Virus genome (UHGV): UHGV-0149901
DNA: 64,000 nt
Direction: 5' to 3' (one strand)
Source: a virus
How positions within the stretch are numbered: position 1 is the first letter of the stretch; every line of letters starts with the position of its first letter. The notes below the pieces were generated by a model, which saw nothing but the letters and a program-made list of their open reading frames with translations, was not told the origin of the DNA and did no database searches. This document shows positions 1-64,000 of the stretch, one piece after another. A program made the position numbers and the translations under genes.

Positions 1-63
1 TCTGACTGAGAGTTTACTCACTTAGCCGCGTGTCCACTATTGCTGGGTAAGATCATAGCAGCA

Positions 64-1317
64 TTAGTTTGAACCAGTATTAGTCACGTAAACATTGACC
101 GAAAATGATTTAACTTCTGTGTTGAAGTTGTCAGTCATTACCGCGAGGTAGGCATTCTTGGTATCTCTGAATTGCTTCAGGATGATTTGAACGTTATCGG
201 TGCAAACAAACGAGGTAGCCAGATTGCCTCCTTTCTCTGAAAAATCCTTCAAGAAGGTGCAGTCAACTTTGCCATCATTAGCGGTGAAGACGGCATCATC
301 ACCCTGCCAGGTAAATGTTGCGTTAACGCCTTTATCAATGGATTTAGCAATAAGTCGCTGAGTGTCAGATTTGGCATTTTGCTGTTTTGAAGGCGAACGG
401 AACGTACCTTTTGCTTTCATTGCAGCAACGTTTTCGCAGCCCGTTTCGTCATCTTTATCGCAAGCAGCTTGGTAAAGCTCTGATGCTTTCCGATAATCCT
501 GTTTGACGCCCAATCCCTTAAGATACATGTAACCAAGGTGGTTCATGGCATAATCATTTCCTAAGCTGATTGCTTGTTCTAAAAGACTTCTGGCCTTCGA
601 ATAGTCTTTTTTTATACCTTCTCCATGCATCAACTTGTATCCAAGCGCGCTCATGGCGTTATTATTTCCTAATTCAGCTGCTTTCAAGTACCACTTAATT
701 GCCTCTTTATTGTTGCGCTTAACAGCAACACCATCGTCGTACATAGAGCCTAGCCCATACATTCCTGCGGCATTTCCACTATCCGCAGCCTTTTTATAAG
801 ATTTAAATGCTTTCTTGTAATCTTTCGGAACTCCCTTACCGTATTGATATAAATATCCCATATAGGCAAGCGAAGGTATATCACCAGCTTCTACTGCTAG
901 TTTGTGATATTTTAAAGCAGCTTCTGGGTCCTCCTTTCCAGTCCAACCTCGTTCGTATATAACGGCAAGATTATGGTAAGCACTGCCGTTGCGAGCATTT
1001 CCTGCTAGTTTGTAGTACTCAACGGCCTTATTTAGATCTTTATCTACTCCCTTCCCAATTGTGTACATAACCCCAAGCGCATAATATGCTACTTTATCTC
1101 CTTTTTCTGCGGCGAGATCGATCCACTTCTTGGCCTCTACTAAATCCTCATCAAAGCCATTAGCCCCATCCAAATAATTTGTCCCTAACGCACTTTGTGC
1201 TGTGGTATCTCCTGCGGTGGCGGCGTCGATCAGCGTTTGTTTATTATCTGCGTTAACGTATCCAGGGCCGAAAAGCAAAGCTAATGCCAGCAACGATGAA
1301 GGTTTTATGAGTTTCAT
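64..1317 (-). CDS. Secreted Sel1-repeat (TPR-like) protein
   Basis: N-terminal signal peptide; about seven tandem Sel1-type repeats (GxGVxKDxxKAxxWYxKAA pattern); non-repeat C-terminal ~100 aa. Confidence 0.75.
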   Translation of the reverse strand: MKLIKPSSLLALALLFGPGYVNADNKQTLIDAATAGDTTAQSALGTNYLDGANGFDEDLVEAKKWIDLAAEKGDKVAYYALGVMYTIGKGVDKDLNKAVEYYKLAGNARNGSAYHNLAVIYERGWTGKEDPEAALKYHKLAVEAGDIPSLAYMGYLYQYGKGVPKDYKKAFKSYKKAADSGNAAGMYGLGSMYDDGVAVKRNNKEAIKWYLKAAELGNNNAMSALGYKLMHGEGIKKDYSKARSLLEQAISLGNDYAMNHLGYMYLKGLGVKQDYRKASELYQAACDKDDETGCENVAAMKAKGTFRSPSKQQNAKSDTQRLIAKSIDKGVNATFTWQGDDAVFTANDGKVDCTFLKDFSEKGGNLATSFVCTDNVQIILKQFRDTKNAYLAVMTDNFNTEVKSFSVNVYVTNTGSN

Positions 1318-1544
1318 ATTTTATGTTCTGTTGATATAGGATGAACAGTTTAGACGCGGCAAGCGTCAAGTGTGCGAAAAGGGTACTTAAATTTAGTTAA
1401 TCTGTCAGCTTTGATAATTTATGAACTGTAAAGTTGATGTGATATTAATCACTGATGGAAATAATGAGCTATGGAATTATTGTGACACGGCTCGTGTTTT
1501 GGTTAACTAATACCTACGATAAATATAAATAAAGGGAAGTCAAA

Positions 1545-1958
1545 ATGAGCAAAAAGAAGTTGATTTTAACAGGTGCTTTATTGTCGTTGTTTGCATTAGT
1601 TGGGTGTAAGCCTACAGACGAGAAGGCTATTACTCTGGGCCAACAGGCAATTGCGGATGATATGAAAGATCCCACGTCGGTGATGTTTAGGAAAGATAAG
1701 TTTGTCAGGACTGATCATGATGATGGGAGTGTGACAGGCTTTGTGTGTGGTGAATTAAACGCCAAAAATGGCTTTGGTGCATACGTGGGCTATCACTCAT
1801 ATGTTGTTGAACTCGAAATGAAGCCAAAGGGCATGTTTTCAAAAGGGGTGGTATACAAAATCCTATCGAAGTCGTTGGCACCTAATGATCCTCATGATTT
1901 ACAGCGTTATAAGCAGGTCTACAGAAAGATGTGCAACAGTGAGGCTGTAGCTCATTAA
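1545..1958 (+). CDS. Lipoprotein, unknown function
   Basis: Signal peptide with lipobox LVGC; 137 aa ORF. Confidence 0.65.
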   Translation: MSKKKLILTGALLSLFALVGCKPTDEKAITLGQQAIADDMKDPTSVMFRKDKFVRTDHDDGSVTGFVCGELNAKNGFGAYVGYHSYVVELEMKPKGMFSKGVVYKILSKSLAPNDPHDLQRYKQVYRKMCNSEAVAH

Positions 1959-2083
1959 AGGTGAATGCTGGGCTGAGGATATGCCCGGCATCTTAGTATA
2001 AAGAACTATTGCACCTAAAATGATAAGTAGATACATACTTAAGTTTTTGTAAGAATACTTTCATCCGTTAGCTAGGAGTTGGT

Positions 2084-2866
2084 ATGAAAGAAGAAATTAA
2101 GAGATTAGCCTGCAACATCATTGATAAAACTGGTTTAGAAATCAGCGAGAGCAATCGGCTAGACATCATTGAAAAAGCCGTCAATACGGCAATGGATCAT
2201 ATCGCCACTCGTTTGGTCGAGATCCCTCTACCGGGGCTACCTTATCTGAAGGTTAAGTTGTGCGTATGGGGCGAACCTGCACATGCACGACGTTCTGCAT
2301 TAGTTGTTTTTGTACGCAAAGAAAACTTACGAACTCTAAAAGTGCAGGTTGGGGCGTGGTTTGATGGCAGAGTCATCTATACAGATACCATTATCTGTCC
2401 TCCAGGTGACGAACATATTGAAGCCGTTATTCGAGAATCAATTCGAGCTATGCGTAGTTTAGCTTTGCTGGAAGACAAGCAAAACTTTGAAGATTACTTG
2501 CTGTCGGTAAAAGCTGAACCAACATTGTCTCTGAAAGCCGATTTCGTCACCCCGACAAATCTGTTGGAGGTTTTGATTAATAAAGGGGCTAATGATGCTG
2601 TAAACCTAATCAGGGAGAGCGAATATTCGACTCTTTGGGACATGTGCAAAAGCCAGTTGGATCTTGTGCATATCATTGTTGATGCGGGTAAGGCGTGTGA
2701 TGGCGTAATGGCGGAATTTGCTGGGAAGATGGTCAGGATTGCTAACGAATTACCGATGATAGAGCAAGAGGCCAAATCATACGCCACCAATCATGTCACA
2801 GAGCTTCTTGCCCCCTATCGCTTAGAAAGCGATCAGCGCAAGATGATTAGCTGGGGAAGTTGGTAA
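2084..2866 (+). CDS. Hypothetical protein
   Basis: 260 aa ORF with AGGAG RBS upstream. Confidence 0.6.
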   Translation: MKEEIKRLACNIIDKTGLEISESNRLDIIEKAVNTAMDHIATRLVEIPLPGLPYLKVKLCVWGEPAHARRSALVVFVRKENLRTLKVQVGAWFDGRVIYTDTIICPPGDEHIEAVIRESIRAMRSLALLEDKQNFEDYLLSVKAEPTLSLKADFVTPTNLLEVLINKGANDAVNLIRESEYSTLWDMCKSQLDLVHIIVDAGKACDGVMAEFAGKMVRIANELPMIEQEAKSYATNHVTELLAPYRLESDQRKMISWGSW

Positions 2867-2933
2867 GCTCTCTGTGTGTCGTTTTTTACGCAAATAATGA
2901 TAGGTAAGCACAAGATTATTTCTGGCGGTAATT

Positions 2934-3404
2934 GTGAAAGCTGATTTGTCAAAAGTCCCTTCTATTTCAGGAAATAACGGTTATTCACTTCGTTGTGAGG
3001 AAGTAAAGATAAACGGTGAGTCGGCATATTGCAGCTACTCCGTATGCCAGCACACCATTCTTGCCTTCAAAGAAAACCGTCTTCCTCGAACGTCTTTCCA
3101 GTCGTGCGCAACCGCTATTAAAGCAGGCAAATGCAAGGCGTTAAAAATGATGGTTGAAGAGATTCGTAAAGGAGAATCTCTGTATTTCGAAGATATGACC
3201 GCACTCATTAAGGAGGTTGAAGAACGGAATAAACAAGCCAGAACTATAAAACGAAAACGTGACAGTGTAACGATTAATAGCATGGTTAAGAAGAGCGCCA
3301 CATCACAAACAGCGATCACTGACGTGTATGCGGCGTTGATTGAAGAAACAACAAAAGAAACACATGAGCAAATCGATCAACATATGGAGGCAAAACAACA
3401 ATGA
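2934..3404 (+). CDS. Hypothetical protein (start uncertain, GTG)
   Basis: 156 aa ORF; weak RBS; stop overlaps ligase start. Confidence 0.4.
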   Translation: MKADLSKVPSISGNNGYSLRCEEVKINGESAYCSYSVCQHTILAFKENRLPRTSFQSCATAIKAGKCKALKMMVEEIRKGESLYFEDMTALIKEVEERNKQARTIKRKRDSVTINSMVKKSATSQTAITDVYAALIEETTKETHEQIDQHMEAKQQ

Positions 3405-4723
3405 AAAAGTTGATCGCACTTAAGCATAAGCTGGACGAAATGAAAGCTATGGGAACCAATGCAAAAAAAGAGGCATTGGCCAACATGGATGACTTTGAAC
3501 AAAGCATGGTTTCATTGATGCTCAACCCTTTCATCCGTTTTGGGGTAAAGAAATACAAAGTGGCAGAGCCGCTTAGTGAGTCCGTCCCAAGTGACGAAAA
3601 AGCCATTGATGTACTGAATAAGCTGGCCTCTCGCGAGCTGACGGGGAACGCAGCAATAGCTGCTGTTGAGTCTATCGTGGCGTCAATGTGCGCCGATGGG
3701 CAGGACGTGTTCCGTCGTTTCCTCTTAAAAGACCCGAAAGCGGGTGTTGGGATTAGCCTATGCAACAAGGTTTTTGAAAATCCCATTCCGAAATTCGAGG
3801 TGCAGCTGGCGTCACCGTATAAAGAAAAAGGCGACAAATACCCCTTCAAGCCAAATCCTAAAGCAAAATGGCCGATGATTGGCAGCCTTAAGCTCGATGG
3901 TTTGCGAGTAATTTGCGAGGTTATTGTTGACGAGGAAGAGGTGAACTTCCTTTCTCGTACTGGTAATCCAATCACGTCTCTCGATCACCTAAAGCCAGCC
4001 ATGCTCGAATTAGGCAAACTTTCAGGCCACAAACACATCTTCTTCGATGGTGAAGGAACAGCCGGTTCATTTAACCAGTCCGTATCTGCATTGCGCAAAA
4101 AGAACGTGCAGGCAATTGGCGCTATTTATCATGTTTTCGACTTCTTCCTACCGGAATGGCGGGCACAGGCTAAATCCAAAGAGTATGCAAAGACAGGTAT
4201 GAAACTGAAAGAGCGCCTGGCTATGCTCGTGGCGTTGTTCAAAAACGATCGCAGTGAAGGCTACGCACAAGACATTCACCTGCATCCGTTCTACATCATC
4301 CATAGCCACGAAGACTTCATCGAACGCTTCATGAAACGCCTGGACGATAACGAAGAAGGGGAGATGGGCAAAGATCCGAACTCTGTTTACGAGTTTAAAC
4401 GTACCCGCAGCTGGTGGAAGTTAAAAGACGAAGATTCAGAAGATGGTGAAATTATCGATTTTGAGCCGGGCGACCCGGACTCTGGTTTTGCCAACACGCT
4501 TGGAAAAATTGTTATTCGTCTTGAAAACGGAGTCATCGTTCGTGCGAGCGGCATTAAGCATAAATATCTGGACGAGATCTGGAACAACAAAGAGAAGTAC
4601 CGTGGTCGTATTGTCGAGGTTCATTGTCACGAGAAAACACCTGATGGCAGCTTACGCCACCCACGACTGAAATGGCCGCGTTGCTTACGCGATACCGAAG
4701 AGCGAATCGGTGATAAAGAATGA
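3401..4723 (+). CDS. ATP-dependent DNA ligase
   Basis: Adenylation motif I KxDGxR present as KLDGLR; 440 aa; GGAGG RBS. Confidence 0.8.
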   Translation: MKKLIALKHKLDEMKAMGTNAKKEALANMDDFEQSMVSLMLNPFIRFGVKKYKVAEPLSESVPSDEKAIDVLNKLASRELTGNAAIAAVESIVASMCADGQDVFRRFLLKDPKAGVGISLCNKVFENPIPKFEVQLASPYKEKGDKYPFKPNPKAKWPMIGSLKLDGLRVICEVIVDEEEVNFLSRTGNPITSLDHLKPAMLELGKLSGHKHIFFDGEGTAGSFNQSVSALRKKNVQAIGAIYHVFDFFLPEWRAQAKSKEYAKTGMKLKERLAMLVALFKNDRSEGYAQDIHLHPFYIIHSHEDFIERFMKRLDDNEEGEMGKDPNSVYEFKRTRSWWKLKDEDSEDGEIIDFEPGDPDSGFANTLGKIVIRLENGVIVRASGIKHKYLDEIWNNKEKYRGRIVEVHCHEKTPDGSLRHPRLKWPRCLRDTEERIGDKE

Positions 4724-4935
4724 TCGTATTAAGTAAACGGGAGAAAGAAACGCTTCATGAAATAAGTAAGTGGCCGGAGTTCCCTGAGTACTGGAAGCCT
4801 AAAACGCGAGCTAAGTTAGAGCGTTTAGGGTTGGTTGCAAACGTTTCTGAAACGTGGTGCTCGGCCAACTACCAGTTAACTGATAAAGGGAAATTAATGC
4901 TACAGCAATTAGTAGAATCAGGAGCCTTTAAATGA
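4720..4935 (+). CDS. Hypothetical small protein
   Basis: 71 aa ORF, ATGA overlap with ligase stop. Confidence 0.5.
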   Translation: MIVLSKREKETLHEISKWPEFPEYWKPKTRAKLERLGLVANVSETWCSANYQLTDKGKLMLQQLVESGAFK

Positions 4936-5084
4936 TTCCATACATCTCATTGGCTTTTATGGCTGGCTTCCTTATCGGCTTCGGCATCTGTCGTGATTTG
5001 ATTAAGCAGGAACTTAAAACCAAAACACTGTGCATCGGAAAGCGTGTGTATCGGGTAGTTCATGAAACAAAGGTTAGAAAATGA
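4932..5084 (+). CDS. Small membrane protein (50 aa, not in ORF track)
   Basis: MIPYISLAFMAGFLIGFGIC...; ATGA overlaps with both neighbours; start coincides with recombinase half-site 13-mer. Confidence 0.4.
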   Translation: MIPYISLAFMAGFLIGFGICRDLIKQELKTKTLCIGKRVYRVVHETKVRK

Positions 5085-5371
5085 GCAATTTAACTTCTTT
5101 GGAATGGTGGTTGGCCACCTATTTCTTAGCGGCCGGAGTCGCATTCGCCTTTTACGTAGGTCAGTTAGTCGTAAAACTGCTGCTGATTAAATTTGCCAGT
5201 CATAAACGTATCGATGATGGTCTGTGGCGTCTTGGCGCCCTGGTGGAAACTCGCTACGGGCAACTTAAGGAGAACGAAACCATTACTATCCAAGCGAAAC
5301 GATTCACTGCCACCATCACAAGAACACCTAGTCGTAGAGTGGCCTTGATCAAAAAAGTCACAACCGAATAA
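5081..5371 (+). CDS. Small membrane protein
   Basis: 96 aa ORF with hydrophobic N-terminal helix; translational coupling. Confidence 0.5.
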   Translation: MSNLTSLEWWLATYFLAAGVAFAFYVGQLVVKLLLIKFASHKRIDDGLWRLGALVETRYGQLKENETITIQAKRFTATITRTPSRRVALIKKVTTE

Positions 5372-6147
5372 AAACACAATGATAAGTATTTACTTACTTA
5401 TCTTTTGTGTATAAGATGACTTTGTTTTCGTTGAGACGCGACTGTTTGAACTTAAATACAAGTGCAAACGAAGAAGTCTATCTGGCAGTAGCCTAATAAG
5501 CCAAACACCAGCGAGGTCAGTTTCCAGCCTCGTTACCGAAATGGGACACACTGAGCGAGTGTGATTGCAGAACGCAGGAGGGAACATTCATGTTCCCTCC
5601 GATGAAGTAACAGAATGGGCGGTTGGTATATTTTCAACTCCATATGACTCCCGGATTCTTAGCCACTGACCGCCCATCCTGTTACGTCATTTTGTTCAAT
5701 TATGTCGTTTATACTGGGTTAAAAAGCGGCGACGTAGCCCGGCTGGTATGGTTAGCCAGCACACAACGTTGAGGCCATTACATTTGTATCAATTCTAAGG
5801 TTCTATTCACAGAGATACCGGCGAGCGTTGATATGTAACATGTTGGGCAAACATTCAATCGGAGTAGTGGCCTCAACGTTGTGAAGACAGGATTGTTGTG
5901 TAGGTTTAACCACTGTTGCCATTGGTGCCTGTTTTCACAACAAATGATTCCATACATCACATTGTATAAATTAAAAAGTAGGTGCTGTCCTCAGAAACAT
6001 CATCTACTTAAAGATTTTGCCTTCTATTGAGCGAAGTCGAAAACGTCTGGCACTAACGGAAAGTGCAAGTAGCGGTGCGTTTCCTGGCAGAAACTAACAC
6101 CGCCGCGATTGGCACTGTTGAGTAATAAATACTGGCAGTGCTGAATT

Positions 6148-6222
6148 GATGGTGTAGCTCAGCGGTAGAGCAGTTGGCTGTTAACCAACTGGTCGGTGGT
6201 TCGAATCCACCCACCATCGCCA
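6148..6222 (+). tRNA. tRNA-Asn (GTT)
   Basis: Cloverleaf by hand: acceptor GATGGTG/CACCATC, anticodon loop CTGTTAA, T-loop TTCGAAT, CCA end. Confidence 0.8.
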
Positions 6223-6227
6223 ATTTA

Positions 6228-6314
6228 GGGGAGTTAGTCCGTAGGGGCAGCGGGGTAGACTGTAAATCTACTGTCATTGCGACTCGGGTGGTTCGACTCC
6301 ATCACTCCCCACCA
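6228..6314 (+). tRNA. tRNA-Tyr (GTA), long variable arm
   Basis: Acceptor GGGGAGT/ACTCCCC, anticodon loop CTGTAAA, T-loop TTCGACT, CCA end. Confidence 0.75.
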
Positions 6315-6318
6315 AATT

Positions 6319-6394
6319 GCCGGTTTAGCTCAGCTGGTAGAGCGCCTGCCTTGTAAGCAGGATGTCAGCGGTTCGAGTCCGCTAACCGGCACCA
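6319..6394 (+). tRNA. tRNA-Thr (TGT)
   Basis: Acceptor GCCGGTT/AACCGGC, anticodon loop CTTGTAA, T-loop TTCGAGT, CCA end. Confidence 0.8.
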
Positions 6395-6618
6395 ATACAA
6401 CGATAAGATCATTACGGTTAATCGTCGTTCATGTGCACAATGACTGGTCGAAAGGTAGTGATCTTACCGTTGTGGTGGATTCGCAGACTGATGCGATAGC
6501 TTTCTTGGATGTTAGGGAAATGCGGCCGCAAATCTTCCCTTTCGCGAGCGGTGATCGTCCGTAGTCCTAATTGGCTGCACCGTATGCCGGAGATTCAGTA
6601 CCGGCCACCACAACGGCC

Positions 6619-6705
6619 GGAGAGTAGGGAGCATGGTGCTCAAGCGGTCTTGAAAACCGTCCCATTGCGCAAGCGATGATGGTTCGATTCCATTACTCTC
6701 CGCCA
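6619..6705 (+). tRNA. tRNA-Ser (TGA), long variable arm
   Basis: Acceptor GGAGAGT/ACTCTCC, anticodon loop CTTGAAA, T-loop TTCGATT, CCA end. Confidence 0.7.
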
Positions 6706-6861
6706 GACACAGCGTTGAGCGGTTTGGCCTTTTAATCAACTCGATTAAGACTCCGCTAACATAAACCAGACCGCTCAACGCTGTGATAGACAATTACGGC
6801 AGACGTTCTTAACCATAGCTTGCTAACATCCTAGCAACACTTTTTTAAGCGCAAAATCCAA

Positions 6862-6882
6862 AGGGGCTTCGGCCCCTTTTTT
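6862..6882. terminator. Rho-independent terminator, possibly bidirectional
   Basis: Hairpin AGGGGC-TTCG-GCCCCT followed by T6. Confidence 0.7.
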
Positions 6883-6883
6883 G

Positions 6884-7792
6884 TTAATGATTGCCTAGAT
6901 ATGATTTTAGTTCTTCTTTAATGATTAGTGAGTATTCTAAAATATCACTTAGTAAAAATTTTGCTCTGTTAAAATACCCACCAAAAGAACCTAAAATTTC
7001 AGATGGTCTTTCTAAGAGCATCACAATATCATCTTCTTGCACTTTAGTAATGTAACTTCTAACAGCTCTTTCTCCAATAACTCTTTTCTTACCGTTTATT
7101 TCAGATTCATCTAAAACCTTATTTATAAATTTTTCTGTATCATTGAATCGTCCACTATTGTGTACTATTGTATGTCTTAGTAGTTCAATTAGCTTGATGT
7201 TAAAGCGATAGTTTTTGCCAATCTTGTTGTTTGTTTCTATCTCTTTGAAGCCAGGTATTTTATTTCTGAAAATTTTAGTTATTTTTTTCGATGGGTTACT
7301 TTTTGCTTTTAATAATCTGTAATAAACTTCCCTTTTCCCAATTTCATCATCTTCAACCTTACCAAAATCACTTGAGGACCATAAATCATTTCGAACACAT
7401 ACAGTATAGACATATATTGCCTCAATATAGTCTTCCAGTAACTCATAGGCTTCAGTAATAACCCACTGATATTGTTTATTTTTCAAAGTATTACACAATC
7501 TTATCTTTTCTTCTAAATCAATGGCGCTGTTACCTATCTCTAATGTTGAACCTGTATATGGGTTTGAACATAAATGGCGAGCTAACGTTGTGCCACACTT
7601 AATCTTAATAGTTTCATTAATATTAATAATAGTATCTGGATTCTGTGCATACTCCACTTCTTTAAGAAGACGTTTTATATTTTTCTTTGTTGTATCATTT
7701 ATCTGATTTAAATAGTCAAAAAGTAAAGATATTTCTTCTCTAAATTCGTTGTATTTATTTTCAATCAAAGAATCAGACAACTTACCAATCAT
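6884..7792 (-). CDS. Hypothetical protein, AT-rich reverse-strand gene
   Basis: 302 aa ORF, markedly AT-rich relative to flanks, opposite strand to neighbours; contains R-x4-H (RHTIVH) HEPN-like motif (weak). Confidence 0.6.
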   Translation of the reverse strand: MIGKLSDSLIENKYNEFREEISLLFDYLNQINDTTKKNIKRLLKEVEYAQNPDTIININETIKIKCGTTLARHLCSNPYTGSTLEIGNSAIDLEEKIRLCNTLKNKQYQWVITEAYELLEDYIEAIYVYTVCVRNDLWSSSDFGKVEDDEIGKREVYYRLLKAKSNPSKKITKIFRNKIPGFKEIETNNKIGKNYRFNIKLIELLRHTIVHNSGRFNDTEKFINKVLDESEINGKKRVIGERAVRSYITKVQEDDIVMLLERPSEILGSFGGYFNRAKFLLSDILEYSLIIKEELKSYLGNH

Positions 7793-7965
7793 TAAAACCT
7801 CTATAAAATGTACATTTCAAGGCAATCCTTACTGTAATCTATTGTCGTAATCACTTCAATTGTTTACTAGTTAACCAATAAGTTACTACATACTTATCAA
7901 AAAAATCTGTTTGTAGTATAGTCTGATATGTTCGAATCAATATTTATAAAGGTATTTGTTAAGTT

Positions 7966-8211
7966 ATGACGATCACTATCTACGGACGAGATAACTGCTC
8001 ATACTGCAAACGTGCGGTCGAGCTGGCGAAGCAACTAAAGGGACATGGCTACAGTGATTATGAGTACATCGACATCACCACTGCCGGTATCGACAAGGAA
8101 AAACTTAGTGAAATTGTTGGTAAACCGGTAGAGACTATCCCCCAAGTGCTGATCGATGGCCAGCCGATTGGCGGATACACAGAATTTGCTGCTTTTGCGA
8201 GCACTCTGTAA
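7966..8211 (+). CDS. Glutaredoxin (NrdC/NrdH-like)
   Basis: 81 aa; CSYC active-site motif in thioredoxin-fold context. Confidence 0.8.
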   Translation: MTITIYGRDNCSYCKRAVELAKQLKGHGYSDYEYIDITTAGIDKEKLSEIVGKPVETIPQVLIDGQPIGGYTEFAAFASTL

Positions 8212-8306
8212 TACAATACGGCTCCTTTTGGGGCCATTTATTATTTGTAGCTTTCATCAGCACAGCGTACACTTAGTTACGAGCCATTGAGTAGTTAAGA
8301 GGTTTT

Positions 8307-8915
8307 ATGCGTTTAGAAAATTGCCTAGAAGATATGAGTGTCATTAGCAATGCCCTTGCTACTGTGACCTCTAACGCTTCACGCTTTTCAAACGCAAAGC
8401 CTACAGCTAAATCTGGGCGTGATTTTATTGAACCGCGTGGATATCGACGCTTCCGTGGCACGATGAAGCCCTCTGCGAAATTCACAGGATTCAAAACACA
8501 AACCTATGTGAGCACTGCGGCTATTCCTGTTCAAGAAAACCGCGATGCGGCACAGCTGGCAAAGATTGAAAGCAAGCTCGCAGAATTGACGGCGAAACAC
8601 GTTCGCTTAGCCCATGCCATCTCTGGATGGAAAGCGGAAAAGATTCGCAGCAACTTCGGTGAAAGTCGTTACGAAGAACTGAAGAACGTTGACCTGACCA
8701 TTCGTGGTTTGGAGGGATTCGTTAACAAGTTGATTCGCGACTCTGAGCAACCTCATCCATATTTGAAACGCTTGAGCGATTCTGTAACTGAGTATCGTTT
8801 AGCTATCTCTGATCTGCTATTGATTTTAAATCAGTGTTTTAACGACGTAGACGTCATCGAATCGCAGACTGGCCTCATTGATGAGGACGTCTTCGCCAAC
8901 TTCTCATTCCATTGA
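8307..8915 (+). CDS. Hypothetical protein upstream of toxin-like gene (possible antitoxin)
   Basis: 202 aa ORF with AAGAGG RBS, 9 bp upstream of YafO-like ORF. Confidence 0.5.
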   Translation: MRLENCLEDMSVISNALATVTSNASRFSNAKPTAKSGRDFIEPRGYRRFRGTMKPSAKFTGFKTQTYVSTAAIPVQENRDAAQLAKIESKLAELTAKHVRLAHAISGWKAEKIRSNFGESRYEELKNVDLTIRGLEGFVNKLIRDSEQPHPYLKRLSDSVTEYRLAISDLLLILNQCFNDVDVIESQTGLIDEDVFANFSFH

Positions 8916-8924
8916 GGTTGAACG

Positions 8925-9335
8925 ATGAAGATCACATGGAACAGTGATAGTTACGCCCAATTTTTAAAGCCGACCTTCGATATAAAGCCTGACTTAGAGA
9001 TTACGTTACTCAACGATTTCAAGTCGTTTAAACAAGGCATGTACCCAGCCATATTCGGCAAAGATGGCCCGTATACGGCTCCTGGTGCTATCGTGTCCTC
9101 CCGCGTCTATCACGTTCATCTCTTGTTCACGAAGCAAGAACGAACCAGCAGCCGCAGCAGATTCAATTGCACAAGCGACCGTGCACTCGTTTACAGTCAA
9201 CATGCACATTTCCAAGATGTGTATAGCCTATTGGCAATCTTCCCTAACAACGCACATCAGCACGCGAAAGATCCAAAAATTATGGTCGATATCGCTACCT
9301 ACGCGGCCGCATTTCAAGCTCTCACTAACCCTTAA
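8925..9335 (+). CDS. YafO-like toxin family protein (putative)
   Basis: Conserved blocks IFGKDGPY, RVYHVHL, LVYSQHA resemble YafO-family toxins as I recall them; 136 aa. Confidence 0.5.
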   Translation: MKITWNSDSYAQFLKPTFDIKPDLEITLLNDFKSFKQGMYPAIFGKDGPYTAPGAIVSSRVYHVHLLFTKQERTSSRSRFNCTSDRALVYSQHAHFQDVYSLLAIFPNNAHQHAKDPKIMVDIATYAAAFQALTNP

Positions 9336-9377
9336 CAATCATATTAATAACGCCTCAGAATTTAAATTCCTCCCTTA

Positions 9378-9410
9378 AATGATTCCATACCTACTATGTA
9401 TGGAATCATT
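9378..9410. other. lox/dif-like recombination core site (13 bp perfect inverted repeats, 7 bp spacer)
   Basis: AATGATTCCATAC-CTACTAT-GTATGGAATCATT, 99 bp upstream of recombinase gene. Confidence 0.65.
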
Positions 9411-9508
9411 GCTGAAAATGAGTTACTTTTACTCTTGATCCTATAAGAATCTATGCCTAATATACTGTTTACTTATACAGTGCATCGGCGTAACTCGGTG
9501 ATTGTCAT

Positions 9509-10612
9509 ATGAAAAATAGCTTTGACAGAGCACGCGCTGCGGAGAACACCTCAAAAGAGGCGATAGAGTATCTCGAAAGAGCATCTCAAATGCAGGCCGT
9601 TATGATCTCCCAGGTCAGCAATGACATGAGATTCTCGGACGCATTCATGTTATTCACTCGCTTATCTCTGCTGATAACCAGACGTCGGCCAGAGATCGCT
9701 GTTCATTGTATTTTGATACATGTTTTGCCGCACATTGCCGATGTAAAAGTAAGTGACATTAATAGGTTCATGGTGAACCAACTGGTCAACCCACTAATAC
9801 TGGATGGCAAAATTGTTATGGGCCGCCGCGTTTTCTCTCTGATGAAGCAGTTCCTTAGCTGGTGCGCCTTCCAGGGGATGATAGACGTGTCACCGTTAAA
9901 CGATATGTCACTTAACAAAGTTGCCGGTGGCGCAAAGCCCACACCTCGCGAGCGGAAGCTGACCGACGCAGAGGTATGGGTGTTCTGGAATATATGGGAC
10001 TACTTCAATGTGTGTGCTGGTACAAAATGGGCGGCCAGGCTATGTCTTGTATCCGCAAGACGACCTGACGAAGTACTGCGGGCTAAAAAAAGTGAGTTCA
10101 ATCTTAAGCGTGGGGTTTGGAATCAAGGCAAGAGGAACAAATCTGCCCGTGAGCATTCTCTGCCTTTAAGCTCATTAATGCGCACTTGTATTGAAGAGTT
10201 GTTCGAATATGGTAAAGACAGCCAGTGGCTCGTGCCTTCGAATAAAAAAATCGGGAAAGACCTTCCTATGTCTAAAGTGGCAATAGCCCAGGCATTACGT
10301 CGTATTCTGGAACGACCAGAACTGATGGAGCTTGAGCCATTTACACCCCGAGATTTGCGCCGTACTGCGCGTAGTTACTTCCCAGCATTAGGCATAAGCC
10401 AGGAGGTATCACGTAAAATCATGAACCACAGTCTTGAGGGGATAGATCGGGTCTACGACCGGCACGATTATATGGACGAGATGCGAGACGCCTTAGAAAG
10501 TTTCTCGACGTACATCGCATCAATCGTAGAGCAACCGGATTTAGACGAAATTGACCACAAATTTAAGGGAGATCGTCTATCAACAGAGCTTATTCGTGTA
10601 AATTTTTCATAG
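9509..10612 (+). CDS. Tyrosine site-specific recombinase / integrase
   Basis: C-terminal catalytic region with RDLRRT box, NHS, and terminal RVYDRHDY tyrosine; 367 aa. Confidence 0.8.
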   Translation: MKNSFDRARAAENTSKEAIEYLERASQMQAVMISQVSNDMRFSDAFMLFTRLSLLITRRRPEIAVHCILIHVLPHIADVKVSDINRFMVNQLVNPLILDGKIVMGRRVFSLMKQFLSWCAFQGMIDVSPLNDMSLNKVAGGAKPTPRERKLTDAEVWVFWNIWDYFNVCAGTKWAARLCLVSARRPDEVLRAKKSEFNLKRGVWNQGKRNKSAREHSLPLSSLMRTCIEELFEYGKDSQWLVPSNKKIGKDLPMSKVAIAQALRRILERPELMELEPFTPRDLRRTARSYFPALGISQEVSRKIMNHSLEGIDRVYDRHDYMDEMRDALESFSTYIASIVEQPDLDEIDHKFKGDRLSTELIRVNFS

Positions 10613-10993
10613 AGACTTTATGGCCTCAACAACCTTTTGTGATGCGCCTTTCTCTTTACCGAATCGCTCGTTATATGCAGCAAGAACCTGTTTTTCGTCC
10701 TCGTTAAGAGGAGCAGTGCCTTCTTTGTATAAAAATGCTGCGAGTTCGGGTTGGCGTTCTTCCAGCACCATCATCATAAGACGACTTGGCTCAATGCCCA
10801 GTGCCAGCGCCAGCGGACGAACCTTATCGATAGGCAAAGGAATTTTGCCGCTTTTAATTAAAGAAAGGTTGTTGGCGTTTTTATACCCAATTGTTTTGGC
10901 TATCTGGGCCTGGCTCATAGGTGAGGATTCAATCAACCCTGCGATAAAAGCAGCGTAGCGACTTTCTATAAATTCAATCTTGTTATCAGACAT
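10607..10993 (-). CDS. HTH XRE-family transcriptional regulator (repressor-like)
   Basis: Helix-turn-helix MSQAQIAKTIGYKNANNLSLIKSG; divergent to downstream genes. Confidence 0.7.
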   Translation of the reverse strand: MSDNKIEFIESRYAAFIAGLIESSPMSQAQIAKTIGYKNANNLSLIKSGKIPLPIDKVRPLALALGIEPSRLMMMVLEERQPELAAFLYKEGTAPLNEDEKQVLAAYNERFGKEKGASQKVVEAIKSL

Positions 10994-11244
10994 GGTTACA
11001 ACCTTTGCGCGTTCAATTCTCTCTGGTAAGTGCTTACCGATATTACATCAAAGGTTAGGGTTGTAAAGCTATTATCATTTTTTTCGATAGGCACTTAAAA
11101 GACCGGTTAAAGGCCATTGCACGGAGAAAAATTAGCCCAAAACAGGTAAGAAAATCAACTTGCATATGATATGAATGTATTCAGTATTGATATAAATTTT
11201 AGTAGTATTCCTTACCATAGTATAAGTTAGAATGGATTGATTGA

Positions 11245-11457
11245 ATGAACACCACTATTTCCAGCCTAATCGCTCTTGAGATCGGACACGTACAGAAATT
11301 AGCTGATGAGTGTGTAGCTGACATCCTCACCGATCTACCGAATGAGCAGATTCAGGTTGGTGTGAATGACACAACTGGCTTTATATTCGAACTTAACAAC
11401 AAACGCTTCACGCTTCTCAATACCGGCTCCGGGTCTTTAGCCGTCAGAATCTGTTAA
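11245..11457 (+). CDS. Hypothetical small protein
   Basis: 70 aa ORF divergent from XRE regulator. Confidence 0.35.
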   Translation: MNTTISSLIALEIGHVQKLADECVADILTDLPNEQIQVGVNDTTGFIFELNNKRFTLLNTGSGSLAVRIC

Positions 11458-11555
11458 CCCCTCTTCTCCCTGCGCGAATGGCTTAGTTCCCTGTTCGCGC
11501 AGTGCTACATTAAACACACTAGTAAATAATTTGTTTTCATAACAAAGGATTAGCC

Positions 11556-13664
11556 ATGTCTAAAAAACGTTCCATCAAAGAGGTTCAGGACTTCCGTGAC
11601 AGTGTAAAACGAGTAGTCGCTCTCCTTTCAGGTAAAAACATCCCTGTTGCAGAACGAGGGGACGACGCTTATGTACGCTATAACGATGATGGAGAGCCAA
11701 TTCTCGTAAACATCCCATCAATCCCGGATAACGCAACACCGGCATTGATGAATGCTGTGCGCGGATTTCTCGATCATGAGGTTGCTCACATTTTGTTTAC
11801 CGATATTCGTGTGTCCAACAAAATGAGAGAAAAAGGACGCGTTCCTTCCTGGTCGCTATGGAATGCCTTAGAAGACGTGTTCATCGAGCGAAAAATGGGT
11901 CAGGTCTTTAACGGAACAAGACGTAATCTGATGGCAACTCAGCGCCTTATAATCGAAAAAGTCTTTAAACCAAAGGCTTCAGAGGCTATTGCTTATTGTG
12001 GCAAAGATCAGCGCGCGCTTTTTCTAAACTTCTTTCTCTGTCCGGTTGTAAGAGCCTGGGATGGCCAAGCACCGTTCGTAGATTTCATGGATGAATATTG
12101 GCCTGTCATTGAGAAACCAATTTCATTATTAAAAGAACATGGTATCGATGTGGCCGTGCGTAACATGTCTTGCACCGAGGATTGTGTAAAGGTGGCTGCG
12201 ACCATAGCTAAGATTCTCAAAGACACTGAAAGTGAAAGCAAAGGTAAGGAGTCAGCTCCGGGAAAAACTTCCGATCCTTCAGACGCTGACCAGACGGATG
12301 CCTCTGGAGAAAACAATGAAGACAACGAAGATCATGAGACACTCTCAGTGTTAGATAATCACAAATCTATCAAATCAGAATCACATAGTAAGTACAAACA
12401 TTATAATAACGACAGTGATGATTCAGATAATTCTGAATCATCAGAAACAATATTCGATGATACAGAAAATGATAAAGAGGTATCAGATTCTGATGCTTCT
12501 GATAACGCGGCGTCAGAATCATTAACCGCTGACCACGAAAAAAGAAAAACGACAGAAGACGGCTCTTCAGATATCCCAACTCCGTCAAAAATGAGTCTGG
12601 AAGAGGCTTTAGAGGAGCTGGATAGCATAGAAGATGAAGTCGGAGGCATGACAGAAGATGCTCTATCCGAAACGATTAAAAGCGAGTTAACAGAAAGCTC
12701 GAAAAGCGAATACAGGCCATACAATCGCTCATACGACTTCATCGGCTCGATTGATCAGGCAGAAGCCCATATCAAACGGCTTATTAAAACATTCTCCGAT
12801 ATTGATTTAGGTGGATATCCAATCAGCCGTTATCGCATCGTTCCTGAAGGCAACCAACTCTTCGACAAATATATTGAAAAGCACCTTTCGTCAGGTGTTT
12901 CGTCGACGCTGGCAAAAGACCTGGAACGTGCAATAGCAAGCAGAAACAGAGTTCAGTTTATACCTGGCCAGCGTCGGGGGCGCATTCATGGTTCAAGTAT
13001 CTACAGATTAACAATGAATGATGATCGCGTGTTTCGTAAAAAAGAAGAATCTAAAGCCGTTAACGCCTGTGTTCAACAAGTGATTGATTTATCGGGTTCA
13101 ATGAGTGGCGAAACGATAAAACTAGCTCTTGCAAGTGCATATACCATCGCCGATGCACTTGATCGAATAAATGTTCCCAACATTATCACCGGCTTCACTA
13201 CATTTGGTAGTCATATGGCGGCAGGAGAACTTAAGGCTGTCAAGTATGAGTTCTCTCGCTTTGAATCTTTAATGCTACCTATCATCAAAAATTGGAATGA
13301 AAAGGTAAATTCTCGCGAAGTTCGCTCACGTATGGGGTGCGTAGGCTACACATTCCCACTTCTTAATAACGTGGATGGTGAAAGCATAGCCAGCCTTGCA
13401 TCGTTATTTTCCGGTCGCATGGAGGACAGGAAGATCATGCTTGTTCTGAGTGATGGCGCGCCGTGGGCTGTTGGGAGAGGTTTTGACGCTCATTTGCGTT
13501 CAGTTGCGAAGCAAATTGAAACGCAGACTGATATTGATTTGATGGCAATTGGCATCATGACTGACGCACCGGAGAGATTTTACTCAAATCATGCCCTGGT
13601 AACGAGCGTTGATAGTCTTGGTTCATCTGTAGTTACTGAACTATCTCGTATCATTTTAAAGTGA
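11556..13664 (+). CDS. CobT-like VWA-domain protein
   Basis: C-terminal MIDAS motif DLSGSMSG; long acidic Ser/Asp/Glu-rich central tract; 702 aa. Confidence 0.75.
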   Translation: MSKKRSIKEVQDFRDSVKRVVALLSGKNIPVAERGDDAYVRYNDDGEPILVNIPSIPDNATPALMNAVRGFLDHEVAHILFTDIRVSNKMREKGRVPSWSLWNALEDVFIERKMGQVFNGTRRNLMATQRLIIEKVFKPKASEAIAYCGKDQRALFLNFFLCPVVRAWDGQAPFVDFMDEYWPVIEKPISLLKEHGIDVAVRNMSCTEDCVKVAATIAKILKDTESESKGKESAPGKTSDPSDADQTDASGENNEDNEDHETLSVLDNHKSIKSESHSKYKHYNNDSDDSDNSESSETIFDDTENDKEVSDSDASDNAASESLTADHEKRKTTEDGSSDIPTPSKMSLEEALEELDSIEDEVGGMTEDALSETIKSELTESSKSEYRPYNRSYDFIGSIDQAEAHIKRLIKTFSDIDLGGYPISRYRIVPEGNQLFDKYIEKHLSSGVSSTLAKDLERAIASRNRVQFIPGQRRGRIHGSSIYRLTMNDDRVFRKKEESKAVNACVQQVIDLSGSMSGETIKLALASAYTIADALDRINVPNIITGFTTFGSHMAAGELKAVKYEFSRFESLMLPIIKNWNEKVNSREVRSRMGCVGYTFPLLNNVDGESIASLASLFSGRMEDRKIMLVLSDGAPWAVGRGFDAHLRSVAKQIETQTDIDLMAIGIMTDAPERFYSNHALVTSVDSLGSSVVTELSRIILK

Positions 13665-13759
13665 ACAAAACAGCCTTAACGATAAGTAACCACTTACGAT
13701 AGATAATGATATATTTATATAAGAAGTTGAACGCTCATTAGAAAACAAAGGAAAAACGC

Positions 13760-14995
13760 ATGACTACTACTGCACTGCAAAATGAAAAAAATCCTTCTGA
13801 TTACCTTGTTTGCAAGTGGTGCGGAAAATCATTTCACTATTTTAAGTCCCATGTAGCCAATGGTAATTGCGAGGGCATTCCTGAGTCAGTAAAAGATGCC
13901 GATCCTGACACCGTACTGAAAATGTACACAACACAGTTTCCAGATGAGCCAACGCTATCGAAAAAGGCACTTGATGCAATTCAAGCTAAACGTGCCGAGC
14001 AAAAAAGCGAAATGGCCAAATCATCTGGCGTGACCAGTAGCCCAGGCTACACAGGCACAGTTGAGTACAAGACAGATCTGGTCGCAGCTCACGAACTGCT
14101 AAATGTAACGGTGAAAGAACTCGGAACAAAACGTGGGACGCCGCTCATGGTTAGCGTCAACGTCAATACGCCGTTTCCAGAGTTCGTTCCAGAAGTGAAG
14201 AAGGGATACGTATATGGCGACTTCGAACTGATCAAAGACATTTTCATGATGCTTGAACTTGGCATACCTGGCTATTTGTGGGGTCATGCAGGAACAGGCA
14301 AATCTTCATTGCCTACACAACTATGTGCTTTGCTCAATCGTCCGTTAATCCGTGCCCAACATACAGCATCAATGGAAGAGGCTCATGTTACGGGACAAAT
14401 TCTGGCGCGTGATGGCTCTACGTATTTCGAGCCTGGCTTGCTTGCGCTCGCAATGAAGCATGGCTGGGTTTACCTCGCGGATGAATACGACTTTGCGTTT
14501 CCACAGATTCTTGGCGTGTATCAGCCAGTGCTGGAAGGTGAAGCGTTGGTCATCAAAGAGGCGACTCCAGAATGGCGTCGCATTACTCCGCATGAACGGT
14601 TTGCTTTCATTGGCACTGGCAACACGAACGGATCTGGTGATGAAACCGGCTTGTACCAGGGTACAAACATCCAGAACGCCGCGAACTTTTCGCGTTTTGG
14701 CATCGTTTCGAATGTGAAATACATGAGCAAAGAGGCAGAGATCAACATGTTGATAAATGCCGGTATCGTGGATGAATACGCAGAAAAGATGGTTAAGTTT
14801 GCCGGTATCGTTCGCGATGGATACGAAGAACACCTTATCAGTCAGCCAATTGGCCCTCGTGAACTTTTGTTGTCGGCCAAGATTGGAATGATGCGAGGCG
14901 ACTTTGTGACAGGTATTGAGCGTTCTTTCATTAACAAACTCCCTTCAGCTTCTGCACAAGCGGCTCGTGAAGTTGTTCAAAAAATATTTGGTTAA
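13760..14995 (+). CDS. CobS/MoxR-like AAA+ ATPase
   Basis: Walker A GHAGTGKS, Walker B VYLADEYD; adjacent to VWA partner. Confidence 0.75.
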   Translation: MTTTALQNEKNPSDYLVCKWCGKSFHYFKSHVANGNCEGIPESVKDADPDTVLKMYTTQFPDEPTLSKKALDAIQAKRAEQKSEMAKSSGVTSSPGYTGTVEYKTDLVAAHELLNVTVKELGTKRGTPLMVSVNVNTPFPEFVPEVKKGYVYGDFELIKDIFMMLELGIPGYLWGHAGTGKSSLPTQLCALLNRPLIRAQHTASMEEAHVTGQILARDGSTYFEPGLLALAMKHGWVYLADEYDFAFPQILGVYQPVLEGEALVIKEATPEWRRITPHERFAFIGTGNTNGSGDETGLYQGTNIQNAANFSRFGIVSNVKYMSKEAEINMLINAGIVDEYAEKMVKFAGIVRDGYEEHLISQPIGPRELLLSAKIGMMRGDFVTGIERSFINKLPSASAQAAREVVQKIFG

Positions 14996-14997
14996 TC

Positions 14998-15201
14998 GTG
15001 CGTAAAGGATGTTTCGGCTCTCTTATCGCTGCTTCTGAAACTGGTAAGGCTTGTCTGGTGTGTCCAGACAAGCCCGATTGTCACCAATCAGCAAAAGAAG
15101 TTGCGATTTCGATGCATGGGAAGTTCGTAGGCTTCCCCAATGACAAAATCAAAAAAACCAGAAAGGTAAAAACACATGAAGGCACTGATGGTTCGAACTG
15201 A
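14998..15201 (+). CDS. Hypothetical small Cys-containing protein
   Basis: 67 aa, GTG start, overlaps dnaE start by 26 nt. Confidence 0.3.
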   Translation: MRKGCFGSLIAASETGKACLVCPDKPDCHQSAKEVAISMHGKFVGFPNDKIKKTRKVKTHEGTDGSN

Positions 15202-18200
15202 CTTCTCACTTGGGGAGTCGGCTCTAAAAGCAGAAAACGCGGTGAAGATTGCCAGAGAAGCTGGCTACACCGCTGTAATTTCAGCAGATAGCATGAATAT
15301 TGCGAGCGTTATTCCACTACAACGTGCCGCTGGTGACGACATGGCGGTTATTTGTGGTGTGAAACTAAACATTGTTGATGATCCCACATACGAGCACCGG
15401 GCTAAACTTGCTAAAGAATCTATGAGATGTATGGAATCATTAGAGCGGGGACGTAACTACTCGTTTACCGCTCTAATTAAAAATGAGCAAGGATATCGCG
15501 ACATCTGCGAACTAATGACGGCGGCCAACACACGAGAACAGTTCTACTTTGTACCGCGTCTCTCGCTCGAACAGTTGGTTTCTACATATGCCAAAGGCAA
15601 CATCATCCTGCTTACTTCCGACATCGGTAGCGTGTTCCAACGCAACGATTTTGCAAAAATCATAAGCACACTGATTACAGCGGGTGGAAAAGACAACTTC
15701 TATAGTGTGGTTTATCCGCACCCTACCCCATTCTACGACCAGATTAACGTCCGGGCGATGAAAGTCGCCAGCGCATTGAAAATAGAGCCAGTGGCGTTCT
15801 ATCCCGCTTATTACGAATCGATCGACGATGCAGACATTAAAGACATTGCGCACATGGTTACGAACAACATCAAAATCGACCAGCCGCATCGTCTGCGTAT
15901 CCCCCACCAGCGAGATAACGCCGTCAATGGTCGCCGCCATCTCCTTGAGGCGCTTAAAGCCTTCTCCGTTCGCATGGATGTGCCGGTAACAGCTGCAATG
16001 GCCTCAACAACGCAGGATACCATTATCGATGCCTGCACATGGCGCTGGCATGAATTGCCGCCAGCACTGCCAAAGATGGCAGACGACGAGCCTGCAACGC
16101 TTATGAAACTGGCTGTTGCAGGGCTGCGTAAACGTCTTACCACAAAAGAGTTTGGCTACACACCACCTGCTTCTGAGAACAGGGTTTATGTTGAGCGGCT
16201 AAAGTACGAAATGGACACGCTGACTCGCCTGGGATTTTGTGGTTACTTCCTGATGGTACGCGATCTGATGAATCATAGTCGTGAAACTGGCATTCCCGTT
16301 GGGCCTGGTCGTGGTTCCTCTGCCGGTTCTCTGGTGGCGTGGTGCATAGGCATAACCAACGTCGACCCAATCCGTCACGGTCTTCTGTTTGAGCGTTTCA
16401 TCAACCCTGAGCGTCTCGACTTGCCGGATGCGGACTTGGACTTCAGCCAGGCACGTCGCCATGAGGTGATCGAGTATCTGAATGAACGCTACGGCGAAGA
16501 TTACGTTGCGGGTATTCCGAACTTCACCTACCTGGGCGCAGCCTCTGCACTACGTGATACCGCTCGTATTTATGGTGTGGAGTCCGCAGATATGGCGGTA
16601 TCAAAAGAACTGAAGAACGTCGAGGATGATAGCCTTCCATTGGAAGAGCTGCGCGAACAACTGGCAAGTCTCGACAAATACGCAACAAAATATCCTGATG
16701 CATTCAATGCAGCCTGCAAGTTACAAAGCCTTATGCGTGGCTTTGGTAGACATGCGGCAGGGATGATCGTAGCAGGTGTTCCTCTGACAGAACGTACACC
16801 GGTTGAGCGCCGTGGTGACGCGCGTTGTATCGCATTTGACAAGCGTTACTGCGAGGCTATGGGCCTAATTAAGCTGGACGTGCTTGGCCTGGCAACTCTC
16901 GATTTGCTCGATAGTGCAAAACGCTACATAAAAGAGAACACAGGTGAAGATATCAATCTTGATGCCATTTCTCTTGAAGATCGCAAGGTGCTGGATGGTT
17001 TTGCTGCTGGGTACACTCAAGGTGTTTTCCAGCTTGAATCAGGCCCAATGCGCAAGCTGCTTAAAGATTTAGGTGGTGGAATTGAGCCAATGAGCTTTAA
17101 AACGGTCGTCGCTACAACTGCGCTCTTCCGGCCGGGGCCAATTCAATCAGGCATGTTGGATGACTATGTTTCTGTCGCCAAAGGCTTTATGACGCCGGAA
17201 TCATTACACCCCGTTCTTGATGAACTTACCGCGGAAACAAATGGCGTGATTCTCTATCAGGAACAGACGATGAACGCGACTCGATTGCTTGCCGGCTTCA
17301 CAATGGCTGAAGCTGACGCTGTGCGTTCCGCAATCGGTAAGAAGAACATGGAAAAAATGAAGAGCATGGGCGAGAAGTTCATCGTTCAGGCTCAAGCTGG
17401 CTGGATAGACGTTGAGCTGGAAGATGGCACTACACAGCGCATTCACCGTGCGGAACATTTTAAATGCGAAGACGGAACTCTGAAAACTGTCGAAGAGGCA
17501 CTTGAGCACGGCGCAAAACTACCTATAAACGCAGTACGCGTTACAGCGTCACATCCAGGGCTATCAGAGATGAAAGCGAAGGAGATCTGGACCGCATTTG
17601 AGAAAAACGGAGCCTATCAGTTCAATAAATCACACTCCGTTGCTTATTCTTTAATCAGTTATCAATCTATGTGGTTGAAAACTCATTATCCCGCAGAGTT
17701 TTTCGCTGCTGCTCTCACTATTCTTGGCGAAGATAAACACCAAGGGCTGGTTAAAGATGCGCTGACCTATGGTATTCGCGTATTGCCACCAGACGTTAAC
17801 GTGTCATCTAACCGAATCGAGATCCGCACGCTTGAAGATGGCAGCCAGGTTCTGTATGCGCCCTTCTCTGCTGTGAAGGGGTGTTCTGAGAATGGCTGCC
17901 AAGCCATCATGAGAGCACGAGAAAAAGTTGGCGGCAAATTCGAGTCACTGGCGCAATTCGAAGAAGCTGTCGAGAAACGTGCCTGTAATAGTCGAGTGCG
18001 CGAATCACTGCAAAAAGTAGGTGCGTTTGCATCCATCGAGCCAGGTAGTCTGCCAGCAACTGATCCTGAGCGTCTCCGCGACCAGGCAGAATTGATGGGA
18101 AACCTTGTCATAGACGCAGTTAAAGCCTCACGTCCGTTTGAGATGAACCCCAAACGATCGGCTGAAATTAACGCACTCATGACACGGATGGCGGCTGAAA

Positions 18201-18694
18201 TGGGCTTAGGTGATGAACTAATCCGCCCCAGCATTGGCATTAAGCCGAAAATCATGATCATTCTGGACAATGCGAACGGCAATGATGCTCGAACCGGTTA
18301 CTTCATGGAGAACGGATACGACGATTTTAAGGCCAAGCTATTGACGGCTGGAGATTTACGCATGGGCGATCTCTATGTCACAGGCGTTTGCAAGAAGGTT
18401 AAAGACAAAGAAAAAGACTACACCAAAGACGAGATCGGCCAGTTCACCGACTTTATACGTGAAGAGATCAATCTGGTGCATCCGACCTATGTGCTGACGT
18501 GTGGCAGCCGGGCGACGTCGCTCTTCAACAACAAGAGCAAACCATCCGACCTGGTTGGACGCAAAGAGTATCTGCCGGAGCTGGATGTGACCGTTTTCTA
18601 CGGATTTAACCCGAATATTTTGTACTTTCGCCCAGAGGAAGGCGAAAAGCTGGAAGCAATTCTTGCAGAGGTAGCGGAGACTATTAGCAAATGA
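15176..18694 (+). CDS. dnaE: DNA polymerase III alpha-like replicative polymerase
   Basis: 1172 aa; N-terminal PHP domain and polymerase core blocks (GLIKLDVLGL, FNKSHS). Confidence 0.9.
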   Translation: MKALMVRTDFSLGESALKAENAVKIAREAGYTAVISADSMNIASVIPLQRAAGDDMAVICGVKLNIVDDPTYEHRAKLAKESMRCMESLERGRNYSFTALIKNEQGYRDICELMTAANTREQFYFVPRLSLEQLVSTYAKGNIILLTSDIGSVFQRNDFAKIISTLITAGGKDNFYSVVYPHPTPFYDQINVRAMKVASALKIEPVAFYPAYYESIDDADIKDIAHMVTNNIKIDQPHRLRIPHQRDNAVNGRRHLLEALKAFSVRMDVPVTAAMASTTQDTIIDACTWRWHELPPALPKMADDEPATLMKLAVAGLRKRLTTKEFGYTPPASENRVYVERLKYEMDTLTRLGFCGYFLMVRDLMNHSRETGIPVGPGRGSSAGSLVAWCIGITNVDPIRHGLLFERFINPERLDLPDADLDFSQARRHEVIEYLNERYGEDYVAGIPNFTYLGAASALRDTARIYGVESADMAVSKELKNVEDDSLPLEELREQLASLDKYATKYPDAFNAACKLQSLMRGFGRHAAGMIVAGVPLTERTPVERRGDARCIAFDKRYCEAMGLIKLDVLGLATLDLLDSAKRYIKENTGEDINLDAISLEDRKVLDGFAAGYTQGVFQLESGPMRKLLKDLGGGIEPMSFKTVVATTALFRPGPIQSGMLDDYVSVAKGFMTPESLHPVLDELTAETNGVILYQEQTMNATRLLAGFTMAEADAVRSAIGKKNMEKMKSMGEKFIVQAQAGWIDVELEDGTTQRIHRAEHFKCEDGTLKTVEEALEHGAKLPINAVRVTASHPGLSEMKAKEIWTAFEKNGAYQFNKSHSVAYSLISYQSMWLKTHYPAEFFAAALTILGEDKHQGLVKDALTYGIRVLPPDVNVSSNRIEIRTLEDGSQVLYAPFSAVKGCSENGCQAIMRAREKVGGKFESLAQFEEAVEKRACNSRVRESLQKVGAFASIEPGSLPATDPERLRDQAELMGNLVIDAVKASRPFEMNPKRSAEINALMTRMAAEMGLGDELIRPSIGIKPKIMIILDNANGNDARTGYFMENGYDDFKAKLLTAGDLRMGDLYVTGVCKKVKDKEKDYTKDEIGQFTDFIREEINLVHPTYVLTCGSRATSLFNNKSKPSDLVGRKEYLPELDVTVFYGFNPNILYFRPEEGEKLEAILAEVAETISK

Positions 18695-18842
18695 ACAAAG
18701 AGAACACCATGAAGGTGGCCAGAGAGAAAAGAGTTTATGGAAGTAAACAAGATTGGCGATGTAAGACAGTACAGGCTGAAGTGCCAAACCAGAGTCTCGC
18801 TATCCAACATTTTTGGTAAGAAGGTCGCTTAATATAATAAAC

Positions 18843-18868
18843 AGGCCCGTTATATAACGGGCCTTTTA
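18843..18868 (+). terminator. Rho-independent terminator
   Basis: Hairpin AGGCCCGTTATATAACGGGCCT followed by TTTT. Confidence 0.7.
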
Positions 18869-18869
18869 G

Positions 18870-19850
18870 TTAATAAATTCTATTATTAACTAGTATAGTA
18901 TGGAGTTTATTATTTATAGGGGAATACGGATCGAAATCACTCATCATGACACTATTTGATTCGCACGCCTGTTCAAAGGCATACATAATTTTAGGCATAT
19001 AGCGCTCATGACATTTTTTAAGTGATTTAACTTCCTCTGATAGATACTCTAGTCGATTGTTACCTCTAATAGCCAATTCCACCTCATCATATGAGTCCAA
19101 CAAATCGTTTAAATTACGAAAAAAATCAAAACTTGGTAGTCCCTGTTTTAAATCCCCGTCCACAATTGTTTCTTCAAAGAATTTCCCTAATGCAGTAATG
19201 TTTCTCTCAATACCTTCGCATCGTTCAATGATCTTCAGATCTTCACTAGATAGCCATAATCTAAGCCATTTCTCTCTATCCCTTGGAGATTTCAGATATT
19301 GGTCTTCGTTAAATGTTACTGATGTACTTCCTGAGTTATTGTAATCCGCTGTACTTGATAACGATGCGATGGTTTGTTTGTCTAAATGCCGCCAGTAAAT
19401 ATCTGGCTCTTCATGCTTATTATCTTCGTTTAGACAAATTAAAACGATCACTATAGGGAAATCGCATTCCCCCCAATACTTTAAATTTTTATAGGGGATC
19501 TGTACTCCTAGACTACTACTCATTGTGCGTGAGGTGGTTTTTACCTGAACGCCAATAAACATACCGGTAGAAAGTTCATTTTCATAGATTTCAACCTGTG
19601 CATCCAACCCCATATCAATATCCAGCAGTCGACAAGGCCATTTGAAATAACGAGAAATCCAATAAGCAAATAAGTACTCACCAGCGTGTCCTTCTGCGCT
19701 GGTCTTCGGATATGTCATGCCTTCAGTTTTATTTTTTTCTGCTGCTGACCTCGCAGTCTTAACTTTTGGGGGTGGGGACAGTTCTTTAGTCGGCACAGGC
19801 TTTTCTGCTTTTGCTTGATTGTTAGCTTTATTCATTGATTTTATTCTCAC
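18870..19850 (-). CDS. DUF4365-like / PD-(D/E)xK-like nuclease-fold protein (candidate defence gene)
   Basis: 326 aa AT-rich reverse-strand ORF; core DIDMGLDAQVEIYE ... GVQVK. Confidence 0.55.
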   Translation of the reverse strand: MRIKSMNKANNQAKAEKPVPTKELSPPPKVKTARSAAEKNKTEGMTYPKTSAEGHAGEYLFAYWISRYFKWPCRLLDIDMGLDAQVEIYENELSTGMFIGVQVKTTSRTMSSSLGVQIPYKNLKYWGECDFPIVIVLICLNEDNKHEEPDIYWRHLDKQTIASLSSTADYNNSGSTSVTFNEDQYLKSPRDREKWLRLWLSSEDLKIIERCEGIERNITALGKFFEETIVDGDLKQGLPSFDFFRNLNDLLDSYDEVELAIRGNNRLEYLSEEVKSLKKCHERYMPKIMYAFEQACESNSVMMSDFDPYSPINNKLHTILVNNRIY

Positions 19851-19979
19851 TTTGTTCTGTTCGCTTTATGCCCTGATTCTGCCCTTTAGCTCCCATACTG
19901 TCTACCGCTAATCATAGCAGTAAAGCTCTTTTTATTTGATACAATCAAATACACTAAAGTAAGTTGGAACCTATCAAAA

Positions 19980-20411
19980 ATGAGTGCAGATATCTACGAA
20001 AAAATCATGTCCGATCTTGAATTCGACCGCGACAATCTGGAGGAAGTCTGGCGTCAGCAACCTCGCCTGTTGATGGAGTATGGTTCAAAGCTCGCCCATG
20101 CAGAAAGAAGTGTCGCAGAGGCAAAACTTAACCTTGAAGCTGTTGAAGCAAAGCTATACGACACAGAGCGTAAAAACTTGAGTATGAACGGCATTAAGTT
20201 CAACGAATCTGTACTAGACGCTAAGGTTAAAACAAACCCACAGTATCTATCTAAACGGCAGAAGTTGGATGAAGCACGGCACATCGCAGACATATACAAA
20301 CATGCTGTTGCCGCCTTTTCGCATCGCCGAGACATGATTGTTCAGGCGTCGAAGATGGCCATTGTTGAATTAGAGCGATTAGGCTCTGAACGCTTTATTA
20401 CTCCCCGTTGA
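19980..20411 (+). CDS. Hypothetical protein
   Basis: 143 aa ORF. Confidence 0.5.
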   Translation: MSADIYEKIMSDLEFDRDNLEEVWRQQPRLLMEYGSKLAHAERSVAEAKLNLEAVEAKLYDTERKNLSMNGIKFNESVLDAKVKTNPQYLSKRQKLDEARHIADIYKHAVAAFSHRRDMIVQASKMAIVELERLGSERFITPR

Positions 20412-20528
20412 TTTTTGATAGATAATAAGTAAGTGCTGATCTATCATTTAACAGCTCGAAAGAGCCACGAATGAACGAAAGCCCAACGCGCATAGCGCCA
20501 TCGGCCAAATCACAACAAGGAGAAACAC

Positions 20529-21557
20529 ATGTCTAAGACATTACTTGATTTGCTTAACAAAACTCGTGAAGACATTGCCGCCAAACGTGGTAACAACGTT
20601 GATCTGACTCGCTTAAAAGACGGCGTCAACTATATCCGCATCTTCCCGAATAAAGACGACCCAAACGGTAAGTTCTTCCAGACTTTCGGTATGCACTACG
20701 TTAAGTATCAGAACGAGGAAGGTAAAGAAGCAACCAACGCTTATATTTGTGAGCAACATACTCACGGTCGCGCTTGTCAGCTATGCGAAATGGTGATGGA
20801 AGGTCGCGCTCGTCACAAGGGTAACAAAGCAATGGAAGAACGCATCGGTCAAATGCGTGCCACTCCTCGCTACCTGGTCAACGGCATTCTTTCTGCTCGT
20901 GAGGATTTCGCAGATGCTGAGAAATGCCAGTTAATCGAGCTGCCGTCTACTGTATTCGATGATATCTGCAAAGCAATCACCGAAGACATCGCTGATGATA
21001 TCGGCAATCCACTGAGCAAAGAGGAAGGCTACGCATTCCTGATTAAACGTACTGGCTCTGGTCGCGATACCAAATATGACGTCTCGCCTAAGCGTAAAGT
21101 CTACAAAGGCGATATCGAAGATAAATTCTGGAATACCCAGCATGATCTGATCGCATACGCAAATCAGGCTGATGAAACTCGTCTTCTGTCGACAGTTCGC
21201 ACTATGGGTCGTCTGATTGGCATCGCTGCACCAACTGCCGCAGCATCTGCACCAGCAATTTCCTCAACCGCGAAAACATCGGCTGCGGCACTACCTGGAT
21301 TTGGCTCTGTCACTGGTCATACAGAAGGAGCGACGGCTGTAGCTACCGCTCATACCCCAGCTTCTGAACCAACCAGTCTGGTTGATGAAGAAATCCTCCG
21401 TGCCGTTGAAACTGAATTTAAACCAGAAGCAAGTTCCGCTGCCGTTGCAGTATCAGTCAAAGAGTCTGAAGCAGTCGCAGCGACATCTGTAGCAGCCGCA
21501 TCTGCGACGGAAGATGAAGGTCTGGATGACCTACTGAGAGAGCTGGACTCTCTGTAA
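20529..21557 (+). CDS. ssDNA-binding protein, T4 gp32-like
   Basis: IRIFPNKDD block and H/C zinc-binding cluster (CEQHTHGRACQLC) resemble gp32; acidic C-terminal tail. Confidence 0.65.
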   Translation: MSKTLLDLLNKTREDIAAKRGNNVDLTRLKDGVNYIRIFPNKDDPNGKFFQTFGMHYVKYQNEEGKEATNAYICEQHTHGRACQLCEMVMEGRARHKGNKAMEERIGQMRATPRYLVNGILSAREDFADAEKCQLIELPSTVFDDICKAITEDIADDIGNPLSKEEGYAFLIKRTGSGRDTKYDVSPKRKVYKGDIEDKFWNTQHDLIAYANQADETRLLSTVRTMGRLIGIAAPTAAASAPAISSTAKTSAAALPGFGSVTGHTEGATAVATAHTPASEPTSLVDEEILRAVETEFKPEASSAAVAVSVKESEAVAATSVAAASATEDEGLDDLLRELDSL

Positions 21558-21566
21558 TCCCATTAC

Positions 21567-22562
21567 GTGACCAGTAAGGCGTCTACGGACGCCTTACTTT
21601 TTGGAAGGAATGTACCGGTGAATTATCTCTTCGTAGATGGCAATAGCCTGGGTTATTACCACCAACAATCTGACAAATTGCACAACGGCGAAATGGAAGT
21701 ACAGGCTGCTTTCGGCTTTGTTAAGAACGTCCGTCGTTATGCCTCCATCCTCCATGCCCGACCTATGATTCTTTGGGATGGATTTAGTGACAAGCGTCGC
21801 GACTTTTACCCGGACTACAAAGCAAATCGCGACGACGATCCTGATATGAAAAAGATGAAGGAAGGCTTTGCTATCCAGAAGCCATACATCCTCAAAATGA
21901 TGACCGCGCTTGGAGTTACCCAACTCATTGCAAAAGATGCAGAAGCGGATGATCTGGCCGGGCTGCTGGTAGCCAGCATTGCACCGCAGCCAATCGTTGA
22001 ACACATCTATCTGTTAACAGGCGATAGCGACTGGCTTCAGTTAGTTCGTGAAAACGTAAGCTGGGTAAGCCTGCGTGAAGACGCCAAAAACAAGCAGGTT
22101 AATTTTGAGCAATTTGCGGAGCTGACAGGATTCGCCACGCCTCGCGCATTTTTGGAAGCAAAAGCATTACAAGGCGATAACTCGGACAACATTAGCGGTG
22201 TTGGTGGCATTGGTGCTGGCGGTGCGAAAGAGCTGCTGCATGAATGGGGAAGTGTCGCAACGATGGTACGCGGCATCAACGACGGCTCAATCGTGGTTAA
22301 TAAAGGGCGTCATAAGACCGCCTTCAACAAACTAGCGAAGAATGCCTTCAACGAGAAAACAGGCTGTCGAATGCTCGAAGCGTTCAAGAGAAACATCACG
22401 CTAATGAACCTGATTGAGACGAAGTTTCCGCCTACCGAAATCGAAACAATCAAAGGCAATCGTGACGTGAAAGCATTCGAGCAACTGTGCTACGAGCTGA
22501 ATTTCCGTTCGTTCCTTGAAGACCTTGAAGTGTTTGTTCTTCCATTCGAAAGGTATTGCTAA
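21567..22562 (+). CDS. 5'-3' exonuclease / flap endonuclease (start may be downstream GTG)
   Basis: PIN-like acidic motifs (DGNSLGYY, TGDSDWLQL) and H3TH region (GVGGIGAGGAKELL). Confidence 0.75.
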   Translation: MTSKASTDALLFGRNVPVNYLFVDGNSLGYYHQQSDKLHNGEMEVQAAFGFVKNVRRYASILHARPMILWDGFSDKRRDFYPDYKANRDDDPDMKKMKEGFAIQKPYILKMMTALGVTQLIAKDAEADDLAGLLVASIAPQPIVEHIYLLTGDSDWLQLVRENVSWVSLREDAKNKQVNFEQFAELTGFATPRAFLEAKALQGDNSDNISGVGGIGAGGAKELLHEWGSVATMVRGINDGSIVVNKGRHKTAFNKLAKNAFNEKTGCRMLEAFKRNITLMNLIETKFPPTEIETIKGNRDVKAFEQLCYELNFRSFLEDLEVFVLPFERYC

Positions 22563-22828
22563 TGCTTAAATCGATTATCAATGGCGCTACAACCACCCCT
22601 GCCCAACTGGCAAAAGAGATTGTCTTTTATCACGGTGAGTACGCTGTCATCGCACTGCCGTCAATTCTAGGCGCTGCCGGAATGAAAGCGACAGATCGCG
22701 AGTTTGGATTAGTCAGCGAGCAGGTCGTAAAAATCCTCGCTCGTGTATCCAGACTCCTTAACCACGATGCGATTGTATTCGATGAATCCGCCGCTTTAAA
22801 ACGAATCAACGAAACAAAAGGAGCCTGA
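22556..22828 (+). CDS. Hypothetical protein
   Basis: 90 aa ORF, overlaps upstream stop. Confidence 0.45.
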   Translation: MLMLKSIINGATTTPAQLAKEIVFYHGEYAVIALPSILGAAGMKATDREFGLVSEQVVKILARVSRLLNHDAIVFDESAALKRINETKGA

Positions 22829-22830
22829 TC

Positions 22831-23904
22831 ATGGCAAAAGGAAAATCCGCACTGGCACTTGCTCTGAAAAAGAAAATCGGTAGCAACGACGAAATTCAGA
22901 AAGTAACTCATTGGATTGATACAGGCTTTCCACCGTTAAACAAAGCTATTTCTGGTCGTTACGATGGCGGCTTCCCATGTGGTCGTATCGTCGAAGTATT
23001 CGGTCCTCCAAGTGCAGGGAAAACGTTCCTTGCAACAGCAGCGATGATCTCCGCTCAAAAACAAGATGGTCTGGCGGTATTCCTCGATCATGAAAACAGT
23101 TTTGACGTTGGCCTGGCTGTCGCCAATGGCCTGAACGCAGATGAGGATGACGGTCAGTGGGTATACAAGCAGCCAGATACCTTCGAAGACTCTGTAGAGT
23201 TGATCGGCACAATACTTAAATTGGTTCGTGATGAAGAGCTTATCCCCGAATCAGCACCAATCTGTATCGTGGCTGACTCTCTTGCGTCTATGGTTCCGAA
23301 CTCCAAAGCGGAGAAGTTCGAAAAGATGGCTGAAGGCACTGCCAAAGACAAAGATCAGCTAAACATGAACGACAATACGGCACTGGCTCGTGCGACGAGT
23401 GCGAACTTCCCTACTCTGGCTTTGTGGGCACGCAAATACAACGCCTGCATCATCTTCTTGAATCAGGTTCGCACAAAAATCGGTGTAATGTTTGGCGACC
23501 CTACTACGTCGCCAGGTGGAGATTCACCGAAGTTCTACGCTTCTGTACGTATCCGTCTTGGTGCATCGGTGATGAAGGATGGTAAAGAGAAGATCGGCCA
23601 GGACGTAGGCGCAGAATGCATCAAAAACAAAGTTGCACCACCGTATGGCAAATGCACCTGGAAATTCTACTTCGATCCTACTCGTGGCCTCGACGTTATC
23701 GAATCGCTCGTCGAGTACATGCTGGAAGAAGGATACCTGCCAAAGAACGCCAGCGGGCGAGTTGAAATTGGTGACAAGAAATACACCAAATCGCAGATCG
23801 TCGAGATGTATCGGGAGAAGCCACTGGCTGAAATCATTGCGGCTTTGCAGGCAATCGACGACCGAAGAGCAAAAGACAACCCCACCGAGTCAGTAGAAGA
23901 GTAA
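22831..23904 (+). CDS. RecA/UvsX-family recombinase
   Basis: Walker A GPPSAGKT, Walker B CIVADSLASM, RecA-like length and layout. Confidence 0.75.
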   Translation: MAKGKSALALALKKKIGSNDEIQKVTHWIDTGFPPLNKAISGRYDGGFPCGRIVEVFGPPSAGKTFLATAAMISAQKQDGLAVFLDHENSFDVGLAVANGLNADEDDGQWVYKQPDTFEDSVELIGTILKLVRDEELIPESAPICIVADSLASMVPNSKAEKFEKMAEGTAKDKDQLNMNDNTALARATSANFPTLALWARKYNACIIFLNQVRTKIGVMFGDPTTSPGGDSPKFYASVRIRLGASVMKDGKEKIGQDVGAECIKNKVAPPYGKCTWKFYFDPTRGLDVIESLVEYMLEEGYLPKNASGRVEIGDKKYTKSQIVEMYREKPLAEIIAALQAIDDRRAKDNPTESVEE

Positions 23905-23910
23905 ACACAA

Positions 23911-23933
23911 GGCGTCCACAGGACGCCTTTTTT
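23911..23933 (+). terminator. Rho-independent terminator
   Basis: Hairpin GGCGTCC-ACA-GGACGCC plus T6. Confidence 0.75.
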
Positions 23934-23996
23934 ATCTCTTGAAAATATATAAGCACTTACTTATTATTTTCGCATAACAACCACATAGGAAAACAC

Positions 23997-24197
23997 ATGA
24001 TCAAAATCTATCTATTGGCAGTAGCCACAGGCCTTTCAGTGGCTCTCATCTACGGTTTACTGGTTCCGTCGCTGATTTCTACCAAGAGTGATTTAGCCGT
24101 CATGTTTGGAGTTATCGTTGGTTTTGGTGCTCCTGTAATCGGTCTTATTGCTGGTCGTAAGTTTATCAACTCATTAATCAAAGCAAAGGGGAAATAA
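23997..24197 (+). CDS. Small membrane protein
   Basis: 66 aa, two predicted TM helices. Confidence 0.5.
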   Translation: MIKIYLLAVATGLSVALIYGLLVPSLISTKSDLAVMFGVIVGFGAPVIGLIAGRKFINSLIKAKGK

Positions 24198-24200
24198 GTA

Positions 24201-25031
24201 ATGAAGAAAGGTTTACTTGCAGTTGCTCTGGCGGCTATTTGCACAATGGGTCTTACTGGCTGTGATCGCGTGGAGCCTGGATACGTTGGCATCAAAGTAA
24301 ACAAATTAGGTGAAGACAAAGGGATTGGTGAAGTGGTTGGCGTTGGTCGCCAATGGACAGGTCTTAACACCGAACTTTACGTATTCCCGACCTTCAAACA
24401 AATGAAGACCTACGACGAGCCGTTCACATTCCAGATGAGTGACGGTACTGCTATTGGTCACAAAATTGGCGTTGCGTATCTGGTTAATCGTGACAAGGTA
24501 ACGACGGTGTTCCAGACCTATCGCAAAGGCGTAGACGATATCACCGAATCAGATCTGCGTCAGAAAATTGCCGACTCTCTAAACCGTTTGGCCAGCCGTA
24601 TGACCACTGACTCATTTATCGACGGTGGTAAGGCACAATTGCTGGACAACGCACTGAAAGATATTCAGAAAGAGATGTCTCCGGTTGGTATTGAGGTACT
24701 GAGCCTGTCATGGGTTGGAAAGCCTGATTACCCAAAAACTGTCATTGAATCTATTAACGCCAAAGTAACGGCTAACCAGCGTACTCTGCAACGTCAGCAG
24801 GAAGTTGAACAACGTAAAGCTGAGGCGAATATGCTACGTGAACAGGCTAATGGTGAAGCTGATGCTATCCGTGCTCGTGCGCAAGCAGAAGCAGACGCCA
24901 TTCGTCTGCGCGGTGAAGCTCTGCGTCAAAACCCGAACGTTATGGAACTGGAAGCCATCAATAAATGGAATGGCCAGTTACCGCAGTACATGACTCAAGG
25001 GGCTAACACTCCTTTCATTACAGTGAAATAA
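24201..25031 (+). CDS. SPFH/band-7 domain lipoprotein
   Basis: Lipobox LTGC; prohibitin-homology domain; coiled-coil C-terminus. Confidence 0.7.
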   Translation: MKKGLLAVALAAICTMGLTGCDRVEPGYVGIKVNKLGEDKGIGEVVGVGRQWTGLNTELYVFPTFKQMKTYDEPFTFQMSDGTAIGHKIGVAYLVNRDKVTTVFQTYRKGVDDITESDLRQKIADSLNRLASRMTTDSFIDGGKAQLLDNALKDIQKEMSPVGIEVLSLSWVGKPDYPKTVIESINAKVTANQRTLQRQQEVEQRKAEANMLREQANGEADAIRARAQAEADAIRLRGEALRQNPNVMELEAINKWNGQLPQYMTQGANTPFITVK

Positions 25032-25048
25032 CTCCCCTAAAAAGTTCA

Positions 25049-25072
25049 GGCGTCCAGTTGGACGCCTTTTTT
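25049..25072 (+). terminator. Rho-independent terminator
   Basis: Hairpin GGCGTCCAGTTGGACGCC plus T6. Confidence 0.75.
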
Positions 25073-25122
25073 ATCGCAATTATCTTATTAAGAAAACAAT
25101 TTGTTTAAAAGAATAAGAAAAC

Positions 25123-25548
25123 ATGACAGCTATTAAGAAACTCTACGATGCCGCAAACGTGGCTCTGGATGTTATTGATGATGAAGCAGCAAAAGGCTTT
25201 CCTGAACCTGATTGGGCGCATCAGCTACGAAACGCTATCGCCGAAATGAATCCACCAGATCCGACCACCGACGAGACAGACTGGCAGCGATTTATCCGTA
25301 TGTACGCTCAGGAAATAGGTCCAACGCCAACGGCAGAGCAAGCAATGCTGCTGAAATACTTCAAAGAGGCGGGAGAGGATTTACCAATTGATGACTCAGC
25401 ATATTGGTTCCACTGCGCATGGCGTAAGTATGACGTGATATTCACACAAGGCATGGGGAGCAAAGATATGGTTGTGTGGCATCTACTCCATATAGACACA
25501 GCCGTTGACAGAGTTATTGAACAGTTTTTCCCTAAACAAGAAGATTGA
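25123..25548 (+). CDS. Hypothetical protein
   Basis: 141 aa ORF. Confidence 0.5.
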   Translation: MTAIKKLYDAANVALDVIDDEAAKGFPEPDWAHQLRNAIAEMNPPDPTTDETDWQRFIRMYAQEIGPTPTAEQAMLLKYFKEAGEDLPIDDSAYWFHCAWRKYDVIFTQGMGSKDMVVWHLLHIDTAVDRVIEQFFPKQED

Positions 25549-25603
25549 TCGCCTATTCATAACTAACAAAATAAGTAAACACTAACCACAAAAGGAAAAA
25601 CAC

Positions 25604-25879
25604 ATGAGAGTTTTAGTTCGAATCGTTACCAGCACTGTCTATGACGTGTTTCCGCTTTTTATGGTCAAAGCCGATGGCCTTAACGACGAAGAAACTGACG
25701 CGCTGATCCAGCGTATTCTCGTTGAATATACAGGTCATGACGCTGATTCAGTGATGGTTGATGATGATGGTGTTTGTTGGCATAACGGCAACTGTTGGTA
25801 CGTAGAAGAGACTCAACAAATCAGTGATGAAGATGCCGCACATCTTGAGCGTATTTTAAGCATCAGCACTTTTGAGTGA
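25604..25879 (+). CDS. Hypothetical protein
   Basis: 91 aa ORF preceded by conserved AGGAAAAACACATG context. Confidence 0.5.
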   Translation: MRVLVRIVTSTVYDVFPLFMVKADGLNDEETDALIQRILVEYTGHDADSVMVDDDGVCWHNGNCWYVEETQQISDEDAAHLERILSISTFE

Positions 25880-25918
25880 GTTTACAGTAAAATTTATATA
25901 AGTTAGTATCTACCTATC

Positions 25919-26098
25919 ATGAAGATTTTTATTGAATACTTGTTACTCATCGTTTCAATAGCTTTTGTCATCGACTGCATTTTCACCGGTGTCATTCGTA
26001 AAGTCTTTTCCCCGGTGAACGACGTAGTCATAAACGCTTTGGCTATCGTGCTCGTATTTAATTCAGCATTTGATGTAATCAAAGAGGTGGCAGCATGA
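25919..26098 (+). CDS. Small membrane protein (59 aa, not in ORF track)
   Basis: Hydrophobic ORF MKIFIEYLLLIVSIAFVIDC...; ATGA overlap with next gene. Confidence 0.4.
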   Translation: MKIFIEYLLLIVSIAFVIDCIFTGVIRKVFSPVNDVVINALAIVLVFNSAFDVIKEVAA

Positions 26099-26430
26099 AG
26101 GCCATCCCATTCGCGCTGTTGTTCCTTTCTTCGATCGTTGTGGCCGACACCACTGTTTATCAGTGTGAAATGTCTGTAGCCGACGTTAAGAATGGCGCTC
26201 TTACCGACGTCATAAAAGCACCATATGGAGCGATGGTCGTAGACAGCGGCGACCAGTTCTATGTTGTGCGTGACGATCGAGTGTTGTCATCCCCATATCT
26301 CACAAATCGTAATGGCAAATTAACCGGCGTCGGAGAAGACCACTTCGTATACAACAAATACAAGGGCTTCTATGGTGTTCACGCTTCTCAGCAAAGCTAC
26401 CTTTTCGATGACTGCAAGGAGGTTGGATAA
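26095..26430 (+). CDS. Secreted hypothetical protein
   Basis: Signal peptide; 111 aa. Confidence 0.5.
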   Translation: MKAIPFALLFLSSIVVADTTVYQCEMSVADVKNGALTDVIKAPYGAMVVDSGDQFYVVRDDRVLSSPYLTNRNGKLTGVGEDHFVYNKYKGFYGVHASQQSYLFDDCKEVG

Positions 26431-26642
26431 TGGCATTAACACTGGCAGGTCTGGAAATCGAGAAAACAAGCGGCTACTGGCGTGCTAAGGGTTTCAAGCA
26501 GCCTGGCATTCTTGAGCGTCTGGAACGTGAAGATGGGTATATCGTCCACCAGCGGCGTGAATGGCGTATGTACGATCCAGAAACAGGAAAACTGACTACA
26601 AAAGCCGGAACACTTTGGGGTCTGTTAAAGAAAATACACTAA
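26430..26642 (+). CDS. Hypothetical small protein
   Basis: 70 aa, AGGAGG RBS. Confidence 0.45.
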   Translation: MALTLAGLEIEKTSGYWRAKGFKQPGILERLEREDGYIVHQRREWRMYDPETGKLTTKAGTLWGLLKKIH

Positions 26643-26689
26643 ATGCAAACTGACTGCGGCACGTTCCGCAGTCATATTTCATAGTCGTC

Positions 26690-27221
26690 ACCGCTGACAG
26701 CATACACAATCAACTACCGCTGATAGCATATCGAGAGTTTATCTCACCGCTCACAGCATACTTTACTCGATTTTTTACCGCTGACAGCATACTTAAGACA
26801 TTGCATGAATAATGTGTACCGGTATGGGTATAACCAGAACAAAATTACCGCTGGCAGCATACGAAGGTCTGACATATACCATTAATTACCGCTGATAGCA
26901 TATCCAAACAAAAATTCCTCAATAAAACACCGCTGACAGCATACGTTCTATCAGGGAGCAGCAGGCAATAAATGCTTTTCACTACAAGCAATCAGCGCAA
27001 CGGCAATAGAATGTTAGTGAGCGCAAACCTATATGGAATGCACTCTTCGAGGTTAGTAACCACTGGGGAGGTATGCCAGAGCATTGAGTGGTGATAGATG
27101 ATTTACCGCTCACAGCATACGTTTATCTCACTATACCGCTGGTAGCATATCTTTAACCGTTCACAGCATACTTTTCAGAAAAATAGCCGCTGATAGCATA
27201 CATTTCACCGCTGACAGCATA
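26690..27221 (+). repeat. Iteron array (12 copies of ACCGCTGACAGCATAC-type 15-16-mer), incA-like
   Basis: Copies at 26690, 26716, 26746, 26777, 26847, 26888, 26929, 27105, 27135, 27156, 27186, 27207; same orientation, irregular spacing; abuts repA 3' end. Confidence 0.8.
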
Positions 27222-28316
27222 TCAAAGCAGTTTGAGACTATTGGAAAGGATCTCAATCATCTTGATATTTTCAGGCGTCAAATTCTGCGAAAGTTCGGTT
27301 ATCTTGTTGATAATGTTCTGTTTGGCATCAATTTCCCCAGCTTTCTCATCTGGTTTTTTGGGTTCGATGTCTTCAGGTTTTGGCGGTGCGACTTTGAGTT
27401 TTGGATTGCGGCTGTGAATCTGGATATAGATCGACCGCCCTCGCTTAATCTCGCTGTATTCGAGATAACCCAAATCTTGGAGAGCTTTTAAGCCGTTACG
27501 TATAGTCTGATTCTGCGAGCTGACATTCCTGCTACTCAAATTGAGTCGCGCACGCAATCGAGCAAGCGATACCGGCGCAGGCTTGGTTGGAAGACTTTCG
27601 ATGAAGGTGTACAGAGCCTGTGCTGTTTCTTTGCGTGGTAGCTTATTGATAACCTTTAACTGCAAAAGAACCTTATGGTCAAAGCGATATAGTTCGGCCA
27701 GCTTCGGTTCTGCATAGAACACCACCGTATCTTTCTGCTCGTTGTAGTCCACGCTATTGATGAGGTGCACCATCAGAAGCGAGATCTTGTTAGAGCCGTC
27801 TACATTCTTTTCTTCATACGTTCTCTGGAAAGACAGAGTTGTACGCATGATCTTCAAAAGACTGTTTGTAAGCCGGTCGCGGAGTGTTTTGCGGATCTGT
27901 GACGATGGATAGCCACAAAACTTCGCAAATTTCGTGATGCTTAACTCGACACGACCGTTAGGTTCGCCATATTCTGCCAGCGAACGCACAACGCCCACCC
28001 ACGTTTTGAAATCATGATCCATGTCGAGACGAGGACCGGTTATCTTGATATCGGAATAGCCTTCAGAACGGGCTACTTCGAGCTGAACAAGCTCCTTTGA
28101 AGCATCGATCTCATTTGGCTTGTTACGCTTGCTGTATTTTGTCCCCTTGAGCGTGGGCACGAACAACCCCAGCCGCATCAACGCAATTGGTTGGACTGTA
28201 TTGTTGCTATTAGGGACAAGTTCCCCTGTGTACAATTCAAGGGAACCTTCTTCAAAGTTGTCGAGATTATCTTCTACTTCTTTGTTATTTTTACCTTTTT
28301 TATTTTTTGTGGACAT
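27222..28316 (-). CDS. repA: Iteron-binding replication initiator RepA-like protein (start trimmed to MSTKNKK)
   Basis: Flanked both sides by iterons; basic N-terminus; longer track ORF overlaps upstream iterons so internal start chosen. Confidence 0.65.
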   Translation of the reverse strand: MSTKNKKGKNNKEVEDNLDNFEEGSLELYTGELVPNSNNTVQPIALMRLGLFVPTLKGTKYSKRNKPNEIDASKELVQLEVARSEGYSDIKITGPRLDMDHDFKTWVGVVRSLAEYGEPNGRVELSITKFAKFCGYPSSQIRKTLRDRLTNSLLKIMRTTLSFQRTYEEKNVDGSNKISLLMVHLINSVDYNEQKDTVVFYAEPKLAELYRFDHKVLLQLKVINKLPRKETAQALYTFIESLPTKPAPVSLARLRARLNLSSRNVSSQNQTIRNGLKALQDLGYLEYSEIKRGRSIYIQIHSRNPKLKVAPPKPEDIEPKKPDEKAGEIDAKQNIINKITELSQNLTPENIKMIEILSNSLKLL

Positions 28317-28336
28317 GTGGACACCTTTGTCATTCA

Positions 28337-28438
28337 ACCGCTGACAGCATACTTGATTTGCCGCTGGCAGCATACCAAAAACAGTTGGCAGCATACGGCG
28401 AACCGTTGACAGACTATCAATTACCGCTGGTAGCATAC
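28337..28438 (+). repeat. Iteron array (about 5 copies) upstream of repA, origin-proximal
   Basis: ACCGCTGACAGCATAC, GCCGCTGGCAGCATAC, partial and degenerate copies, ACCGCTGGTAGCATAC. Confidence 0.75.
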
Positions 28439-28485
28439 ATGAACATGGCTTCAGACCAGTCGTGGCGCGGCTTACAGCGATCGGG

Positions 28486-28552
28486 GATCTTATTTGATCT
28501 ATACAAGGATCTATCTATGGATCTCTTTATTAGGATCTATCCTGTGGATATG
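28486..28552. promoter_or_regulatory. Origin-like unwinding element: five GATC sites, oriC-13-mer-like repeats, DnaA-box-like TGTGGATAT
   Basis: GATCTTATTTGAT ... GATCTCTTTATTAG resemble E. coli oriC 13-mers; 9-mer at 28544-28552. Confidence 0.6.
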
Positions 28553-28637
28553 TGAATAATTAAAACAGGCATTTACTACCTTCGGCGCACCTGGTGGGTT
28601 ATCGTTGCCTCGGCTAACAATCACAGAAAAATGACAT

Positions 28638-29282
28638 ATGGATCTAAAACGCACGCGCTGGGTTCGTCGTCTTGAAGACGGCTCCTACACTATCGAATCA
28701 AATTCCAACCTGAATAAGCAGAAGCTGCTTTGTGACATCTGCGGTATAGCGGCGAAGTGCCCGATCTACGAAACCAGAATTAAACTTGATAAGGCTGGTG
28801 TGAACTTTCATTTAAACAGTTGCATCAGGTACGTTCCATTGCTCGCATTTCGTAAACCGATCATCGGATTGGATGCCCCCTACTTCAACACACTTCGTTC
28901 AGGTGTGACGTGGCGAGATCGTTTATCACCAGACAAGCTGATTTGCCTTGTATCCGCAGACACAGGGAAAATCATCCGTTTTGGGAAAGTAGACAAGGTT
29001 TACTCAGGTCCAGTAGACGAAATGTTGCGAAAACACAGCCGGTTTAACCATCTCTGCATGGGCGGAGAGAAGATCGAGAAGGTTGACGAAGTGATCCGCA
29101 AATCCTACGGACACTTCCTGAACGACGACAGCCTTCTCACAGCCATCTACATTCGCCATGTCGATCGGGAGTTCGATACGGAGTATCACAGTGCTGAAGA
29201 GTTGAATCTTGTCGACCCTCGCCCAAAAGCTGGGGTAATCGACATCAGCGTTGCGCGTCAGAAGCCCTCTGAGACGTTTTAA
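28638..29282 (+). CDS. Hypothetical protein
   Basis: 214 aa ORF. Confidence 0.5.
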   Translation: MDLKRTRWVRRLEDGSYTIESNSNLNKQKLLCDICGIAAKCPIYETRIKLDKAGVNFHLNSCIRYVPLLAFRKPIIGLDAPYFNTLRSGVTWRDRLSPDKLICLVSADTGKIIRFGKVDKVYSGPVDEMLRKHSRFNHLCMGGEKIEKVDEVIRKSYGHFLNDDSLLTAIYIRHVDREFDTEYHSAEELNLVDPRPKAGVIDISVARQKPSETF

Positions 29283-29357
29283 ACGTAAACTCATGGTTTT
29301 ACCGGGACATAAAATATGGTGTCTTAGAAAGACACTGAGAGCTTTAGGGATTAATAC

Positions 29358-29852
29358 ATGAGTGAATTTTATTCAAGGGCAGCGACTGCGGCAGACATGC
29401 CATTTATCATGGGTGAGTTCGAAGACGGCGCACGCAAGGGTCACTTCTACGAAGAGATCCTCACATCAAAGGGTGGTAAAACCTTTGAGAAGCAGACCAG
29501 GCAGGCAATCAAGACGAACGAGCAGGGTCAATATTCCGGGCATTATATCTACATCCTGCTGCGCCGTTCTGATGACAAAAAAGCAGGGCTAATCTGGTTC
29601 TGTGCCGCACTCGATCCAACCGGTGCACCACGACTTGAACTCCGTGCCGTCAGTATCGTCAAAGAACTACGCGGGAAAGGCTATGGGTCAATGCTGGTGT
29701 CAGACATGATCGATTCAAACCCGAGCCAGCCGATGATGGCGAAGTGCTACGTCAAATCCTCGCAAATGGCCGACATGTTAAAACGCAGAGGTTTTCACCT
29801 TTTCGACACGTCCCCCAAAGGCACGCAGATGCTGTTTCGCGATCCAAAGTAA
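29358..29852 (+). CDS. GNAT-family N-acetyltransferase (putative)
   Basis: Acetyl-CoA binding motif A-like VKELRGKGYGSMLV. Confidence 0.55.
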   Translation: MSEFYSRAATAADMPFIMGEFEDGARKGHFYEEILTSKGGKTFEKQTRQAIKTNEQGQYSGHYIYILLRRSDDKKAGLIWFCAALDPTGAPRLELRAVSIVKELRGKGYGSMLVSDMIDSNPSQPMMAKCYVKSSQMADMLKRRGFHLFDTSPKGTQMLFRDPK

Positions 29853-29874
29853 AAAGCACCCCATATGAGGTGCT
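29850..29874 (-). terminator. Rho-independent terminator for reverse-strand lipoprotein gene
   Basis: Hairpin AGCACC-CCATATGA-GGTGCT with T-tract on minus strand. Confidence 0.6.
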
Positions 29875-29883
29875 TCTGAAGAA

Positions 29884-30375
29884 TTAATCGCAAGTTGTTT
29901 TGCCAGTGCCGTCTGGGTATACGATGGATTCGCACGACTTGCCGTCCAAGAAACTGTAGCTGCGAATAGTGCCGTCCGGATCGCGTTCTGTGTAGGACTC
30001 TAGCTTATTCGGATCAGCGTTCTTACGGCGCACTTCTTTCAGCTCATATTGGGCCTTGTACATCTCCTTGTAGGCTTCTTCTATGCGCTTCATCTTGATG
30101 TCTTTAGCTTCTTGACTGCCTTGATATGCGGCCATATCGAGGTCACAGTTAAACTCAATAGCCGGATATCTCGGGCCGTATTTAGAAGCAAAAAGATGGC
30201 CATTGGATGTGTAGAATGCGTGTCCGCCACACAACTTATCAGCCCTGTCTTGGGCTATAGCTTTACTAGTAGTTGAGTAGATGTAGATAAAGCTACCTGA
30301 TTTTCGATCCTCTGGTGGCTTGGGCGCACACCCAACCAGTGCAAGAGCCATTACCCCCATCATTACGCGTTTCAC
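29884..30375 (-). CDS. Lipoprotein, reverse-strand (candidate superinfection-exclusion gene)
   Basis: Lipobox LVGC; 163 aa; opposite orientation to flanking operons. Confidence 0.6.
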   Translation of the reverse strand: MKRVMMGVMALALVGCAPKPPEDRKSGSFIYIYSTTSKAIAQDRADKLCGGHAFYTSNGHLFASKYGPRYPAIEFNCDLDMAAYQGSQEAKDIKMKRIEEAYKEMYKAQYELKEVRRKNADPNKLESYTERDPDGTIRSYSFLDGKSCESIVYPDGTGKTTCD

Positions 30376-30603
30376 CGTCCGTTCTCCTTTTTCGTTTGGT
30401 TGTCATCATTGAGTGACTGCGATTATAGAGTGACTTGTAACATTTAGAAATCTTTACCGCTTCATAAAATAGGTATTCACTTACTTATATATTTTGTCAT
30501 AATCATGTGCCTGTAGATTTTCTTATGTGCCGTGTTGTCTGGGTTGTTCGCCTCTTAAGCACGCTTAAAATCTGTATCAAAATAACCACAAAGGAAAAGA
30601 CAC

Positions 30604-31689
30604 ATGACATTGCCATACGGGGTGATATCAGATCCCCATTATCATCGTTGGGATGCTTTTGCGACAACAAACGCTGACGGGCTGAACTCTCGACTGGAGA
30701 TCCAATTGGACGCCACGAAAGAAGCTGCCAAAGCCATGAAAGCTGCGGGCTGCAAACACATGCTGGTGGCTGGTGATACTTTCCATGTTCGTGGTGCTAT
30801 ATCGCCTTCCGTCCTGCATTTCGTGACCGAAACTTACGAGTGGATCATCAAAGAGTTGGGCCTCAAAGTGGTTATGCTGGCCGGCAACCACGACCTCGAA
30901 ACCAACGATTCCGTATACAGCGCCAATGCAGCGGCCTCTCTGCGCTCAATCGGTGTGGAAATCGTCTGCGGCAAACGTCCTCACTCCATCAAAATTGGCG
31001 ACGTTACCGTCCACCTGATTAGCTGGCGTAATAACCACGCAGAGCTTATCAGCGACCTTAAAACACTGCGTTACGGGCTGGATGGCGACAACCACGATGT
31101 CGTTGTGCATACCTCGATCAACAAAGCGATCCCCACCATGCCTGATGTCGGTATCGATGCACAGGAACTGAAAGATATCGGCTTCCGTTTGTTGCTGTCC
31201 GGACACTACCACAACCACAAAGAAGTGCTGCCTGGAGTGGTTAGCATCGGTGCACTGACCCATCAAAATTGGGGAGATGTTGGATCTCTGGCTGGTTACA
31301 TGATCGTAAACCCGGACGGCAGTTTCAGTCACTACGAAACCAGTGCGCCTAAATTCATTAACCTGGAAGATTATGTTGCCGATGACCAAATTCGCGGCAA
31401 CTACGTGCGTTTCCGCGCCGTAATTGAGAACGATGAAGAAGGCATTAAGTACCAGAACATCCTCAAAACAATGGGCGCAAAAGGTGTCGTGTGCAACTTC
31501 ATCCGTAAGTCATCAATGATGGAAGGGACAGCAAGCACAACTGAAACCAGCAAAATCGATAGCCTGGGAGAGTCGGTATCTGCTTATTGCAAGATTGTCC
31601 ACGATACTGACGGCGGATTTGATCTGAGCAAGTTGGATATTTTGTGTCAGGAAATCCTCACCGAAGCGGAGAGTTCGGAGGCTGTGTGA
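30604..31689 (+). CDS. sbcD: SbcD/Mre11-like metallophosphoesterase nuclease
   Basis: Calcineurin-like motifs DPHYH, GDTFH, GNHD, GHYH. Confidence 0.75.
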   Translation: MTLPYGVISDPHYHRWDAFATTNADGLNSRLEIQLDATKEAAKAMKAAGCKHMLVAGDTFHVRGAISPSVLHFVTETYEWIIKELGLKVVMLAGNHDLETNDSVYSANAAASLRSIGVEIVCGKRPHSIKIGDVTVHLISWRNNHAELISDLKTLRYGLDGDNHDVVVHTSINKAIPTMPDVGIDAQELKDIGFRLLLSGHYHNHKEVLPGVVSIGALTHQNWGDVGSLAGYMIVNPDGSFSHYETSAPKFINLEDYVADDQIRGNYVRFRAVIENDEEGIKYQNILKTMGAKGVVCNFIRKSSMMEGTASTTETSKIDSLGESVSAYCKIVHDTDGGFDLSKLDILCQEILTEAESSEAV

Positions 31690-31730
31690 GGCAAAGTCGT
31701 TATGGGAGCTTTCGAGACTTTGCCATCACG

Positions 31731-31922
31731 ATGAAAAGACTTGAACGAGGCCAGACGGTGATGTTTCACAAGCCCTACCCGCCACAAGGAAATCCCGTAG
31801 CGTTTTATCTTGGAAGGTTAACAAGAAAAGGCGTATTGAGGCGCAGATCCTTCCCGGCGCATACGGAGTTCAGATTGAAAGAAGGCCAAAAGCTAACACA
31901 CGGTATCAGAGGTGTTATATGA
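31731..31922 (+). CDS. Hypothetical small protein
   Basis: 63 aa from internal ATG; ATGA overlap with sbcC-like start. Confidence 0.3.
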   Translation: MKRLERGQTVMFHKPYPPQGNPVAFYLGRLTRKGVLRRRSFPAHTEFRLKEGQKLTHGIRGVI

Positions 31923-33835
31923 AGTTTTTAAAGCTCCAGGTTGAGAATTTTATGGCTATCGCCAGCGCGGAGGTCGAGTTAGATCAGCGTGGTTTAGTGC
32001 TCATTCAGGGTGTTAATAGTGATGATAGTTCCGCATCAAGTAATGGCTCTGGAAAGTCAACGCTAATGAATAGCCTGATGTGGTGTCTTTATGGCGAAAC
32101 AGCTCATGGTGTGAAGGGTGACGATGTGTTGTCTACCGACCATGAAAAGAACTGTCGTGTTGCAGTAACCATCGAGGATGAAGGCAAGAGATATGCGATC
32201 ATTCGTCACCGTAAACACAAAGAGTTCAAAAATCGGCTTATCGTTCGTGGTGAAGACGGCGATATGACGAAAGGCAAAGATGCGCTGACGCAAGAGTTCG
32301 TCGAGCGTCTGATCGGTGCATCTAAAGAGGTTTTCATGGCTTCTATCTATGCGAGCCAAGAAGCTATGCCAGATCTACCTGGAATGTCCGACAAAAACCT
32401 CAAAACCATCGTAGAAGAAGCCGCTGGCGTTGACAGACTGACACGCGCCTACGCTATTGCTCGTGAACGAGCTAACGCAGCTGCCGCACGTATGGACGTG
32501 GTTAAAACCAAATTGGAGTCGACAATCTCGACCATTGAGGCAACACAGTCAGAAATTGAGTCAGCGAAAGCCTCCTCTGAATCATGGGAGCAAGAGCGTT
32601 CTAAACGTTATGACGACGCCCTGGCTGGGCTGGCCAGTGCCGAAGTTGAGTTAACGGAAGTTGAACTTGAGATCCGCACTCTTCCCGAACAGATACGTGA
32701 TACCGAGAAGGCAATCGAAAGTGAGCGCAAAAAATTAGCCTCAAAAGAAGAACATGACGCCAAGTTGCTCAAAGTGCGTGGTGCGATAACTGATATTCGG
32801 GCAAGCATCAAAGCTACAGAAAATAGTCAGGCTGATGCAATGAGCCGCGCGCGCAATTTTAAGACCAAAGCAGAAGAGGTTGGTACTAAAGTAGGATCAC
32901 CATGCCCTACTTGTGGCAAAGCCTACTGCGAAGAAGATCTATCAACGGTGAAGGAGAATTTCATTGAACAAGCACGTCAGGAAATTGGTCAGGCGAAGAC
33001 ACTTGCAGAGGCAATGGCTAAACACAAAACGAATCTTGAGAAGGCGTTAAGCATTGAGTCTGCCCTTGTTAAAACGACACCTGATGTAACGGCTATCATT
33101 ACCCGGATTGAAGAACTTACTAAACAACTCTCATCTTTGCGTCATCGTGAGAAGGAGGTTGTTGCTATTGAGTCTCTTGTTACTCGTGCACGTACTGAGG
33201 TCGATCGTATATCAAAAGAGATTAATCCGTTTATTGCTCTTATCGCCAGACACGAAGATAACCTGGTATCCAGTAAGTCTACCTTCAAATCCTTAAAAGA
33301 TGAGTTGAAGGCTATTCAGGAACAAACGTTGCTATTGGAAAAAGCTCGTCAGGTCTACTCTCCTGCCGGGGTGCGTTCTCATATTTTGACGTCTGTTACG
33401 CCTTTCCTGAATACACGCACAGCCGAGTATCTCAATACGTTGTCTGACGGGAATATTACTGCTGAGTGGTCGACGATGGATGTCACTAAAAAAGGTGAGT
33501 ATCGCGACAAATTCAACATTAGTGTGCAGAAGAAAGGTTCAAGTAAGTCGTTCCAGACCCTCTCTGGTGGTGAGAAGCGGAAGGTTCGCATTGCGTGTTC
33601 TTTGGCATTGCAGGATCTGGTTAGTAACCGGGCGAGTAAAAACATCGATTTGTTTATCGGCGACGAAATTGACGATGCACTCGATACAGCCGGTCTTGAA
33701 CGCCTCATGGGTATTCTGGAGTCCAAAGCTCGCGAACGGGGCACTGTGCTGATTATCTCCCATAAAGAGATGAAGTCATGGTTCCGCGAAACTATTACGC
33801 TGGAAGTTAAAGAGGGGCGCAGCTATGTCGTTTAA
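31919..33835 (+). CDS. sbcC: SbcC/Rad50-like ATPase
   Basis: N-terminal Walker A SNGSGKST, long coiled-coil, C-terminal signature LSGGEKRK and Walker B LFIGDEID. Confidence 0.75.
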   Translation: MKFLKLQVENFMAIASAEVELDQRGLVLIQGVNSDDSSASSNGSGKSTLMNSLMWCLYGETAHGVKGDDVLSTDHEKNCRVAVTIEDEGKRYAIIRHRKHKEFKNRLIVRGEDGDMTKGKDALTQEFVERLIGASKEVFMASIYASQEAMPDLPGMSDKNLKTIVEEAAGVDRLTRAYAIARERANAAAARMDVVKTKLESTISTIEATQSEIESAKASSESWEQERSKRYDDALAGLASAEVELTEVELEIRTLPEQIRDTEKAIESERKKLASKEEHDAKLLKVRGAITDIRASIKATENSQADAMSRARNFKTKAEEVGTKVGSPCPTCGKAYCEEDLSTVKENFIEQARQEIGQAKTLAEAMAKHKTNLEKALSIESALVKTTPDVTAIITRIEELTKQLSSLRHREKEVVAIESLVTRARTEVDRISKEINPFIALIARHEDNLVSSKSTFKSLKDELKAIQEQTLLLEKARQVYSPAGVRSHILTSVTPFLNTRTAEYLNTLSDGNITAEWSTMDVTKKGEYRDKFNISVQKKGSSKSFQTLSGGEKRKVRIACSLALQDLVSNRASKNIDLFIGDEIDDALDTAGLERLMGILESKARERGTVLIISHKEMKSWFRETITLEVKEGRSYVV

Positions 33836-34568
33836 ATTAAGCCGCTCGCAGTTTTTGCAGGTGTTTGCAGTGATGCAGTCGATAAAACTGATCAATGGGC
33901 ATACTTCCAATAGTGCGGCTCCACGTATTCTGTGGGGCAGCAATAATATTGACAAAGCACAATTCGCCCCGTTGCTTGGTCTAATATCCGAGACACCATT
34001 GATGCAAAGTTTGGAATCACTGCCGTCTGGATGTATTGCGCCGATCTTGATTAATCCTTTTGTTGAGGGGGGATATCTTCCCAACGTCGGACCTGGGTTT
34101 ATCGCAACCCATGAAACTGAAGATCTTAACATTAATAGCGAAGGGTTCTTTGGGGCAATGGATGCGCATCTCTGTATGGCTTTCACGAACCTTATTCGAC
34201 TTGCCAATAAGCGGGCGGATAGTTTGGCATCGCCAGGTGATGCTTTTACTGGTTTCCTTATCCAAAGGAGGGATAAAAAGTACAGTGCGGACAAACTACA
34301 GTTTGTTGGTAAGTATGGAGAAATGGTAGAAATCGAACTTCAGCTCCCTCATGTTTTAGCAAACGATAGTGCAGACAGTCGGAGGCTGTTGGGCATCATG
34401 CGTCATTTCATAGCAAGTGGCGTTAAAGATGCCGCAGATAAACTTGTCACGCAGGAAAATGAGTATTCAGACTTTGCAAACTATCCCCAACCAACGTTGC
34501 AAACGGCAATAGTAGCCAATTCGTTGGAGGCGAGATTATTGGAAAACCCTATATGGGGAACATGGTAA
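33825..34568 (+). CDS. Hypothetical protein
   Basis: 247 aa ORF overlapping sbcC-like stop. Confidence 0.5.
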   Translation: MSFKLSRSQFLQVFAVMQSIKLINGHTSNSAAPRILWGSNNIDKAQFAPLLGLISETPLMQSLESLPSGCIAPILINPFVEGGYLPNVGPGFIATHETEDLNINSEGFFGAMDAHLCMAFTNLIRLANKRADSLASPGDAFTGFLIQRRDKKYSADKLQFVGKYGEMVEIELQLPHVLANDSADSRRLLGIMRHFIASGVKDAADKLVTQENEYSDFANYPQPTLQTAIVANSLEARLLENPIWGTW

Positions 34569-34577
34569 GGAGACTAT

Positions 34578-35147
34578 ATGAGTAAAAAAATCAGCGTAGT
34601 TGGTGTTGATCCCTCAATGAGCAACTTTGGGCTTGCTGTGGGCACTTTAGACCTTGAAACGGACGAACTTGAGATTCACGGCCTTACTCTTGTTGAGACT
34701 AAAGCGGGGAGTAACAAAAAGACCGTTCGTGTGAACAGTGACGATCTGCGCCGTGCCAGTGAAATATGGCGTGTTGCGAAGCCAATCATTGATAAGGCAA
34801 ATATGGTTTTTTGTGAGCTACCGGTTGGGAGCCAAAACTCTCGTTCGCAGACGTCTTACGGTATTTGTATCGGTGTACTTGCGTGTGTGGATAAGCCATT
34901 GATCCAAGTTACTCCAAACGAAATCAAGCATTTTGTTGGCAATAAACTTACTACATCGAAAGAAGAGATTATCCAGTGGGCTACGAAAAAACACCCTAAA
35001 GCACCGTGGCTGCGTCGTAAGCAATCTGGACAGGATGTTCTCGTGAACAAAAACGAACATTTGGCTGATGCGGTGGCTGCCATCCATACCGGTATGCAAA
35101 CAGATCAGTTCCGCCAGGTGCGCGATGTTCTCAAGTCTCTCATTTGA
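34578..35147 (+). CDS. RuvC-like Holliday junction resolvase (putative)
   Basis: N-terminal VVGVDPSMSNFGLAV and C-terminal EHLADAVAAIHTG resemble RuvC acidic catalytic blocks. Confidence 0.55.
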   Translation: MSKKISVVGVDPSMSNFGLAVGTLDLETDELEIHGLTLVETKAGSNKKTVRVNSDDLRRASEIWRVAKPIIDKANMVFCELPVGSQNSRSQTSYGICIGVLACVDKPLIQVTPNEIKHFVGNKLTTSKEEIIQWATKKHPKAPWLRRKQSGQDVLVNKNEHLADAVAAIHTGMQTDQFRQVRDVLKSLI

Positions 35148-35180
35148 TCTCATTGATAGGTAAGTGCTTATCTATTAACA

Positions 35181-35211
35181 TGGGCCACTATATTTAGTGG
35201 CCCTCTTTATT
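35181..35211 (+). terminator. Rho-independent terminator
   Basis: Hairpin GGGCCACTATATTTAGTGGCCC plus T-rich tract. Confidence 0.65.
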
Positions 35212-35220
35212 TGGTGATAC

Positions 35221-37536
35221 ATGATAAGCATCGTAAAACGTAACGGCCAAACAGAGCCGTTATCCGAAGAAAAATACAACCGCGTCGTAATGTATGGCGT
35301 AGAAGGCATTCGTGGTGTAAGCGCATCCGCTGTAGCAATGGGAGCTGCGGCCAGCATTTTTGATGGGATTACCACCAGCCAGTTGCATGAGGCTTTGGTT
35401 AAATCTGCCGCTGATTTGATCTCACCAGATGCACCAAATTACTCGCAGGTGGCTGCCCGCCTGAACATTTTTAAAATCCGCAAAGATGCCTTCGGTCGTT
35501 ACGACTATCCGAACTTCTACCAACACATTGTCAAGAACGTTAACAAGGGCGTTTATGACAAGGATTTGCTGACACATTATTCATTTGAAGAGATCGAAGA
35601 ACTCGGCAATTACATTAAACCTAAACGTGACGATCTTTTTGGCTATGCGGCTACGGTGCAATTGCAAAGCAAATACCTCGTTCAAAACCGTGTTACTGGT
35701 GAGATCCATGAGGGGCCGCAACATATCTATATGCTGGTAGGCATGTGTCTGTTCCAGAATTGGGAAGACGACTGCGCTGGCAAAACACGTATGGAGATGG
35801 TCAAAGGTTTCTATGACGTTACAAGTACGTTCAAACTGTCTCTGCCCACACCAATCATGGCCGGCGTCCGTACTCCAACCCGTCAGTTCTCCAGTTGTGT
35901 GCTGATTGAGTCTGGCGATAGTCTGAAAGGGATTAGCGCAGCTTCAGCCGCAATTATCGACTACGTTTCACGTCGTGCTGGAATTGGTATTGGTTTTGGC
36001 CGTATCCGTGCGCTGGGCAGTGAGATCCGCAATGGTGAAGCCACCCATACCGGAGTTATTCCATTCCTGAAGCATTTCCAGACGGCTGTTAAATCTTGCT
36101 CGCAAGGTGGTGTCCGTGGTGGCGCAGCAACAGCGTTTTACCCGATCTGGCATCTTGAAGTTGAAAGTCTGCTGGTGGTGAAAAATAACCGTGGTATTGA
36201 TGAAAACCGCGTTCGCCATCTTGATTACGGCGTCATGAGTAACCGTCTAATGTACCGTCGACTCGTCAGAAGCGAGAACATCACTCTGTTCAGCCCGCAT
36301 GATGTGCCTGATATGTACGAAGCCTTCTTCACAGACCAGGATCTGTTTGAAAAGCTGTACCATAAATACGAAGCCGATGATTCAATTCGCAAGAAGTCAG
36401 TGCCTGCCATTGAGCTGTTCTCATCTCTGATGCAGGAACGAGCGTCCACGGGGCGAATTTATATTGCGAACGTCGATCATATTAACGAGCATGGCGCTTT
36501 CATTCCTGCTCTTGCACCTGTCCGCCAGTCAAACCTGTGTATGGAGATCACCCTACCCACCCGTCCACTGACATTTACCGACGACCCGAACGGTGAGATC
36601 GCGCTTTGCACTTTATCCGCTTTTAACCTCGGAGCCATCCGTTCACTGGAGTCTCTTAAAGAGGTGGCGTTCTATGCCGTCGCTGCACTGGATTCGTTAC
36701 TGGATTATCAAGACTATCCGATGGAGGCTGCCGAAGTGCCTGCCAAAGCTCGTCGTAGCCTGGGAATCGGTGTAACCAACTTTGCTTATTACCTGGCAAA
36801 GAATGGCGTTCGTTATTCTGATACCGCTGGCAATAAACTGGTGCATGAAACGTTCGAAGCTATCCAGTATTACCTTCTCGATGCCAGCTGCCAACTTGCT
36901 GAAGCTAAAGGTGAGTGTGACTGGTTTGAGCAGACCAAATACGCAATTGGTCAGTTGCCGATCGACCATTACCGTTCTTCATTAGACGAAAGTGGCGAAA
37001 CCAACTTTGAGTTAAAGATGCCGTGGGAAGAACTGCGTGAACGTATTGCAAAATACGGTCTTCGCAACTCCACACTGACGGCACAAATGCCATGCGAGAC
37101 TTCCAGCCAGATCACTAACTCCACCAACGGCATCGAACCGCCTCGTGGACCGGTGTCTGTGAAATCTTCTAAGGACGGCATCGTTAAGATGGTCGTGCCT
37201 GAGTTTGAAAAACTGAAGGAACAGTATGAATACCTGTGGGATATGCCGGACAACCGCGGCTATCTGACAAAGGTGGCGATCATCCAGAAGTTCTTTGACC
37301 AGGCTATTTCAGCCAATACCAACTATGACCCTTCTCGCTTTGAAGGCGATAAAGTCCCAATGATGACGCTACTGTCAGATTTGCTTCTCGCCTACAAGAT
37401 GGGAGTTAAAACGCTTTACTACCACAACACCAGAGATGGGGCAGGAAAGCGTGATGACGACGAACCGCAGAATCCACTGACGCAAGCTGTAGCCGTCGAG
37501 CCAGAAGATGAGTGCGACGGAGCCTGCAAAATCTGA
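35221..37536 (+). CDS. nrdA: Ribonucleoside-diphosphate reductase alpha subunit (class Ia)
   Basis: 771 aa; ATP-cone N-terminus; blocks VQNRVTGEI, SCVLIE, NLCMEI, C-terminal CxxxC tail; collinear with E. coli NrdA. Confidence 0.9.
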   Translation: MISIVKRNGQTEPLSEEKYNRVVMYGVEGIRGVSASAVAMGAAASIFDGITTSQLHEALVKSAADLISPDAPNYSQVAARLNIFKIRKDAFGRYDYPNFYQHIVKNVNKGVYDKDLLTHYSFEEIEELGNYIKPKRDDLFGYAATVQLQSKYLVQNRVTGEIHEGPQHIYMLVGMCLFQNWEDDCAGKTRMEMVKGFYDVTSTFKLSLPTPIMAGVRTPTRQFSSCVLIESGDSLKGISAASAAIIDYVSRRAGIGIGFGRIRALGSEIRNGEATHTGVIPFLKHFQTAVKSCSQGGVRGGAATAFYPIWHLEVESLLVVKNNRGIDENRVRHLDYGVMSNRLMYRRLVRSENITLFSPHDVPDMYEAFFTDQDLFEKLYHKYEADDSIRKKSVPAIELFSSLMQERASTGRIYIANVDHINEHGAFIPALAPVRQSNLCMEITLPTRPLTFTDDPNGEIALCTLSAFNLGAIRSLESLKEVAFYAVAALDSLLDYQDYPMEAAEVPAKARRSLGIGVTNFAYYLAKNGVRYSDTAGNKLVHETFEAIQYYLLDASCQLAEAKGECDWFEQTKYAIGQLPIDHYRSSLDESGETNFELKMPWEELRERIAKYGLRNSTLTAQMPCETSSQITNSTNGIEPPRGPVSVKSSKDGIVKMVVPEFEKLKEQYEYLWDMPDNRGYLTKVAIIQKFFDQAISANTNYDPSRFEGDKVPMMTLLSDLLLAYKMGVKTLYYHNTRDGAGKRDDDEPQNPLTQAVAVEPEDECDGACKI

Positions 37537-37641
37537 CATATGGTGGGGTGTATCCCCACCTTCTCTTTGATTTGTAAGCCTTGTTTAAACAAATAAGATA
37601 ACAACTTGTTTAAACACATCAAAAAGCAAAAGGAAAAACAC

Positions 37642-38784
37642 ATGTCATATTCAACGTTCCGTTTGGGTGCTAATGATGCAACCAAAGAGCCTATGTTCCT
37701 CGGACAATCTGTCAACGTGGCACGTTACGATCAGCAAAAATACCGTGATTTTGAAAAGTTGATTGAACGTCAATTGTCTTTCTTCTGGCGGCCGGAAGAA
37801 GTTGATATTTCGAGCGATCGTATCGACTTCAACACGAAGCTGCGGGACCACGAACGTCACATTTTTCTGAGCAATCTCCGTTATCAAACGTTACTCGATT
37901 CAGTTCAGGGACGTAGCCCAAATGCAACGCTGCTGCCGCTTATCTCTATTCCTGAACTGGAAACGTGGGTTGAAACATGGTCTTTCTCTGAGACTATCCA
38001 TAGCCGTAGCTACACCCACATTATTCGTGGCATGGTGGACGATCCGAGTATTGTTTTTGACGGTATTGTTACGGATGAAGAAATCATCAACCGAGCGATC
38101 AGTATCTCTGCTGAATATGACAGGCTTTATGGGATGACATGCGAGCGCCAGTCGTTAGGTGAGAAGGAGTTTGAACGTCTGTACGTAAATGAATATGGCT
38201 GGGAGCCATACCCTTTGCATCGTCAGCTTTTCCGCACGTTGGTGTCCATTAATGCGCTTGAGGCGATCCGTTTCTATGTAAGTTTTGCATGTACGTTTGC
38301 CTTTGGCGAACGGAAGTTGCTTGAGGGTAACACCAAAATTATGCGCTTTATTGCCCGTGATGAAGCTCTGCATTGCGAAGGAACTGAACGCATGATCCGC
38401 TTCATGCGTACCGGTCGCGAAGGTTTATTGTGGAAAGAGATTGCTGCTGATGAAGAAAACGTCATTTACGACACCATGAAATCAGTCGCCGAACAAGAAA
38501 TGAACTGGGCAGACTATCTCTTCAAAGACGGTTCGATGATTGGTTTAAACGCGGATATTCTGAAGACCTATGTAAAATACCGCACCAATCTGGCTATGAA
38601 TCGTCTTGGCCTGAAGGCTTTATTTCCAGAAGTTACCACAGATCCGCTGGTCTGGATGAACAAGTGGTTGTTAACCGACACACTGCAAATTGCACCACAA
38701 GAGGCAGAGCAAAGCACATATCTGGTAGGTCAGATCGATTCTACCGTGGATAAGGCTTCTCTAAGCCAGTTTGCAGACCTGTAA
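37642..38784 (+). CDS. nrdB: Ribonucleoside-diphosphate reductase beta subunit
   Basis: Start moved to MSYSTF after conserved AGGAAAAACACATG; di-iron/tyrosyl radical family blocks. Confidence 0.85.
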
Positions 38785-38861
38785 ACCGATACAAAGCATT
38801 ATGTGGCCTGGCAACGCTGGGCCACAATGGATCACAAGAATTAAGAAGGAACAAAACTAGC

Positions 38862-39731
38862 ATGAACTTTACCAAACTGACTGACCACCTGAAACTTGCC
38901 ACCGATCGTCTCATTGGATTTAAGCCAGAACCATATGAGTTGCATGAAGGTCATGGTGTAGCTACTGAAAGTATTTACAAGATGGTCGATCAGTTTCATG
39001 AACTCTTCCAGCATCCGAGACGCGTTATGCCGACACCAGAGCTGCTTCGTCTCCGTGCAAGCCTGATTCATGAAGAAGCTGTAGTGGAAGGTATTCCAGC
39101 CGCAATGAATGGGGATATTGAGCAACTGCTGGATGCAATGGCCGACTTTTTATACGTTGGTGTTGGTACGATGGTCGCCATCAAAGGTGGTATTTCTACC
39201 GGCATGACCTATTACACGCAGGAACAGAGCATTGATCGCTTTATGCAGACAATTTTTGTGCCCGGTAACACTGTTTTCGATGATATGGCAATGCCATTTC
39301 AGGAAGCTCGTGAGGCGTCATATATGCTCGAAGAGCTGGCAGATAAACTTGAGAACAAGACTGTTAAGGATTCTGAGCTGATTCAGGAACTGCGCCGTGT
39401 CATGAACAAAATCTATGTGGCGTGCATGATGACCTATCGACTGGCTGATTTCCTCGGTATCAATGTAGTCGAGCTGGTTGGCGAAATTCATCGGTCTAAC
39501 ATGACAAAATTATGGCCTGCTGATGTCGAGGAACGTCGCCAGGCTGTGGCCAACTGCAAATACGACTCTTCAGACCTGGGATTTCGCCATGCTGATGGTA
39601 CCGATAAGATGATCGGTTTTCGAATTTCCGATGGAAAGATTCTGAAGTCTCCAACCTATAGTGATGTCGATTTATCCTCCTTTGTTGAGCAAGCTAAAGC
39701 CTCAGCAATGTACGGAATGATCAAAAAATAA
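38862..39731 (+). CDS. Hypothetical protein with MazG/HisE-like N-terminal region (putative NTP pyrophosphohydrolase)
   Basis: Helical acidic pattern IHEEAVVE ... DIEQLLDAMADFLYV; 289 aa. Confidence 0.45.
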   Translation: MNFTKLTDHLKLATDRLIGFKPEPYELHEGHGVATESIYKMVDQFHELFQHPRRVMPTPELLRLRASLIHEEAVVEGIPAAMNGDIEQLLDAMADFLYVGVGTMVAIKGGISTGMTYYTQEQSIDRFMQTIFVPGNTVFDDMAMPFQEAREASYMLEELADKLENKTVKDSELIQELRRVMNKIYVACMMTYRLADFLGINVVELVGEIHRSNMTKLWPADVEERRQAVANCKYDSSDLGFRHADGTDKMIGFRISDGKILKSPTYSDVDLSSFVEQAKASAMYGMIKK

Positions 39732-39901
39732 TTGTAGGTAGTTATCTATCTATGTATATTGTGTTAGCGCGTTAAATTCCTGAAACAACTATTCGTTTTG
39801 GTGGCCTATGGCCACCATTTTTTTATCTATCTGGCCTTGTTCCCTCAATAAATGTAAACTCACGTAATGAATAAGTGATTACTTATCTTTGTGAGGTTTT
39901 T

Positions 39902-41005
39902 GTGTCACTCCTTTTGAATCGTGAGCATACGAACGGTCAGGTAACAAACGCATCGTATGCAAAAGTTATTGAGACGGTGCTTAAAAGCGGCGTGCAGGCT
40001 GATGATCGCACAGGCACTGGTACTTTAAGCACCTGCTACGTTCCCTCTTACTACATGCTTACTGGTGGGACTGTGCCGCTTATTTCTGGAAAGGCGGTAA
40101 ATCTTAAGCCACTGCTTGTCGAACTTGAGTGGTATCTGAAAGGCACGGGCAACATCCAATTTCTCAAGGATAACGGCGTTAAGATTTGGGATGCATGGGC
40201 CGATGAGAATGGCGATTTGGGGCCAGTTTACGGTAAGCAGTGGCGTCGATGGGAAGATACCCGCATCGTGAGCCATAGTGAATATCTGAGCAAGATCGCT
40301 ACTTTCCGTGAACGCGGGTACAAAGTCGAGGGATACCTAGGTATCAGTGAAGATCGCGTAGTGCTGTCCCGTGAAATCGATCAGCTACAGCGTATTGTCG
40401 ATACACTGCGCACGAACCCTACCGATCGTCGCATCATGCTTAACGCATGGAACGTAGGCGAGCTTGAGGATATGAAACTGCCACCTTGCCACTTTGTCTT
40501 CTCTTTGTGGAGTCGTGAGCTTGATTTTGAAACCCGTTTAACGATGGCAACTGACATTGGTCTTCAACACAGTCGCCTCGGTTACGAGTCTATCTACACC
40601 AAGATGCTATACGATCTGGAGATGGACGGCAGTGTTACTGAAGCTGAACTGGATGAACTTGGAATCCCCAAACGCATCCTCAACTCCTGCCTCGTACAGC
40701 GTAGCGTAGACACTTTTGTTGGTATGCCATTCAATATTGCTGGCTATGGCATTCTCACTCATTTTCTCGCGAAGATTACGGGTCACATGGCCGGTGCATT
40801 TGTGCATTTTGGCTTTGACGTGCATTTGTACAACAACCACATGGAAGGTGTGTGTGAGCTAATGAAACGACAGGCTCCAGAGCATTCAGATCCGGTCGTT
40901 ATTTTCCCTCATGAATGGTCAGAGTTGGATGATTTCAAATGGGACGAGGTTTTAATTCTTGGCTATGACCCTCTATCGTGGATCAAGGTTCCAGTGGCGG
41001 TGTGA
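39902..41005 (+). CDS. thyA: Thymidylate synthase (start uncertain, GTG chosen; extended form)
   Basis: DRTGTGT and catalytic LPPCH motifs; about 100 aa longer than E. coli ThyA. Confidence 0.8.
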   Translation: MSLLLNREHTNGQVTNASYAKVIETVLKSGVQADDRTGTGTLSTCYVPSYYMLTGGTVPLISGKAVNLKPLLVELEWYLKGTGNIQFLKDNGVKIWDAWADENGDLGPVYGKQWRRWEDTRIVSHSEYLSKIATFRERGYKVEGYLGISEDRVVLSREIDQLQRIVDTLRTNPTDRRIMLNAWNVGELEDMKLPPCHFVFSLWSRELDFETRLTMATDIGLQHSRLGYESIYTKMLYDLEMDGSVTEAELDELGIPKRILNSCLVQRSVDTFVGMPFNIAGYGILTHFLAKITGHMAGAFVHFGFDVHLYNNHMEGVCELMKRQAPEHSDPVVIFPHEWSELDDFKWDEVLILGYDPLSWIKVPVAV

Positions 41006-41006
41006 T

Positions 41007-41420
41007 ATGGCAAGAGGTATGTATGTCTTATGCGAAATTGAAGGTGTGCTGGCAAATGCCAGCCATCGTAAATCAGTATCTGACGCGGATGCAGGCCAGC
41101 TCATTGCCGGTGATGAACTCATTTTCCCCACCAGCCGTATGTTGCGTGGTTTTGCTCGCTCAGGGGCTGAAGTGGTGCTTATCAGTAGCCGCTCTGAAAC
41201 TCTTGAAGCGCCAACTAAACGATGGCTGAAAGATTTTGGCGTTGATTATGACTGGCTTCATCTCGTACCGAATGGCACCAGTTATGAGAAGCATATTAAG
41301 CGCACATTAGCGGAGCATAAAGGCGATCTGCTTATCGCTGCGCTGGTGCACGATCCTCGACTCCGTGCCGCTTTAGCCGACTCTCACCATCGACCGGTCA
41401 TCTATGAGGTGAGCAAATGA
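41007..41420 (+). CDS. Hypothetical protein
   Basis: ORF immediately after thyA stop; AAGAGG RBS; 137 aa. Confidence 0.45.
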   Translation: MARGMYVLCEIEGVLANASHRKSVSDADAGQLIAGDELIFPTSRMLRGFARSGAEVVLISSRSETLEAPTKRWLKDFGVDYDWLHLVPNGTSYEKHIKRTLAEHKGDLLIAALVHDPRLRAALADSHHRPVIYEVSK

Positions 41421-41893
41421 AGATGATCGCTGCTGTTGGCCGTAACTATGAGATCGGCATAGCGAATGAACTCCCCTGGCGTTGTTCTACCGATCTGAAG
41501 CTATTTAAGAGACTCACCAAAAACGCCACTGTCGTTATGGGGCGTAAAACGATGGAAAGTCTCAAACGCCCTCTTCCAGAGCGTCATAACCTCGTTTTGA
41601 CGCGCTCTCATGGCTTTGTACCAAATGGATTCTACCCTGCTGGTGTGGATGATGTGTTGCGATTACCAGAGCCTGTGTGGGTGATTGGCGGGGAACAAAT
41701 TTACTCGCTATTCATGCCGCATGTTGAAGAGATTTGGCTCTCCCACATCGGCGTTGATGTGCCAAACGCCGATGCATTCTTCCCGGCAAGCATGATGCGT
41801 AATTTAGGCTTTGTGCCTGTTGAAACAGCTTATACCCAACGAGCCAGCGAGGAAGAGCCTGGCTTTTCGCAGATCGTATACAGAAGGTCGTAA
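41417..41893 (+). CDS. folA: Dihydrofolate reductase
   Basis: 158 aa; MIAAVGRNYEIG ... WVIGGEQIY DHFR signature. Confidence 0.85.
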   Translation: MKMIAAVGRNYEIGIANELPWRCSTDLKLFKRLTKNATVVMGRKTMESLKRPLPERHNLVLTRSHGFVPNGFYPAGVDDVLRLPEPVWVIGGEQIYSLFMPHVEEIWLSHIGVDVPNADAFFPASMMRNLGFVPVETAYTQRASEEEPGFSQIVYRRS

Positions 41894-42537
41894 TGGATTA
41901 CCGGATTGGGATCACTGGTGCTCAGGGCAGTGGGAAAACAACCCTGGCTAAATATATCGACAAACATTACGGAATCCCTTACGTGGATGCTGGTGTCGGA
42001 AGTTTGATGAGCCGCCTCGGTGTTCGAGTAGGTGATTCTATGCCTCTATATGAGCGGCTTCAGATTCAAATGGAAATAGCAAAGCATATAGAGCTACTTA
42101 CGCGTGGTGTTGAAGGCTTTGTTATCGATCGCACACCTGCTGATGTTATGGCCTACACGTTGGATTTGGTCGGCCATACAAATGAAGATCGGTGTATTGA
42201 GTTAGCCCTCGATATCGAAAAGTTTTGCCACAAAACTGCTATTTCAAACTTTAACGCCATTGCTGGCCTACGCCCGGGGGTCGCTCTCTCAGAGCGAGAT
42301 TACTTGCGGTCACAACGAGCATCATTAGACCGTCTGTATGTCGCTCGTATTGATGCGTTGATGTGCGGGGAACTGACAAAAATTCACCTGCATCCGCAAA
42401 GGGGAGATCTGCAAACCTTCGTCGTTTCCAACCGGTATCGCACAGTTGAAGCAAGAGCCAGATCAGTGATGAGAATGCTAGATAACGCTGTAGAAAAGAT
42501 AGAAAACCGGTTCTGTGGCCGAGTGACCGTTCATTAG
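41893..42537 (+). CDS. P-loop NTPase, possible nucleotide kinase
   Basis: Walker A GITGAQGSGKTT at N-terminus; 214 aa. Confidence 0.55.
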   Translation: MDYRIGITGAQGSGKTTLAKYIDKHYGIPYVDAGVGSLMSRLGVRVGDSMPLYERLQIQMEIAKHIELLTRGVEGFVIDRTPADVMAYTLDLVGHTNEDRCIELALDIEKFCHKTAISNFNAIAGLRPGVALSERDYLRSQRASLDRLYVARIDALMCGELTKIHLHPQRGDLQTFVVSNRYRTVEARARSVMRMLDNAVEKIENRFCGRVTVH

Positions 42538-42598
42538 AAATTGTTCGCCTCTTCGACATTGCGACAATAAAACTCTCAAAATGGGTTAAGGATAAAAA

Positions 42599-43018
42599 AT
42601 GTTTAGTAAAATGTTGCTTGAAGATGAACTGGATCGGAAAACAACAGAGGCTTTGATTCGTGTAGCGGACGAACATTCCCGGTCGCTTATGAGCGATCGA
42701 GAGGCTCGTCTGGCTATTCGTGCCATATTCGAAACTGCGCAGGGGCTTGTTGGTACACAAGTGGGTGAAGCCATTAACATCGCCATGTCTCAGTTCAGTG
42801 AAGGCAGTAAAAAGCCTCTGTTTCCTATGCATTTGATGCTGGCTGGTGGCACGGTGCTTTATATCTCTGTTTGTCTGGATAGCAACCAAATCAATATTCT
42901 CAACACTGTGTCAGGTAAGTGGAAAGATCCGATTGTCTGTGAAACCAGTGAAGAAACTTTGAAAAAAGCGGCTCAATTTGTACGTAGCGCACTACTTAAG
43001 GGCGCTAAGAAGTTGTAA
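42599..43018 (+). CDS. Hypothetical protein
   Basis: 139 aa ORF. Confidence 0.5.
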   Translation: MFSKMLLEDELDRKTTEALIRVADEHSRSLMSDREARLAIRAIFETAQGLVGTQVGEAINIAMSQFSEGSKKPLFPMHLMLAGGTVLYISVCLDSNQINILNTVSGKWKDPIVCETSEETLKKAAQFVRSALLKGAKKL

Positions 43019-43027
43019 GGAGTTCTG

Positions 43028-43585
43028 ATGACAACGATTGTTGCAGGCATCGATATCGAGTCTACGGGACTGGATTTCCTTGCTGGTCATAAAATTATTG
43101 AAATCGCAATTACCCGCTATGAACTGGAGACACAGAGACATATTGATAGTCTGGAGATGCGTTTTAACCCTCGCAGAAACATAGATCCGAAAGCTCAAGC
43201 CGTTCATGGCATTTCATTGGAACAGCTCGCAGCTGAACCTTTGTTGTCAAATCATGCCAGCGAAATTGGCGCTTATATGGGGGCATGTAGTGTGTGGGTT
43301 GCTCATAACGGCGAAGCATTTGATATACCATTTATTCGACACGAGTTTTCAGGGTATGGAGTAAGACTGCCAGAAGTTCCTGTTATAGATACTATGTTAT
43401 CGGGATTGTGGGCCACAGAAGACGGTAAACGTCCCCGCCTTGAAGAGTTGGCCTTCTCTCTTGGCTTTATATACGATCATGCCAAAGCACATAGTGCCTT
43501 ATATGACACAAACTTAATGATGCAATGCTTCTTTAAGGCACGTAATAAGTACGGATTTTTTAAATTACCCTCTGAAATTGTGTAA
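43028..43585 (+). CDS. DnaQ-like 3'-5' exonuclease (DEDDh)
   Basis: Exo I GIDIESTG, Exo II HNGEAFD, Exo III HSALYD. Confidence 0.7.
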   Translation: MTTIVAGIDIESTGLDFLAGHKIIEIAITRYELETQRHIDSLEMRFNPRRNIDPKAQAVHGISLEQLAAEPLLSNHASEIGAYMGACSVWVAHNGEAFDIPFIRHEFSGYGVRLPEVPVIDTMLSGLWATEDGKRPRLEELAFSLGFIYDHAKAHSALYDTNLMMQCFFKARNKYGFFKLPSEIV

Positions 43586-43743
43586 AACAAAAGCCTACTT
43601 TAAAAAGTTTAAAGTAGGCTTTCTTTTAAAGAACAGTCGCCTTTCAATCATTTCCTGCCTGTATTTAATACTTTTCCGCCTGATAGGTTTAGTCAAAATG
43701 TAGCCATCGAAACGCAAATGTAACCAAACAGAAGGAGACTTAC

Positions 43744-44553
43744 ATGAGTTCGGTTGAAAATGTAATGACAAATGATGATCTGGACGAGCTGGCAGCCATG
43801 TTGCAATCACTTGATGAACCAGTAAAAAAAGCTGCGCAGGTTGAAAATACTGATGATATTGACGATCTGCTGCTCGGCCTAGATGCTGGCGTAGCCATGA
43901 GTTCTGATGATGTTGCCGAAGAACTGTTCAATGAAGAAAAAGCAGGTGATTTCAGCTCAGCTTTAAATGAGTTGGAGTTAGCGCATGAGCCTATAAACGT
44001 AATTAACGCTGAAAGTGGTGAAGCTGCCGAAAACGAACCAGAACAGTTGGGGATCATCGAGGTTGAAGGGTGTGTTGAGATTAATGATGAATTAAAAGTT
44101 CAACAGTCAAATGATAGCAACACAAATAAAAAAGCGCGTACTGCAAGAGGTCCTCGTTTTGCTCTAAGTGATAAAGATGATGCGTTTTTCAATAAAGCGG
44201 GTTTAGAGAAAGATATTTTTTTAGACGCTTACGATAACGCGCCTGTCAAAGCAAAGGATAAGATATTAAACCTTCTTAATTGGTTTAGCGGAGGTCCAGA
44301 TATTAGTGTTTACACGGTAATTTCCATGAGACACCTTCTCACAGAAAAGAAGGCTACAAGTAATAGTATTAAGATTGCTTTAATGAGCAATCCAGAAAAA
44401 CCGTATCCGCTTAACACTGCGTCAACTCAGGCTGGGCAAATGATGGCTGTATTTCCAGCGACAGGAATTGCCGTTAGAGACGGTGGAAATCTAACATTGA
44501 ACGAAGAATCACCGATCGTTAAGAAGTTTGTCGCGGAGTACACTATTGGATGA
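43744..44553 (+). CDS. Hypothetical acidic protein
   Basis: 269 aa ORF, acidic N-terminal half. Confidence 0.5.
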   Translation: MSSVENVMTNDDLDELAAMLQSLDEPVKKAAQVENTDDIDDLLLGLDAGVAMSSDDVAEELFNEEKAGDFSSALNELELAHEPINVINAESGEAAENEPEQLGIIEVEGCVEINDELKVQQSNDSNTNKKARTARGPRFALSDKDDAFFNKAGLEKDIFLDAYDNAPVKAKDKILNLLNWFSGGPDISVYTVISMRHLLTEKKATSNSIKIALMSNPEKPYPLNTASTQAGQMMAVFPATGIAVRDGGNLTLNEESPIVKKFVAEYTIG

Positions 44554-44736
44554 CGTTCCCCTACTGAAAATAAAGCCCATAGAGAGCTTTATAGTGCTGG
44601 GTAAGCCAATCACATACCCAGCACCACAAAAACGCGCCAGAGAGCTTCTCGTTTGCATTTCTGGCGCGTTTTATTTGATTGCCAGACATAAAATCAAATG
44701 CAAAAATAGGTATTTACTTACCTATCGAGAAAGAAG

Positions 44737-45330
44737 ATGATTGCAGCCGAAAAAATCAAACAGCGAAAGCGCGACAACTCTCTTCGTGACCTCTGGAGAA
44801 CACCTGACTGGCTGTTTTCTGCCATTCAACGTTATCTTGGAGTGACATTTGATGTTGACGTTGCCTGCAACAAGGACAATGCAAAGCTGCCTAATTTCAT
44901 AGGCGTTGAGCGTGATGCTTTGAAATCTGAATGGGGACAGCCAGGTACAATTGCCTTCCTCAATCCACCCTACTCCAAAATCTCCCCCTGGATTGATGCG
45001 GCTATACGTGAGCAGGCTCGCGGAGTTACAACAGTGATGCTAATTCCTCAATCCCTAGATACAAAGTGGTATGAGCGTGCAACAGAGTGTGCGAATGAGA
45101 CGATTATTCTGTCTGGTGGCCGCGTAGCGTTTGTCGAGCCTGACGTCAATCTGGGTCAGGTAGAAGTAAACATCAACCCAGGTGGCAGTATGCTCGTTGT
45201 TTTTCGAGGATTCTGTCAGGACGCTGGGCACTCTATAAGCAAGATCCCTTTGGACGTCATGAAAAGTCTGGGAGGGTATGATCCTGCGAATGTGATCAGG
45301 AAAAAAAGACCATCAAAGAAGGCTGCTTAG
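44737..45330 (+). CDS. Orphan DNA N6-adenine methyltransferase (phage Dam-like)
   Basis: Catalytic NPPY motif; no adjacent restriction endonuclease. Confidence 0.65.
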   Translation: MIAAEKIKQRKRDNSLRDLWRTPDWLFSAIQRYLGVTFDVDVACNKDNAKLPNFIGVERDALKSEWGQPGTIAFLNPPYSKISPWIDAAIREQARGVTTVMLIPQSLDTKWYERATECANETIILSGGRVAFVEPDVNLGQVEVNINPGGSMLVVFRGFCQDAGHSISKIPLDVMKSLGGYDPANVIRKKRPSKKAA

Positions 45331-45515
45331 TTTGTTCTGGCGTCTGTAATTAGCCTGCTTCTGTATATATAAATAACTACATATTAATTATTAATATACG
45401 GAAGCAGGCTGTTTTGTATCAGAGACTCCAGACCTGAACATCACTACAGAATCCACTAGAACCCCTTCCCAGACGCTTTAAAATCGATTTTATGAACCAC
45501 TTTAAGGAAACCAAC

Positions 45516-45743
45516 ATGTCATACCCGACTAATGTCGTTGCGCTCGTAGAGAGCGATTTTCTGGCCCAGGCTCGTGAAATGATGAAAGATCGTGAGCAGG
45601 CTTTCAACTTGTACGAATGGGCAATTAAGTGCTTGCATCTTGGCGAGCATCGCGAACTTGTTGAACAGCTTTTAGGTGAGTTGATCAATGAGGTGTTTGC
45701 CTTGAATGTTCAACTACATGGTAGAGAAAATAATCAATCATAA
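45516..45743 (+). CDS. Hypothetical small protein
   Basis: 75 aa from MSYPTN with AAGGAAA RBS. Confidence 0.4.
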   Translation: MSYPTNVVALVESDFLAQAREMMKDREQAFNLYEWAIKCLHLGEHRELVEQLLGELINEVFALNVQLHGRENNQS

Positions 45744-46331
45744 TGATAGATAAGTACAAACTATTCATAAAGTGAATTGTAAGTGCTAAGATCTGATAGT
45801 TTCCAGTCGTAGACTGGAGACTCGACCTGATGGGTGGGGGTAAGCGTCACTGGCGTCAGGTTTAAAAAAAGCTCACTACCAGCGTAGAACTGGTGCCGTT
45901 TAGGTGTCGGGGAAGGGGGAACCAAAGTGAGCGGAGACAAGGGTCACTTTATGATTGTCGAGTCTGGGGTGTTTCGAGAGGTTGAATCCAGTACTCCCCT
46001 TCATAAAGTGTGGGAAGATCTCGGTTCTGGGGTGCTGTCATCCATAACTTCCCAAGTCTAAGCTGGCAGTAGACTTAGACCATAACTTTTCAGGTTATGA
46101 AACGACCAGGTTGGTGAGGGATTTTTATACTCACCTCCCTGGGAGAGTATTACCTGAAAAGACAACCTCTCACTTCGTTCGAGGTGAACTTCACTCACTT
46201 CGTTCGTTCAGTTCAGGTTTATAAAAACCTGTTCTGGGAAGTAATTTGTTTATTTTAATAATTATTAACACGCACGCGTGTGCGCACGCGCGAGGAAAAA
46301 AATCGGCGCGGCGCTTGATTCAGGAGTTTAT

Positions 46332-46922
46332 ATGACGACGAAGACACCAGCCCGATCGCAAGAAAAAACTCGCAAAAAAGCCAAAAACAAAAATTCTCCC
46401 CGCACCAATTCCACAACGCCTGTCGTAGAGTTCAATCCCCAGCTTAAAACCGTGAAAATCTTCAGTGATGGCTCTTGCCTTAAAAATCCGGGTGGCCCGG
46501 GCGGTTACGGTATAGTTCTCCAGTATCGTGGTGAGGAACGCGAGTTCTCAGATGGTTTTCATAGCACCACCAATAACCGCATGGAGATGATGGGGGCACT
46601 TATCGGGCTGGAGCGTTTGAAATATCCATGCAACGTTATTTTGCACTCTGATAGCCAGTATCTGAAAAACGGCATGACACAGTGGATGAAATGGTGGAAA
46701 CGCAATGGATGGATGACTTCTGACAAAAAACCGGTAAAGAATGTTGATCTGTGGAAGCGTCTGGATGAGGCCGCAAGTCGACATAATGTTCGCTGGAAGT
46801 GGGTTAAAGGTCACGCCGGGCATCGTGAAAATGAAATATGTGATCGACTCGCGAAGATCGCAGCTTTTTCCGCAGCAGATATGCCTCACAAGAAAGATAT
46901 TGGTTTTGTTTACAACAAGTAG
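46332..46922 (+). CDS. rnhA: Ribonuclease HI
   Basis: [15 protein letters not shown], [12 protein letters not shown] blocks; start set at MTTKT after AGGAG. Confidence 0.8.
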
Positions 46923-47070
46923 TAAGTAAGTGTTTACCTATCATTTTAAATCATGTATCTTATCGGCGTCAGGATGACAATGTGTCGGTAAGACACAGTT
47001 CCAGGATGGAACGAGAAAGGCGGCTGGCAATCGCCAGCCGCAACTCTTTCTGACACTGGATGGAGTCCAC

Positions 47071-47565
47071 ATGGCACGTCAAACCTATTTCACTTCTGCA
47101 ACTAAACGTCCTCGTTCACTACGTCAAATTTTGGCCGAATTATTTAGCGGTCGTGTTCTGTCACGTCTTGATGAACTAGAGACTGCCGTTCGGTTGCTGA
47201 ATGAACGTTTAGATAAGCAAGCGTCAGTTGTTGCGAACGTGGGGGCGATTGTTACCTCTGGTTCTTCACGCGAAGCGAAAAGTACACGGCCTTTAGTGAA
47301 GGAGAAAAACAACAAGGACAGTTCGAATGGAAAATTTTCAAAGAAAGAGGCTGAAACCAATGGCCTACGTTCTCATTATAGTTTCACTGGCGACGGTAGC
47401 CGTTCCAGCCGGCCAGAGCCTTTTGATGCCGGGTTCATCCATCACCACACCTCCGTCGACGACAATTACCACCACTCCAGTAGAGCGTCCTGTCACTCTG
47501 GATGGGATGACGGTGGATGCGATACCTCAAGTTCATCCAGTTACTCAGGATCATGCTGTGACTAA
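47071..47565 (+). CDS. Hypothetical protein (frame ambiguity with 47327..47578)
   Basis: 164 aa ORF; second half low-complexity and overlapped by alternative-frame ORF. Confidence 0.35.
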   Translation: MARQTYFTSATKRPRSLRQILAELFSGRVLSRLDELETAVRLLNERLDKQASVVANVGAIVTSGSSREAKSTRPLVKEKNNKDSSNGKFSKKEAETNGLRSHYSFTGDGSRSSRPEPFDAGFIHHHTSVDDNYHHSSRASCHSGWDDGGCDTSSSSSYSGSCCD

Positions 47566-47574
47566 GGCGGTTGT

Positions 47575-47772
47575 ATGAACTGGTTTTCAAATCACTTTGG
47601 AAAAACTTGGCTGGCGATTCTGGCTTTCATAGCTCTCATGGCCGCCGGTTGGGTATCGAACATTGTAAAACTCGTTTGCTCTGGTGATCTCCAGTTTCAG
47701 GCTGGTATGACCTTGGCTCGTGTTGTTGGGATTTTTGTTTTTCCAGTCGGTTCGGTACTTGGTTATTTCTGA
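47575..47772 (+). CDS. Small membrane protein
   Basis: 65 aa with two hydrophobic helices. Confidence 0.4.
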   Translation: MNWFSNHFGKTWLAILAFIALMAAGWVSNIVKLVCSGDLQFQAGMTLARVVGIFVFPVGSVLGYF

Positions 47773-47865
47773 CGGTTGTTAGTGCATATGCATTGACCGT
47801 CTTTTCGTAAGCAATTCATGTAACTAGAAAACAACTTGTTTTAACAAATAACAAAAGGAAAGCAC

Positions 47866-48291
47866 ATGTTAGGTTTATTCAAAAAGAAAACTCGTAAAGC
47901 TGTTATCGAGGTCAAAAAAATGGAGAACCGAGATGCGGTTGAAGCCACCGTGTGGGGCGCGTACATGATCTCCTATGCCGATGGCACATGCGACGCAAAG
48001 GAAATTTCCATTCTTGAGAAAACAATTGCAGCTCTGCCTGCGTTTTCTCCGTTTGCTGGTGAGATTGCCCAAATGAGCGCCAATATCCGTGCTCAATACG
48101 AAGCCTCACCGCGCCGCGCTAATGCCCAGGCTTTACGTGAGCTGGCTGATGTGGCCGGGACTAATGATGCAGTAGATGTACTGTGTCTGTGCCTTGATAT
48201 TGCCGACCAAGACGGTATTGGCGAACAAGAAGAGCTGGCCCTGAAAAAGATCGCACAGGCGCTTCAGTTGTCACTGGATGCTTATCTCTAA
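47866..48291 (+). CDS. TerB-like domain protein
   Basis: Paired acidic helical motifs typical of TerB/DjlA-N fold (CDAKEISILEK ... DQDGIGEQEELALKKIAQAL). Confidence 0.55.
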   Translation: MLGLFKKKTRKAVIEVKKMENRDAVEATVWGAYMISYADGTCDAKEISILEKTIAALPAFSPFAGEIAQMSANIRAQYEASPRRANAQALRELADVAGTNDAVDVLCLCLDIADQDGIGEQEELALKKIAQALQLSLDAYL

Positions 48292-48449
48292 TGCTTGAGA
48301 GATTCCGGCTTGTGACCGTCATTGCTCTTCTGGTGATGGCGGTGTTGGTGGATTTTACGGGAAAGATGATGTCTGTCATTTCTGATGGCGTCCTCATTGG
48401 TCTGGCGATCTACTTCGCTTATCCGCTAGTCCGTAAAGCAACGTGTTAA
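48291..48449 (+). CDS. Small membrane protein (52 aa, not in ORF track)
   Basis: TAATG overlap with upstream stop; hydrophobic. Confidence 0.35.
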   Translation: MLERFRLVTVIALLVMAVLVDFTGKMMSVISDGVLIGLAIYFAYPLVRKATC

Positions 48450-48588
48450 TGACAAGGGCCAAATGGCCCTTGTGTTTCGTTGACCGAAATAGAGAGTTTG
48501 CACCTTTACGTTTAGCTTGCTCCCCTTTTATGCCACATCACAATAAAGCCAATAAGAAAACAACTTGTTTAAGCATTAGGAAAAACAC

Positions 48589-49158
48589 ATGTGCAAGAAA
48601 TGCAAAGCGATAGCTGATGAACAAAACGCCTTATTCGAAGAAATGGATGCTAATGAACTGGTCAAAATGTTAGCCATTCTTCGAGGAATAGAAGACGTTT
48701 CCATATTTGAGAGAGTGGTTACAGCACTTAATTTTGAGTCCACCTTTGAAGAGCCAACTCAGGTTGTAGCTTTAGCACATCATTTCGGTGTTCATTATCT
48801 TGCTGAAAAAGAGCGCGCTGATAAGTTGCAGGCGACTTTGGATATGGTGAGCGAGACTCAACGAACTGATGACACTAACAAGAGTGAGGCGATTATTGCC
48901 AGCAAAGATCGTGAAATTGCTGGGCTTAAATCCTCTCTAACGATGTTGATGTCTGCGTTCAATCTTATGTCTTCTCAGGCGGGTTATAAAATGCCATCAC
49001 TAAACAGCGATGATCCGATGGCCGTTCGTCAGCTTTTGGGAGCAATGGCCGACCAACTCGACGACACAAAGAGTCGGCTTGAAGACATGATGCGTGAGTT
49101 AAGCCATCGACATAACCTCGCAACACAGCCACACAAAGCCTTTCAAAGCTCTAATTGA
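48589..49158 (+). CDS. Hypothetical coiled-coil protein
   Basis: 189 aa ORF. Confidence 0.5.
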   Translation: MCKKCKAIADEQNALFEEMDANELVKMLAILRGIEDVSIFERVVTALNFESTFEEPTQVVALAHHFGVHYLAEKERADKLQATLDMVSETQRTDDTNKSEAIIASKDREIAGLKSSLTMLMSAFNLMSSQAGYKMPSLNSDDPMAVRQLLGAMADQLDDTKSRLEDMMRELSHRHNLATQPHKAFQSSN

Positions 49159-49213
49159 TCTGATATGGCCGCATGATCGGCCATATTGTGTTGATAAAAA
49201 ACAAGGATGAAAA

Positions 49214-49495
49214 ATGGCATACGGTACAGGGATTTACAACAATAAAGGAATTAACGTTACTGGCTTCCTTACTCCTATTTTTTTTCTTGATCGATTTACT
49301 GCGTCATCAGGCTCTAAGACGTACTCCAATCCGCCACCGGGTAAATCGCTACATGCCGTGTGGTCATTGATGCCTCTTAACAACGACAACTACATTAATT
49401 TACCTGTTCCAACAGTTACTATTAATGGAAATACGGTTAGTTGGTCAAATTTATATACGGGGCTTGGTTCTTACATATACACATACTGGGGATAA
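49214..49495 (+). CDS. Hypothetical protein, AT-rich
   Basis: 93 aa ORF, Asn/Tyr/Gly-rich, lower GC than flanks. Confidence 0.45.
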   Translation: MAYGTGIYNNKGINVTGFLTPIFFLDRFTASSGSKTYSNPPPGKSLHAVWSLMPLNNDNYINLPVPTVTINGNTVSWSNLYTGLGSYIYTYWG

Positions 49496-49497
49496 TT

Positions 49498-50112
49498 ATG
49501 TTCGGGATGTCAATTACTCAATCAGATGGAAGTTTGTGGATGAGTCCAGAATTTACTCCGCAAAATCTGATTAATAAAGGGACAATGTCTACATCTAAAG
49601 GTTCTGTTTTTCAAACATCAATCCCATCAAACAAATCATGCTTTTTCTTCATAAAAAGCAGTAATAAGGCGAACATGATGTTTATTCATGAGCATAGTAA
49701 CGGATACAATGCTCTCAGATTGCATCAGGTAAATGGTAGCCCCGGAACAATAACAGTTTATGCTTTTTCTGATATGGTGTTACCACATTCTGGCTATGGC
49801 ATTGCCATGTATAACAGCGCAGGCGCAATGGTGTATCACGGTGAGATGATGCCCCTTGATGCGAAACTTATCACTATTTCGGACCCTCAATTTACCATAG
49901 ATGTGGGGTATCCGTGTGCGGTAATGCCTGCTATGGTTGGGGTTTATAACTATAGACGAACCGATTACGACAGACCTGTCTATGTAACTATGACCGGTGC
50001 AACTGGAAACCAAGTATATAACGGTCAATGGTATTCCGGTAATGTCACATGGGATATTAAGAAGATTTATACAAACAAAATCCTGGTTATAAATACCTCA
50101 AAGTATGATTAG
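49498..50112 (+). CDS. Hypothetical protein, AT-rich
   Basis: 204 aa from MFGMSITQ after GGGGA RBS. Confidence 0.5.
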   Translation: MFGMSITQSDGSLWMSPEFTPQNLINKGTMSTSKGSVFQTSIPSNKSCFFFIKSSNKANMMFIHEHSNGYNALRLHQVNGSPGTITVYAFSDMVLPHSGYGIAMYNSAGAMVYHGEMMPLDAKLITISDPQFTIDVGYPCAVMPAMVGVYNYRRTDYDRPVYVTMTGATGNQVYNGQWYSGNVTWDIKKIYTNKILVINTSKYD

Positions 50113-50215
50113 CAAATACCTTTATTTAAAGGATTGCCTGTTAATTTCTATTTAGCACCTTTTCATTTTTGAAATAATTGCACCATTAAACAAATCTTTT
50201 CTTAATGGTGCAATT

Positions 50216-51901
50216 ATGAATACAGCTCTTTCCATCATCGACGATGCCAACTCAAACACTGCTATCGATTATCGTCAGGAAATGAACGTCATCCACGAAA
50301 TTGTGGCCGAGTGCGAGAAGGAGATCGCCTTCATGTATCAGGTTCACGACTTCGTTTATGGAGACGAACGCCACAACATGATTAATCGCCTGCTGCAACT
50401 GAACCACCGACCAGATGAAGAACGCTCACGTTTGAATCGAGCTTGGCTGGATAAAGTCGATCTGGAATGGGTGAAACAGAATATTTGGGCCGAGTACTGG
50501 AGGAAGGTCACGGATATGACTAACGTTCTGCTGATCATGCCAGCTTCCCGTCGCGACGAGTGGCGTGAGCAGTTTATCGAGGGTAAGCAGGAAGTCATCA
50601 AAACTGACAGAACCGGCTATCAGATGAAGGTAAAAGAGTTCGTTGGTGTACCGGAGTTCAAAGCAGAAACGGTCATACCCACGATGCTTAATTTGCTGAA
50701 TGACAGGCACAAATATCTCTCTGAGCGCGTGTATGGCTTGTTTAAGGCGCTGAGTCCTGCGCACAAGACAAATAAGACAAACGGTTTCAGCGAACGTCTG
50801 ATAATCGCTGACTGCATTTCTGATTTCTGGCGGGACAGCGTTAGTGTGAACTATCGCAAAGAGGACTATATCGACGATCTGCGTGTCTTGCTTCATTTCT
50901 TCGCGCACAAAGAATTTATTACCATCAACCGCACTGCTGAGGTGCTATCAGCTGCGTATCGGGCAAACGACTGCCAGACCGGTGACTGGATGAACGTCGA
51001 TGGAAATCTGATGCGCGTGAAGATGTTCAAGAACGGCAACGTTCACTTTGAAATACATCCTGACGTGGCCTGGAAGTTGAATGAGGTGCTGGCTTACAGT
51101 ATGCCTGCTGCAATCCCCGCGCCATGTCGCACCGCGCCAAAAACACGGGCACCAAAGCAGTTCGGGTTAATCCAGAAGACGATCTCCGTGCCGGTTCGCA
51201 CTGCGCTTCGTGACGGGCGATTGAGCAAAGACAAAGGCGTATGGTACTTCTCTGATTCAGCTCTCCAGAAGTCGCAGGTGGAAGAGCTTGAGCGCACACT
51301 GAGCTTCATTGGCGGCGTGCAGGAGAAAAAGCACTGGCAGTTCCCGTATGACATCGTCCATACGCTAAATACGATTGTGGCTACCGGTTTAATACCGGAT
51401 ACAAAATCACACCAGTTCTACCCTACCCCACGCTTGATTGCTGAGTACGTTGCCAGAGCCACTGAATTGAAGCCTGGTGAGAAGCTGCTGGAGCCTCAAG
51501 CCGGACGTGGGGATCTTCTGGCCTATATTAACGCCGATCTGGAAGATGTTACCTGCATAGAAATCGCACCTCTCTTCGCTGATATCCTGCGTGGAAAAGG
51601 GTATACGAACACGATTTGCTGCGACTTCATAAAGTGGTCTGAGGACAACGTAGGTTATCAGTTCGACAAAATCGTTATGAACCCGCCGTATTCGCTTGGT
51701 CGTCATAGAGAGCACACGCTGGCTGCGCTGGGGCATCTGAAAGTCGGCGGGCGTCTTGTAGCAGTATTGCCGGGCACTGCGCCAATACTGGACTGGATGA
51801 CGATGGATAATTACGTTTATGCCAGAGGGAAGTCGTTTACCAACGAGTTTGAAGACACAGGGATCACAGTCAGCGTATACGTTTTCAAACGCGTTAAATG
51901 A
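50216..51901 (+). CDS. DNA N6-adenine methyltransferase with large N-terminal domain of unknown function
   Basis: C-terminal motif I LEPQAGRGDL and motif IV NPPY; about 380 aa uncharacterised N-terminus. Confidence 0.65.
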   Translation: MNTALSIIDDANSNTAIDYRQEMNVIHEIVAECEKEIAFMYQVHDFVYGDERHNMINRLLQLNHRPDEERSRLNRAWLDKVDLEWVKQNIWAEYWRKVTDMTNVLLIMPASRRDEWREQFIEGKQEVIKTDRTGYQMKVKEFVGVPEFKAETVIPTMLNLLNDRHKYLSERVYGLFKALSPAHKTNKTNGFSERLIIADCISDFWRDSVSVNYRKEDYIDDLRVLLHFFAHKEFITINRTAEVLSAAYRANDCQTGDWMNVDGNLMRVKMFKNGNVHFEIHPDVAWKLNEVLAYSMPAAIPAPCRTAPKTRAPKQFGLIQKTISVPVRTALRDGRLSKDKGVWYFSDSALQKSQVEELERTLSFIGGVQEKKHWQFPYDIVHTLNTIVATGLIPDTKSHQFYPTPRLIAEYVARATELKPGEKLLEPQAGRGDLLAYINADLEDVTCIEIAPLFADILRGKGYTNTICCDFIKWSEDNVGYQFDKIVMNPPYSLGRHREHTLAALGHLKVGGRLVAVLPGTAPILDWMTMDNYVYARGKSFTNEFEDTGITVSVYVFKRVK

Positions 51902-51962
51902 TAGGTAAATACTTACCTAATTTGTGTAAGAATGTAGTTACTAAACGATAAGAGAAAAACAC

Positions 51963-52667
51963 ATGAACAACCTCCAGTTAGAGCATTTTAACGTCACAGG
52001 CCATTCTGATTTTCCTTTCAAGTTTACATTGAAAGGTTATGCAGAGGATGCGGTAGGCCAGATCATTATTGATAAAGGCATCGTTAAGTTTGAGGGGGAT
52101 TTTGATGAATCCGCGAAAACATTCATAGACTTCGTTGCCAAACGTTGGAGCGAGCAATGGAAAAACCTGGAAAAGCGCGCCAATGAGTTTGATCGGTTCA
52201 TGGATGCAATGGATACAGCAAAAGAGGCTCTTGATGCCGGGACTCCGTTAGATCTGGAGTCACTTTTCAACGGCGAAGTGGCCTCTGCGATGTTTGCCAC
52301 CATGTTCGCGGGTGAGTTCGTCCGCAGCGGTGCCAAAAACTACCTTGAGCTGGATTACAACGTCCCTGCAATTGGCGATTTCGTCGTTACCATCCAACGC
52401 AAAGAAGGTAAGACGCCAGGTGAACGCGTCGCAGAGCTTGAGGCCGTTGTGGATCAGCGTAACGGAGAGTGTGACCGTTTGATCAACGAGCTTCATGCAC
52501 TTCGGGAAGAAAGAATATGCGCGGGTAGTAATACACGTAATGCAGCGGATATCTACTTCCAGTTAGTTGAGGAATGCCAGATTCCACCAGGTGGCTCTCT
52601 TGTCGATTACGTAAGACATTTAATGGCGGAAGTTAGCTCCAGCCATAAAGATGGTGAGGTGCGCTGA
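51963..52667 (+). CDS. Hypothetical protein
   Basis: 234 aa ORF. Confidence 0.5.
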   Translation: MNNLQLEHFNVTGHSDFPFKFTLKGYAEDAVGQIIIDKGIVKFEGDFDESAKTFIDFVAKRWSEQWKNLEKRANEFDRFMDAMDTAKEALDAGTPLDLESLFNGEVASAMFATMFAGEFVRSGAKNYLELDYNVPAIGDFVVTIQRKEGKTPGERVAELEAVVDQRNGECDRLINELHALREERICAGSNTRNAADIYFQLVEECQIPPGGSLVDYVRHLMAEVSSSHKDGEVR

Positions 52668-53047
52668 TGTTTGGCATTGACGCACAGCGTATAGCCGCTT
52701 TTGCAAAAAGCCCTCTTGATAATCCCTTGTCTCGTAGTGAGCAAATGGAGCTGGCAAGGCTTTTTCTTCACATTCAAAAACAGGCAGACATTTTCAATAA
52801 CATGCCTAATCAACCTATTCTGGATGGTCACATCCAGATGGTCATTAACAGTCATGAGAAAGGCTGGGCTGCAATCGTCCCCAGCACAATTACATACAAG
52901 TTGGCGAAAGAGGTTCAAGAGTTTCGAAAAGCCAGTGTCGAATCTGAGTCTACCAAAGCCGCAATAAACACTCTTATTCGCATGGGATTCACATGGAACG
53001 GTGGAGCCTACTGGCAAGCACCTCACCCCATTTTATCCGGCAATTAG
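52667..53047 (+). CDS. Hypothetical protein
   Basis: 126 aa ORF, ATGA-type overlap. Confidence 0.45.
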   Translation: MFGIDAQRIAAFAKSPLDNPLSRSEQMELARLFLHIQKQADIFNNMPNQPILDGHIQMVINSHEKGWAAIVPSTITYKLAKEVQEFRKASVESESTKAAINTLIRMGFTWNGGAYWQAPHPILSGN

Positions 53048-53166
53048 ACGCTACAAATCCTTCTGCGTGAATAAATAAAGGCCATAAGTTGTGGCCTTAA
53101 ATAAATTGTTTTCTGCCTTTTCTTATTTGTGAAAATAACCACAACTAGAAAACAACGGAGTTAAGA

Positions 53167-53808
53167 ATGTCTAGTATTTCCGAAGCACATATGTTCGCCG
53201 CTGGCGCTCATGGTGGCGTTGGTCAGAAAAGAAAATATACCGGCGAAAACTACATCAACCACCCGGTTGCTGTCCGAGAGATTGTTGCATTGCATGACGG
53301 AACCGTGGAGATGCAAATCGCGGCGCTTCTGCATGATGTGGTCGAAGACACCCATGTAACCATAGAGATGGTTCGTGATCACTTCGGTGAGCGCGTAGCT
53401 GAAATGGTTCAGGCTCTGACCAACATTGCAAGGCCAGAAGACGGCAATCGAATACAGCGTTTCATCATCAATGTCCGGGAGCTGGAGCAAAATCTCGACA
53501 TGCAGACGCGCATGATCAAGCTGGCTGACCTGCTCGACAATACCTCTTCTATCGTGAGTCGCGATCCTGAGTTTTCAGCTATCTACCTTGCAGAGAAAGA
53601 GCTGATGCTGGACGTACTTTTTAACGGGAAGGAGATTGGTGCCAACGCTGATGTTGTCGAGTACATGGAGAGGATAGGTATAGAACACCCGTTGTTATTA
53701 AGCGCAAAGGCGAAAGTCACTGAAGGTATTGCGCTTCTGAAACCGGTACACATCAAACGTTATGAAAAACACAAATCGCTGATCTGGAGCGCGTGGGAGG
53801 CTGCATGA
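53167..53808 (+). CDS. HD-domain small alarmone hydrolase (SpoT/RelA hydrolase-domain-like)
   Basis: HD signature HPVAV ... AALLHDVVEDT matching (p)ppGpp hydrolase domain; 213 aa, no synthetase domain. Confidence 0.7.
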   Translation: MSSISEAHMFAAGAHGGVGQKRKYTGENYINHPVAVREIVALHDGTVEMQIAALLHDVVEDTHVTIEMVRDHFGERVAEMVQALTNIARPEDGNRIQRFIINVRELEQNLDMQTRMIKLADLLDNTSSIVSRDPEFSAIYLAEKELMLDVLFNGKEIGANADVVEYMERIGIEHPLLLSAKAKVTEGIALLKPVHIKRYEKHKSLIWSAWEAA

Positions 53809-54347
53809 AGGTCGAAAAAATAGATGTTCTTTCCTTTGTGCTGACGGATCTGGAACGCCTCGATCCGGTTCGAGTGATGATTGAAAACTACGAACCTGGT
53901 AAGGGAAGAATCACCATCACCTGCTACGGAAAAGCGTGGACTGCGGCTTGGTTTGCTATGGGCGGTGATGATGTGCAGACGTTCATTAAGCGAGTTAGCA
54001 ACGATTATCTAATCGACAATTTCGACCCTCAACTGCTAAGCACGGTCGACGATGACAACGATGCAAATCTGCTTTTCGTAAAGTCAGAAATCATAAAGTT
54101 ACGAAGAGAGAGAGAAATAGACGCCGTACTGGCTCGCGAAATGTGGGACGAGGCGGAAAACGCCGATGACGTAAAAGAAAGCTGCTGTTGTTTCGGCGTC
54201 GGTAACAAACTGCTGAATCTCTTTGGTGATGATCCGTGGTATGCCGACTGGCCAACGGTACCAAACCCGAAATACCAGTATCTGGAACGCATTGTGAACG
54301 CGGTACGTGAAGGGCTGAAAGAGTTAGATAAGTTAGAGGCATCGTAA
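53805..54347 (+). CDS. Hypothetical protein
   Basis: Start set at MKVEKI after GGGAGG. Confidence 0.5.
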   Translation: MKVEKIDVLSFVLTDLERLDPVRVMIENYEPGKGRITITCYGKAWTAAWFAMGGDDVQTFIKRVSNDYLIDNFDPQLLSTVDDDNDANLLFVKSEIIKLRREREIDAVLAREMWDEAENADDVKESCCCFGVGNKLLNLFGDDPWYADWPTVPNPKYQYLERIVNAVREGLKELDKLEAS

Positions 54348-54760
54348 TGAGAGAGAAAATCAAGAACCCGGTCGTCGTATTGTATAAACGGGAAACCAGC
54401 GATTCTTATGCGGTATCCATCACTGATGGAAGCCAGAACATGCACGATGGTCTGCTAATGGCCTCCGTATCTCCTGATGATTCTGACTACCCTTTCGCCA
54501 CTTTCGCTATGGTTGGTTACTACATGGCTGCCGAAATTGAGAAGTTGCGTGTTGAGCTGGAGACCGTTAAACAGCGGGAAAAGGATCTGTTTATGGAAAA
54601 TGTTCGACTTAAGTCAGGTATAGCAGGTCTGATACACCTCGGTATTCGATATGCGGATGTCGAAGTCATGAAAATAGCTGGAGATGCCCAGCTTTCTACT
54701 CCCTGTACTGACAGCATCATAAACAGTATTGCATCAGGCGTTTTCACCAAAGAGGGTTAG
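54347..54760 (+). CDS. Hypothetical protein
   Basis: 137 aa ORF, overlapping upstream stop. Confidence 0.5.
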   Translation: MREKIKNPVVVLYKRETSDSYAVSITDGSQNMHDGLLMASVSPDDSDYPFATFAMVGYYMAAEIEKLRVELETVKQREKDLFMENVRLKSGIAGLIHLGIRYADVEVMKIAGDAQLSTPCTDSIINSIASGVFTKEG

Positions 54761-54761
54761 C

Positions 54762-54950
54762 ATGATGAGAACAGTAGAAGTTCGCGCTGAAGATGTAATC
54801 CCAGGTGATGTGGTCATAACATCTAAAGGCAAACGATGTGCGGTTAAATCTTTCTGGATGGAAGGTGACAAAGTGACTCTGTTCGGTACGGATGGTTCCG
54901 AAACGGATTATGACTACGACGAATTGCTTGTTGTTGAGAGAGCTGCCTAA
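54762..54950 (+). CDS. Hypothetical small protein
   Basis: 62 aa from MMRT. Confidence 0.4.
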   Translation: MMRTVEVRAEDVIPGDVVITSKGKRCAVKSFWMEGDKVTLFGTDGSETDYDYDELLVVERAA

Positions 54951-55654
54951 TGACCACCTTTACCAAAGAACAGTTAATCTCCCATGCACGCGAAAGCGTT
55001 AGTTATCTGGAAAACTTGAAAGGACGTGTTAGCAAAGAAGGTGCGGACTGCAAAGTTGTTCTTGAGATGGTTGAACGAGATCTAGAACTGGCACGAATTG
55101 CACTGGCCTCGCTTGAGGCAAAACCAATAGGTGCATTCCACATTGCAGAACAGCAAGTTGACGGCACAAGTGACTACCTCAAGGATGGAGAATGGCCTAT
55201 TGATAATGGAATTATTGAGGTCTACGCCGCCCCACCCATTCCAGTAGTACCTGAAGAAAAACCAATGCCTAACCCTCTTAAAATGTACGCGGTCGATGCT
55301 GTTGCCGCTATTGCAGAGGTGAGAGGCTGGAACGCCTGTCGTGCCGCCATGCTTCAGAGTCAAGATAGTGGCATTAAGGATAGCTGGATAAGCTGTAGTG
55401 AGCGAATGCCTGTAATCGGCGAGCTAAATTGGAGAACTGGTTTTCCTTTGCTGATTACGTGTGAGATCGGCGTTATACCAGCTTATTACGGCTTTGTGAG
55501 CGTTAATGGGGGTAAGCATTATGGTTTTATGGAAAGTTTTAAATACGGAGACGATCGCGGCGGCCATCCTCAAACTAATGAATATGGACTGATTAGCAAC
55601 GTAACCCATTGGATGCCGCTACCAGAACCTCCGCAGGAGTCGCAGAGTGAATAA
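54950..55654 (+). CDS. Hypothetical protein
   Basis: 234 aa ORF. Confidence 0.5.
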   Translation: MTTFTKEQLISHARESVSYLENLKGRVSKEGADCKVVLEMVERDLELARIALASLEAKPIGAFHIAEQQVDGTSDYLKDGEWPIDNGIIEVYAAPPIPVVPEEKPMPNPLKMYAVDAVAAIAEVRGWNACRAAMLQSQDSGIKDSWISCSERMPVIGELNWRTGFPLLITCEIGVIPAYYGFVSVNGGKHYGFMESFKYGDDRGGHPQTNEYGLISNVTHWMPLPEPPQESQSE

Positions 55655-55853
55655 AGCAGAGTTATTTCAGAAAATATCGGCTCTCGCGACTGAATGTCAC
55701 GCTATAGCATCTGAGCTTGATGTTGGCGGTGAACGAACCGAGATGTTCGAAATATACAGTGTGCTGCGCAATCTCTGTCGGCGTGGCTACGCTACTCAGG
55801 TAGGGCGAATGACTAACCCACTACTTTCATTCTGTGATGAGGATGACGAATGA
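55647..55853 (+). CDS. Hypothetical small protein (GTG start)
   Basis: 68 aa ORF overlapping neighbours. Confidence 0.4.
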   Translation: MNKAELFQKISALATECHAIASELDVGGERTEMFEIYSVLRNLCRRGYATQVGRMTNPLLSFCDEDDE

Positions 55854-56233
55854 TGCATAAATCAGTAGCCGGTGAGCTTCAGAAGGAAGTCGATAATACC
55901 ACTGATCTATTGGACGATATTTTAAGCATTCTCGCGCTGCTTGAGGCTGGCGATTGGTCAGAACATTGCACTAAAACAGAGCTAGGCGGTCGGCTTGAAA
56001 GAGAGATTACACGACTGATTAGCGATGCCCAAAATGATTTGTCACCTGAGCATCTCCCCTGCGATGTAGTTCTTGTGCCAGGGATGAGGATACACGAAGG
56101 CGTCAGAACGAAAACATTATTAACCGCATTACAGAGAAGAGCCGAACTAAGCTCGCGGATAAAGTTGATGCCATCCAAAATATTTGATGTCGTCAAATTT
56201 ACGCCATCGCAACATACTGAGAGAGATAAATGA
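55850..56233 (+). CDS. Hypothetical protein
   Basis: 127 aa ORF. Confidence 0.45.
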   Translation: MMHKSVAGELQKEVDNTTDLLDDILSILALLEAGDWSEHCTKTELGGRLEREITRLISDAQNDLSPEHLPCDVVLVPGMRIHEGVRTKTLLTALQRRAELSSRIKLMPSKIFDVVKFTPSQHTERDK

Positions 56234-56856
56234 GCACGGTAGCGAAAGATCTCACAGAAGATATTCTCAATGAAATTATTGCTGGTGCAAATACCTCGCT
56301 TGAGCAACTTCTTGCGTTAGCACTGAGAGCCGAACGTCGAGACAGAAATCGTTTTTATGAGCGATTACCAGGGAAGCGACCAGATAGATCGGATGAAGAA
56401 GGTTGCGATATAGACTACATGGAGCCTTCAGAGATTTATCAACTTGGTAAAGATGACGGCTGGAACGCTTATCACGATGCTGTGATGAAGTTGGATGAAA
56501 AAGTTAAACCTCTTTCTCGACCGGTAGATCACGGTTTCCGCGATAACTGCGAATGCTCTAGTTGCCAGACCACGGCCCGTATTTGTTCCGAATTGACAGA
56601 TAAGTCCAGCCTAATCTACGAAGTTAATGTAGGCGGTAATACATGGGTCGAATGCACAAGAGCTGCATACGTAAGAGCAAAAGACAAGGGTGAATTAACC
56701 AGAGTTGTTACCCATCACCCAAATAATGAGCTTAAAGATCACCAGATTAGAGAACTGGTGAACGAGTTGCGGGATATTGCGGTTCAGTACCACGGAGCGC
56801 AGCAATTGCGGGAGAAAATTGCCAGAGCAGTGAACAACTCAGTCCGTAAAAAATAA
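56230..56856 (+). CDS. Hypothetical protein with CxxC pair
   Basis: 208 aa ORF; CECSSC motif. Confidence 0.5.
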   Translation: MSTVAKDLTEDILNEIIAGANTSLEQLLALALRAERRDRNRFYERLPGKRPDRSDEEGCDIDYMEPSEIYQLGKDDGWNAYHDAVMKLDEKVKPLSRPVDHGFRDNCECSSCQTTARICSELTDKSSLIYEVNVGGNTWVECTRAAYVRAKDKGELTRVVTHHPNNELKDHQIRELVNELRDIAVQYHGAQQLREKIARAVNNSVRKK

Positions 56857-57263
56857 GCAATAGTACGATAAAGAGGCCCCATGCTCTTGATGGGGCCTGT
56901 AGCAACTAGCGTTATGGACGCTGGTTTACGTACTCAATGATCGCTTTGATAATCGCGAACATCGGCGGCACGATTTTGAACAGTAAGTTAACCATAACAG
57001 GCCTCACTTAGTTTTATCGCGCCTAGCTGCAAATACCTTTGGGCTTGCCTTTGCAGTTGCAATATCTGTAGTCGCCAGATACTTACGGCACGATTTCGAG
57101 TTAAGGTAAGGTTTTAGAGTCACCAAAAACCTGGACTTAAATCTTCTTTGAGAACAACGATGTTTGGTAAATGGTCATTATTACCTAGCATGACGGCTCA
57201 ACGTTTCTTGATGAATCCAGTACATTCGGTTAATCTTAGCTCAGTCGCCAGATACTTATGGCT

Positions 57264-57325
57264 CAGGAACAGAGGCGCAAACTCTGTTTCCTTTTAAAAA
57301 GCCCAGCCTAGTCAACTGGGCTTTT
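57264..57325. terminator. Tandem hairpin terminators, likely bidirectional
   Basis: GGAACAGAG-GCGCAAA-CTCTGTTTCC TTTT, then AAAAAGCCCAG-CCTAGTCAA-CTGGGCTTTTT. Confidence 0.65.
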
Positions 57326-57621
57326 TAATGTCCGTTTTTAACCAAATGTACCCACAATACCGCAACATCAGTGTCTTGCGAATTAAGATAGGATTTATAG
57401 AGACTATGTGCAAGTGCATAACTTTGTGGATAACTCGTAAAGGAAAAAGTGGTTTCCGCGGACATTAGTTCAGACAAGGAGTCTGGGAAAGTCAATGGGA
57501 AGTAAAAATTTGTTAAAAATAACGTTTGTTGGAATTGTATATATTTATGCCTTTCAATAGTTAGCATCTTATTAACATCTTTTTTAAGAGATAGAGTTCA
57601 AAAATATATAGCTTCAACATA

Positions 57622-57641
57622 TACTGTATGCATATACAGTA
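57622..57641 (+). promoter_or_regulatory. LexA (SOS) box
   Basis: TACTGTATGCATATACAGTA, exact CTGT-N8-ACAG palindrome, 17 bp upstream of UmuD'-like start. Confidence 0.8.
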
Positions 57642-57657
57642 TTAAGAGGCGAGTATT

Positions 57658-58047
57658 ATGGGCTTCCCTTCTCCTGCGGCGGATTATGCTGAGAGCCGTA
57701 TTTCTCTTGATCAGCAGATAATTAGACATCCTTCAGCGACCTACTTCATGAGGGCAGCTGATAGTCATCATCGTGAGGGAATATTACAGGGTGCATTGCT
57801 GGTGGTCGATTCCTCACTTACCCCGGTTGATGGTTCTCTGCTTGTATGCGCTCTGGATGGGGAATATCGCGTAAAAAGATACCGGAAGTATCCACGTCAG
57901 CATCTGGAGGATTTAAGAACCGGTAAGAAGGAAGCATTGCCAAAGGATGACGATGGATGCACGGGCAGCAATGCCGTGTTTGGTGTGATCACTCACATTA
58001 TCAACGACGCAAGAAGTGGCGAGTTTGATGATTGTCCCGTGATGTAG
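57658..58047 (+). CDS. UmuD'-like protein (naturally truncated UmuD homolog, as phage P1 HumD)
   Basis: Begins MGFPSPAADY at the position matching the UmuD self-cleavage site; S24 peptidase-like fold; no umuC follows. Confidence 0.75.
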   Translation: MGFPSPAADYAESRISLDQQIIRHPSATYFMRAADSHHREGILQGALLVVDSSLTPVDGSLLVCALDGEYRVKRYRKYPRQHLEDLRTGKKEALPKDDDGCTGSNAVFGVITHIINDARSGEFDDCPVM

Positions 58048-58059
58048 GAGAACTGATTA

Positions 58060-58084
58060 GGCGGTGCAATGCACCGCCTTTTTA
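58060..58084 (+). terminator. Rho-independent terminator
   Basis: Hairpin GGCGGTGCAATGCACCGCC plus T5; abuts mrp stop. Confidence 0.7.
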
Positions 58085-59185
58085 TCACACTGCGCGGAAT
58101 GCGATTTCGCCAGGTATTACTTCACCTTGCCAATACATTTGGGCAGCAACGCGATCTGCGAGGTCACGATAAATAGCCGTAAATTCGCTATCTGGACGAC
58201 TAATAACGGTTGGTGTTCCGTTATCCAGATCTTCACGAAGAGAGATATGAAGTGGCATTTGGCCTAACAACTGCGTGTTGTATTTCTCGGCCAGTTTCTG
58301 TGCGCCACCGGTGCCAAAAATTGGCTCGTGATGACCGCAGTTACTGCAAATATGCACACTCATGTTTTCAACGATACCCAGTACCGGCACTTCGACTTTT
58401 TCGAACATCACAATGCCTTTCTTCGCATCGATCAGCGCGATGTCTTGCGGCGTAGTTACCACAACCGCACCAGTTACAGGAATGTTCTGCGCCAGCGTCA
58501 ACTGAATATCACCAGTGCCCGGCGGCATATCGAGAACGAGATAGTCCAGATCAGGCCACAGTGTTTCCTGCAACATCTGCATCAGCGCCTTGCTGGCCAT
58601 CGGTCCACGCCACACCATTGCATTGTCGTCGGTGACCAGATAACCAATAGAGTTGGTTGCCAGGCCATGAGACATGATAGGTGCCATGTGAGTACCGTCA
58701 GGTGAGGTTGGACGTTGGTTTTCCGAGCCCAGCATGGTTGGAATTGATGGACCATAGATATCGGCATCCAAAATACCAACTTTCGCACCTTCAGCAGCCA
58801 ACGCCAGTGCCAGGTTTACCGCCGTGGAGGATTTACCCACGCCGCCCTTGCCTGAGCTGACGGCGATAATGTTCTTCACGCCATTAATGCCTGGTTGGTT
58901 TTTGACGCGCTTAAGCGTGGCAATGTTGTACGACAGCTTCCAGTCAATAGCCTTTGCGCCAGTGATACGGAGCAGATCACCACTACATTGCTCTTTCAGG
59001 TCTTCAAAAGGCTTATTCCACACGAAAGGCATGATTAGTTCGACATGCAGTGTGTCATCCATCAACGCAACATGGTGTAACGCTTTAAGCGTAGTCAGGT
59101 TGTGTTTCAGGGTTGGGTGCTGAAAATTAGCCAGCGTACCGGCTACCATTGCTCTCAGGGCATCCGGCGATTTGGACTCGCTCAT
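58085..59185 (-). CDS. apbC: Fe-S cluster carrier ATPase ApbC/Mrp
   Basis: 366 aa; ParA/MinD-type P-loop GKGGVGKS and CxxC (CSNCGH); strongly resembles enterobacterial Mrp; divergent from metG as in the chromosome. Confidence 0.9.
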   Translation of the reverse strand: MSESKSPDALRAMVAGTLANFQHPTLKHNLTTLKALHHVALMDDTLHVELIMPFVWNKPFEDLKEQCSGDLLRITGAKAIDWKLSYNIATLKRVKNQPGINGVKNIIAVSSGKGGVGKSSTAVNLALALAAEGAKVGILDADIYGPSIPTMLGSENQRPTSPDGTHMAPIMSHGLATNSIGYLVTDDNAMVWRGPMASKALMQMLQETLWPDLDYLVLDMPPGTGDIQLTLAQNIPVTGAVVVTTPQDIALIDAKKGIVMFEKVEVPVLGIVENMSVHICSNCGHHEPIFGTGGAQKLAEKYNTQLLGQMPLHISLREDLDNGTPTVISRPDSEFTAIYRDLADRVAAQMYWQGEVIPGEIAFRAV

Positions 59186-59342
59186 CCCGTCTCCTTTATT
59201 TTAATTTGCGCAATTGTCGCCTTGTAGTGTACTCCAGCTACGACATTTAATCATTTATGAGAAATGCTGTTATCACATGGCAGACATAAGGCCATTTTGT
59301 TACTATCAAGCCCCTTTTCACTACAAAGAAGTAATGCCTACT

Positions 59343-61376
59343 ATGACCCAAGTCGCGAAGAAAATTCTGGTGACGTGCGCGCTGCCGTACGCTAACGGCT
59401 CAATCCACCTCGGCCATATGCTGGAGCACATCCAGGCTGATGTCTGGGTTCGTTACCAGCGAATGCGCGGCCACGAGGTTAATTTCATCTGTGCCGACGA
59501 TGCCCACGGTACGCCGATCATGCTGAAAGCACAGCAGCTTGGTATCACACCGGAACAGATGATTGGCGAAATGAGTCAGGAACACCAGACTGATTTTGCA
59601 GGCTTTAACATCAGCTATGACAACTATCACTCGACGCACAGCGAAGAGAACCGTCAGTTGTCCGAGCTTATCTATACTCGCCTGAAAGAGAACGGTTTTA
59701 TTAAAAACCGCACCATCTCTCAGCTGTACGATCCGGAAAAAGGCATGTTCCTGCCGGACCGTTTTGTGAAAGGCACCTGCCCGAAATGTAAAGCACCGGA
59801 TCAATACGGCGATAACTGTGAAGTCTGCGGCGCTACTTACAGCCCGACTGAACTGATCGAGCCGAAATCGGTAGTTTCTGGTGCTACGCCGGTAATGCGT
59901 GATTCCGAACACTTCTTCTTTGATCTGCCTTCTTTCAGCGAAATGTTGCAGGCATGGACCCGCAGCGGTGCGTTGCAGGAGCAGGTGGCAAACAAAATGC
60001 AGGAGTGGTTTGAATCTGGCCTGCAACAGTGGGATATCTCCCGCGATGCGCCGTACTTCGGTTTTGAAATTCCGAACGCACCGGGCAAATATTTCTACGT
60101 CTGGCTGGACGCGCCGATTGGCTACATGGGTTCCTTCAAGAATCTGTGCGACAAACGCGGCGACACTACCAGCTTCGACGAATACTGGAAGAAAGACTCC
60201 ACCGCCGAGCTGTACCACTTCATCGGTAAAGATATTGTTTACTTCCACAGCCTGTTCTGGCCTGCCATGCTGGAAGGCAGCAACTTCCGCAAGCCGACCA
60301 ACCTGTTTGTTCATGGCTATGTGACGGTGAACGGCGCAAAGATGTCCAAGTCTCGCGGCACCTTTATTAAAGCCAGCACCTGGCTGAATCATTTTGACGC
60401 TGACAGCCTGCGTTACTACTACACTGCGAAACTCTCTTCGCGCATTGATGATATCGATCTCAACCTGGAGGATTTCGTTCAGCGCGTGAATGCCGATATC
60501 GTGAACAAAGTGGTTAACCTGGCCTCCCGTAATGCAGGCTTTATCAACAAGCGTTTTGACGGCGTGCTGGCAAGCGAACTGGCTGACCCGCAACTGTACA
60601 AAACCTTTACTGATGCTGCTGAAGTGATTGGTGAAGCATGGGAAAGCCGCGAATTTGGTAAAGCGATTCGTGAAATCATGGCGCTGGCTGATCTGGCTAA
60701 CCGCTATGTCGATGAACAGGCTCCGTGGGTGGTGGCGAAGCAGGAAGGGCGCGATGCCGATCTGCAGGCGATTTGCTCTATGGGCATTAACCTGTTCCGC
60801 GTGCTGATGACGTACCTGAAACCGGTACTGCCGAAACTGACTGAACGTGCAGAAGCATTCCTGAATACAGAACTGACCTGGGATGGTATCCAGCAACCGC
60901 TGCTGGGCCATAAAGTGAATCCGTTCAAGGCACTGTATAACCGCATCGACATGAAGCAGGTTGAAGCACTGGTGGAAGCATCCAAAGAGGAAGTAAAAGC
61001 CGCTGCCGCGCCAGTAACTGGCCCACTGGCAGATGATCCGATTCAGGAAACCATCACCTTTGACGACTTCGCCAAAGTTGACCTGCGCGTGGCTCTGATT
61101 GAAAACGCGGAGTTTGTCGAAGGTTCTGACAAACTGCTTCGCCTGACGCTGGATCTCGGTGGCGAAAAACGTAATGTCTTCTCCGGCATTCGTTCCGCTT
61201 ATCCAGATCCACAGGCACTGATTGGTCGTCACACCATTATGGTGGCCAACCTGGCTCCGCGTAAAATGCGCTTCGGTATCTCCGAAGGCATGGTGATGGC
61301 TGCTGGCCCCGGCGGGAAAGATATCTTCCTGTTAAGCCCGGATGCTGGTGCTAAACCAGGCCACCAGGTTAAGTAA
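59343..61376 (+). CDS. metG: Methionyl-tRNA synthetase
   Basis: 677 aa from [28 protein letters not shown] (HIGH motif), KMSKS motif, zinc knuckles; track ORF start 59214 is an upstream in-frame extension. Confidence 0.95.
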
Positions 61377-61396
61377 TTAAGCAACCATTCTTCACA

Positions 61397-61426
61397 ATGC
61401 CCGGCAATACGCTGGGCATTTTCATT
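61397..61426 (+). terminator. Rho-independent terminator after metG
   Basis: Hairpin ATGCCCGG-CAATACG-CTGGGCAT plus T-rich tract. Confidence 0.6.
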
Positions 61427-61537
61427 TAGACACAATCCCTTCTGATTTACACATACCCTAAAACAATTTGTTTTCTGCCTTTTGTTGATTGAGATAATAA
61501 ACCACATAAGAAAACAACTTGTTTTGGAGTGGTTTAA

Positions 61538-61837
61538 ATGTTGAACATTACCCAAGCCTACCAGGTGGCATTGATCAGCTCATCTCATACATCAGAGGAA
61601 GATGCTCGCCGATTCATGATCGCAAGCAATGAGCTGGATTGGGTTTCACAAATTGAGTACGGTTGCATTGTCCACGCCGGGTTACAGGATGATGTCTGGA
61701 AAGACAACTTGCGTCGATATGGTATATCCGAGGGCGCGATTTCGAACATTCAGAAGGTACTTGATGTAGGCTTCGACTCTGTACATTTCGATTGTGGCGC
61801 ACCGGTCGTTGAAGGGCTTGAGTGCTGGCAATGGTAA
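61538..61837 (+). CDS. Hypothetical protein
   Basis: 99 aa ORF preceded by the element-type intergenic motif and GGAG RBS. Confidence 0.45.
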   Translation: MLNITQAYQVALISSSHTSEEDARRFMIASNELDWVSQIEYGCIVHAGLQDDVWKDNLRRYGISEGAISNIQKVLDVGFDSVHFDCGAPVVEGLECWQW

Positions 61838-61873
61838 TCCGGCAATCGCTTCATACTAGATAACGGAGAATTT

Positions 61874-62059
61874 ATGCTTAAAGAAGACTCATATCTACTA
61901 AAGGCGCTTGAAATGCGTGGCGTTGAACCTACAGTGAAAAACGCCCACGATATCTACCTTCAGTTTTCACCGGAGCTGAAACGGCTCATAAATCAATACG
62001 GGGTTAATGACTCAAGTGTTAAAGCGATGATAGATGATGAATTAGACCATCTCATCTAA
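61874..62059 (+). CDS. Hypothetical small protein
   Basis: 61 aa ORF. Confidence 0.35.
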   Translation: MLKEDSYLLKALEMRGVEPTVKNAHDIYLQFSPELKRLINQYGVNDSSVKAMIDDELDHLI

Positions 62060-62211
62060 TCGTTATCCTATGATAATGGTTTCACTTTGAGATTGTCATT
62101 TTTCATAGCCAAAGCTGATGTTTGTGGAAGGTGGATTGATAAACGGATGCGTATTTAGGTTATACAAGTGAGAAAATTGATAATATATAAAAGCGATTTT
62201 TATGTGATGGA

Positions 62212-62781
62212 ATGGATGTGATGGAAACCCAGAACCAACAAACAAAACCTCTGAATAACATTTATGCGTGGATTCTAGCGTTCATGCCTTTCTTCTTTGG
62301 AGTATTGCCGGAAGAGTATACCAATTACGCTATTATAATTGGGGGTGTAACTACCATCGGTTTGTTAGTAGCTGACAGAATGGCTCTATCGGAGTCTGGC
62401 TGTGAACCACCTTCAATTCTATGGGGGGTATTCCTCCTGCCTGTCTATCTCTGGAAGCGCGCGACTATTACAAAAGGCAGCAGAGTGCCATTTATCATAA
62501 TCGTTGCGTCGCTGGCTTGGATTATCTTCATCGGCATCCCACACAAGGACGAGGTTGCTCTTGAAGAAGCAGCCTGCCCTCTCGTGACAACTATTCTGAA
62601 AGAGAATAACGGTTCGACTGCACCAAAATGTATGAAGGTGACAATAGAGGACAAGGTGACGGATAAGTTCTATAGAGCAACGGCTACACTAGACAATGGT
62701 AATGACATTAACATTACTCTGGAACTTACCGGTGACAGGAACTTCTACGTCCGTGTTCCAAATGTTTATCTGAACAACTAA
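62212..62781 (+). CDS. Membrane protein
   Basis: 189 aa, three to four predicted TM helices. Confidence 0.5.
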   Translation: MDVMETQNQQTKPLNNIYAWILAFMPFFFGVLPEEYTNYAIIIGGVTTIGLLVADRMALSESGCEPPSILWGVFLLPVYLWKRATITKGSRVPFIIIVASLAWIIFIGIPHKDEVALEEAACPLVTTILKENNGSTAPKCMKVTIEDKVTDKFYRATATLDNGNDINITLELTGDRNFYVRVPNVYLNN

Positions 62782-62899
62782 CGGTTGCAACTTATTGATA
62801 ATGGCGGTCACAATTTGATTCTTTTCTATAAGAATCCGTTGATCGCCACTACTCCCCTTCCATACCTGCAATCACACCCTTAAATATCAATAGGTTATG

Positions 62900-63650
62900 G
62901 TTGTTTATACAAATAAGAAAACAACTAAATAACAGATCAACGAAACGTCAACGCTTTCACCCGATTTGGTCTAAAAAATTGACGTTTTCACACATCACTT
63001 CTTATACCCGTAACTCTACGCAGCAGACAGCGCCACAGCGTCCAATTTTCACCACAGACGACCCAACACACTACCAACAAAAACACACGCTCAAAATCGC
63101 TCCCGTTGCGTTACACAACCATATAAACAACTTATTTTCAGGCATAACAAAACAACTAAATAACACACATGCCATTCCCAAAAACAACCAACCTCTTTAT
63201 GGCAGGCTACCGAAAAGACCCACCTCTTCTCCCCAGGCTACCGGACAACCAACCTAACTTTCACAGGCAATCCGAAAACATTCATACGCGCGATACCCAC
63301 GACACGCCATTACCCAAACAGCGAAGAAACACCTGAACCGCTGAAACCCCAACGAAGCCTGTAACCGCAAGGTTTCTCTCAATCCCAAAAGACACGAAAC
63401 ATAACAATCACGGGAAACGCCATTACCCAATACACGAATAACTACAAAAGCCTTTCACACACTCCAGACAAACAACTCAAACACAATAACGAAAGCAATC
63501 GCTCACCTGCCATTACTCCATACACGGAGAAGAACAATCACCAAAACGACGAGAACACCCCATAGAAGAACCACCGCAAAACGAACGAAACCACATACAC
63601 CGACAGAGAAAACAACACACCCAATTCACCAACAGAAATAGTCGCCGTAT
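62900..63650. repeat. Strongly strand-skewed A+C-rich low-complexity region
   Basis: Top strand almost devoid of G over about 750 bp. Confidence 0.6.
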
Positions 63651-63840
63651 AGGACATTCTGGAAGGAGTGAGCATTAACGCCTATAGAGAGGTTGAGACA
63701 GATAAAACACAACATGTATAGCGAAGAAGCCAGGTATGTATAAGTGGGGATGGAAGGAGGGGTGTCGCCTCCTTTTTCGTATTTATTCAACTCCTGATTT
63801 TATCCCCCGTAACACCCCTACGGTCAGCCTTCGGTCCATA

Positions 63841-63980
63841 CAGGGGAAAGGCTGCATCCCGCTACAGAAACGGCTGGGTTGCCTTTGGGAACGGCTGGAG
63901 GTTTTCAGGGAAACGGTCGAGTTGCCTGTGTGGATTTCGGGAAAAGGCTCAATGCCGGTTCAGGAACGGCGGCGTACCGG
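63841..63980. repeat. Array of degenerate direct repeats (GGGAAACGGCNG-type, 21-31 bp period)
   Basis: At least six units; truncated by window end. Confidence 0.5.
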
Positions 63981-64000
63981 TATAGCGAGAGGGAGAGTTG

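Follow-up and report, generated by a model that had tools for sequence, protein, structure and literature searches.

A candidate HEPN-type ribonuclease family encoded at a variable tRNA-adjacent site of an SSU5-like phage-plasmid

The window, which is the whole 64,000-nucleotide stretch of virus genome UHGV-0149901 that was analysed, is an SSU5-like phage-plasmid in which positions 5500–9500 share 98.9% identity with Escherichia phage CMS-2020a (CP053388). Between a cluster of tRNA genes and the integrase lies a gene for a protein of 302 residues that is carried on the minus strand, with neighbours all on the plus strand (Table 1). Its 909-nt open frame begins with ATG preceded 5 nt upstream by a GAGG Shine-Dalgarno sequence (7798–7801), and GC content is 0.27–0.32 over 6801–8000 compared with 0.43–0.52 on either side. 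The strand and GC profile agree with the original prediction, made from the sequence of the window, which had described an AT-rich frame opposed to its neighbours. A chance origin is unlikely for a frame of this length because stop codons are common in DNA of ∼30% GC, and the existence of homologues at 56–60% and at 37–38% identity indicates that the frame is a real gene. The RefSeq record for the product (WP_001755525.1) is labelled “hypothetical protein”; the literature consulted mentions neither WP_001755525 nor an HEPN gene at this site of SSU5.

Table 1. Features of the tRNA-adjacent region. Positions are those of the window; residue numbers refer to the 302-residue protein.
Feature	Positions	Strand	Basis or remark
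tRNA-Asn(GTT), Tyr(GTA), Thr(TGT), Ser(TGA) cluster	6148–6705	+	Hotspot edge
Hairpin AAAGGGGCTTCGGCCCCTTTTTT, 8-bp stem including G-C pairs, then T6	6860–6882	+	tRNA-operon terminator
Variable cassette, ∼1.08 kb, between tRNA-operon terminator and glutaredoxin start codon	6884–7965	.	Cyrano alignment
302-aa protein gene	6884–7792	-	Open reading frame; PHROG match; RefSeq; unnamed family with HEPN-like R[H/N/D]x3H
R206-H207-T-I-V-H211 (RHTIVH, residues 206–211), predicted HEPN catalytic motif	7160–7177	-	
N105–E120 (NKQYQWVITEAYELLE), best-conserved patch, holds E117	7433–7480	-	Conservation profile
Upstream region of cassette, 173 bp, GC ∼0.27, with GAGG	7793–7965	-	
Glutaredoxin	7966–8211	+	
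202-aa ORF, then YafO toxin (8925–9335)	8307–9335	+	
Integrase	9509–10612	+	

The bounds of the inserted segment are defined by alignment with phage Cyrano, in which near-identity extends from tRNA-Ser through the hairpin to ∼6883, is interrupted, and resumes exactly at the glutaredoxin ATG; the gene and its upstream region therefore constitute a single cassette. A sigma-70 scan of the minus strand of the upstream region reveals no site over threshold, and the palindromes found in the cassette are short and AT-rich only (for example, 7862–7881). The hairpin belongs to the backbone conserved with Cyrano and lies outside the inserted cassette. Its T-run is on the plus strand, the orientation expected of a terminator for the tRNA operon; since UUUGGAUUUU follows the stem on the minus strand, the hairpin is possibly bidirectional and may also terminate the 302-residue gene. 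Its folding energy lies only 1.3–1.8 standard deviations under that of shuffled sequences. The strong hairpin terminator that had been described as flanking the gene is thus real, although by orientation it belongs to the tRNA operon and it is a feature of the backbone rather than of the cassette.

What occupies this site differs between related elements. In Cyrano it is occupied by a Phage_gp49_66 gene (E 5.5e-29) and in the other CMS-2020a isolate (CP054387) by the gene for a 637-aa DUF1737+SASA+DUF6645 protein, the 302-residue gene being absent from both, and SSU5 carries no cargo, its tRNA-Asn running into CobT-like genes. Relatives from Klebsiella have the homologue of 37–38% identity in the same place and orientation, adjoining PhoH and Gp49 genes, and further along they carry YafO, colicin M, and microcin-like genes. 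The tRNA-adjacent site in SSU5-like elements is a real variable hotspot for accessory genes, and in the tRNA-to-integrase interval of SSU5-type elements the genes for toxins and bacteriocins, among other accessory genes, are exchanged. Variable Abi-type defences have been reported for SSU5-group elements (10.1101/2025.09.12.675607). The original prediction of a hotspot for defence or anti-defence genes next to the tRNAs is therefore upheld with respect to the variable site but only in part with respect to its content, which is not exclusive to defence: a SASA esterase, Gp49, PhoH, and bacteriocins are carried as well.

Of 5426 complete E. coli genomes, 19 contain the exact gene, each time on a plasmid of ∼110 kb; these copies are confined to phage-plasmids and invariably occupy this hotspot in opposite-strand orientation. 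Relatives are found on 58 PLSDB plasmids (29 from Escherichia, 27 from Klebsiella, and one each from Citrobacter and Pseudomonas), all of which are non-mobilizable. Truncated or frameshifted copies of the gene also exist (P0005, P0006, and CP012114).

Among protein-family libraries, PHROGs contains one family, phrog_35492, that matches the protein end to end and is annotated “unknown function”. With the 302-residue protein as query, Pfam returns only DUF3644 at E 2.9 and 7.9 bits against a cutoff of 27.6, PADLOC-DB v2.0.0 returns no family at E ≤ 10, and NCBIfam returns no match. A word-indexed search recovers 8 relatives only, and the corresponding profile search finds nothing outside the family and no Pfam-labelled borderline matches. 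An exhaustive profile search recovers 453 clusters (50% identity) at E ≤ 1e-3, including 142 at E ≤ 1e-30, with nearly all members 285–320 residues in length and matched over their full length. The family of at least 453 clusters extends over Proteobacteria, Campylobacterota, Desulfobacterota, Bacteroidota, Nitrospirota, spirochaetes, and their phages, with genome matches in Enterobacterales (Lonsdalea), Burkholderiales, Oceanospirillales, Methylococcaceae, Campylobacterota (Sulfurimonas, Sulfurovum), Desulfobacterota, Geobacter, Bacteroidota, Nitrospira, Treponema, and Neomarinimicrobiota. Fifteen family matches are in viral contigs of IMG/VR, and most homologues are chromosomal.

No HEPN chain is retrieved when PDB sequences are searched with profiles, Foldseek against the PDB yields nothing under E 0.08, and PADLOC searches with 66 diverse members of the family give scattered matches only, none of them stronger than E 0.001. 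The Pfam, NCBIfam, and PDB-sequence searches point to no structural or metabolic protein as a confident homologue, which leaves the original prediction standing on this point. Two candidate assignments were rejected. Four members match NCBIfam TIGR00185 (TrmL) with E values down to 2e-5, which was judged a local coincidence; TrmL was ruled out because phmmer with E. coli TrmL scores no higher than 3.8 bits, and the match is confined to a short part of the insert region (RG-P-SIL). A match to phrog_4452, “anti-restriction nuclease” (E 0.0027), involves residues 20–60 of the N-terminal helix only and was judged compositional. A weak similarity between the family and the C-terminal region of CmlS was also observed in the profile searches.

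Conservation was evaluated in the 66 diverse members (17–60% identity) and in a set of 190 non-identical members. In the smaller set the invariant columns are E117, W138, R206, and H211, with no others, and in the larger set E117, R206, and H211 are each retained in 190 of 190. Position 207 is H in 183 members, N in 6, and D in 1, with nothing else found. Conservation peaks at residues 105–120 (NKQYQW..EAYE..E) and 206–214 (RHxIVHxxG), and variation is found over the first ∼100 and the last ∼75 residues. The HEPN signature as defined by Anantharaman et al. (2013; PMC3710099) consists of Rx4-6H with a polar N, D, or H following the arginine and an acidic residue upstream. The R-x4-H motif that had been singled out as HEPN-like is accordingly invariant at R206 and H211 and obeys the HEPN rule at position 207, so that the refuting outcome of a motif unconserved in homologues did not occur. 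The context of E117 is mostly E-x3-D rather than the E-x3-[KR] typical of HEPN proteins, position 121 being D in 120, K in 16, and R in 10 of the 190 members.

The AlphaFold2 model built from the 66-sequence alignment has a pLDDT of 93.9 and a pTM of 0.90. DSSP analysis of this model indicates that helix 195–212 ends in the motif and is followed by a loop at 213–218, on which the first model agrees, whereas E117 is placed on a long helix, 93–133, that is separated from the motif helix by a helical insert comprising residues 134–194. The protein also has an N-terminal helix of 50 residues, two beta-hairpins, and, at the C-terminal side, another long helix in the model. In HEPN domains the motif is located where the end of helix 3 passes into a loop, and an insert occurs between helices 2 and 3 (PMC3710099). 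Structure prediction, proposed earlier as a check, thus places the motif at a helix end as in HEPN domains. The original HEPN study reported HHpred probabilities of 75–98% (PMC3710099). Assignment to HEPN is the best reading and is drawn from the grammar of the motif, from its placement in the model, and from a fold that is compatible, no significant profile homology to a named family having been found.

Up to four ORFs of at least 70 residues on each side were clustered for 46 family loci, a procedure that very small ORFs and antisense RNAs escape. No conserved neighbour is found beyond near-identical loci, and the protein is therefore considered to work alone. The genes that do occur nearby include integrases (3), Bro-N (2), P2 GpR, AAA_21 (2), FRG (2), an Eco57I-type methylase, ToxN, MADS mad3, PDC-S15, and AriA-like ATPases, and housekeeping genes (e.g., SmpB) are common beside the chromosomal homologues. 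Nucleotidyltransferases are absent from the top 25 neighbour Pfam families. The gene has a GC content below that of its 5-kb flanks at 50 of 51 family loci (difference 1 to 31 points), and three chromosomal loci coincide with IMG/VR prophage predictions (L022/L053, L037/L058, and L032/L056).

Because the motif is unvarying throughout the family, an HEPN-type ribonuclease that probably blocks rival phages by killing infected cells is proposed. Judged from the sequence, the model, and the mobile, low-GC context, there is about an even chance that the 302-residue protein is a stand-alone, metal-independent HEPN-type endoribonuclease of an undescribed family, probably acting in abortive-infection defence. 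The catalytic centre would be composed of R206, H211, and H207 at the end of the core helix together with E117 on helix 93–133, and the protein, like other HEPN enzymes, would probably complete the site by dimerisation or oligomerisation. The variable first ∼100 residues, with their long helix and beta-hairpin, and the variable last ∼75 residues may suppress the activity of the enzyme and detect a trigger. Expression would proceed from the gene's own regulatory region during residence of the phage-plasmid as a plasmid. Infection by a rival phage or mobile element would then activate the ribonuclease, and the resulting cleavage of tRNA, mRNA, or rRNA would halt translation and abort the infection, such that sister cells with the element would be protected. 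Ribonuclease activity, target, trigger, dimerisation, and defence phenotype are all steps that we only infer.

A more specific version of this reading, which we hold tentatively and regard as possible but doubtful, is that the gene is the founding member of a widespread new HEPN family in which a single protein is both sensor and effector. Recognition of a protein of the invading phage would fall to the hypervariable N- and C-terminal parts, the invariant E117/R206/H211 centre would cut specific tRNAs or other RNAs, and temperate phages and phage-plasmids would by this means exclude competitors and spare themselves. Overall, we describe the gene as a moron that can be swapped in and out of a phage-plasmid hotspot and as the earliest noticed representative of a widespread, unnamed family of stand-alone HEPN-like proteins. 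The original interpretation as a defence moron with an HEPN motif is supported in this form and stands on considerably firmer ground than when first put forward, with the defence role kept as putative.

Many HEPN proteins are toxins of toxin-antitoxin systems (PMC3710099), and the protein might accordingly function in addiction or competition, by post-segregational killing that would stabilise the phage-plasmid or by exclusion of rivals, under the control of an unseen small-protein or RNA antitoxin in place of self-inhibition. A YafO toxin pair in the same accessory region and the colicin M and microcin-like genes in relatives are compatible with such a role, and the truncated and frameshifted copies fit a gene that is costly. 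We nevertheless consider it unlikely, since the screen of 46 loci, blind as it is to tiny ORFs and antisense RNAs, detects no conserved neighbour of at least 70 residues, an MNT-type partner is absent, and a search of the cassette for a hidden antitoxin finds no small ORF in the 173-bp upstream region, no type III-like or other tandem repeats, and no Rfam family except the tRNAs. Different in kind is the suggestion that the protein is a helical bundle without ribonuclease activity, in which Rx4H is coincidental and E117, H207, and H211 form a metal site resembling those of DinB, YfiT, or hemerythrin-like proteins, or in which the bundle has a binding or regulatory role. The metal triad is disfavoured by the invariant arginine and by the substitution of H207 by N or D, and this explanation as a whole appears improbable.

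A ribonuclease might instead serve the phage itself, in lytic host shut-off, in transcript processing, or in counter-defence against host immune RNAs or signals. The gene is phage-borne and has relatives among viral contigs, the weak PHROG match to an anti-restriction nuclease could be read in the same sense, and the adjoining phage tRNA genes could in principle replace host tRNAs that had been cut. However, the PHROG match is a 41-residue stretch within one helix, homologues are mostly chromosomal, and the gene is dispensable, as indicated by its absence from Cyrano, SSU5, and the second CMS-2020a isolate and by its low frequency in E. coli genomes. Its orientation away from the phage operons and its own upstream region are typical of morons expressed in lysogeny. 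The link to tRNAs, considered in the form of an anticodon nuclease accompanied by replacement tRNAs, was rejected as a family property because any tRNA is found within ∼10 kb at only 6 of 44 family loci elsewhere and because relatives without the cassette keep their tRNAs; adjacency to tRNAs is a feature of the backbone and not a trait of the protein family. A phage-serving ribonuclease is on these grounds decidedly unlikely.

If the interpretation as a stand-alone HEPN-type defence ribonuclease is correct, an uncatalogued family of single-protein immune ribonucleases would join the defence repertoire of bacteria and phages, having escaped Pfam, NCBIfam, and PADLOC under the RefSeq label of a hypothetical protein. 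Its carriers include SSU5-type phage-plasmids that circulate in E. coli and Klebsiella of clinical and livestock origin, and in these hosts such an activity could shape phage susceptibility, with relevance for phage therapy, and competition among mobile elements. The family is compact, the model is confident, and there are three obvious candidates for catalytic residues, which make the hypothesis cheap to test.

Among established HEPN families, DUF3644 (PF12358, EC042_2821) is the sole recurring weak Pfam match, found in 3 of the 66 members (best E 0.0065), with HEPN_Apea found in 1 of 66 (E 0.022). For comparison, the genuine DUF3644 member of E. coli 042, EC042_RS15105 (160 bits, with a restriction-endonuclease-like domain), was used to derive a domain profile of 40 sequences. 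Alignment of the family with this profile in hhalign places lRHiIVH over fRDQAVH with Rx4H in register, but the score of 17.6 (E 0.077) is no better than the 15.7 of the reversed control. Membership in DUF3644 was rejected on account of this control-level score and because the full-length comparison aligned spuriously to the restriction-endonuclease domain. DUF3644 proteins are ∼435 residues in length, have a C-terminal restriction-endonuclease-like domain, and are encoded in restriction-modification operons, the E. coli 042 protein being located in an integrated island beside a DNA methyltransferase; the 302-residue family has neither the domain nor the operon.

The MNT-HEPN toxins (HepT/MntA, DUF86; PDB ids 5yep, 7ae2, 8xdj, 1jog, and 1ylm) have ∼130 residues and are always accompanied by a nucleotidyltransferase antitoxin, whereas the 302-residue protein has no adjacent MNT and no conserved partner. 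A parallel in genetic setting is provided by AbiD/AbiF Abi_2, AbiJ, AbiU2, AbiV, and PrrC/RloC, which are AT-rich defence genes of plasmids and prophages, mostly single-gene, with an HEPN ribonuclease domain, and PrrC has been reported on SSU5-group phage-plasmids (10.1101/2025.09.12.675607). The family matches none of the lactococcal-type Abi and PrrC/RloC models in PADLOC and Pfam, and it lacks the ABC-ATPase fusion of PrrC/RloC as well as a linked restriction-modification system. Sequence homology to HepS was not found, and as far as sequence comparison indicates, the 302-residue protein is outside the DUF3644, HepS, and MNT-HEPN families.

With the HEPN superfamily as a whole the family has in common an invariant Rx4H with polar H, N, or D directly after the arginine, a motif predicted at the end of a core helix leading into a loop, and ties to mobile elements and conflict systems; the model further suggests a resemblance in the placement of the invariant acidic residue on a long upstream helix, in the helical insert, and in a putative all-alpha bundle. 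It differs in having no significant match to established family models, in the mostly E-x3-D setting of its acidic residue, and in its length of ∼300 residues, about twice the minimal HEPN domain, with the additional terminal helices and beta-hairpins of the model. The principle of a stand-alone HEPN protein in abortive infection is not new, being known from HepS and the lactococcal Abi proteins. The closest mechanistic precedent is HepS of prophage Gifsy-1 (PDB id: 9oik), which, like the candidate described here, is a single HEPN-type protein that lacks a partner gene and is carried by a temperate element. HepS responds to a tail-tip protein of the phage by cleaving the anticodon loops of tRNAs, and thus combines sensing and killing in one polypeptide (PMC13043305).

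The interval from the tRNA cluster to the integrase carries different genes in different relatives of this SSU5-like phage-plasmid. In the window, a YafO-family toxin gene and the 202-aa ORF preceding it lie on the integrase side of the HEPN-like gene's cassette. No canonical small YafN antitoxin is found at this YafO locus (8307-9335). Relatives from both E. coli and Klebsiella have the same pairing of 202-aa ORF and YafO, so an atypical antitoxin may be encoded by the 202-aa ORF. In relatives L008-L010, the YafO pair lies on one side of colicin M-like and microcin-like genes and the integrase on the other, indicating that the tRNA-to-integrase interval collects toxins and bacteriocins. In a second isolate of Escherichia phage CMS-2020a (CP054387), this interval encodes a 637-aa protein; its SASA domain is sialate O-acetylesterase-like, and the protein might be a moron that modifies surface glycans or receptors.

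Features of the window and of the compared loci
Feature	Location	Strand	Remarks
YafO-family toxin	8925-9335	+	Pfam E 2.8e-22
202-aa ORF preceding YafO toxin	8307-8915	+	without Pfam or PADLOC match
637-aa DUF1737 + SASA + DUF6645 protein	L067 6698-8611 (CP054387)		same site as cassette
Colicin M-like (PF14859) + microcin-like genes	L008-L010, about 1443-3243		Klebsiella-type relatives
Disrupted copies of HEPN-like gene	plasmid CP012114.1 42849-43752; proteins P0005, P0006		
DUF3644/HEPN comparator locus	L065 21385-25802 (E. coli 042)		

The tRNA cluster of the window (6148-6705, +) contains one tRNA-Tyr more than that of phage Cyrano (L001 3652-3899), and its tRNA-Thr and tRNA-Ser are separated by 225 nt (6395-6618), compared with 8 nt in Cyrano; an Rfam scan of this gap returned no match. 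On the other side of the HEPN-like gene, AT-rich short palindromes and inverted repeats at 7862-7881 and 7884-7918 (GTTTACTAGTTAAC; TACTACATAC/GTTTGTAGTA) fall in the intergenic region that it shares with the glutaredoxin gene. These repeats could be operators, or they could have arisen by chance in DNA so rich in AT.

Two similarities of the family protein to other proteins were considered. The AYExxxxFLxxxY...FW stretch, at about residues 99-176 and encoded at window nt about 7265-7498, weakly resembles the halogenase CmlS over positions 363-436 (PDB 3i3l, E 0.028), and NCBIfam NF033113 matches 5 of the 66 diverse family members (best E 0.0038); this similarity may be due to chance. The NCBIfam TrmL model is matched by four members, with E down to 2e-5, in the insert region at about residues 150-180. 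A relationship to TrmL is rejected, since E. coli TrmL itself gives ≤3.8 bits and has no real similarity to the family, the signal being a short local RG-P-SIL match.

Copies of the gene in some E. coli phage-plasmids are frameshifted or truncated, encoding 172-173 aa or lying in three pieces, and the HEPN-like gene is therefore sometimes inactivated. In the Thermodesulfobacteriota contigs L004-L007, the gene for homologue P0008 and a 562-aa ORF without any Pfam match converge tail to tail, with ordinary housekeeping genes alongside. The DUF3644/HEPN gene of E. coli 042, the comparator, has ssrA and an integrase just upstream and an adjoining DNA methyltransferase gene; its locus is a typical tmRNA-site island with a HEPN-REase gene.

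Follow-up and report, generated by a model that had tools for sequence, protein, structure and literature searches.

A candidate type II toxin-antitoxin operon with an undescribed partner of a YafO-family toxin on an SSU5-like phage-plasmid

Two adjacent genes of the phage-plasmid described here probably make up a toxin-antitoxin operon of type II. The toxin, encoded by the second gene, is of the YafO family and had been known and annotated before. The novelty lies in the 202-aa product of the first gene, a protein of unusual architecture that has not been described before and that probably represents a family of cognate antitoxins. This partner would neutralise the YafO-type RNase by direct binding, with its acidic tail as the likeliest contact, and the module would stabilise the phage-plasmid or aid it in competition. 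A probability of about 0.65 is given to this reading. The original prediction, that the genes are a toxin-antitoxin pair with a novel antitoxin, is supported at the level of sequence by their co-occurrence, by the correlation of their distances (Mantel r 0.88), by the overlap at their junction and by the lack of a rival antitoxin candidate.

The element and the gene pair

The window (the whole 64,000-nucleotide stretch of viral DNA that was analysed) can be recognised as an SSU5-like E. coli phage-plasmid from its plasmid and phage matches, a tRNA cluster and a CobT-like/VWA gene found by Pfam search. The 3.3-kb stretch around the pair shows 99.7% identity to non-mobilizable IncFIB plasmids of E. 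coli of about 110-120 kb, such as pRM9975-1, and 98.5% identity to "Escherichia phage CMS-2020a" and "phage Cyrano". Some portion of this stretch is matched by 765 plasmid records.

Four tRNA genes (Asn-GTT, Tyr-GTA, Thr-TGT and Ser-TGA) are clustered at 6148-6705. The equivalent place in phage Cyrano holds only Asn, Thr and Ser tRNAs, so the tRNA set differs between close relatives.

The pair was originally predicted as two ORFs of 202 and 136 aa ahead of a repeat site and a recombinase. The ORF boundaries agree exactly with the ORF listing, and both the repeat and a tyrosine recombinase gene are found downstream. Because both ORFs of the pair are under purifying selection, neither can be regarded as a chance ORF. 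The features of the region are as follows.

8220-8235, plus strand: terminator-like hairpin after grxA (GGCTCC-TTTT-GGGGCC and a T-rich run), which sets the pair apart from the upstream gene
8245-8273, plus strand: tentative promoter from alignment, TTGTAG (8245-8250), 17 nt, TACACT (8268-8273)
8297-8302, plus strand: Shine-Dalgarno site AAGAGG of the partner gene, 4 nt ahead of the ATG
8307-8915, plus strand: partner gene (putative antitoxin), 202 aa, ATG start, from the ORF listing
8307-8396, plus strand: N-terminal helix of the partner (aa 1-30)
8397-8540, plus strand: variable, basic, disordered insert of the partner (aa 31-78)
8541-8846, plus strand: helical bundle of the partner (aa 79-180)
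8847-8912, plus strand: conserved acidic tail of the partner (aa 181-202), containing ESQTGLIDEDVFANFSFH
8914-8917, plus strand: ribosome-binding site GAGG of the toxin gene, overlapping the TGA stop of the partner (8913-8915)
8925-9335, plus strand: YafO-family toxin gene, 136 aa, ATG start, from the ORF listing and PF13957
About 9378-9410, no strand assigned: inverted repeat ATGATTCCATAC-N7-GTATGGAATCAT, right-hand border of a variable slot
9509-10612, plus strand: tyrosine recombinase (PF00589), given for context only and outside the module

The toxin

The 136-aa protein had been assigned to the YafO type from short conserved blocks, and a profile search, which might have returned no HMM match, had been proposed as a check. 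The search gives a strong match to the Pfam family YafO_toxin (PF13957), with an E-value of 2.8e-22 and 79.1 bits against a gathering cut-off of 25. Residues 34-131 align with profile positions 2-100 of 101, so that the resemblance extends from short blocks to a near-complete domain.

The protein is 36% identical to YafO of E. coli K-12 over 110 residues. It scores 58.8 bits against the NCBIfam YafO equivalog NF007377, for which the cut-off is 153. Because this score is well under the cut-off, the comparison identifies the toxin as a member of the YafO family and not as an orthologue of K-12 YafO. Five residues of the toxin (K36, H63, H65, T83 and Y90) are invariant in all YafO subfamilies compared, K-12 YafO included.

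YafN-YafO has been shown experimentally to be a toxin-antitoxin pair, in which YafO cuts only mRNA that is being translated (PMC2814082). YafO is also one of the 13 BECR-fold toxin families in a Pfam-based classification (PMC11980606). No solved structure was found for any YafO relative. The best structural matches to a model of the window's toxin are chains of HigB, YafQ, YoeB and RelE. By analogy with E. coli YafO, the toxin would be a growth-arresting endoribonuclease with a RelE-like fold. It is a basic protein with a pI of 9.0. Its best match among the defence profiles of PADLOC-DB 2.0 has an E-value of 0.044 and is not significant.

In near-identical plasmids, RefSeq labels the gene "type II toxin-antitoxin system YafO family toxin" and calls the product of the gene upstream of it a "hypothetical protein".

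The partner protein

The upstream protein had been predicted to be unlike the small antitoxins of the YafN/Phd type, and this proves to be the case. BLASTP gives no alignment between it and K-12 YafN at E <= 100, and the protein falls into no described family: there is no match in Pfam, NCBIfam or PADLOC, and hence no antitoxin family among its Pfam matches. A profile search found no relative in the PDB. Its sole PHROG, phrog_13546, is one of those with no known function.

The family is also small. Among 5.8 billion sequences it forms 27 clusters at 90% identity, the full-length ones being at least 58% identical, and a profile search run exhaustively against 1.84 billion cluster representatives gave 11. 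Among 185,579 species-representative genomes it was detected in only five, all from Enterobacterales. No paper describing it was found in the literature. By these comparisons the partner is an undescribed protein family.

Evidence that the partner is a real gene is provided by its pattern of substitution, measured against the Klebsiella homologue. The dN/dS ratio is 0.18 overall, with 0.08 for residues 1-30, 0.10 for residues 79-180 and 0.04 for residues 181-202. Residues 31-78 evolve almost freely, with a pN of 0.52.

The AlphaFold2 (AF2) model has a mean pLDDT of 64 and about 80 in its core. Helices are modelled at residues 3-23, 76-106, 110-145 and 151-178, and confidence is low for the segments 25-76 and 181-202. 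The two low-confidence segments are of different kinds. The first varies in length and sequence and is almost missing from the Pluralibacter homologue; residues 31-78 are basic, with a net charge of +7. The second is acidic, with a net charge of -5, and its 22 residues, which end the protein with ESQTGLIDEDVFANFSFH, are kept down to the most distant member of the family. According to the model, the tail would have no fold in the isolated protein. A segment that is conserved and yet not expected to fold by itself is what a toxin-binding tail would look like.

Fold searches with the model returned only generic helical bundles. Both the size of 202 aa and the helical-bundle architecture are unusual for the antitoxin of a RelE-type toxin.

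No HTH, RHH, AbrB or Phd domain was detected in the partner with Pfam and NCBIfam. Because it has no recognisable DNA-binding domain, the autoregulation that is typical of type II systems is unsupported here. Some accepted type II antitoxins also lack a DNA-binding domain, so its absence is compatible with membership of the class.

Several other readings of the partner gene were considered and rejected. The C-terminal half alone, made from an internal start, could be taken for the true antitoxin, but the N-terminal 30 residues are among the best conserved of the protein, and the conserved Shine-Dalgarno site and start also contradict an internal start. A seemingly truncated partner in one locus (L014) reflects only a different gene call, and its ORF is intact. 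The copy in K. variicola p_AC125 (L025) is degraded, with frameshifts along its whole length, and was left out as poor sequence.

Linkage of the two genes

The partner and the toxin are found together in every setting that was examined. Every partner homologue with readable surroundings is followed by a YafO_toxin gene on the same strand, 5-12 nt downstream. This holds for all five loci of the genome scan, including an Acerihabitans locus in which both genes are truncated together, and for all 26 loci in IMG/VR, where both are full-length. The exhaustive profile search, the genome scan and IMG/VR gave no partner homologue without an adjacent YafO gene. In PLSDB, the partner occurs in 317 records and a toxin at least 60% identical to that of the window in 313.

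The pair is not confined to phage-plasmids, since it also occurs in five chromosomal settings and on metagenome contigs. It is present in an Erwinia chromosome amid metabolic genes, in chromosomes of Brenneria, Enterobacter roggenkampii and Pluralibacter, and in metagenome contigs, one of which carries the most distant relative of the partner (P0075). Pairwise distances between partners follow those between toxins, with a Mantel r of 0.88 that was reached by none of 5000 permutations. The distribution indicates that the two genes are inherited and moved as a unit across unrelated contexts. Taken together, the comparative genomics is consistent with a cognate toxin-antitoxin pair.

Upstream of two chromosomal copies there is a remnant resembling the 3' end of grxA, together with a terminator (L011 3263-3380 in Enterobacter roggenkampii and L015 3347-3464 in Pluralibacter gergoviae). 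To judge by this remnant, the Enterobacter and Pluralibacter modules were probably captured from a phage-plasmid along with a piece of the neighbouring gene.

One plasmid of E. coli, CP059990.1 (L028), carries a broken partner. Two indels, equivalent to window 8672-8714, interrupt the protein by introducing stop codons beyond residue 121, and the toxin is intact except for H112Y. The same record has a 1-nt deletion, and thus a frameshift, in the neighbouring repressor gene at the equivalent of window 10635. The broken partner counts against the antitoxin hypothesis, but it may result from assembly errors or from real decay of the element.

Signals for expression and other candidate antitoxins

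The two genes of the window are co-directional and separated by 9 nt. At their junction the stop codon of the partner overlaps the ribosome-binding site of the toxin gene in the form T(G/A)AGG, the site being GAGG or AAGG, in seven of the eight homologous loci compared. This overlap suggests that translation of the two genes is coupled.

The scanner reported no consensus promoter between the grxA hairpin and the start of the partner. The tentative promoter listed above has 7 of the 12 consensus positions, which is under the threshold of the scanner. The grounds for proposing it are that this block is kept ahead of the pair in four contexts, those of E. coli, Klebsiella, Erwinia and Enterobacter. 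A search of the promoter region of the pair revealed no palindromic operator.

An antitoxin other than the partner was also sought near the pair. Between 7800 and 9700 there is no Rfam family and there are no tandem repeats that would indicate an RNA antitoxin of type I or III. The alternative was dismissed, since the surroundings of the pair offer no plausible small ORF in addition to lacking an Rfam match or tandem repeat.

The variable slot downstream of grxA

The interval between grxA and the recombinase (window 8212-9508) was compared with that of eight other loci (L002, L003, L022, L026, L027, L028, L062 and L063). The comparison shows that the contents of the interval are swapped between SSU5-like phage-plasmids, which makes it a variable slot. 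Phage Cyrano has an unrelated 184-aa gene there, on the opposite strand, in place of the pair. Other elements from Klebsiella, E. coli, Enterobacter and Salmonella carry a different partner and YafO pair in the slot, and Klebsiella elements have extra slot genes of 118 and 286 aa. Replacement of the module by other cassettes in related phage-plasmids is as expected for an accessory module.

The inverted repeat that forms the right-hand border of the slot is identical in all eight SSU5-like loci examined. Since it does not change with the cassette upstream of it, it is probably associated with the recombinase and not with the pair, and it marks the edge of the slot. The original prediction had taken the neighbourhood of the recombinase for a typical place of addiction modules. 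By itself this location does not point to addiction: the pair occupies a swappable slot, the repeat goes with the recombinase, and proximity to the recombinase is a property of the slot.

At 9379-9409, ahead of the recombinase gene, the 12-mer ATGATTCCATAC and its inverted copy make up a perfect repeat around a spacer of 7 nt. Further exact copies occur at 4932-4943 and 5944-5955 on the plus strand and at 15429-15440 on the minus strand, each extended to approximately AATGATTCCATACATC(T/A)CA. The number of exact copies expected by chance is estimated at about 0.008 (2 x 64,000 / 4^12). The repeat could be a site of the recombinase, or an operator or other regulatory site.

What looks like a second variable region lies just upstream of grxA. 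On the minus strand of the window, positions 6884-7792 contain a 302-aa ORF for which Pfam, NCBIfam and PADLOC gave no match. The corresponding position in L028 is taken instead by the 184-aa gene that occupies the yafO slot in phage Cyrano. Two Klebsiella plasmids (L025 and L030) have an AbiH-family abortive-infection gene near the grxA-yafO region, upstream of grxA. Such genes suggest that the neighbourhood gathers defence or accessory functions.

Other YafO pairs on plasmids

Three kinds of long partner that match no Pfam family are found ahead of YafO toxins on plasmids. The partner of the window belongs to type 1, which occurs in 317 plasmid records. Type 2 occurs in 257 and type 3 in 43, the latter from Klebsiella, so that long YafO partners are present in at least 617 plasmid records over the three types. 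A canonical YafN, at least 90% identical, is found in 13 plasmid records and a K-12-like YafO in 12; of the K-12-like YafO records, at least one carries an E. coli K-12 label and another has a length of 4.9 Mb.

Pairs of type 2 (for example in pvB_Kpn_135LU_ST147 and pASM1) and type 3 (for example in p1254-1) resemble that of the window in their arrangement. They likewise contain a YafO_toxin gene, with E-values of 1e-21 to 1e-24, and it is preceded by a partner of about 175-180 aa (174-175 aa in type 2) without a Pfam family. The type 2 pair often occupies the same slot between grxA and the integrase of SSU5-like elements. The pairs differ in sequence and in spacing. Toxins of types 2 and 3 are only about 28-33% identical to that of the window (about 28% for type 2), and the type 2 genes overlap by 10 nt where the window's pair has a gap of 9 nt.

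Profile comparison gives weak and tentative links between the partner types, all of them by way of type 3. With hhalign, types 1 and 3 are matched with a probability of 63% (E 7e-5) over 101 columns and have an RGLEG motif in common, and types 2 and 3 with a probability of 51% (E 1.5e-4). The match between types 1 and 2 is not significant, even with an enlarged alignment of type 2. Its best alignment nevertheless falls at the equivalent position and includes the last helix and a (D/E)V-x-ES motif.

In type 1 partners the N-terminal segment, which is acidic and amphipathic, forms a helix of the bundle in the model. Partners of types 2 and 3 have an N-terminal hydrophobic segment that is slightly signal-peptide-like.

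The toxins behind long partners of all three types share an N-terminal extension with invariant residues W5, N6, Y10 and F18. This extension of about 16-20 residues (toxin residues 1-17, window 8925-8975) is absent from K-12 YafO, whose partner is YafN. It might be a piece of a partner-specific interface.

It is conceivable, if rather unlikely, that the long partners of types 1-3 make up one fast-evolving antitoxin superfamily specific to YafO and double as specificity determinants, the alleles of the slot acting like immunity genes and the bundle serving as a sensor. If so, these immunity-like alleles would decide which element survives in a cell, whether the contest is between related incompatible phage-plasmids or with an incoming phage.

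Comparison with known toxin-antitoxin systems

The nearest described system is YafN-YafO of E. coli K-12, which is part of the dinB-yafN-yafO-yafP operon. Its toxin is of the same Pfam family, and the antitoxin gene comes first, as it does here. YafN also has an acidic, Phe-containing C-terminus (...DDDFNDFKE) like that of the window's partner (...DEDVFANFSFH), a resemblance that serves only as a lead. In other respects the systems differ. YafN is a 97-aa protein of the Phd/YefM type, whereas the partner has 202 residues, is helical and contains a disordered insert. The K-12 genes belong to the SOS-regulated dinB operon, whereas the pair described here lies on a phage-plasmid.

HigBA, RelBE, YefM-YoeB and DinJ-YafQ, systems of the RelE/ParE superfamily with a BECR fold, have the toxins that are structurally nearest to the model of the window's toxin. 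Antitoxins in this superfamily come from known families (RelB, Phd/YefM, HigA of the Xre-type HTH class, and DinJ), and the partner belongs to none of them.

All-helical antitoxins are known elsewhere. Epsilon of the epsilon/zeta system and the C-terminal domain of PezA are all-helical bundles that neutralise their toxins directly and have no classical DNA-binding fold. As a helical antitoxin candidate, the partner resembles both.

Proposed mechanism and alternatives

In the proposed operon, the toxin would cleave mRNA under translation and thereby arrest growth, as E. coli YafO does. The 202-aa protein would be its cognate antitoxin: the acidic, Phe-rich tail (aa 181-202) would dock on the basic toxin and block it, and the helical bundle would serve as a scaffold or oligomerisation domain. 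Translational coupling may help to prevent synthesis of the toxin without its partner. Biologically, the module would probably serve in post-segregational killing, or in competition by which the phage-plasmid is retained in its host lineage. The properties that we infer for it are toxicity, direct binding, a contribution of the tail, lability of the antitoxin and a stabilisation phenotype. Direct neutralisation is favoured because an acidic tail faces a basic toxin, because the antitoxin gene comes first and the start of the second gene is coupled to it, and because the two genes are strictly inherited one to one.

These same three features weigh against the idea, to which a low probability is given, that the partner acts indirectly on the ribosome or on mRNA, or that a YafO-like protein, harmless by itself, has it as a co-factor or regulator. 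The lack of likeness to known antitoxins would fit such a role, and the basic disordered insert could bind nucleic acid; the insert is, however, the least conserved part of the protein and nearly absent in the Pluralibacter homologue. A harmless toxin would also fit the natural variant CP059990.1, with its disrupted partner and apparently intact toxin, but the toxin of the window retains the invariant YafO residues that it shares with the experimentally toxic K-12 protein. It is very improbable that the association is incidental and the 202-aa ORF an unrelated phage-plasmid gene that happens to precede an orphan YafO toxin. A paper on Klebsiella plasmids does list a YafO-family toxin outside any complete toxin-antitoxin system (PMC8151138), and the partner is annotated merely as a hypothetical protein. 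Against this, the two genes share at least six unrelated genomic contexts outside phage-plasmids, with 5-12 nt between them in every case, and no partner homologue was found without a YafO gene.

A further alternative also has a toxin and an antitoxin, but with another biological role and with the bundle as the sensing part. Here the partner would hold the toxin inactive and act as a sensor for abortive infection or superinfection exclusion, and a protein from an invading phage or a competing phage-plasmid would displace or destroy it and so free the RNase. Compatible with the data and given a fairly low probability, this alternative draws on the position of the pair in a variable slot of a temperate phage-plasmid, on divergent partner and YafO "alleles" in the same slot of related elements, on AbiH close by in relatives, and on a partner far larger than neutralisation alone requires. 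SSU5-group elements also carry various abortive-infection defence systems, according to passages of a recent survey (bioRxiv 10.1101/2025.09.12.675607). On the other hand, neither protein has a significant PADLOC match, the module is also found alone in chromosomes amid metabolic genes, and nothing in the sequence separates sensing from simple neutralisation.

Significance

YafO is a classic toxin family of E. coli, and the antitoxin described for it is YafN, a small protein of the Phd type. In the survey of Leplae et al. (2011), YafO was associated with Phd-type partners and with unclassified partners assigned by "guilt by association", and was not encountered on plasmids or phages (PMC3141249). 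In a survey of E. coli, the partners of YafO toxins fell into 13 clusters, 8% of them known, and such bulk surveys count long YafO partners among the "unknown partners" (PMC10790755). The passages on toxins, antitoxins and defence in the large survey of SSU5-group phage-plasmids (bioRxiv 10.1101/2025.09.12.675607) do not mention the pair. Because the partners are annotated as hypothetical, the toxins have been read as orphans or incomplete systems in papers on clinical plasmids (PMC8151138).

The partner described here belongs to a broader pattern among the YafO toxins of plasmids that has gone unrecognised. In present-day Enterobacterales plasmids the classic picture is reversed: YafO is almost always found behind a family-less protein of 175-205 aa (317 + 257 + 43 records), and YafN-YafO in about 13 records.

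If the partner is an antitoxin, RelE-type toxins would gain an antitoxin of new architecture. Annotations would be corrected in hundreds of phage-plasmids from Klebsiella, E. coli and Enterobacter, including some with resistance genes, and the module would offer a testable handle on the maintenance and competition of SSU5-like phage-plasmids.

Follow-up and report, generated by a model that had tools for sequence, protein, structure and literature searches.

Cre/loxP of phage P1, along with its engineered relatives (Dre/rox, Vika/vox, Panto/pox), involves a single tyrosine recombinase that is found beside a two-arm inverted site on a plasmid prophage. Its arms are 12 to 13 bp in length, the spacer between them is short and asymmetric, and neither an arm-binding domain nor arm sites are evident. 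All of these features are seen as well with the phage-plasmid locus that is described here, with which Cre/loxP probably shares, by analogy, also a role, i.e., the conversion of multimers into monomers. The original prediction for this locus referred to its palindrome as ‘lox-like’, a term which stands as an analogy of layout and of probable role but not as a statement of family membership. That is, members of the Cre/loxP family possess 13-bp arms, an 8-bp spacer, and homology to Cre, whereas here the spacer is 7 bp, sequence similarity to Cre is not detectable, Cre is a poor match in terms of fold, and the nearest fold instead is that of lambda Int. Different from Cre/loxP, too, is that the recombinase gene here, int, carries a LexA box, and that conserved single copies of the arm are dispersed around the site.

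A second comparison is with the lambda/P4-type heterobivalent integrases. With these the recombinase here (Int) shares a core-binding plus catalytic fold as well as a 7-bp overlap, the latter being typical of the lambda/P4 side of the superfamily, and integrases of P4/CP4-57 type are its nearest remote relatives in sequence. Int, however, lacks PF13356, possessing a helical extension instead, and its site, a perfect palindrome, has no arm-type sites. The arm binding and attB integration that characterize the lambda/P4 type were not found here, nor has the element ever been found integrated.

The Rci/sfx shufflon of IncI plasmids displays the same 12-7-12 spacing, and conservation in sfx is limited to a single 12-bp arm together with the spacer (PMC11852207), a pattern that resembles what is seen with the single copies here. 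The differences are that here there is a full symmetric site too, that spacers are unshared (other than by the copies L1 and R1, described below, and by these in the E. coli lineage only), that no inversions are seen, including none at R1 in 243 plasmids, and that the copies lie kilobases apart in unrelated genes. Nor is there the cassette array with attC sites of an integron (IntI/attI/attC), as the cargo here, at 6224-9377, is without arm copies.

To our knowledge, the only precedent for dispersed single sites of the kind reported below is XerD/XDS around dif in Bacillus subtilis, in which one full site likewise is accompanied by dispersed single-copy sites. Those are single-monomer sites with a role other than recombination, in SMC unloading, as related secondhand (PMC11894783, citing Karaboja et al. 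2021). That system differs in being chromosomal, in extending over hundreds of kilobases, and in employing two different recombinases at dif. The resemblance of our single-arm copies to XDS is, that is, one of sequence arrangement.

The palindrome and its neighboring recombinase

The window, by which is meant the whole stretch of DNA analyzed (64,000 nucleotides), is from an E. coli phage-plasmid of the SSU5/pHCM2/pMT1 type, a group with genomes of about 110 kb. In the region of the finding, identity is 99.9% with E. coli plasmids such as pRM9975-1, and 98% with Escherichia phage Cyrano. Local gene order begins, on the left, with DNA ligase followed by three small ORFs and a tRNA cluster (Asn, Tyr, Thr, Ser), continues through variable cargo to the palindrome and then to int (9509-10612), and proceeds on the right to a convergent HTH repressor-like gene, a cobT-like gene, an AAA ATPase, and dnaE. 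The cargo in the window consists of grxA, one unknown ORF, and a YafO-family toxin. Also on the element are T4-like recombination-dependent replication genes, i.e., those for UvsX/RecA, UvsY, UvsW, and a gp32-like SSB. The features at and around the palindrome are these:

9378 to 9410, no strand assigned: predicted core recombination site, AATGATTCCATAC-CTACTAT-GTATGGAATCATT
9379 to 9390: left arm of the site, ATGATTCCATAC
9391 to 9397: spacer of the site, CTACTAT, 7 bp
9398 to 9409: right arm of the site, GTATGGAATCAT
9435 to 9482, plus strand: putative int promoter, with -35 TTGATC at 9435-9440 and -10 TAATAT at 9458-9463
9463 to 9482: LexA box, TACTGTTTACTTATACAGTG, overlapping the -10 of the putative int promoter
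9509 to 10612, plus strand: tyrosine recombinase ‘integrase’ of 367 aa (PF00589 at E 2.9e-10, weak PF22022)
10607 to 10993, minus strand: HTH (XRE-type) repressor-like gene, convergent with int with a 6-bp overlap, a ‘putative repressor’ in the Cyrano annotation

Upon rereading of the sequence, the palindrome is exactly as had been claimed, namely a perfect 13-bp inverted repeat around a 7-bp spacer, and it ends 99 bp 5' of the ATG of the recombinase ORF, which starts at 9509. The A/T pair at 9378/9410 lengthens the repeat to 13 bp in the window's lineage, and no repeats near the site were found other than the palindrome itself. The 12-mer ATGATTCCATAC has five exact copies in the window, at 4932(+), 5944(+), 9379(+), 9398(-), and 15429(-), and the 13-mer that was initially noticed is present at the same five places, so that its reported recurrence (at 4931, at 5943, and in reverse at 15429, in dnaE) has been refound. 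Chance recurrence had been dismissed as negligible, and rightly, as the mean expectation for the 12-mer is 0.00 in 100 dinucleotide-preserving shuffles vs the five copies observed. In the complete genome of Cyrano (108,379 bp) the motif is found at the same five places only, all within about 10.5 kb. Also real is the claimed 20-mer, AATGATTCCATACATCTCAT, which is identical at 4931-4950 and, on the opposite strand, at 15422-15441; this identity is seen in the E. coli lineage only, i.e., it is not conserved.

Int consists of a helical N-terminal extension, a core-binding domain (the weak PF22022 match being to an integrase central, i.e., core-binding, domain), and a catalytic domain. Arg185, Lys211, Arg284, His307, and Tyr316 are invariant or nearly so among 47 homologues, and about 50 residues follow the catalytic Tyr. 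The AlphaFold model of Int, which was built on database homologues, has a pLDDT of 86.8, with residues 1-57 predicted to be helical. The best fold match for this model is lambda Int 75-356 bound to COC' (TM 0.72 on target, E ~5e-7), followed by Xer, Tn1549 Int, and IntI, with Cre chains ranking 37th and lower (E 0.03-0.1). At the level of sequence there is no match in the PDB at E<=1, Cre included, and the remote relatives of Int are P4/CP4-57-type integrases that do possess PF13356. No arm-binding domain, whether PF13356 or other, was found in Int, which fits with a simple site that is without arm sites. By descent, Int therefore belongs with the lambda/P4 side of the superfamily, yet it would work like Cre/loxP, that is, as one enzyme acting on one simple symmetric site. 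Two of the things that are expected of a tyrosine recombinase with a simple core site, i.e., catalytic residues and fold on the one hand and a linked two-arm site on the other, both are present. Since the catalytic residues are fully conserved, Int is under selection as a recombinase, and a recombinase needs a site.

Site and gene as a pair on enterobacterial plasmids

Among lineages in which Int is 82-86% identical (Klebsiella pJN2-26, Y. pestis pMT, S. Typhi pHCM2, Enterobacter, a second E. coli type, Kluyvera, and Buttiauxella), there is no variation in the arms, whereas the 7-bp spacer does vary and left flanks are unrelated, with the DNA from the site to the int ATG only moderately conserved. 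The spacers across SSU5-like lineages are CTACTAT, TTGGTAG, CTATTAA, TTGTAAG, and TTAATAG. More distant Int homologues, of 45-59% identity, are found on replicons that otherwise are unlike the phage-plasmid, i.e., a 29-kb Photorhabdus plasmid (pPAU1) along with megaplasmids of 250-560 kb from Pantoea, Rahnella, Erwinia, and Chimaeribacter, and further such homologues are on contigs of Xenorhabdus, Ewingella, Hafnia, Morganella, and Biostraticola. Loci with an Int homologue come from about ten genera, with identity going down to 45%.

A perfect inverted repeat with a 7-bp spacer is present 60-290 bp upstream of the gene at 55 of 63 genome loci. If up to two mismatches are allowed, then a 12-7-12 inverted repeat is found upstream of int at 73 of 74 loci, with the one exception being a gene fragment. 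The spacer is 7 bp in every one of these 73 sites, and the arms consist of 11 invariantly paired positions, the 12th and 13th being variable. Arms are of two classes: TGATTCCATAC, as seen in the phage-plasmids plus one Chimaeribacter clade, and TGACTCCAGAC, as seen at all other loci. These classes differ at two positions, with both arms changed in concert, i.e., T:A in 14 vs G:C in 55 loci at the first position, and T:A in 14 vs C:G in 59 loci at the second; a few loci hold intermediate, imperfect sites. What the distant plasmids have in common is int and site only, as their neighboring genes differ, and no other candidate site was found near any of the 74 int genes.

The site, in short, both travels and co-evolves with the enzyme, which argues for its being the enzyme's core site. 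Comparison of these sequences (presence at 73 of 74 loci in combination with compensatory arm changes) strongly supports what had been proposed, namely that the neighboring recombinase has its core site in the palindrome, and we regard it as almost certain that this is the enzyme's own site. The explanation as a whole, including predicted binding and predicted recombination by Int, we consider to be likely. The concern that the motif might instead be a generic promoter element of unrelated genomes was not borne out. The HTH repressor-like gene adjoins the int/site module only in phage-plasmids (it was not found beside int in the Pantoea and Rahnella plasmids), and its absence from most int/site plasmids excludes the HTH protein as the palindrome's ligand.

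In combination, int and site apparently represent a compact two-part module, present on many enterobacterial plasmids, that has gone undescribed. Neither arm sequence was found in a recombinase context in the literature consulted (open-access papers plus preprints), and papers on phage-plasmids name the tyrosine recombinase merely as a persistent gene. So far as sequences indicate, the module is confined to plasmids of Enterobacterales. The int region is present in 219 of 5,426 complete E. coli genomes (about 4%), at 220 places, with a median of one per genome. All of these places are on plasmids and none is chromosomal, which means that chromosomal integration is not Int's role; the distribution of the dnaE segment among complete E. 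coli genomes is the same as that of the int region. The homologues of Int, furthermore, sit on ordinary plasmids, including non-phage ones (megaplasmids as well as small plasmids). In phage SSU5, by comparison, the cargo region, site, int, and repressor gene have all been lost as one block. As SSU5 grows without int and site, the module is dispensable for lytic growth, and it belongs, given this deletion, to the plasmid or lysogeny side of the life cycle.

The site also is positioned at a boundary. Homology to the window starts at 9376-9378 in 200 of 219 E. coli plasmids, and with cross-lineage blastn homology resumes at 9376-9379 in every comparison. The outer edge of the left arm, as judged from these alignments, is a fixed, right-hand border of a cargo hotspot, to the left of which are found the following:

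In this window: a YafO toxin module
In Cyrano: the highly expressed moron CYRAN_43
In Y. pestis pMT1: the caf1 F1-capsule operon
In Enterobacter: a type I restriction-modification system
In Citrobacter: a Tn3-family transposon with aph genes

Expression of CYRAN_43 is 723-fold over background (PMC9928086). Cargo varies by whole blocks and by transposon insertion. Neither arm copies nor repeated sites were found in the cargo region (6224-9377), hybrid sites flanking the cargo were not seen, and there was no sign of Int inserting cargo. Cointegrates mediated by Int were considered as well, in the form of two module-bearing plasmids of ~215 kb, and these turned out to be joined via IS or Tn rather than at the site. 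The sharp edge is best read as resulting from purifying selection on a functional site of 31-33 bp that lies beside a permissive region. The site, that is, must stay intact, and its left edge would in this manner have become the fixed border of the cargo hotspot.

Single copies of the arm

Beyond the palindrome itself, the following copies of the arm are found, one of them degenerate:

4932 to 4946, plus strand: L1, ATGATTCCATACATC, the start codon and first five codons (MIPYI) of a 50-aa ORF at 4932-5084
5944 to 5958, plus strand: L2, ATGATTCCATACATC, intergenic, in a non-coding block that is conserved, with tRNA-Asn ~190 bp downstream
10114 to 10125, minus strand: R0, degenerate, inside int, TGATTCCAAACC here, over Val-Trp-Asn-Gln codons
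15426 to 15440, minus strand: R1, ATGATTCCATACATC, in the dnaE-like ORF at 15176-18694, in frame over Cys-Met-Glu-Ser-Leu, ~84 codons in

L1, L2, and R1 are present as ATGATTCCATACATC at orthologous positions in all SSU5-like lineages, with diverging flanks. L1 is invariant in five lineages, in which its flanks vary, and L2 is invariant in six, in which flanks are poorly alignable; the sole substitution seen in any L2 is that of the int-less phage SSU5, a single case which is suggestive. R1 is a 14-nt invariant run in seven lineages, free of synonymous change. An 8-kb alignment, however, holds nine invariant runs of at least 14 nt, others of which are elsewhere in dnaE, such that the conservation of R1 alone is not special; what appears to be special is its identity to the arm. 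R0 is TTGATTCCATACAT in the Klebsiella, Yersinia, Salmonella, and Enterobacter lineages, with 8 of its 14 nt accounted for by coding for the invariant W204/Q206. As R0 lies over invariant Trp-Asn-Gln codons and is degenerate in the window, its standing as an independent site is left uncertain. A distant Klebsiella phage-plasmid, pKSB1_7G.2, in which Int is 58% identical and the arms are GTGATTCCATAC, possesses R0 along with an L2-type copy, and that copy starts with GTG, as do the plasmid's own arms.

The left copies all are on the plus strand and the right copies all are on the minus strand, so that each points toward the full site. The single copies are kept at three or four fixed places, no more than ~6 kb to either side of that site. 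No second arm, even a degenerate one, is found beside them, and the next 7 nt differ from the core spacer as well as, outside of the E. coli lineage, mutually; within the E. coli lineage L1 and R1 share the arm plus an identical 7-nt spacer, in inverted orientation. Non-phage plasmids that carry the module are free of extra arm copies over 948 kb of its flanks. Of 243 E. coli plasmids, 242 possess an uninterrupted R1 junction, with the remaining one being split at the origin of the database record. The ‘half-sites’ of the original prediction consequently fare in two ways: Their being non-random is upheld, since they are real and conserved across lineages, but a role for them as crossover points is not, given the missing second arm, the unlike spacers, and the intact dnaE junction. 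A search in relatives for inversions or deletions with breakpoints at the single copies, as had been suggested for checking such a role, found none.

L1 and L2 were considered also as mosaic boundaries, as megablast alignments with other genera begin or end exactly at them. With blastn, which is more sensitive, homology runs through L2 to tRNA-Asn, at 6223, and the megablast ends are artefacts of anchoring on a perfect 15-mer within diverged DNA. As promoters, too, the single copies were rejected, as sigma-70-like sites were not found over 4600-6800. A scan of IMG/VR for the 15-mer returned mostly chance single matches plus L1/L2 pairs that are SSU5-like.

We conclude from these comparisons that the single copies probably are functional and tied to the phage-plasmid version of the module, but are not crossover sites. 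The 15-bp conserved block corresponds to one monomer footprint, i.e., to the 12-bp arm plus three spacer bases, and the simplest reading of the copies is that they would serve as extra binding sites for single Int monomers. A search with phmmer of Cyrano ORFs of at least 40 aa, for an Int paralogue able to bind single copies, finds Int only, and no second site-specific recombinase is annotated in the 108-kb Cyrano genome.

It is conceivable, if on the whole unlikely, that the Int of phage-plasmids has gained a second, non-recombination role. Following LexA cleavage, monomers might load on one-arm sites, there serving as polar roadblocks or regulators of early replication genes, or strand-specific nicks might instead start lytic replication. 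The one-arm sites, for the sake of this reading, are those in the ligase operon, the tRNA region, int, and dnaE, and nicks would supply ends for replication from a circular plasmid by UvsX/RecA, UvsY, UvsW, and the gp32-like SSB.

Role, control, and alternative readings

As a recombination site the palindrome would function as follows. Each of the two inverted 12-bp arms would take one Int monomer, with strand exchange occurring in the 7-bp overlap between the arms. Int would then recombine two copies of the site, as present on a plasmid multimer or replication concatemer, thereby giving rise to phage-plasmid monomers, which is what is seen with the Cre/loxP of P1. Plasmid multimer resolution, by this analogy, is the most likely role of Int and its site, and such resolution has been suggested, in general terms, for recombinases of phage-plasmids (PMC7969092). 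The distribution of the module on plasmids alone, along with Int being Cyrano's sole site-specific recombinase, would be indirectly in keeping with this.

Two aspects of the module sit less comfortably with that role. The spacer TTAATAG or its complement is found in 46 of 73 sites, across genera, in both arm classes, and facing either way with respect to int. A conserved spacer is not a requirement of simple Cre-like systems, and conservation across genera would seem to fit poorly with a plain housekeeping resolution system. The other aspect is regulatory. The putative int promoter scores 8/12, which is under the scan threshold, and its -10 is overlapped by a strong LexA box, which we take to match the consensus at 16 of 20 positions, with a perfect CTGT-N8-ACAG. 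Every phage-plasmid lineage has this CTGT-N8-ACAG between site and int, and no non-phage plasmid does, i.e., the LexA box is confined to the same lineages as the single arm copies. With a LexA box on the int promoter, levels of Int would rise upon SOS induction, and such putative SOS control of int would be unexpected for a housekeeping resolution system.

Readings other than that of a core site may be weighed against the same observations. Were the motif to act as RNA, then a small RNA containing L2 would pair with and regulate the int and dnaE mRNAs, the palindrome being the hairpin of both partners. The genes concerned are, in fact, all on the plus strand, so that ‘pointing toward the palindrome’ equates with left copies being sense and right copies antisense, and L2 lies in a conserved non-coding block near tRNA genes, with compensatory-change hairpins directly up- and downstream, part of which block is kept in the phage-plasmid whose Int is only 58% identical. 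We nevertheless hold this to be quite improbable, as the motif is identical to arms that co-vary with the recombinase on plasmids without these RNAs, the conserved block ends sharply at arm + 3 nt with no drift of G:U type, complementarity of L2 and R1 is not consistently extended, the int promoter is downstream of the palindrome, no obvious role would fall to L1 at its start codon, and Rfam families provide no match. Somewhat less credible is that the palindrome is a mere transcriptional operator, whether for the HTH repressor or for Int autoregulation, rather than a recombination site. Its location 25 bp 5' of the -35 of the int promoter would suit an operator, as would the adjoining HTH regulator gene of phage-plasmids, but on plasmids without the HTH gene the site persists and co-varies with int. 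The 12-bp arms, with centers ~19 bp apart, furthermore suit a dimer of a tyrosine recombinase rather than one of an XRE-type protein, and selection on Int as a recombinase, as is implied by its fully conserved catalytic residues, needs a site, for which there is no other candidate near the 74 genes. Int may, as an extra, have an autoregulatory effect at the palindrome.

Very unlikely is a rearrangement such as that of shufflons or integrons, in which the single copies would be one-armed crossover sites for inversion or excision by Int. L1 with R1, for example, would invert 10.5 kb and switch dnaE off, and L2 with the core would excise the cargo. The geometry is that of sfx, 12-7-12 with one conserved arm (PMC11852207), the L1 and R1 of the E. 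coli lineage are inverted with arm and identical 7-nt spacer in common, Int has those ~50 residues past its catalytic Tyr, and the cargo hotspot abuts the full site. In most lineages, however, the spacers of single copies differ from that of the core and from each other, 242 of 243 E. coli plasmids retain the R1 junction, sensitive blastn shows no mosaic boundary at L2, cargo is not arranged as site-flanked cassettes, the junctions of large cointegrates are formed by IS or Tn elements rather than by the site, and an L1 by R1 inversion would destroy dnaE. That the site is an attP for chromosomal integration of the phage-plasmid is hardly to be believed, despite annotation of the enzyme as an integrase, remote relatives of P4/CP4-57 type, and a lambda-Int-like fold. 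Among 5,426 complete E. coli genomes all 220 places are off the chromosome, Int possesses no arm-binding domain, the site has no flanking repeats of arm type, its perfect symmetry is not typical for an attP, and homologues are present on non-phage megaplasmids and small plasmids. That the palindrome is a hairpin arising by chance, or that it serves the upstream operon as an intrinsic terminator, has next to no probability: A 13-bp stem would form downstream of the yafO-like gene, but this stem is AT-rich, lacks a T-run, and is unflagged by a terminator scan, the upstream gene in Cyrano is on the other strand with the site identical, and the chance expectation is 0.

The core-site reading, as applied to this group, bears on phage-plasmids in several ways. 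Phage-plasmids, in the current literature, typically lack integrases (PMC12977533). Here a persistent ‘integrase’ of a very common phage-plasmid group, one which includes pMT1/pFra of Y. pestis and pHCM2 of S. Typhi, gains both a predicted site and a testable role. Strongly supported by the comparisons presented above is a pairing that appears to be new, that is, of a recombinase with a core site of the simple tyrosine-recombinase/site kind, the phage-plasmid variant of which additionally possesses an SOS box and oriented single arms. The existence of at least two natural specificity classes of this compact pair, with its 7-bp spacer, makes for candidate orthogonal tools beside Cre, Dre, and Vika. 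The site marks as well the right-hand border of a hotspot which in Y. pestis holds the F1 capsule operon, and which in other hosts holds toxin-antitoxin, restriction-modification, and resistance transposon cargo. Single-arm copies in conjunction with an SOS box, lastly, suggest a recombinase that may have been drawn into the lysis-lysogeny program of these phage-plasmids.

Spacer and cargo at the core site

The core site is the palindrome found upstream of int, the tyrosine recombinase gene. Among int loci L003 to L078, 46 of 73 core sites have either TTAATAG or CTATTAA, each the reverse complement of the other, as their 7-bp spacer, and this spacer is seen with both arm classes (the two types of core-site arm sequence), across many genera, and in either orientation relative to int (30 versus 16). 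Such conservation of the overlap region would not be expected of a simple recombinase. Found directly left of the core site is a cargo hotspot, the contents of which are as follows:

6224-9377 of the window (also L004 1-6870, L006 and L201, which are comparison loci): cargo hotspot
Window: YafO toxin module
8307-8915: ORF of 202 aa preceding the toxin gene
8925-9335: YafO-family toxin gene
Y. pestis pMT1: caf1 F1-capsule operon
Enterobacter: type I restriction-modification
Citrobacter: Tn3/aph resistance genes
Cyrano (a closely related Escherichia phage): CYRAN_43, a highly expressed moron

The ORF at 8307-8915 has no family match and, as its 202 aa are long for a YafN-type antitoxin, its product may instead be a non-canonical partner of the YafO-family toxin.

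Non-coding sequence near the tRNA genes

L2, i.e., the single intergenic arm copy upstream of tRNA-Asn, lies within a conserved block:

5840-6148: conserved non-coding block enclosing L2

This block possesses a long hairpin (GTTGTGAA...TTCACAAC), for which a compensatory change is seen in Klebsiella, along with a second, co-varying hairpin directly downstream of L2. Its element CGTCTGGCACTAACG-AAAGTGCAAGT is almost unchanged even in a phage-plasmid with only 58% identity in Int. The block may be a non-coding RNA or instead a tRNA-operon processing signal. Upstream of the tRNA cluster, 5445-5547 gives a weak Rfam match of tRNA-like or tmRNA-3'-like type (beta_tmRNA, 17 bits, E 0.05, far below the gathering score).

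Predicted SOS control of int, and loss of int in SSU5

Two features lie at or next to int:

9435-9482: putative int promoter, TTGATC-17-TAATAT, overlapped by a LexA box, TACTGTTTACTTATACAGTG
10607-10612: 6-bp convergent overlap of int (+) and an HTH repressor-like gene (-)

In the window this LexA box is strong. Every phage-plasmid lineage has CTGT-N8-ACAG at the int promoter; the roughly 60 non-phage plasmids that encode this recombinase all lack it there. Given the overlap with the promoter and the presence of the motif across phage-plasmid lineages, int is predicted to be SOS-inducible.

In phage SSU5 (the type phage, of Salmonella; JQ965645; L202 8978-9141), one deletion, reaching from just past tRNA-Asn to the cobT-like gene, has removed the cargo region, core site, int, repressor gene and a small ORF, which would explain a non-lysogenic phenotype; the L2 of SSU5 carries a point change (ATGATTCCGTAC). 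The convergent overlap is present in every SSU5-like lineage. An SOS-driven int transcript would run antisense into the HTH repressor-like gene, and such read-through might form one element of the induction switch.

Follow-up and report, generated by a model that had tools for sequence, protein, structure and literature searches.

The segment at positions 26,690–28,552 of the analysed stretch of viral DNA (64,000 nucleotides; hereafter, the window) is very probably a complete theta replicon of the P1/RepFIB family, controlled by iterons, carried by an SSU5-like Escherichia coli phage-plasmid and belonging to the type IncFIB(H89-PhagePlasmid). By analogy with its relatives, the module, which combines an origin, an initiator gene and copy-control repeats, would serve the plasmid maintenance of this element. 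The replicon is already known, being catalogued as IncFIB(H89-PhagePlasmid), and is therefore real but ordinary; we take the type name from studies in which pECOH89-like plasmids were assigned to it (PMC12838234, PMC13463583). The repA gene of the window is nearly identical to that of the pECOH89 reference, with 363 of 364 amino acids shared and 14 nucleotide differences in 1,095. pECOH89 itself was isolated as plasmid DNA (PMC3999498), and IncFIB is the type of most typed phage-plasmids, chiefly those of the SSU5 supercommunity (PMC7969092).

The replicon region was found in 195 plasmid records, 121 of which covered at least 80% of it, an occurrence that lends indirect support to plasmid maintenance. 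These records came almost entirely from Escherichia, were typed as non-mobilizable and included 62–64 kb plasmids of E. albertii; about 120 circular plasmid records shared the region at 95% identity or more. On either side, positions 1–25,000 and 39,001–64,000 of the window were 97–99% identical to E. coli plasmids of about 109–112 kb, pECOH89 included. The backbone was homologous to and syntenic with those of SSU5, pHCM2 and pECOH89, which places the element in the SSU5 supercommunity on genes other than the structural ones, these lying outside the window. The gene order flanking repA also matched that of SSU5.

The replicon contains 17 iterons, all in the same orientation, with the consensus GTATGCTGTCAGCGGT on the repA strand and a conserved unit of about 16–19 bp. 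The core CCGCTGACAGCATA, searched on the plus strand with up to three mismatches, occurred 24 times in the 64 kb compared with 4.4 ± 2.2 times in shuffled sequences, none of 100 shuffles reaching 24, and 17 of the 24 matches fell in the replicon on one strand. Upstream of repA, five direct iterons equivalent to incC (28,335–28,441, minus strand; matches at 28,338–28,437) follow one another at start-to-start distances of 21, 21, 21 and 23 bp, the widest gap being the repA-proximal one. Downstream, a repeat search delimited an incA-equivalent copy-control array of 12 direct iterons (26,688–27,225, minus strand; matches at 26,691–27,221, spaced by 26, 30, 31, 70, 41, 41, 176, 30, 21, 30 and 21 bp). 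It is divided into three clusters, with five iterons at 27,103–27,225, three at 26,845–26,947 and four at 26,688–26,795, and its first iteron adjoins the repA stop codon, where the P1 incA array likewise begins. The sequence-only reading had described twelve same-orientation iterons downstream of repA and about five upstream; with 12 and five matches on one strand at irregular spacings, this description proved exact.

None of the 17 iterons is disrupted, and all of them are conserved in pECOH89, pEC881_2 and an E. albertii plasmid. Six other replicons (pECOH89, PhiR41_1, Klebsiella pJN2-26, P1, Cronobacter JK004 and Ro157c2) likewise combine five origin iterons with a downstream array, and SSU5 is organized in this way too, though its origin array is less regular. 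P1, JK004, Ro157c2 and pJN2-26 share the number and spacing pattern of the origin iterons. The number of control iterons, examined in five of the roughly 195 plasmid records, varies among relatives, with 12 in the window and pECOH89, nine in PhiR41_1, where an 87-bp iteron-to-iteron deletion accounts for the reduction, and eight in pJN2-26. One Klebsiella phage record carries 'attL/attR' features that correspond to iterons. An inverted iteron-like site inside repA (27,961–27,983), complementary to origin iteron 3 at 17 of 19 positions, was considered as an operator and dropped; it probably arose by chance, since neither its position nor its strand is conserved in pJN2-26. The 162-bp gap in the downstream array (26,944–27,105) gave RNA-folding z-scores of −0.6 on the plus and −2.45 on the minus strand, too weak for a structured RNA, and an Rfam scan of positions 25,500–29,500 at E values up to 1 returned no match and thus no indication of an antisense-RNA control element. 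Beyond the array, an inverted repeat at 26,651–26,674 forms a hairpin resembling a bidirectional terminator (9-bp stem, six G-C pairs), which separates the replicon from a convergent upstream gene (26,430–26,642).

The outer edge of the origin is marked by two tandem overlapping DnaA boxes, TTATTCACA and ATATCCACA, read directly on the minus strand at 28,543–28,559. The first is a perfect box at 28,559–28,551, where TTWTNCACA is also matched perfectly (28,551–28,559), and the second agrees at eight of nine positions at 28,551–28,543. The consensus DnaA box alone was not enriched in the window (six found, 6.8 expected); despite this, the position corresponds by homology to the DnaA site annotated in P1 oriR (TTATCCACATTATCCACT), with which the boxes align. 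The DnaA-box-like 9-mer of the sequence-only reading is thus a perfect box with an overlapping partner. That reading ended the replicon at 28,552, a coordinate that cuts the DnaA box, the origin extending to at least 28,559.

Next to the boxes lies an A+T-rich putative unwinding region (28,477–28,542, minus strand), defined by its GATC count and its alignment to P1. Six GATC (Dam) sites fall within 59 bp, at 28,479, 28,486, 28,496, 28,508, 28,520 and 28,534; four occur in AGATCC and one in AGATCA heptamers, both of the form AGATCY, and the sixth, CGATCG, is at the edge of the adjoining spacer. With 274 GATC sites in the window, or one per 234 bp, this was the sole 60-bp stretch holding more than three, and six sites were reached in one of 2,000 random placements. 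The A+T content of the stretch is 68%, against 54% for the window, and column by column the block is homologous to Dam sites 1–5 as annotated in P1. The cluster noticed earlier therefore stands as unique in the window, its count corrected from five to six. The oriC-13-mer-like repeats claimed alongside it did not hold up: GATCTNTTNTTTT with up to two mismatches had one match in the origin (28,520–28,532) and 28 in the window against 33 in shuffles. Judged by their sequence, the origin repeats are instead P1-type heptamers, AGATCC on the repA strand.

A G+C-rich spacer (GCTGTAAGCCGCGCCACGACTGG...; 28,439–28,478, minus strand; 40% A+T) separates the heptamers from the iterons. Within it, the stretch CCGCGCCACG is conserved with P1 and pJN2-26 and less closely with Ro157c2. 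The core of DnaA box, AGATCC heptamers and G+C-rich spacer aligns base for base with the annotated P1 oriR, and across six replicons the origin-core alignment had a mean column identity of 69%.

Between the two arrays, homology, Pfam and a structural model identify repA (27,222–28,316, minus strand, stop codon included), preceded by the ribosome-binding site AAAGGTG (28,328–28,322) and predicted to encode an iteron-binding initiator of 364 amino acids. Over residues 32–309 the protein was 43.5% identical to P1 RepA (tblastn, E = 2e-64), and P7 RepA was matched at 43.5% identity as well (E = 1e-68). It was 48% identical to SSU5 RepA and 85–88% identical to the RepA proteins of Klebsiella SSU5-like elements, and its single change from pECOH89 RepA is L18I. 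Among its 477 homologues, PF01051 was present in all among the matches listed; in RepA itself the Rep3_N family (PF01051), the WH1 domain of Rep_3, was matched above the cut-off at 3.9e-9. Proteins including some named 'RepFIB replication protein A' were 50–59% identical, and by sequence comparison the closest relatives outside the SSU5-like group are such RepFIB-type plasmid initiators, not P1 itself. NCBIfam gave no family for RepA or for the neighbouring 214-aa ORF, and Pfam gave no match for the three small ORFs neighbouring repA.

Because a PDB sequence search with RepA at E values up to 1 returned no match, the fold was examined through an AF2 model (mean pLDDT 73; 80–93 in most of the core). 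The model comprises WH1 (about residues 65–210), WH2 (about 214–303), a disordered linker (309–328) and a C-terminal helical hairpin (329–363). Foldseek matched it in the PDB to RctB domains 2–3 (1e-7), RepE (4e-5), 1rep (1e-3), pi (8e-3) and TrfA (4e-2), with TM-scores of about 0.5 on target length; the matched structures include RepE54–iteron, pi–iteron and Rep–iteron–DUE complexes. The predicted fold is accordingly the WH1–WH2 arrangement of iteron-binding Rep proteins. We considered the C-terminal extension as a novelty of phage-plasmids and abandoned the idea, as RepFIB-like homologues in general possess a linker and C-terminal helices and it is P1 RepA that is exceptionally short. The identity to P1 RepA, the Rep3_N match and the RctB, RepE and pi folds give RepA the homology to iteron-binding initiators that the sequence-only reading had assumed. 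Its proposal of a P1-like oriR/repA/incA architecture was likewise borne out, since the origin core, RepA and both arrays are each homologous or equivalent to their P1 counterparts.

A putative autoregulated repA promoter may lie inside iterons 2–1 (28,349–28,378, minus strand), placed there by position. The candidate is weak, with a −35 element TTGGTA (28,378–28,373), an 18-nt spacer and a −10 element AAGTAT (28,354–28,349); an alternative candidate is the extended −10 element TGGTATGCT at 28,377–28,369. It occupies the position of the annotated P1 PrepA, in the wider gap of the two repA-proximal iterons. A consensus sigma-70 promoter scan gave no match at threshold on the repA (minus) strand, so that autoregulation is suggested by position.

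These features bear on where the origin lies and where RepA starts. A study of the near-identical plasmid pEc_K1G_A put oriV in four 21-bp repeats downstream of the gene it calls repB (PMC13463583), PGAP/RefSeq annotates a 404-aa ORF from 28,436 that spans the upstream iterons, and the representative of the protein-collection cluster is likewise the 404/405-aa form. If so, the distal four-iteron cluster would be the origin and the upstream repeats merely coding sequence of a 404-aa RepB, which we regard as very unlikely. The DnaA boxes, GATC heptamers and G+C-rich spacer, all homologues of P1 oriR elements, flank the upstream and not the downstream array, and the distal cluster adjoins only the terminator-like hairpin. 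In the phage PhiR41_1, isolated on MG1655, three of the four distal iterons are gone and the replicon is kept. Compared with pECOH89, the 40-codon extension has six differing sites, five of them nonsynonymous, whereas the 364-codon body has 14, one nonsynonymous (Fisher p = 0.002), a contrast showing that the extension is not evolving as protein. This substitution pattern supports a repA start at 28,316, the point at which the alignment of P1 and SSU5 RepA begins, and some records annotate forms of 364–366 aa. The RefSeq start of the 404-aa RepB is thus probably about 40 codons too far upstream, overlapping the origin iterons, and the 2026 paper (PMC13463583) probably misplaces oriV downstream of the gene.

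It is equally improbable that the RepA/iteron module has become dispensable or is decaying, a relic on an element that replicates in phage fashion from another origin, its arrays serving, for example, as a centromere. The element does encode replication and repair functions of its own (DnaE, a toprim protein, a ligase, a RecA-like protein, SbcCD-like proteins, a nuclease and NrdAB), and its DnaE, ligase, RecA-like and nuclease genes mean that another origin may serve lytic growth. In the relatives SSU5 and Cyrano, another RepA allele (48% identity) occupies this locus, and no P1-type par operon lies next to the incA equivalent, which is bordered by small convergent ORFs; when P1 ParA and the C-terminal part of ParB were compared with the window by tblastn, the best E value was 0.48 and no P1-type ParA emerged. 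In the SSU5-like/pECOH89 family, the par genes are located elsewhere (PMC13463583, PMC3999498). A 214-aa 'AAA family ATPase' ORF at 41,893–42,537 was considered as a ParA candidate and set aside on its sequence, its neighbours and the lack of a P1 ParA match. Against a relic, the differences from pECOH89 in repA (13 synonymous, one nonsynonymous) indicate strong purifying selection, the iterons of both arrays have stayed intact across the relatives named above, and the module is retained even in the reduced E. albertii plasmids. The allele has been exchanged jointly with its matching iterons, as would be expected of a functional replicon cassette, and a centromere would leave the oriR-type core flanked by the repeats unexplained. 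A CRISPR or other tandem repeat array, which many short direct repeats on one strand might bring to mind, can be dismissed, as the sequence-only reading had done from the spacing, given the short unit, spacings irregular between 21 and 176 bp, two blocks divided by the gene for their predicted binding protein, the absence of annotated cas genes near the locus in near-identical plasmids and the lack of an Rfam match.

Having arrived at a P1/RepFIB-type replicon, we compared it with its known counterparts. pECOH89 (NC_023916 / HG530657) and relatives from E. coli, Shigella and E. albertii have 5 + 12 iterons at identical offsets and share the SSU5-like backbone (PMC3999498). The replicon of pECOH89 departs in essentially nothing but a handful of point changes in origin iterons 2, 4 and 5 and the one RepA substitution; about 2.4 kb downstream of its repA there is an ISEcp1-blaCTX-M-15 insertion, which the window lacks at the corresponding place. 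P1 (oriR-incC/repA/incA; AF234172) shares the order of DnaA boxes, GATC heptamers, G+C-rich spacer, five iterons, repA and second array, as well as an iteron spacing of about 21 bp (21, 21, 21 and 22 in P1) and a similar 5′ half of the iteron (GTATGCTG here, GTGTGCTG in P1). The P1 control array has nine iterons, three direct and six inverted, in contrast to the 12 direct ones here; P1 has five GATC sites where we count six, and the DnaA-box offset is 9 nt in P1 and 8 nt here. Unlike P1, the window has no repA-proximal DnaA boxes, the last iteron being only about 22 bp from the ATG, and its 364-aa RepA has the linker and C-terminal hairpin that the 286-aa P1 protein lacks. In P1, parA-parB-parS follows directly downstream of incA, and the carrier is a P1-like myovirus instead of an SSU5-like siphovirus.

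In RepFIB replicons, iterons lie on each side of repA. The RepFIB RepA proteins encoded by large enterobacterial plasmids share with our protein a flexible linker and short helices at the C terminus, neither of which has a counterpart in P1 RepA, whereas the hairpin here is longer and distinct (DAKQNIINKITELSQNLTPENIKMIEILSNSLKLL), the iteron sequence appears to differ, and the replicon resides in a phage genome. The SSU5/pHCM2/pLF82 replicon (IncFIB(pLF82-PhagePlasmid), IncFIB(pHCM2)) occupies the same locus on the same phage backbone, between a 214-aa ORF and a small 'Cre-associated' gene. Its RepA, 48% identical, also has a long C-terminal tail, and its oriR core is homologous. In contrast, its iteron has a different core, CCACTGTAGAGAG, its arrays are more numerous and partly inverted or palindromic, and three GATC sites are left in its heptamer block.

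The working of the replicon, from its replication and copy control to its dependence on Dam and DnaA, can be proposed by analogy with P1. RepA monomers would fill the five origin iterons, as in P1 and RepFIB, and together with DnaA at its boxes would melt the A+T-rich heptamer block so that the helicase can load. Firing would require full Dam methylation of the GATC sites, hemimethylated sites being sequestered after initiation; beside this Dam-dependent scheme, the element encodes a predicted Dam-family methylase of its own (44,737–45,330; Pfam PF05869, 2.5e-38). RepA bound to the origin iterons would also cover the repA promoter, if correctly positioned, and repress its own synthesis. The 12 downstream iterons would titrate RepA and handcuff the origin iterons, keeping the copy number low and acting as the incompatibility determinant. 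With its 12 iterons all in direct orientation and a gap of 176 bp, the control array may differ from that of P1 in looping geometry.

One further idea, which we hold to be rather doubtful, is that the long, uniformly oriented 12-iteron array acts as a copy-number dial prone to recombination, which would lose or gain units when its direct iterons exchange unequally. If this were true, populations would contain reversible copy-up variants, in which cargo such as blaCTX-M-15 would change in dosage. To go by its title, a preprint of 2026 reportedly deals with phage-plasmid-mediated heteroresistance, which suggests that copy-number shifts matter in the SSU5-like/H89 family.

No open question is affected by the replicon finding, and its practical value is for annotation, in that the origin, with DnaA boxes and Dam heptamers of the P1 type, is placed upstream of repA. 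The iteron sequences separate the H89 from the SSU5/pLF82 replicon alleles, and because their iterons differ, the two types are expected to be compatible. The E. coli phage-plasmids that bear this replicon type form a widespread family, and some of them carry blaCTX-M-15.

An initiator gene, repA, lies on the minus strand between two blocks of a single short repeat. The downstream block (26691-27221), which forms the control array, holds 12 copies at start-to-start distances of 26, 30, 31, 70, 41, 41, 176, 30, 21, 30, and 21 bp, and the origin-side block (28338-28437) holds five at 23, 21, 21, and 21 bp. All lie on one strand, in agreement with the 12 downstream and about five upstream same-orientation iterons proposed by the sequence-only reading. 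When the plus-strand core CCGCTGACAGCATA was searched with up to three mismatches, the 64-kb window gave 24 matches, 17 of them within 26690-28552 and all 17 on one strand; shuffled sequences gave 4.4 ± 2.2, and 0 of 100 reached 24. On the repA strand the iteron consensus is GTATGCTGTCAGCGGT(aa), with 15-16 central positions carrying 1.1-2.0 bits each and a palindrome, GCTGTCAGC, inside the core. A 162-bp repeat-free gap (26944-27105) separates the proximal five from the middle three control iterons; it had no Rfam match, and its RNA fold z-score was -2.45 on the minus strand and -0.6 on the plus strand. The counterpart gap in a Klebsiella relative is shorter, at about 87 bp start-to-start. 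Within repA, an inverted iteron-like site (27961-27983) is complementary at 17 of 19 positions to origin iteron 3 and its flank (28386-28404), and is probably a chance occurrence because neither its position nor its strand is conserved in the Klebsiella homologue.

Outward from the five-iteron block, the origin core consists of a spacer of 40% A+T, a more A+T-rich stretch (68%) that carries six GATC sites (28479-28537), and two overlapping DnaA boxes, TTATTCACA and ATATCCACA (28559-28543, read on the minus strand). The GATC cluster is unique in the window: all other 60-bp stretches contain at most three sites, and six sites arose in 1 of 2,000 random placements. The sequence-only reading had counted five GATC sites and ended the origin at 28552; the origin itself stands and reaches about 7 bp farther. 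The DnaA-box-like 9-mer that it noted is borne out by the two boxes, while its oriC-13-mer-like repeats reduced to a single site within two mismatches, without enrichment across the window. Apart from the GATC count, the end coordinate, and the 13-mer label, that description was confirmed as accurate.

We then compared this arrangement with P1 (AF234172), whose GenBank record annotates oriR, incC (five iterons), the repA promoter PrepA, five Dam sites, a DnaA site, and incA (nine iterons). On the repA strand, P1 oriR and the window origin share three blocks: TTATYCAC-(A)TTATCCAC, an AGATCC heptamer run, and GATCG(Y)TG(Y)A(R)GCCGCGCCACG(N)CTGG. Over the core, the six aligned origins (window, P1, Klebsiella pJN2-26, Cronobacter JK004, the P1-like Ro157c2, and SSU5) have a mean column identity of 69%. 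Origin-iteron spacing also matches P1, including a single wider gap on the repA side (22 bp in P1, 23 bp in the window), which in P1 accommodates the -10 of PrepA. The proposed oriR/repA/incA architecture is thus supported by RepA homology, the oriR-like core, origin-iteron spacing, and the downstream control array. This plan is conserved across the compared replicons, and the iteron sequence goes with the RepA allele. Five origin iterons were found in all except SSU5, which carries a different iteron there and more numerous, partly inverted downstream copies. Downstream, the window and pECOH89, the IncFIB(H89-PhagePlasmid) reference, have 12 direct copies at identical offsets, phage PhiR41_1 has nine, three distal copies having been lost by iteron-to-iteron deletion, pJN2-26 has eight (all direct), P1 nine (three direct, six inverted), JK004 eight (three direct, five inverted), and Ro157c2 about six. 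The control array of the H89/Klebsiella branch is longer and uniformly direct relative to P1, with all 12 control iterons direct in the window. The window replicon further differs from that of P1 in having no repA-proximal DnaA boxes, a very short leader, a C-terminal tail on RepA, and no adjoining par operon. The tail is a general RepFIB-like trait and no novelty of this element.

RepA matched Pfam Rep3_N (WH1; 3.9e-9) and, by tblastn, was 43.5% identical over residues 32-309 to the RepA proteins of P1 (E = 2e-64) and P7 (1e-68), 48% identical to that of SSU5, and 85-88% identical to those of Klebsiella SSU5-like phage-plasmids. With E limited to 1e-5, a large protein collection yielded 477 homologues, PF01051 being present in 120 of 120 among those listed; plasmid proteins called RepA or "RepFIB replication protein A" were 50-59% identical. 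The AlphaFold2 model (42 input homologues; mean pLDDT 73, most of the core 80-93) predicts two winged-helix domains (residues about 65-210 and 214-303), a disordered Pro/Glu/Lys-rich linker (309-328), and a C-terminal two-helix hairpin (329-363). RepA is homologous to iteron-binding initiators, since these were its top Foldseek matches in the PDB: RctB domains 2-3 (1e-7) and the RepE dimer-operator complex (4e-5), followed by RepE54-iteron, Rep-iteron-DUE, pi-iteron, and TrfA structures.

The replicon is genuine but ordinary, already known and catalogued, because its RepA is identical to that of pECOH89 (NC_023916/HG530657) at 363 of 364 residues and H89 typing is published. A 2014 study presented pECOH89 as a phage-like plasmid resembling SSU5, its RepA having 48% similarity to the pLF82 protein (PMC3999498), plasmids like it are typed IncFIB(H89-PhagePlasmid) (PMC12838234, PMC13463583), and IncFIB is the type of most typed phage-plasmids, mainly in the SSU5 supercommunity (PMC7969092). 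The 2.1-kb replicon region matched 195 plasmid records, with at least 80% of it covered in 121, nearly all non-mobilizable. Identity was about 99% to many E. coli plasmids, mostly of about 100-115 kb, and 98.4% to PhiR41_1; the remaining window is 97-99% identical to those plasmids, including pECOH89. Near-identical plasmids are annotated here with dnaE, ligase, RecA-like, SbcCD-like, nrdAB, thyA, Dam-family methylase, and rnhA genes. Plasmids of 62-64 kb from wild-bird E. albertii (p2014C-4015-1, NZ_CP034165, and related) carry the replicon (99.5% identical) close to an IS911-family transposase gene, and may have arisen from the 110-kb phage-plasmid by reduction and loss of phage functions.

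Several existing annotations conflict with these results. RefSeq/PGAP begins a 404-aa "RepB" at ATG 28436, within origin iteron 5. Comparison of the window with pECOH89 shows six differences (five nonsynonymous, one synonymous) in the additional 40 codons (28317-28436) against 14 (one nonsynonymous, 13 synonymous) in the 364-codon body (Fisher p = 0.002). Because of this contrast, and because the P1 and SSU5 RepA alignment begins at the short start, the likely protein is the 364-aa form, probably starting at ATG 28316 behind AAAGGTG and ending at stop 27222. For the near-identical pEc_K1G_A, a 2026 paper assigned oriV to four repeats downstream of repB, reported eight downstream repeats, and called the plasmid unrelated to P1 or P7 (PMC13463583). 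The latter is valid for the whole element, but the replicon is homologous to that of P1, and contrary to that oriV placement the origin hallmarks lie upstream of the initiator gene. In Klebsiella phage pJN2-26 (MZ779062), 20-bp attR and attL features (1378-1397 and 2648-2667) flank repA; both fall on RepA iterons, in the origin and control arrays, and the labels are therefore probably mis-annotations. Phage Cyrano was reported without repB-oriV (PMC13463583); tblastn detected an SSU5-type RepA (OV696614, 60804-61625; 47.9% identity) beside a conserved ASCH gene, which suggests that family members have exchanged replicon cassettes rather than lost them.

Immediately outside the origin, a 214-aa ORF (28638-29282, plus strand) is conserved in position in SSU5 (SSU5_070), pJN2-26, and Cyrano, with an ASCH domain annotation there. 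It had no Pfam or NCBIfam match, and the locus is kept even with a different RepA allele. Between it and a metallophosphoesterase gene lie a 164-aa ORF (plus) and a 163-aa putative lipoprotein ORF (minus) at 29358-30375. The E. albertii plasmid and pEC881_2 have neither ORF annotated at the corresponding place, so close relatives seem to differ here by an indel of about 1 kb; in SSU5 the position of the 164-aa ORF is occupied by a GNAT acetyltransferase gene. About 2 kb from the origin, paired genes (30604-33835, plus) encode an SbcD-like metallophosphoesterase (PF00149) and an SbcC/Rad50-like ATPase (AAA_23, SMC_N).

By the P1/RepFIB model and the features annotated in the P1 record, RepA monomers would bind the five origin iterons, DnaA would occupy the tandem boxes, and the A+T-rich heptamer block would melt. 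Dam methylation would be needed, with hemimethylated GATC sites sequestered after firing. The element, whose origin has six clustered GATC sites, encodes a 197-aa Dam-family N6-adenine methyltransferase (44737-45330, plus; PF05869, 2.5e-38), and P1 likewise has its own Dam-type methylase. Iteron-bound RepA would repress the repA promoter; we infer this autoregulation by analogy, because the PrepA-equivalent position offers a weak putative promoter (TTGGTA-18-AAGTAT, or an extended -10, TGGTATGCT) and a promoter scan found none on the minus strand. The 12 downstream iterons would titrate RepA and handcuff the origin, giving low copy number and incompatibility. In PhiR41_1 (PV340561, about 4092-4162, against window 26691-26791), the deletion spans 87 bp and fuses two iterons, and may represent a natural copy-number variant. 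Copy number may be tuned by changes in how many iterons are present, a possibility that is the sole mildly novel idea to emerge from this replicon.
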